A program made the position numbers and the translations under genes. This document shows, piece after piece, positions 1-64,000 of a stretch of DNA of 64,000 nt. The notes under the pieces were generated by a model. It saw only the letters and a program-made list of their open reading frames with translations, was not told the DNA's origin and did not search any database. The stretch's first letter is position 1; each line of letters opens with the position of its first letter. Origin of the DNA: the human T2T-CHM13v2.0 reference genome, Homo sapiens; assembly GCF_009914755.1 (NCBI RefSeq), contig NC_060943.1. One strand, given 5' to 3'.

Positions 1-97
1 TCATTCCACGATGAAACATTTGTAGAGTCATAGGCCTTGTTAGTCTCATCTCCACGGGGACATATATCAACATATCATCTTTCATAATATAAATATA

Positions 98-725
98 CAG
101 TCGGTCCTCCATATCTGTGGGGTTTACAGGTGTTTATTGAACCAACAATAAATCAAAAATATTTTGAGAAAAAAATCCCCGAAGTTTCAAGAAGCAAAAA
201 ACTATGTTGAATCGACACAAATTGAGTGGCGTGTAGGCTGTGTCAGGAATTATAAGTAATCAAGAGATGATTTCATGTATACAGGAGGATGTGCATGGGT
301 TCTATGCAATTGCTATGCTATTTTTTTTTTTTGAGACAGTCTCACTCTCTCACCCAGGCTGGAGTGCAGTGGCGTGATCTCAACTCACTGCAACCTCCGC
401 CTCCCAGGTTCAAGCGATTGTCTTCCCTCAGCCTCCCCAGTAGCCTCCCCTAGGATTACAGGCACGTGCCACCATGCACAGATAAATTTTTTTGTGTGTG
501 TATTTTTAGTAGAGACGGGGTTTCAGAATGTTGGACCAGCTGGTCTTGAACTCCTGACCTTGTGATCTACCCAGCTCAGCCTCCCAAAGTGCTGGGATTA
601 CGGGCGTGAGCCACGGTGCCCAGCTTCACTATGCCATTTCATGCAAGGGGCTTGAGCATCTGCAGATTTTGGTATCTGAATGGGGATCCTGGAACCAATC
701 ACCCAGGTATAGTGAAGGACCATGG
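98..725. mobile_element. MER2/Tigger-type DNA transposon remnant interrupted by an Alu (321-625, minus strand)
   Basis: Starts TA-CAGTCGGTCCTCC and ends ...GGAACCAATCACCC...GAAGGACCATG. Uninterrupted paralogous copies lie at ~16497-16807, ~32945-33254 and 63167-63475. Confidence 0.6.
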
Positions 726-759
726 TATATAATTTTTATTTGTCAATCTTAAAAATAAA

Positions 760-1200
760 GCATAAAAAATTTACAACAACAAGATAAAAAATAAGAAGTG
801 TTTTTATAGTGTGAGGATAAGTTTAGATTTATTTTTTCCTACGTGTAACCCTATGGTCCTGTGTTATTTGTTGAGAAAATATTCTATTCCACCTTAAACT
901 ACATGGCAGCCTTTGTCAACTATAAAGGGACTGTGTATCCACAGATGTATTTTAGACACAGTTTTCTGTCCAGTGGTTCTCTGTATCCCCTCTCATGAGG
1001 ATGCTGCATTTTATATAAACTTATAGAACCCCTTAAAATTTGGTAACCTGAGTCCTCTGATTTGTTATTATAGGTTATTTAGTTTGCTTTTTTTTTTTTC
1101 TTGAGACAGACTCTTCCTCTGTCACCCAAGCTGGAGTTCAGTGGCTTGAGCTCAGCTCACTGCAACCTCCGCCTCCCAGGTTCAAGCTATTCTGATGCCT
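760..1200 (-). mobile_element. Old L1 fragment plus truncated Alu (region of the KIR distal promoter)
   Basis: AT-rich L1-like sequence repeated upstream of each KIR here (~16850-17415, ~33300-33860, ~63520-64000). The Alu starts at the poly-T near 1088 and stops at ~1200. Confidence 0.55.
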
Positions 1201-1379
1201 CTGGTTTAGTACTAGAAACTCAAGCAGGAAAATTAGAATGGCTTCTTGTCACAATTACTCTGATAATGTTAATAATACCTGTTAGACATTTTGCACATTA
1301 CATATGAAGAAGAGTTTGAATCTCAGATAAAAACAAAAATACATCAAAAATCTTTAATGTAAGCACAGAATTCAATCAT

Positions 1380-1652
1380 CTCGTGTATGAGAGGTTGGAT
1401 CTGAGACGTCTTTTGAGTCTGGTCGTAGTGAAGGACGCAAGGTGTCAATTCTAGTGAGAACAATTTCCAGGAAGCCATGTTCCGCTCTTGAGCGAGCACC
1501 CACTGGGCCTCATGCAAGGTAGAAAGAGCCTGCGTACGTCACCCTCCCATGATGTGGTCAACATGTAAACTGCATGGGCAGGGCGCCAAATAACATCCTG
1601 TGCGCTGCTGAGCTGAGCTGGGGCGCGGCCGCCTGTCTGCACAGACAGCACC
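1380..1652 (+). promoter_or_regulatory. KIR2DL2 proximal (bidirectional, CpG-rich) promoter
   Basis: STAT-type TTCCAGGAA 1465-1473 followed by YY1-like GCCAT, CRE-like TACGTCA, intact RUNX TGTGGT 1553-1558, E2F-like GCGCCAAA and a GC box GGGGCGCGG just upstream of the ATG. Layout matches known KIR proximal promoters. Confidence 0.8.
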
Positions 1653-15733
<14,081 letters not shown>

Positions 15734-16128
15734 TGAAGGCATGAGTCTGCATCTTAGGGCATCGCTCTTCCTCACACCACAAATCTGAATGTGCCTCTCA
15801 CTTGCTTACAAATGTCTAAGGTCCCCACTGCCTGCTGGAGAAAAAACACACTCCTTTGCTTAGCCCACAGTTCTCCATTTCACTTGACCCCTGCCCACCT
15901 CTCCAACCTAACTGGCTTACTTCCTAGTCTACTTGAGGCTGCAATCACACTGAGGAACTCACAATTCCAAACATACAAGAGGCTCCCTCTTAACGCAGCA
16001 CTTAGACACGTGTTGTTCCACCTTCCCTCATGCTGTTCCACCTCCCCTCAGACTAGCTTTCAGTCTTCTGTCAGCAGTAAAACTTATATATTTTTTAAAA
16101 TAACTTCAATGTAGTTTTCCATCCTTCA

Positions 16129-16134
16129 AATAAA
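16129..16134 (+). terminator. Polyadenylation signal of KIR2DL2
   Basis: AATAAA ~490 nt after the stop, at the same position as in 2DL1 (32576) and homologous to 2DL4 (62802). Confidence 0.75.
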
Positions 16135-17639
16135 CATGTCTGCCCCCATGGTTTCGGTAATGGGACTCTTTTCTTGCCTAAGGCTTCCGGTGTTATCAGT
16201 ACCATGTCCATATAATCCCATCTGTTCCCCACTGAGTTCTCATCCCCGGACTCTGAGTTTCTGGAAGCAGGGTGGAGCCTCATTTGTCTCTGAGACTCCA
16301 ATTTCCATCCAAAGATGTAGCACATAGGAGGTTCCAAGGATCACGAATCATATGAACAAGTGATACTCTTACTCTCTGCAGACCTGGAAAGCTGGCAGAG
16401 TCATTCCACAATGAAACATTTGTAGAATCATAGGCCTTGTTAGTCTCATCTCCATGGGGACACATATCAACACATCATCTTTCATAATATAAATATACGG
16501 TCACTCCTCCATATCTGCGGGGTTTACAGGTGTTTATTGAACCAAGTATAAATCAAAAATATTGAGAGAAAGTATCCACAGAGTTTCAAAAAGCATAACT
16601 ATGTTGAATGGACACAAATGAAGCTGTGTGTAGGCTGTATCAGGAATTATAAGTAATCTAGAGATGATTTCATGTATACAGGAGGATGTGCATAGGTTAT
16701 TTGCAAACTCTGTGCCATTTCATATAAGAGGCTTGAGCATCTACAGATTTTGGTATCTGAGTGGAGATCTCAAAACCAATCACCCACGAATAGTGAAGGA
16801 TGACCGTATATGACTTTTATTTCTCAAATTTAAATATAAATCATAAAAAATGTACAACTAGATAAAAACTAAGAAGTGTTTTTATAGTGTGAGTTAGATT
16901 TATTTTTTCCTAGGTGTAACCAATTGGTTTAATATTATTTATTGAGAAGACATTCTATGCCACCTTAAACCACACGGCAGCCTTTGTCAACTCTAAAGGG
17001 ACTGTGTGTACATGGATGTATTTTAGACACTGTTTCTGCTAAGGGGCTCTCTGTGTCCACACTCTTGATGATGCTGCACTTTATGTAGCCTTATAGAACC
17101 CTTTAAATTTAGTAGCCAGAGCTCTCTAATTTGTTATTATAGGCTATTTGCTTTTTTTTCTTGAGGCGGAGTCTTGCTCTGTCGCCCAGGCTGGACTGCA
17201 GTGACACAATCTCAGCTCACTGCAACTTCTGCCTCCCAGGTTCAAGCGATTCTCATGCCTCAGCCTCTTGAGTAGCTGGCGTTACAGGTGCCTGCCACCA
17301 GGCACGGCTAATTTTTGGATTTTTAGCAGAGACACGGTTTCACTATATTGGCCAGGCTGCTCTCAAACTCCTTATCTCAGTTGATCCGCCCACCTCGGCT
17401 TCCCAACGTGCTGGGGAAACTTGATTTTCTATAGCATTATGTTACTGGATATTTCTGTAAAATTTAAAATGAGGGAGGGAGAGAGACAGACGGAAAACAA
17501 ACTCCAGAGTTGGGACTCTGGAATCTTGGGTCATGAGACAAATTTTAGATTAAACTACAAAACTCCAGAATTTACAGGTGGGGTTTTTACTGATAAAGTA
17601 CAATTCTAAGATTGTAAATAATTGCATAATCCTTCCCTG

Positions 17640-18121
17640 GGAATTTAAATCATTTTAACTGGTTCTGCTGTAATACTAGAAATACAAGCATGAAAAATTC
17701 TAATGGTTTATTAGTGACAATGACTCTGAAAACATTAATAATACCTATTAGATATTTTGCATATTACACAGGAAGAAGAGTTTGAATCTCAGATAAAAAC
17801 AATAGAAATACATGAAAAGTCTTTCATGTTAGCACAGATTTTAGGCATCTCGTGTTCGGGAGGTTGGATCTCAGACGTGTTTTGAGTTGGTCATAGTGAA
17901 GGACACTAGGTGTCAAATTCTAGCGAGAACAATTTCCAGGAAGCCGTGTTCCGCTCTTGAGCGAGCACCCACTGGGCCTCATGCAAGGTAGAAAGAGCCT
18001 GCGTACGTCACCCTCCCATGATGTGGTCAACATGTAAACTGCATGGGCAGGGCGCCAAATAACATCCTGTGCGCTGCTGAGCTGAGCTCGGTCGCGGCTG
18101 CCTGTCTGCTCCGGCAGCACC
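17640..18121 (+). promoter_or_regulatory. KIR2DL1 intermediate and proximal promoter
   Basis: TTCCAGGAA, TACGTCA, intact RUNX TGTGGT 18022-18027 and GCGCCAAA are present. YY1-like GCCAT is changed to GCCGT and the GC box to CTCGGTCGCGG relative to 2DL2. Confidence 0.8.
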
Positions 18122-32180
<14,059 letters not shown>

Positions 32181-32575
32181 TGAAGGCGTGAGTCTGCATC
32201 TTAGGGCATCGATCTTCCTCACACCACAAATCTGAATGTGCCTCTCACTTGCTTACAAATGTCTAAGGTCCCCACTGCCTGCTGGAGAAAAAACACACTC
32301 CTTTGCTTAACCCACAGTTCTCCATTTCACTTGACCCCTGCCCACCTCTCCAACCTAACTGGCTTACTTCCTAGTCTACTTGAGGCTGCAATCACACTGA
32401 GGAACTCACAATTCCAAACATACAAGAGGCTCCCTCTTAACGCAGCACTTAGACACGTGTTGTTCCACCTTCCCTCATGCTGTTCCACCTCCCCTCAGAC
32501 TAGCTTTCAGTCTTCTGTCAGCAGTAAAACTTATATATTTTTTAAAATAACTTCAATGTAGTTTTCCATCCTTCA

Positions 32576-32581
32576 AATAAA
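32576..32581 (+). terminator. Polyadenylation signal of KIR2DL1
   Basis: AATAAA in the conserved CTTCAAATAAACATGTC context. Confidence 0.75.
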
Positions 32582-33518
32582 CATGTCTGCCCCCATGGTT
32601 TCGGTAATGGGACTCTTTTCTTGCCTAAGGCTTCCGGTGTTATCAGTACCATGTCCATATAATCCCATCTGTTCCCCACTGAGTTCTCATCCCCGGACTC
32701 TGAGTTTCTGGAAGCAGGGTGGAGCCTCATTTGTCTCTGGGACTCCAATTTCCATCCAAAGATGTAGCACATAGGAGGTTCCAAGGATCACGAATCATAT
32801 GAACAAGTGATACTCTTACTCTCTGCAGACCTGGAAAGCTGGCAGAGTCATTCCACAATGAAACATTTGTAGAATCATAGGCCTTGTTAGTCTCATCTCC
32901 ATGGGGACACATATCAACACATCATCTTTCATAATATAAATATACGGTCACTCCTCCATATCTGCGGGGTTTACAGGTGTTTATTGAACCAAGTATAAAT
33001 CAAAAATATTGAGAGAAAGTATCCACAGAGTTTCAAAAAGCATAACTATGTTGAATGGACACAAATGAAGCTGTGTGTAGGCTGTATCAGGAATTATAAG
33101 TAATCTAGAGATGATTTCATGTATACAGGAGGATGTGCATAGGTTATTTGCAAACGCTGTGCCATTTCATATAAGAGGCTTGAGCATCTACAGATTTTGG
33201 TATCTGAGTGGAGATCTCAAAACCAATCACCCACGAATAGTGAAGGATGACCGTATATGACTTTTATTTCTCAAATTTAAATATAAATCATAAAAAATGT
33301 ACAACTAGATAAAAACTAAGAAGTGTTTTTATAGTGTGAGTTAGATTTATTTTTTCCTAGGTGTAACCAATTGGTTTAATATTATTTATTGAGAAGACAT
33401 TCTATGCCACCTTAAACCACACGGCAGCCTTTGTCAACTCTAAAGGGACTGTGTGTACATGGATGTATTTTAGACACTGTTTCTGCTAAGGGGCTCTCTG
33501 TGTCCACACTCTTGATGA

Positions 33519-33829
<311 letters not shown>

Positions 33830-34239
33830 TGATCCGCCCACCTCGGCTTCCCAACGTGCTGGGGAAAACTTGATTTTCTATAGCATTATGTTACTGGATA
33901 TTTCTGTAAAATTTAAAACGAGGGAGGGAGAGAGACAGACAGAGAGCAAACTCCAGAGTTGGGACTCTGGAATCTTGGGTCATGAGACAAATTTTAGATT
34001 AAACTACAAAACTCCAGAATTTACAGGTGTGGTTTTTGCTGATAAAGTACAATTCTAAGATTGTAAATAATTGCATAATCCTTCCCTGGGAATTTAAATC
34101 ATTTTAGCTGGTTCTGCTGTAATACTAGAAATACAAGCATGAAAAATTCTAATGGTTTATTAGTCACAATGACTCCGAAAACATTAATAATACCTATTAG
34201 ATACTTTGCATATTACACAGGAAGAAGAGTTTGAATCTC

Positions 34240-34627
34240 AGATAAAAACAAAAAAAATACATGAAAAGTCTTTCATGTTAGCACAGATTTTAGGCATCTC
34301 GTGTTCGGATAAAAATACATGAAAAGTCTTTCACGTTAGCACAGATTTTAGGCATCTTGTGTTCGGGAGGTTGGATCTGAGACGTGTTGTGAGTTGGTCA
34401 TAGTGAAGGACGTGAGGTGCCAATTCTAGTGAGAACAATTTCCAGGAAGCCGTGTTCCGCTCTTGAGCAAGCATCCACTGGGCCTCATGCAAGGTAGAAA
34501 GAGCCTGCGTACGTCACCCTCCCATGATGTAGTCAACATGTAAGCTGCATGGGCAGGGCGCCAAATAACATCCTGTGCGCTGCTGAGCTGAGCTGGGGCG
34601 CGGCCGCCTGTCTGCACCGGCAGCACC
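34240..34627 (+). promoter_or_regulatory. KIR3DP1 promoter with inactivated RUNX site and ~58-bp tandem duplication
   Basis: TGTAGT at 34528-34533 (G>A at -97) versus TGTGGT in 2DL1 and 2DL2. Duplicated unit at 34253-34308 and 34311-34366. Confidence 0.85.
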
Positions 34628-38617
<3,990 letters not shown>

Positions 38618-39883
38618 TAGTGGGACTCAGACGGACTACAATGGCCACATTCAGGGGAGCCTCAGATGGAGGGGGTGGCCATGGGGGTGTCAGCCAGAGA
38701 TGCTGGACAGAAGAGACACAAAGCAAACATACAGAAAGAGGCATAGACAGACAGACAGAGCGAGGCAGACAGATCACATTAGGGTTTGGGGTGGTAACTG
38801 CAACCCTACCTGAAGCTTGCAGATAGAGCACAGGCCACATAAACCACTTCCCAGTCTTTGTACAGAAGCCCACCTGGGACACATGTAAACAGCATCAATG
38901 CTGACTCAGGAGCATGAAAGGCCGGGCTCAGATTGGAAAGACTAGAGGTAGCATTGGCCGCCCGCCATTGCCCATTTCCAGAAGCCCCCACCTCTCACCA
39001 AAGAGTGATTTCCACATGGGGGGCACAGATGCAACCATCGTTGGGGGAGCCCCAATGTCTCTTGATGGGAGGCATTTTCCACCCTAGATGTTTTTTGCTC
39101 TCTCCACACCTTGGAGACTCAGTGGGGGAGTCTTCTCTGGGGACTCGGGGAGGGCCTCCCTGGGACTCGCAGGATTTCCAAGCTAGATGACAACATGACA
39201 GGTGGAAACAGGCCCATTCCTTCGCCAGGGGCCCCAAGCTCCATCCCAGGAGATGAGAAGAGGCTCTTCTCATTGGTCAGTGGATCCCTGAGGGGACAGA
39301 GGCTCAGCACTGAAGGCTGAGAAGGATCTGCCACTTCGCTCAGTGGCCTCAAGCCAGACATCTTCCCTACAGACTTGCAGTGATTCTCCATCAGCATTTA
39401 GGGCTGTGGCCACCAACCTGGGTGTTGGTCTGTAGGAACTTTTCATTTCTGACCTTCCATAACTGAGTTCTCTTCCTAAATGTGGAATGCCTTGTACTCC
39501 ATGTTACTCTCTCCCCAGAAAGAATGTGTGGCTTGTCTGCTCTCCAGCCCTGTCATGGAGATTGATAATCCTTAGGGAGCAAGAGGAGAGGGAAAGAACA
39601 AAGTATGAGACCACCTAGGTGCTACTGGTTGAGGTTCCATTTGCCAGTGAAGGGACTTCACTCAGCCGAGGGGGCAACTCAGGGAAGTCAGCCGAGGGAG
39701 GGCATTAGAGTAGAGAGAACTGAGCTCACCCAGTAAATGACCCCTTCACTAACTCATTCATCTAATATTTATTTCACACCTACCATCAGTTCTCTCTGTT
39801 TCATGGCCAGGAGTAGACAGCACGGCCAAGCTCCTGGGTTCATGATGCTCACATTGCTGTGGGGTGGGAGAGAGAGGCAGAAC

Positions 39884-39972
39884 ATGAATGAATGAATGAG
39901 AGAATGAATGAATGAGTGAATGATGGAATGAGTGAATGAATGAATGAATGAATGTATGAATTAGTGAGTGAA
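39884..39972 (+). repeat. (TGAA)n microsatellite
   Basis: Visible ATGA/GTGA tetramer run. Confidence 0.9.
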
Positions 39973-40339
39973 TCCTTAGCACTTGGTGAAAGTGCCATGC
40001 ACAGAATGAAATGAATGAACGTGGAACGTTGTCATTTGGAGTGTACAGGAGGGAACGTCTCACTGAGACCTCATCAGAGAGATCACATTTAAACTCCGAT
40101 CTTAGAGACAAGAGGGAGTGAGCCCTGGGGAGTGTGTTGAAAGGAACTTTCATGGACTTAGGACATTGGGGATGACCCTAATGTGAGAATGAGCTTGGTG
40201 TGTTCCAAGAAGTCCATGGACCTGCCATATGGTGAGGGCTGGTCAGAATCCAGAGAGATTTCTAAATGCCCTTGTGCTTGTAAGGAAAGTGAGTCCTGTG
40301 GTTGGGAGTGGACTTATACCTTGGGTCAGGTCCAGCAAT

Positions 40340-43300
40340 TATCTTTCTAAATCCTCTCTAATTGCCTGAACCACTTCTATCAACAACTGAGAAAAGAGGA
40401 GTGTTAAACACCCCACTGTGGCCGTGGATTTGCCTACCTGTCCATTTATTTCCGCGACTCTTCCTCCATGTATATTTGCAGGAATATTACTGGGAGTGGT
40501 TAAGTGTAAACTGATTATATATTCCTGGTAAATTTAAAATGCTATAAATTTACCTGCTTTTTTCCTACATTTTATGCTTAATGTTTTCCGCTGATTTTTC
40601 CCAAAGACTAATTTTGTCTAATTTTAATATAGTTATACCACATTTCTAACAGTGATTGCTTGGTATATTTCTACATTGTTTAATTTCAAACTCCATGAAT
40701 TGTTAACATTGAGATGTGTCCTTTGTAAATTTCAAACAATTCGCCTTAGAAAGTAAGACTTTCTGACAATCTTTTGTTCATGTTTGAGCAGTTCTTCCAA
40801 TCATATTTTTGTTATTATTACGTTGTGTTTTCCTGATTCCCTTTTTTTCCCACTGACTTCTGTGGTTTTCTATTTCAAACATTCTATTTTTGATCTATGT
40901 CGTTTAGGAATACATATATGGTGTACTCATCCTGAAGTTGTTACATATTTTTAAAATTGAAATTAATCATTTCAGAGATTAAACTGCAAATATAAAAACA
41001 TATTTCCACTCTTCCTGTGTAAGAACAGGATTTTAGAGCATATTTAGTACATATGTTTGTATTTACTTATATGATGTTTTGTTTTGTGGTATACATAATT
41101 CTATCTTTTTCAGAAATTACACAGGGGCGTGTTTTCATACACTATCGTATGGTCCATATTCATTTTTGGCATAGCCATATTTTTAGTTCTTCCTCTGCTC
41201 TTAGTTATTGTCAGAATCTTCGACACCCCATCTGGTTTCACTTTCTTTATCTTTGAGGCACGGTCATCAGAATTTCCTTTAGGGTCAGTGAGAAAAGCTT
41301 TCTTTGCCCTTTTGTCTTTCAGTTCTGTTTCTTTCCTGCGTTGATCTTGGACAGTAACTGTACTATGTAAGGAATTGTCGGTGGCTGGCGACGGTATCTT
41401 AGCTGGGTAAAGATGCTATTCTACTGGCTTATGTTTTCCTTTTTTCTGTGGGGAAGACAATGCTTGGCTCCCTATAAATCCTTACCAGCTGATCCTTTTC
41501 CTCTGGCTAATTTTAAGGGTTGGTTGTGCTTTTATGCTGCTTTTCTGTAATGTTGAACGTGAGGTGTGTTTACTTCATTCTGCCTGGCATTCACTGGATT
41601 TCTTGAACCTGTGGATTGATGGATGTGTCTACTTCCTCCAAATAATCAACAATTGCCTCTTTAAAGATTGCTTCTGACCTGTTTTCTCGTTCTTTCTTTT
41701 TGGAACTCAAGTTAGGAGCATTCTAAAACTGTTGTCAATTTTTACCCTGTCACAAAACTGCTCTTTCTTGTTTCAGTTATTTGCTTTTTCTGTGCATTAA
41801 TATTGATGGTTTCCTCTGTCATAGAGGATAAATACTCTCTTCACTGTTGTGTACACAACATTTTAACTAGTTATTCTGGTTTAAATTTAATATTGACTTT
41901 ATCTACATATCACAATTGATTACTGTGTACAGACTTTCTTTTCTATTAGTATAAATTTATGAGGTACACTTGTAATTTTGTGACATGAGTATGTTGCAGA
42001 GTAGTGAAGTCAGGACTTTTACTATATCCATCACCCAAATACCGTACATTGTACTCATTAAGCAAATTCTCATCACTCACCCACGTCCCGCCACCCTCCA
42101 GCCTTCTAGCCTCCGCTGTCCGTCATTCCACACTCTACGTCCATATGTACACATTACTCCCCTCCCATGTAGAGTGAGAAGATGTGGTATTTGTCTTTCT
42201 GAGTGGTTTTATGTAAAATAATGGCGTCCAGCTCCATCTATGTTGCTGCAAAAGACATGGTTTTATTTTTATGACCAAATAGTATTTCGTTGTGTATACA
42301 CGCATCCTTTTTTTAATCCAATCATTCATTCACAGACACTTAGATTGATTTCATATCTTTGCTATTGCAAACAGTGCTGCAATAAACATACAGGTGCAGG
42401 TATTTTTTGAGTAGATACCCAGCAGCGGGACCCCTAGATCGAATGGTGCTTCTATTTTTGGTTCTCTGCCAAATTTCCATACTGTCTTCCATAGAGGCTA
42501 TACTAATTTACATACCGGCCAACAGTGTATAAGAGTTTCCTTTTCTCTGCATCCTTGCCAACACCTGTTATATGTTTCACTTTTTCTTTTTTTCTTTTTG
42601 AGATGGAGTCTTCCACTGTCACCCAGGCTGGAGTGCAGTGCCGCCATCTCCACGCGCTGCAACCTCCACCAACCAGGTTCAAATGATTCTCCTGCCTCAG
42701 CCTCCTGAGTAGCTGGGATTACAGAACCACACCACCATGCCCAGCTAATCTTTTGTATATTTAGTAGAGATGGGGTTTCACTATGTTGGTCAGGCTGGTC
42801 TCAAACTCCTGACCTCATGATCCACCCGCCTCAGCTTCCCAAAGTGCTGGGATTACAAGCGTGAGCCACCACTCCCCACCAGCATTTTTAGTAATAGCCA
42901 TTCTGACTACTGTAAGATGATATCTCATTGTGGTTTCAATTTGCATTTCTCTGATGATTAGTGATGTTCATACGCTGTTTGGCCATTCGTATGTCTTCTT
43001 TTGAAAAATGTCTATGTATATCCCTTTGCCCACTTTTTAATGCTATTATTTGAGGGGTTATGTTTAGTTGTTTGAGTTGCCTAGAAATTCTGGATGTTAG
43101 TCCTCTGTTGGGTGCATAGTTTGCAAACATTTCCATTCATTCTGTGGGTTGTCTGTTCACCCTGCTACTATTTCCTTTGCTTGGCAGAAGCTCTTTCGTT
43201 TATTAAGTCCCATTGGTCTAGTTTTATTTTTATTGCCTGTGCTTTTGAGGTCTTAGTGATGAATTCTTTGCCCAGACCAATGCCCAGAAGAGTTTCTCTT

Positions 43301-44480
43301 TGGGTTTCCACCGGTGATTTTATAGTTCTGGATTTACATTTAAGCTGCTAATTACCTTAAGTTAATTTATGTGTATGATTACAGATACAGGTCCAGTTTT
43401 ATTCTTCTGCATATGGCTATTTAGTTTTCCCAGCACCTTTTATTGAAAAGGAAATCTTTCTCCAGTGTATGTTTTGTTAACGTCGTCAATGATTATTCAC
43501 TGTAGATATGAGGCTGTATTTCTGGGCTCTCTATTCTGGTCTATTGATCTCTGTTTCTGTGTCTATACCAGCACTGTGCTATTTAAGTTACTATAGCCTT
43601 AGAGCATAGTTTGAAGTCAGATAGCGTGATGCCTCCAGGTTTCTACATTCACCTAGAATTGCTTTCTCTATTAGGATCTTTTTTGGTTCTGTATGAATTT
43701 TAGGATTGCTTTTTCTAATTCTGTGAAAGCTGGTGTTACTATTTTCATATAAGAATTGCACTGAATCTGTAGATTGCTTTAGGCAGTATGGTCATTTTAA
43801 CAATATTAATTCTTATGATCCATGAGCGTGGGATTTTTTTTCTTTTTTTTTTTTTGTATTATCTATAATTGCTTTCATTGGTGTCTTACACCTTTCCTGG
43901 TACAGCTCTTTCACCACGTTGGTTAAATGTATTCCTGAGTGTTTTAATTTTGCGTATCTATTGTAAACGGCATTGCCTTCTTGATTTGGTTCTCAGCTAG
44001 ATCATTATAGGTGTAGAGAAATGCTACCGGCTTTTACATATTGATTTTGTATTCTGAAACTTTACTTAGTTCATTTATCAATCATAAGAATTTTTGGCAG
44101 GGTCTTTAGGATTTTCTAGATTTAAGATCATAGCATCAGAAATAAAAATAATTTTACTTCCTCTTTTCTAATTTGGATTTTTAATTCTTCCTGTTGCCCA
44201 ATAGCTCTGACAAGGCTTCCAGTACTATGTTGATAGGAAGTGGTGGATGTCCGTGTCCTTGTCTTGTGCCAGTTCTCAGAGGAGTGCTTTTAACTTTTCC
44301 TGTTCAGTATGATGTTGACTCTAGATATGTCATCTATGGCTTTTATTATTTTGAGGTATGTTCTTTCTATGCCTAAGTTTTTGAGGGTTTTCATCAGGTA
44401 AGGATGTTGAATTTCTTTTCAGATGCTTTTCTTTATGTCTATTGAGATGATCATATGGTTTTTGTTCTGGATTCTGCTCG
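40340..44480. mobile_element. L1 fragments (old L1M-like ~40340-41930; antisense L1 3' end/ORF2 ~41940-44480) with an Alu at ~42580-42880
   Basis: Antisense L1 motifs (TTGCATTTCTCTGATGATTAGTG, TTTTCCCAGCACCTTTTATTGAA, TTCCAGTACTATGTTG). Frames are heavily broken. Confidence 0.75.
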
Positions 44481-44966
44481 TTCTTCTAAGTGGATGAGAC
44501 ATGCCAGAAAAGCATTTAGTCAGCCATCTTGGAAACAAGCATCTCAGATGTTTTCTTTCTCTATAGCTCATTCTTTCTTACCAGTGTTTTCAATTTTGTA
44601 CTTAATTTTGTAAAGAGAGTAAATGATATAATTTCCACATATGTTTCCTCTGCCAAATCAGACTCACTATGCTTCCTTTCCTTGTATGCATAACCTACCC
44701 AGCAATACACACAAACATTTATTGCTTTGGAGAATTAGTTTGGGAACATTTTTGAAATGTACAAAAAAATGTATATCTTCAAAAGAAATTTCTTTTTGTG
44801 GCAAAAGACTTCTGAAGGTGCTCATGATGATATAGGGAGAAGAGGGGTTCTGGACAGGAAGAATTTTATGAAGGTGAGATGGGGAAATAGCTCCATTTCA
44901 GAGCTTCTGGGGAGAGAGGGGCCTGGCCCACATGGAAAGGTCTCTGATCTTACCCCCACCCTCCAG

Positions 44967-45106
44967 CCCCTGTTCTCCAGAACTATACTGTGGAGAGTTC
45001 CATCAGGATTGTTGTGGCTGGTCTGGTCTTCCTGGCTCTTTTGGCAATGCTGGCTAAGACCTGGTGGAGACATGAGGGGCCACAGGTGGAAATGGAAGAA
45101 ACATGA
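44967..45106 (+). other. Orphan exon encoding an FCAR/LILRA/NCR1-like activating transmembrane segment and short tail (xPVLQNYTVESSIRIVVAGLVFLALLAMLAKTWWRHEGPQVEMEET*)
   Basis: Pyrimidine-rich acceptor ...CCCACCCTCCAG at 44966; phase-1 open frame to TGA 45104-45106. The QxYT...IR..VAGLV motif is typical of FcRgamma-coupled LRC receptors. Confidence 0.7.
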
Positions 45107-46214
45107 CTGAAGCTGGCTGGAGTGAATGGCGCGACATTCTGTCTGTGGGAGATTGGCCAGATGGGTTTCAAGTGTGTTGTATCAGCTGTGACTTTTAGTA
45201 ATGTTCTTGCTACCACAATATCCACTCGTCCATCCCGAATAATTGTGATGAAATATTGTCCTTGGGATAATATTCATTTGCTAAAGACAGGGATGATACC
45301 TCAAGGTGCCACTATATACATCGAGGGGATCCACAAAAGTCCATTCAGTAAAATGTAGTTGGCATCTTAGGGTAGGTTGATTCCACCTCTAAAAAAGTAG
45401 GTACAACATCAGGTTGATTTTTCCGAAGAAAAGTGGTGATTGGCCATCTTTAGTCTCAATGTAAACGGTAATACTGATGAGTGTGGAAAAGGCAGGGAAG
45501 AGGATTGACAATAAGTGACACTCATTGTTTTCATCTGAGCTTTGAGACTGAAAGAGGAACACAGGAGTGAGATGTATGGGAACAAACCCCTTCTTTTTCC
45601 AGCTAAACAGAGTGGAAGTTGGACACTGAGTTTTGGCGTACAGCAAAATCCTAAGTCCATTGTTGGGTTGAACACGGCCATGTTGTACATCCTGGTTTCA
45701 CAGCAGACACTGGAGGAAAACAGCCTGTATTCATAAGAGGCTGTCCCTCGGGTCACTGCCCAGAATATCCGGAGTTGGTGCTCACAGGGTTGGGAACTCT
45801 CCTGGACCAGACAGGCTCTGGATATGGGGGGGTACCAAGCTCCCCGGGGCCATGCCTCCACAGCTCTCTTCTCACCTCATTCTTGACCATTTCCCAAACC
45901 TCTGACCTCACCTTCATTCATCCATGGTGAACACGCTAAAGCTGGCCTTCAAAGCTTGAGACAGAGGAAAATTGGGCTTCATCTCTGGGAACTAAATTGG
46001 GGAGTGGAGACTCAGTTCTGGCCTGACAGGAGGGAGAAGACCCTGGATCCCAGTGTGGATGGGAAGAAGTATGTGTTTCTCTTTTGTGCTTGGACCCTGT
46101 GTCCAAGCATGTCTGAGATGTGATGAAGATGAATCTTCCTTTCCTTGTCTATTTTCTCATGCCAGAGAATTGGAATCTTATATTCCATTAACTCTTTCTG
46201 TTCTGTTCATCCAG

Positions 46215-46252
46215 ATTCTATGAAGGAGAAAGGAAAAGATGTGATACTGTAA
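46215..46252 (+). other. KIR3DP1: Candidate KIR3DP1 terminal exon ('exon 5b'-like) encoding DSMKEKGKDVIL*
   Basis: Strong acceptor (CTCTTTCTGTTCTGTTCATCCAG). The 38 coding nt are in phase 1 with the D2 donor. With exon 2 present the product would be 328 aa and secreted, matching my recollection of the expressed KIR3DP1 form. Confidence 0.6.
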
Positions 46253-46658
46253 TTTTGCTCCATTTGTCTAAAATGAGTAGGCTGCAACTCCTCTTGAAGT
46301 GATACCTTTTCTAGCTCTTGTTGGAGGTGTCTCAGGACTCATTACTTCGGGGAACCTGCAACTGTGTCAGTCTGGGGAAACTGCAAATATTCTTGTCTTA
46401 CATTTGTCTCCAGCCAATTGTGATGGACTCCAGTGACCTGCAATTGCTGTTATTGCAGGTAAAATGTACCTGAGTCAGGCCACAGTTCTCCTGGACTATG
46501 AGCCCCTGGCCATGTTCCTGAGGCAATTCTGTTCATCTAAATATAATAATAATAACACACTAAAAATGGCAAGCCATTGTTAATTCCTGAAGTCTCATTT
46601 GAAAATTACTAAATGTCTGTTATTTTTTGGTGTTTACATTATATGTAGACAGATAAAC

Positions 46659-46688
46659 TACACACACACACACACACACATGCACACA
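46659..46688 (+). repeat. (CA)n microsatellite
   Basis: Visible CA run. Confidence 0.9.
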
Positions 46689-46989
46689 GAAGAATGGATT
46701 GGTTCATGTAGAAAAGTAAATAATTCAAGATGAAAGGATGAAATGTCATGGCACCTACTATTCTATTTTAGATAAAGGGTCTATGAAAAGATTGATTTCT
46801 TTTTATGTTTTATTTGTTGACATTTGAACACAAACTATGTAAGTGAGGGAGTCGATTTGAAAGGGAGAAGAGCAAGTTCAAACACATTCAGGTGAGGTCA
46901 TGCTTTACATGTTTTAATTGAAATGATCCATCTTGGGAGTAGATCAATAACTGAGATGGTGCCAGGAATGTTAAAAAGCTTTTGTCAGT

Positions 46990-50990
<4,001 letters not shown>

Positions 50991-51639
50991 AGGCCACCCT
51001 GGGCAAACAGTGAGACCCATCCCTTTTTAAAAATTATGAGTTTTACAAATTTAAAATGCATAGTGAAAAAGTTCTTACAAACTCCAGAAAGGTAGGTGTA
51101 AATAAGAGACATTTGTAAGAATGACAGCACATTAAATGTGTAGATTTCAACCTTCAGTTATTGCAATATTCCAGTATCAAGTTGGAGGATGTTATCAGTC
51201 TGATATTTTTTCCTCAAATGAGAGAGAGAAAGAAAGACACACAAACAACACAGGGAGAAAAAAAGCACACGTTACAGAGAGACAAAAAGGGAGACAGGGA
51301 ACTGTGAATTTGGACTCTTGTGTCATAAGACAAATTCTAGATAACACGACCAGACCTTCAATTGACATATTGTGTTTTTGCTAATAAGGTGGAATTCTAT
51401 GATGCGAAATAACTATATAGTCTTTTCTACTGGGATTTAAATCATTTTATCTGTTTCTGGCTTAACAGGAAAAATACAACCATGGAAAATTATGATGATT
51501 TATTTAATACGATTGCTCTATAGTGTTAATAAAACCTATTAGGTATTTTGCATATTACATATCAAGGAGAGTTTGAATCTCAGGTAGAAACAAAAAAAAA
51601 TACATCAAAAGTTCCTCATGTGAGTGCAGAATTCAATCG

Positions 51640-51912
51640 TCCCGTGCAGGGGTAAGTGAGTCTGAGATGTGTTTTGAGCCTGGCCGTTGCGCATGATGTG
51701 AACTGACAAGTCTAGTCTGCAGTTTTCAGAAACCCTCATTCCTCCCTTGACTGACTCACCACTTGAACCTCATATGACGTAGAAGAAGCCTACCTATGTC
51801 CCCTTCACATGTTGTGGTCAATGTGTCAACTGCACGATCCGGGCCCCTCACCACATCCTCTGCACCGGTCAGTCGAGCCGAGTCACTGCGTCCTGGCAGC
51901 AGAAGCTGCACC
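51640..51912 (+). promoter_or_regulatory. KIR2DL4 promoter (divergent type, two RUNX sites)
   Basis: TGTGGT 51813-51818 and inverted ACCACA 51850-51855; CRE-like TGACGT 51776-51781; AP-1 consensus TGACTCA 51752-51758. Confidence 0.75.
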
Positions 51913-62415
<10,503 letters not shown>

Positions 62416-62801
62416 AGGCGTGAGTCTCCATCTTAGAGCATCACTCTTCCTCACACCACAAATCTGGTGCCTGTCTCTTGCTTACCAATGTCTAAGGTCC
62501 CCACTGCCTGCTGCAGAGAAAACACACTCCTTTGCTTAGCCCACAATTCTCTATTTCACTTGACCCCTGCCCACCTCTCCAACCTAACTGGCTTACTTCC
62601 TAGTCTACTTGAGGCTGCAATCACACTGAGGAACTCACAATTCCAAACATACAAGAGGCTCTCTCTTAACACGGCACTTAGACACGTGCTGTTCCACCTT
62701 CCCTCGTGCTGTTCCACCTTTCCTCAGACTATTTTTCAGCCTTCTGGCATCAGCAAACCTTATAAAATTTTTTTGATTTCAGTGTAGTTCTCTCCTCTTC
62801 A

Positions 62802-62807
62802 AATAAA
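62802..62807 (+). terminator. Polyadenylation signal of KIR2DL4
   Basis: AATAAA in the conserved context. Confidence 0.75.
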
Positions 62808-63166
62808 CATGTCTGCCTTCATTCTTTAGGTGACTCTTTTTTTGGCTGAAAGTTTCCAGTGTTATCATTACCATGTCCAAATAACTCCAACTGTTCTCCA
62901 CTGGGTTCTCACCCCTGGACTCTGAGCTTCTGGAAGCAGGGTGGAGCCTGATTTGTCTCTGAGACTCCAATTTCCATCCAAAGATGCAGCACATAAGAGG
63001 TTCCAAGGATCGTGAATCACATGAACAAGTGATATTCTTACTCTCTGCAGACCTGGAAAGCTGGCAGAGTCATTCCATGATGAAACATTTGTAGAGTCAT
63101 AGGCCTTGTCAGTCTCATCTCCACGGGGACACATATCAACACATCATCTTTCATACTATAAATATA

Positions 63167-64000
63167 CAGTCGGTCCTCTGTATCTGTGGGATTTACAGGT
63201 GTTTATTGAACCAAATATAAATCAAAAATATTCAGAGAAAAAATCCACAAAGTTTCAAAAAGCAAAACTATGTTGAATGGACACAAATGAAGCTGTGTGT
63301 AGGCTGTATCAGGAATTATAAATAATCAAGGGATGATTTCATGTACACAGGAGGATGTGCATGGGTTATTTGCAAATGCTGTGCCATTTCATGTAAGAGG
63401 CTTGAGCATCTGCAGATTGTGCTATCTGAGTGGAGATCCTGAAACCAATCACCCACGAATAGTGAGGGATGACTGTATATAATTTTTATTTCTCAATTTT
63501 AAATATAAAACATAAAAAAATTACAATAACAAGATAAAATAAACAAGTGTTTTATAGTGTGAGAATACTTTTAGATATATTTTTCTCCATGTGTAACCCT
63601 TGGGCCCATGTTATTTATTGAGAAGACATTCTATTCCACCTTAAACCACATGGCAGCCTTTGTCAACTATAAAGGGACTGTGTGTACACGGATGTATTTT
63701 AGACACTGTTTTCTGCTCAGTGGCTCTCTCTCTGTCCACTCTCTTGAGAATGCTGCATTTTATGCAGCCTTATACAACCCCTAAAATTTGGTAGCTGGAG
63801 TCCTCTAGTTATTTATTATAGGCTATTTGCTATGCTTTTTTTATTTTTCTTGAGGCAGAGTCTCGCTCTGTTGCCCAGGCTGGAGTGCAGTGGCACGATC
63901 TCGGCTCACTGCAACTTCCGCCTCCCAGGTTCAAGGGATTCCGTGGCTCAGCCTCTTGAATAGCTGGCATTACAAGTGCCTGCTACCAGGCATGGCTAAT
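63167..64000. mobile_element. MER2-type element (63167-63475), L1 fragment and Alu (~63835-64000): standard KIR spacer leading to the next KIR gene (expected KIR3DL1/S1, outside the window)
   Basis: Homologous to 16497-17415 and 32945-33860. The element has CAGTC...GACTG ends flanked by TA. Confidence 0.65.

What the first reader, a model, noticed from the sequence alone, without database searches (positions are those of the whole stretch)
44967..45106. Intact orphan activating-receptor TM exon, in frame with KIR3DP1
Seen: the unique 3DP1-2DL4 interval contains an AG acceptor (44966) and a phase-1 open frame xPVLQNYTVESSIRIVVAGLVFLALLAMLAKTWWRHEGPQVEMEET*. It is below the ORF-track cutoff and unrelated to KIR exon 7. 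Established: FcRgamma-coupled LRC receptors have TM exons of this form (from memory, FCAR QDYTTQNLIRMAVAGLVLVALLAILVENW; LILRA DYTVENLIRM), with the Arg at the same position. Seen: the KIR3DP1 D2 exon ends in phase 1 with an intact GT donor (38592), so a 38591->44967 splice gives an uninterrupted D0-D1-D2/TM(Arg)/short-tail frame. Inference: this is the ancestral 3' end of 3DP1, an activating KIR that would use FcRgamma rather than DAP12. It could yield a membrane 3DP1 isoform on alleles with exon 2 and an active promoter. On this allele expression is unlikely. The remnant may already be noted in comparative primate KIR literature.
Basis: partly seen in the sequence, partly recalled or inferred. 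Interest (0 to 1): 0.8.

Follow-up and report, generated by a model that had tools for sequence, protein, structure and literature searches.

The report
Fossil Arg-transmembrane exon behind KIR3DP1
The "unique" spacer in the middle of the human KIR gene cluster holds the still-open but decaying last exon of an extinct kind of activating KIR-like receptor, which says something about how the cluster arose but probably does nothing today.

Summary
Window 44967-45106 is an open, phase-1, 46-codon exon behind a conserved acceptor. It encodes an Arg-bearing transmembrane segment and a short tail, and it is in frame with the KIR3DP1 D2 exon.

It is a true member of the FCAR/LILRA "NxxR" transmembrane-exon class, with FCAR exon 5 the closest named gene. 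It is not detectably related to KIR exon 7.

New findings:
- A decayed 79% paralogue lies between LILRP1 and LILRP2, directly behind a KIR3DX-like D2 exon and stem relic.
- The 1.5 kb after the 3DP1 exon-5 donor is single-copy, anciently diverged KIR-type sequence: intron 5, a dead stem exon and intron 6. Lineage-III identity stops about 10 nt past the donor.
- An unnamed public protein (P0005) joins three KIR-like Ig domains to the same exon subtype and tail.

The exon is therefore most likely the terminal exon of an old KIR-like activating gene, onto which the lineage-III half of 3DP1 was recombined.

It now looks dead:
- Changes on its lineage are neutral-like (12 nonsynonymous, 2 synonymous).
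- Three of the class's four hallmark residues are lost.
- The stem exon is dead.
- There is no polyA signal within 1.9 kb.

No paper I could search mentions it. The equid KIR-ILTA fusion gene is the closest published analogue.

The parts
34570..38591 (+). KIR3DP1, the lineage-III part. Exon 1 is 34570-34661 (coding from 34628). Exon 2 is absent on this allele. D0 is 34736-35020, D1 is 36471-36770 and D2 is 38298-38591.
   Evidence: blastn of KIR2DL1 and KIR2DL4 exons against 34001-38700 gave 86-96% identity and no hit for exon 2. All three Ig exons are open with AG/GT borders.
38592..38604 (+). Exon-5 GT donor, and the point where near-identity to other KIR genes ends. This is the inferred recombination or conversion breakpoint.
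   Evidence: Three-way alignment of 3DP1, 2DL1 and 2DL4. They are identical through CACAG|GTGAGGAAA and then diverge.
38605..40156 (+). Anciently diverged, single-copy KIR-type sequence: intron 5, stem-exon relic and start of intron 6 (called 'X2a' in this report).
   Evidence: nhmmer places 39219-39763 on the KIR stem exon and intron 6 of 2DL3, 2DL1 and 2DL4 (E 1e-17 to 1e-15). It places 38735-39099 on KIR intron 5 (E 5e-10 to 8e-6). It places 38642-39412 on the LILRP1-LILRP2 relic (E 3e-20). It places 39236-40156 on KIR3DX1 intron 6 (E 2e-11) (blastn). Global identity to every relative is 46-52%. A whole-genome search with 38650-39850 found 1 candidate, itself, so this is not a dispersed repeat.
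39199..39249 (+). Relic of the KIR stem exon (exon 6). It is dead: there is no GT at the donor position.
   Evidence: Five-way alignment with the 2DL1, 2DL4 and KIR3DX1 stem exons and the LILRP1-LILRP2 relic. The CCAAGCTCCA core is kept and the donor reads GA. Coordinates are approximate.
41935..44480 (+). Dispersed repeat, read as the 3' part of a LINE-1 (family name inferred), with an Alu inside it at about 42580-42890. It is an insertion in the former intron.
   Evidence: 12009 first-look candidates genome-wide, and the 40 scored were 73-78% identical. The repeat starts near 41935.
44816..44966 (+). Conserved intron segment in front of the exon: a branch-point-like CTGAT, a pyrimidine tract and AG at 44965-44966.
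   Evidence: 81% identical (155-column blastn alignment) or 95/116 to the paralogue at window -47331..-47178. About 100 nt of it also align to FCAR intron 4 (nhmmer profile positions 50-150). The acceptor is in the same column in 7 of 7 sequences.
44967..45106 (+). The orphan exon. It is phase 1 and has 46 codons including the TGA stop. It encodes an NYT motif, SSIR (with the Arg), a hydrophobic core of about 20 residues, and the tail KTWWRHEGPQVEMEET.
45107..45125 (+). Last 19 nt of the block shared with the paralogue and with FCAR exon 5. In FCAR this stretch is still coding. Homology ends here.
   Evidence: The nhmmer profile reaches position 312-313 in X2, the paralogue and FCAR.

Best explanation
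Window 44967-45106 is a fossil exon. It is the last exon (transmembrane segment plus short tail) of an extinct KIR-like activating receptor gene.

The exon belongs to the NxxR class used by FCAR, LILRA, NCR1 and related receptors. In that class an Arg near the outer face of the membrane pairs with the FcRgamma signalling chain. Here it forms a distinct subtype with a short tail of the form W-[WL]-x-H-x(2,3)-P-Q-[VL]-E.

The old gene ran D2 exon, intron 5, stem exon, intron 6, then this exon. Its remains fill 38.6-40.2 kb and 44.8-45.1 kb of the window. They are now split by a LINE/Alu insertion.

Later, a lineage-III KIR replaced everything up to the exon-5 donor, by recombination or gene conversion. 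That produced the hybrid now called KIR3DP1.

Today the exon has no demonstrable role, and its frame is open by survival rather than by selection.

What is shown: the class membership, the paralogue, the KIR-type remains, the breakpoint and the neutral pattern of change.

What is inferred: that the exon and the remains were once one gene, and the order of events.
For: Class membership:
- FCAR exon 5 is the best named relative. The whole-genome protein search gave E 0.002. BLASTP gave 17/34 identities, E 5e-6.
- An nhmmer profile of the two copies gave E 4e-17 against FCAR. That match covers about 100 nt of upstream intron and 20 nt past the stop. LILR exons match in the exon only, at E 4e-11 to 6e-7.
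- The acceptor is shared by 7 of 7 sequences.

One gene with the KIR-type remains:
- The KIR-type intron 5, stem exon and intron 6 homology begins right behind the 3DP1 donor and is single-copy.
- No KIR-type exon 7-9 relic exists anywhere in 38592-51870. All 3 nhmmer queries gave 0 hits at E<0.1.
- No Ig-domain ORF exists there either. None of the 114 ORFs scanned, out of 132 ORFs of 45 aa or more, hit an Ig family.
- So this is the only transmembrane exon between the 3DP1 Ig exons and KIR2DL4.

The same architecture occurs elsewhere:
- At window -49405..-47022 a KIR3DX-like intron 4, D2 exon, stem relic and intron 6 is followed 190 nt later, on the same strand, by the 79% paralogue. That relic is collinear with KIR3DX1 at E 1e-112 and 2e-62.
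- LILRP1 has its own LILR-type transmembrane region elsewhere, so the paralogue is not LILRP1's exon.
- Library protein P0005 has three Ig domains. They match KIR3DX1 D1 best (51%) and KIR3DX1 D2 and KIR2DL1 D2 about equally (49%). It ends in this exon subtype with the same tail.

Decay:
- 14 changes fall on this lineage against 16 on the dead paralogue. Of the 14, 12 are nonsynonymous and 2 synonymous.
- They include D to N in DYT, N to S in NxxR and E to K at the membrane exit. These hallmarks are defined in PMC6557307 (passages read).
- P0003, P0004, P0005, FCAR and the LILR exons all keep DYT or DYA and N..IR.
- No AATAAA or ATTAAA occurs before 47004. The stem exon is dead.
Against: - The divergence levels disagree. 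The exon block is 79% identical between the two human copies (K about 0.25). The KIR-type remains beside them are only 46-52% identical (K 0.8-1.0). The two parts therefore do not share one simple duplication history.
- The block has a sharp 5' edge at 44816 / -47331. The 190 nt in front of the paralogue match nothing in the 3DP1 tail, KIR3DX1 or FCAR (z 0 to 1.7). The block could therefore have moved on its own.
- P0005 comes from an unnamed, unannotated library. It carries an odd stretch of about 50 residues between D2 and the transmembrane segment. It may be an automatic gene model that merely joins neighbouring exons.
- All 3 indels fall on the paralogue and none on this exon. Together with the absence of stops (probability 0.59 under 14 random substitutions), that leaves roughly a 1 in 13 chance outcome. 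Some past or weak constraint is therefore not excluded.
- No other primate genome could be examined here.
Confidence: 0.6

Rival explanations
1. The exon is an independent relic. It would be the last surviving piece of a separate FCAR- or LILR-like gene, or a roughly 310-bp block that was copied on its own. It would lie downstream of the old KIR-type remains by accident of a crowded gene cluster, and was never spliced to KIR Ig exons at this locus.
For: - The block has a sharp, shared 5' edge, with no homology upstream of it.
- The block is much younger (K about 0.25) than the flanking KIR-type remains (K 0.8-1.0).
- Its closest named gene is FCAR, not a KIR.
- 4.7 kb separate the last KIR-type homology (40156) from the block (44816). 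Only about 2.5 kb of that is LINE/Alu.
Against: - The same order and strand (KIR-type D2, stem, then this exon) recurs at the LILRP1-LILRP2 relic and in P0005.
- No Ig exon relic of a second gene lies between the remains and the exon (0 of the 114 ORFs scanned).
- No FCAR or LILR intron homology exists beyond about 100 nt upstream.
Confidence: 0.27
2. The exon is a live cryptic exon. On haplotypes where KIR3DP1 is transcribed (the *004-type allele with a KIR2DL5 promoter), exon 5 would splice to 44967. That would give a membrane-bound, Arg-bearing three-domain receptor that signals through FcRgamma.
For: - The open frame, the good donor (CAG|GTGAGG) and the conserved acceptor with its pyrimidine tract.
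- No indel has struck this copy, against 3 in the paralogue.
- KIR3DP1*004 is reported as expressed (PMC3443818 and PMC11444179, passages read).
Against: - The substitution pattern is neutral, and three of the class's four hallmarks are lost.
- There is no polyA signal for 1.9 kb.
- The intron would be 6.4 kb and carries a LINE/Alu insertion.
- RefSeq annotates nothing here and ends KIR3DP1 at 38691 (hub table).
- The title of Gomez-Lozano et al. 2005 speaks of a possibly secreted receptor. I saw it only as a citation. It implies that the transcripts seen lacked a transmembrane exon.
- This allele lacks exon 2.
Confidence: 0.05
3. The exon is a chance open frame with a chance hydrophobic stretch.
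For: A shuffled version of the exon is open in frame 9% of the time. Short hydrophobic ORFs are common.
Against: - Significant, positionally specific similarity to FCAR and LILR transmembrane exons, including the intron and the acceptor.
- A 79% paralogue.
- Library relatives at E 1e-10 to 4e-4 against 1.84 billion proteins.
Confidence: 0.01

Closest known systems
FCAR (CD89) exon 5, the transmembrane and cytoplasmic exon
   Same: - It is the best named relative at both protein and DNA level, including about 100 nt of upstream intron and the region just past this exon's stop.
- It has the same phase-1 acceptor position.
- The Arg is in register, the hydrophobic core has the same length, and the stop lies in the same exon.
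   Different: - Exon identity is only 57% (80/140).
- FCAR keeps DYT, NLIR and ENW, and has a 41-residue tail.
- This exon has NYT, SSIR and KTWW, and a 16-residue tail of a different, subtype-specific form.
- FCAR follows its EC2 exon directly. Here a KIR-type stem relic lies in between.
LILRA-type transmembrane exons (activating LILR; also the LILRP1 and LILRP2 pseudogene exons)
   Same: - The same NxxR class.
- The acceptor falls in the same column.
- Exon identity is 51-55%.
   Different: - The match is confined to the exon.
- The tails differ.
- LILRP1 and LILRP2 each have their own such exon elsewhere. The paralogue between them is therefore not theirs.
Equid KIR-ILTA fusion gene (Takahashi 2004; Futas and Horin 2013, PMC3665701, passages read)
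   Same: - It is a gene with KIR-type Ig exons and an activating ILT (LILRA)-type 3' end.
- The fusion point lies between intron 5 and intron 6.
- It is described as non-functional but transcribed. This is the same architecture inferred here.
   Different: - It has been reported only in equids, and its authors say it has not been found in other ungulates.
- Its sequence is not held by these tools, so I could not test whether its transmembrane exon is this subtype or an ordinary LILRA one.
KIR2DL4
   Same: It is a KIR with an Arg in the transmembrane segment that couples to FcRgamma (PMC1193534, passage read). In a four-way alignment its Arg aligns with the Arg here.
   Different: - Its Arg sits in a KIR-type exon 7, which is followed by ITIM-bearing exons.
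- BLASTP to the orphan exon gives no alignment at E<=100.
- nhmmer gives no hit at E<=10.
KIR3DX1 / KIR3DX lineage
   Same: - The relic carrying the paralogue is collinear with KIR3DX1 from intron 4 to intron 6 (68-75% identity; K about 0.3).
- The first and second Ig domains of P0005 match KIR3DX1 best; the third scores about the same against KIR3DX1 D2 and KIR2DL1 D2.
   Different: - KIR3DX1 itself has a KIR-type transmembrane exon about 5.4 kb after D2.
- It has no trace of this exon in its intron.

Membership tests
NxxR-type transmembrane exon of FcRgamma-coupled receptors of the leukocyte receptor complex (FCAR, LILRA, NCR1, GP6, OSCAR, TARM1) | Sequence homology of the exon to known members | tested here: met
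   FCAR at E 0.002 genome-wide, BLASTP E 5e-6 and nhmmer E 8e-10. LILR exons at E 1.6e-8 to 1e-5.
NxxR-type transmembrane exon of FcRgamma-coupled receptors of the leukocyte receptor complex | Phase-1 acceptor at the conserved position, five codons before the DYT motif | tested here: met
   CCAG| falls in the same alignment column in 7 of 7 sequences. The FCAR exon border itself is inferred from that alignment and the reading frame, not from an annotation table.
NxxR-type transmembrane exon of FcRgamma-coupled receptors of the leukocyte receptor complex | Arg in the outer third of the transmembrane segment | tested here: met
   SSIR aligns with NLIR of FCAR and the LILR exons.
NxxR-type transmembrane exon of FcRgamma-coupled receptors of the leukocyte receptor complex | Asn three residues before the Arg (the N of NxxR; feature list from PMC6557307) | tested here: not met
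   The human exon has Ser, from a derived AAT to AGT change. The Asn is kept in the paralogue and in P0003, P0004, P0005, FCAR and the LILR exons.
NxxR-type transmembrane exon of FcRgamma-coupled receptors of the leukocyte receptor complex | DYT motif before the membrane | tested here: not met
   It reads NYT, from a derived GAC to AAC change. DYT (DYA in one LILR exon) is kept in the 6 other sequences.
NxxR-type transmembrane exon of FcRgamma-coupled receptors of the leukocyte receptor complex | Acidic residue at the cytoplasmic end of the transmembrane segment | tested here: not met
   It reads LAKTWW, from a derived E to K change. P0003 also has K. P0004, P0005, FCAR and one LILR exon (L004) have E; the other LILR exon (L005) has Q followed by D.
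NxxR-type transmembrane exon of FcRgamma-coupled receptors of the leukocyte receptor complex | Short tail without ITIM, with the stop in the same exon | tested here: met
   The tail is 16 residues with no tyrosine, followed by TGA at 45104-45106.
NxxR-type transmembrane exon of FcRgamma-coupled receptors of the leukocyte receptor complex | Physical association with FcRgamma (FCER1G) | not testable with these tools
   This needs co-expression and co-precipitation. The complex predictor takes reference chains only from bacteria, archaea and phages, so I did not use it.
KIR gene (3' half) | KIR-type intron 5, stem exon and intron 6 behind the D2 exon | tested here: met
   The homology is diverged but significant, at E 1e-17 to 8e-6. 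The stem exon is dead.
KIR gene (3' half) | KIR-type exons 7-9 (transmembrane and ITIM tail) | tested here: not met
   All 3 nhmmer queries gave 0 hits at E<0.1 in 38592-51870. The orphan exon does not match KIR exon 7.
KIR-ILT hybrid genes (equid KIR-ILTA) | KIR Ig exons joined to an activating ILT/FCAR-class transmembrane exon in one transcription unit | tested here: inconclusive
   The genomic order and strand fit at two human relics, and fit P0005. No transcript evidence was available, and no sequence comparison with KIR-ILTA was possible.

The most novel reading that the evidence does not exclude
The exon and its relatives may mark a third, unrecognised old branch of the KIR family. Its members would have KIR-type Ig domains ending in an FcRgamma-type NxxR exon with its own short tail. 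On this reading the branch existed before the primate KIR expansion. It is still open-framed in at least one other mammal (P0005) and may be the same thing as the equid KIR-ILTA gene. Its carcass forms the "unique" 14-kb centre of the human KIR locus, the stretch that separates the centromeric and telomeric halves and hosts their reshuffling. KIR3DP1 would then be a lineage-III head grafted onto that carcass. A bolder sub-case is that the primordial KIR was itself such an activating receptor.
Probability: 0.35. Interest if true: 0.7.

Novelty: new member of a known kind. Interest (0 to 1): 0.55.

Why it matters
The 14-kb KIR3DP1-KIR2DL4 spacer is treated in the papers I read simply as a "unique sequence" and as the site of reciprocal recombination that builds most human KIR haplotypes (PMC3606631, passage read). 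This work gives that spacer an origin: it is the remains of an old KIR-like gene with an FcRgamma-type ending.

It also explains why KIR3DP1 stops at exon 5. The cause is a recombination breakpoint at the donor, not a simple deletion of exons 6-9.

It further shows that pairing KIR-type Ig domains with an FCAR/LILRA-type signalling exon, so far published only for horses and their kin, also left traces in humans. That bears on the standing question of whether the first receptors of this complex were activating (PMC8562567, passage read).

The medical weight is low, because the exon appears dead.

Tried and rejected
**Searches that found nothing**
- Solved structures, with the peptide at E<=10: 0 matches.
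- Word-indexed protein search for longer relatives: 56 candidates, none at E<=10. The same index searched with the P0005 C-terminus returned only P0005 itself, from 5 candidates. That library seems to hold few mammalian proteins.
- Pfam on 114 of the 132 ORFs of 45 aa or more in 38592-51870. I left out 18 that lie in Alu stretches. There was no Ig hit and nothing above a curated cut-off.

**Whole-genome DNA searches swamped by repeats**
- Searches were dominated by a LINE, the LINE start, and a minisatellite-like stretch at about 39864-39974.
- I narrowed the queries and moved to local nhmmer.

**Ideas rejected**
- That the paralogue is LILRP1's own transmembrane exon. LILRP1 has a LILR-type one at about -52202..-51466.
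- That the paralogue's host is the KIR3DX2 gene described in other primates. That gene sits in tandem with KIR3DX1 and is 84-86% like it (PMC8562567). The relic is 68-75% like KIR3DX1 and lies between LILRP1 and LILRP2.
- That the "novel Ig receptor family" of pig and cattle is involved. It lies between NLRP2 and NLRP7 (PMC6182393).
- That cattle short-tailed KIR carry this exon. Their tails are KIR-type with a mutated ITIM (PMC4258407).

**Other dead ends**
- I looked for a decayed copy of the exon in the introns of KIR2DL3, KIR2DL1, KIR2DL4 and KIR3DX1. None was found at E<0.2.
- P0002 is a repetitive protein that matched 12 times, in the hydrophobic core only. I dismissed it.

**Papers**
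- Wilson 2000 (PMC18309) and Sambrook 2005 (PMC540275) are not held.
- Martin 2000, Guethlein 2007 (orangutan haplotype), Gomez-Lozano 2005 and Takahashi 2004 were seen only as citations. Any of these could already describe the exon.
Full report
**Observation.**
- AG sits at 44965-44966 behind a pyrimidine-rich tract.
- The frame from 44969 gives 45 residues and then TGA.
- The KIR3DP1 D2 exon ends at 38591, with GT following.
- On this allele exon 1 (34570-34661), D0 (34736-35020), D1 (36471-36770) and D2 (38298-38591) are present and open. Exon 2 is missing.
- A conceptual join of D0, D1, D2 and the orphan exon is open throughout.

Neither the open frame nor the matching phase is evidence on its own. 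A shuffled copy of the exon stays open 9% of the time. Phase 1 is the rule for Ig and transmembrane exons of this gene complex (established knowledge).

**Identity of the exon.**
A six-frame search of the window's own assembly with the peptide gave six matches.
- One was the exon itself.
- Four were transmembrane exons of the same complex: the FCAR terminal exon (E 0.002, 49% identity), the LILRP2 transmembrane exon (two stops) and two exons in the centromeric LILR cluster.
- The sixth was a chance match on chromosome 7 (E 4.4).

- BLASTP of the exon against the FCAR exon gives 17/34 identities, E 5e-6.
- In a seven-sequence DNA alignment the acceptor CCAG falls in one column for all seven. 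These are this exon, its paralogue, FCAR and four LILR exons.
- The Arg aligns with the FCAR and LILR Arg.
- Exon identity to FCAR is 80/140, and to the LILR exons 71-77/140.
- A profile of the exon block matches FCAR best (E 4e-17). Only that match extends about 100 nt into the upstream intron and about 20 nt past the stop. LILR matches (E 4e-11 to 6e-7) cover the exon only.
- KIR exon 7 of KIR2DL1, KIR2DL4 and KIR3DX1 is not matched at all.

The class is the "NxxR" transmembrane type. Guselnikov and Taranin (PMC6557307, passages read) describe it as conserved from amphibians to mammals and as tied to FcRgamma.

**A paralogue.**
A DNA search of the genome with 44490-47200 found one unique relative. 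It is 284 nt at 79% identity, at C19:57798669-57798953, which is window -47331..-47047.
- It covers about 150 nt of intron plus the exon.
- It has three one-base deletions and is out of frame.
- It lies between LILRP1 and LILRP2 but belongs to neither. LILRP1 has its own LILR-type transmembrane region at about -52202..-51466. LILRP2 has its own at -39951..-39844.
- Directly upstream of the paralogue, on the same strand, lies a decayed KIR-type gene piece: part of intron 4, a D2 exon, intron 5, a stem-exon relic and the start of intron 6.
- That piece is collinear with KIR3DX1 (nhmmer E 1e-112 and 2e-62; 68-75% identity; K about 0.3). It matches KIR2DL1, KIR2DL4 and KIR2DL3 less well (E 1e-56 to 1e-59).
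- I call this relic X1, and the tail behind KIR3DP1 X2. RefSeq annotates nothing at X1 (hub table).

**What follows KIR3DP1 exon 5.**
Near-identity of 3DP1 to KIR2DL1 and KIR2DL4 ends 10-13 nt after the donor. The next 1.5 kb is not junk.
- 38735-39099 aligns to the start of KIR intron 5.
- 39219-39763 aligns to the KIR stem exon and the start of intron 6 (E 1e-17 to 1e-15).
- 38642-39412 aligns to X1 (E 3e-20).
- 39236-40156 aligns to KIR3DX1 intron 6 (E 2e-11).

The stretch is single-copy in the genome: 1 candidate, itself. A shared transposon therefore does not explain these matches.

It is 46-52% identical to every relative in global alignment (K 0.8-1.0). For comparison, KIR2DL1 against KIR2DL4 gives K 0.07-0.2. 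So it is far older than the primate KIR radiation.

Its stem-exon relic at about 39199-39249 has lost the donor.

Further on:
- A LINE-like repeat with an embedded Alu lies at about 41935-44480.
- 335 nt of unique AT-rich DNA follow it.
- Then comes the exon block, 44816-45125.

Nowhere in 38592-51870 is there a KIR-type exon 7-9 relic. All 3 nhmmer queries gave 0 hits at E<0.1. Nor is there an Ig-domain ORF: 0 of the 114 ORFs scanned, out of 132.

**Relatives in other organisms.**
A full HMMER pass of the peptide over 1.84 billion representative proteins gave 4 hits at E<=0.001.
- P0002 is a repetitive protein matched only in the hydrophobic core. I dismissed it.
- P0003 (71% identity over residues 1-42) reads like a run-through frame across an orthologous exon. 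Its flanks resemble the translated intron here.
- P0004 (49 aa, 59% identity) is a bare exon-sized frame.
- P0005 (374 aa) has three Pfam Ig stretches.
  - Its second domain matches KIR3DX1 D1 best: 51% and 108 bits, against 92 bits for the best LILR exon.
  - Its third domain scores about the same against KIR3DX1 D2 (90.5 bits) and KIR2DL1 D2 (84-89 bits), each at 49-50% identity. The best LILR exon scores 76 bits and FCAR EC2 63 bits.
  - Its C-terminus is this exon subtype. When P0005 was run against KIR, LILR, FCAR and KIR3DX1 DNA, the orphan exon was the only transmembrane match at E<1e-4.

All four sequences (human, P0003, P0004, P0005) share a tail of the form W-[WL]-x-H-x(2,3)-P-Q-[VL]-E. 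FCAR and the LILR exons lack it.

The library carries no names or context. P0005 has an odd 50-residue stretch between D2 and the transmembrane segment. It may therefore be an automatic model that only reflects the genomic order of exons.

**Is the exon alive?**
I polarised the differences between the two human copies using FCAR and four LILR exons as outgroups.
- In the exon, 14 changes fall on this copy and 16 on the dead paralogue, with 2 ambiguous.
- Of the 14, 12 change the residue and 2 do not. That is what unconstrained sequence gives.
- Three of them strike the class's hallmarks as listed in PMC6557307: D to N in DYT, N to S in NxxR, and E to K at the membrane exit.
- The other six sequences keep DYT or DYA and N..IR.
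- All three indels are on the paralogue.
- With 14 random substitutions the frame stays open 59% of the time. Survival of the frame is thus a mild coincidence of roughly 1 in 13, not proof of selection.
- No AATAAA or ATTAAA occurs until 47004.
- RefSeq ends KIR3DP1 at 38691 and lists no transcript over the exon (hub table).

**Explanation.**
The best reading is that the exon is the terminal exon of an old KIR-like activating gene. The remains of that gene begin at the 3DP1 exon-5 donor. KIR3DP1 is then a lineage-III KIR head recombined onto that carcass, with the crossover in the conserved end of exon 5.

What speaks for one gene rather than two neighbours:
- The order and strand are the same in X1, X2 and P0005.
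- There is no other exon relic in between.
- There is no KIR-type 3' end.

What speaks against it:
- The ages disagree. The exon block has K about 0.25, while the KIR-type remains have K 0.8-1.0 between X1 and X2.
- The block has a sharp 5' edge with nothing homologous upstream.

A model in which both relics had their 5' parts replaced would reconcile this. X1 would have been overwritten by a KIR3DX-type sequence, and X2 by lineage III. I cannot show that here.

**Literature.**
I searched full text six times and read passages in 15 papers. They were PMC7516082, PMC7708349, PMC6182393, PMC8562567, PMC4258407, PMC1559706, PMC2973822, PMC11444179, PMC2757895, PMC3443818, PMC3606631, PMC6557307 (with its one held supplement), PMC6614441, PMC1193534 and PMC3665701.
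- None mentions an FCAR- or LILRA-type exon in the 3DP1-2DL4 interval.
- None mentions a KIR3DX-like relic between LILRP1 and LILRP2.
- The interval is called a "unique sequence" and a recombination site (PMC3606631).
- The closest published thing is the equid KIR-ILTA fusion gene (PMC3665701). It has KIR Ig exons joined to an activating ILT-type end between introns 5 and 6. It is transcribed but non-functional, and its authors say it is unknown outside equids.

Several key older papers were not held: Wilson 2000, Martin 2000, Sambrook 2005, Guethlein 2007, Gomez-Lozano 2005 and Takahashi 2004.

**Verdict.**
It is a fossil of evolutionary interest rather than a functional exon.
- Class membership: about 0.95.
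- Non-functional today: about 0.85.
- Former unity with the KIR-type remains behind 3DP1: about 0.65.
- The whole explanation: 0.6.

Noticed in passing
outside the window: window -49405..-47022 (G000 C19:57796596-57798979; locus L032 about 596-2979): An unannotated KIR3DX-like gene relic lies between LILRP1 and LILRP2. It holds part of intron 4, a decayed D2 exon, a stem relic and the start of intron 6, and it ends in the 79% paralogue of the orphan exon. Its best genome match is KIR3DX1 (69% over 768 nt).
   Followed up: yes
window 34595-34661: The RefSeq projection on this assembly places exon 1 of KIR3DL1 (NM_013289.4) on what is exon 1 of KIR3DP1. That gives KIR3DL1 a 44-kb first intron spanning KIR3DP1, the spacer and KIR2DL4. 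It looks like a mapping artefact of near-identical first exons.
   Followed up: no
window about 39864-39974: A stretch of about 110 nt matches, at 75-92% identity, long tandem arrays at many sites, many of them near chromosome ends (260 matches). It is minisatellite-like and sits inside the old intron-6 remains.
   Followed up: no
window 34661-34736: This KIR3DP1 allele has only 74 nt between exon 1 and the D0 exon, and no exon 2. Exon 1 and D0 are both phase 1, so the frame would stay open with a shortened signal peptide.
   Followed up: partly
G000 C19:57645312-57645590 (locus L060): A further Ig-exon-like match to KIR D0, D1 and D2 (62-66% identity) lies about 15 kb downstream of the KIR3DX1 D2 exon. 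It could be a relic of the KIR3DX2 gene reported in other primates, or a LILRA2 exon.
   Followed up: no
window 46987-47177: A short dispersed repeat, 73-82% identical to many copies genome-wide. It carries the first polyA-like hexamers downstream of the orphan exon (47004, 47015, 47115).
   Followed up: no
window 47209-49646 and 50298-50988: Further LINE-like pieces, some on the opposite strand, and two more Alus fill much of the spacer between the orphan exon and the KIR2DL4 promoter-like region at 51303-51863. That region matches the intergenic DNA in front of KIR2DL1 and KIR3DP1 at 71-74% identity.
   Followed up: no
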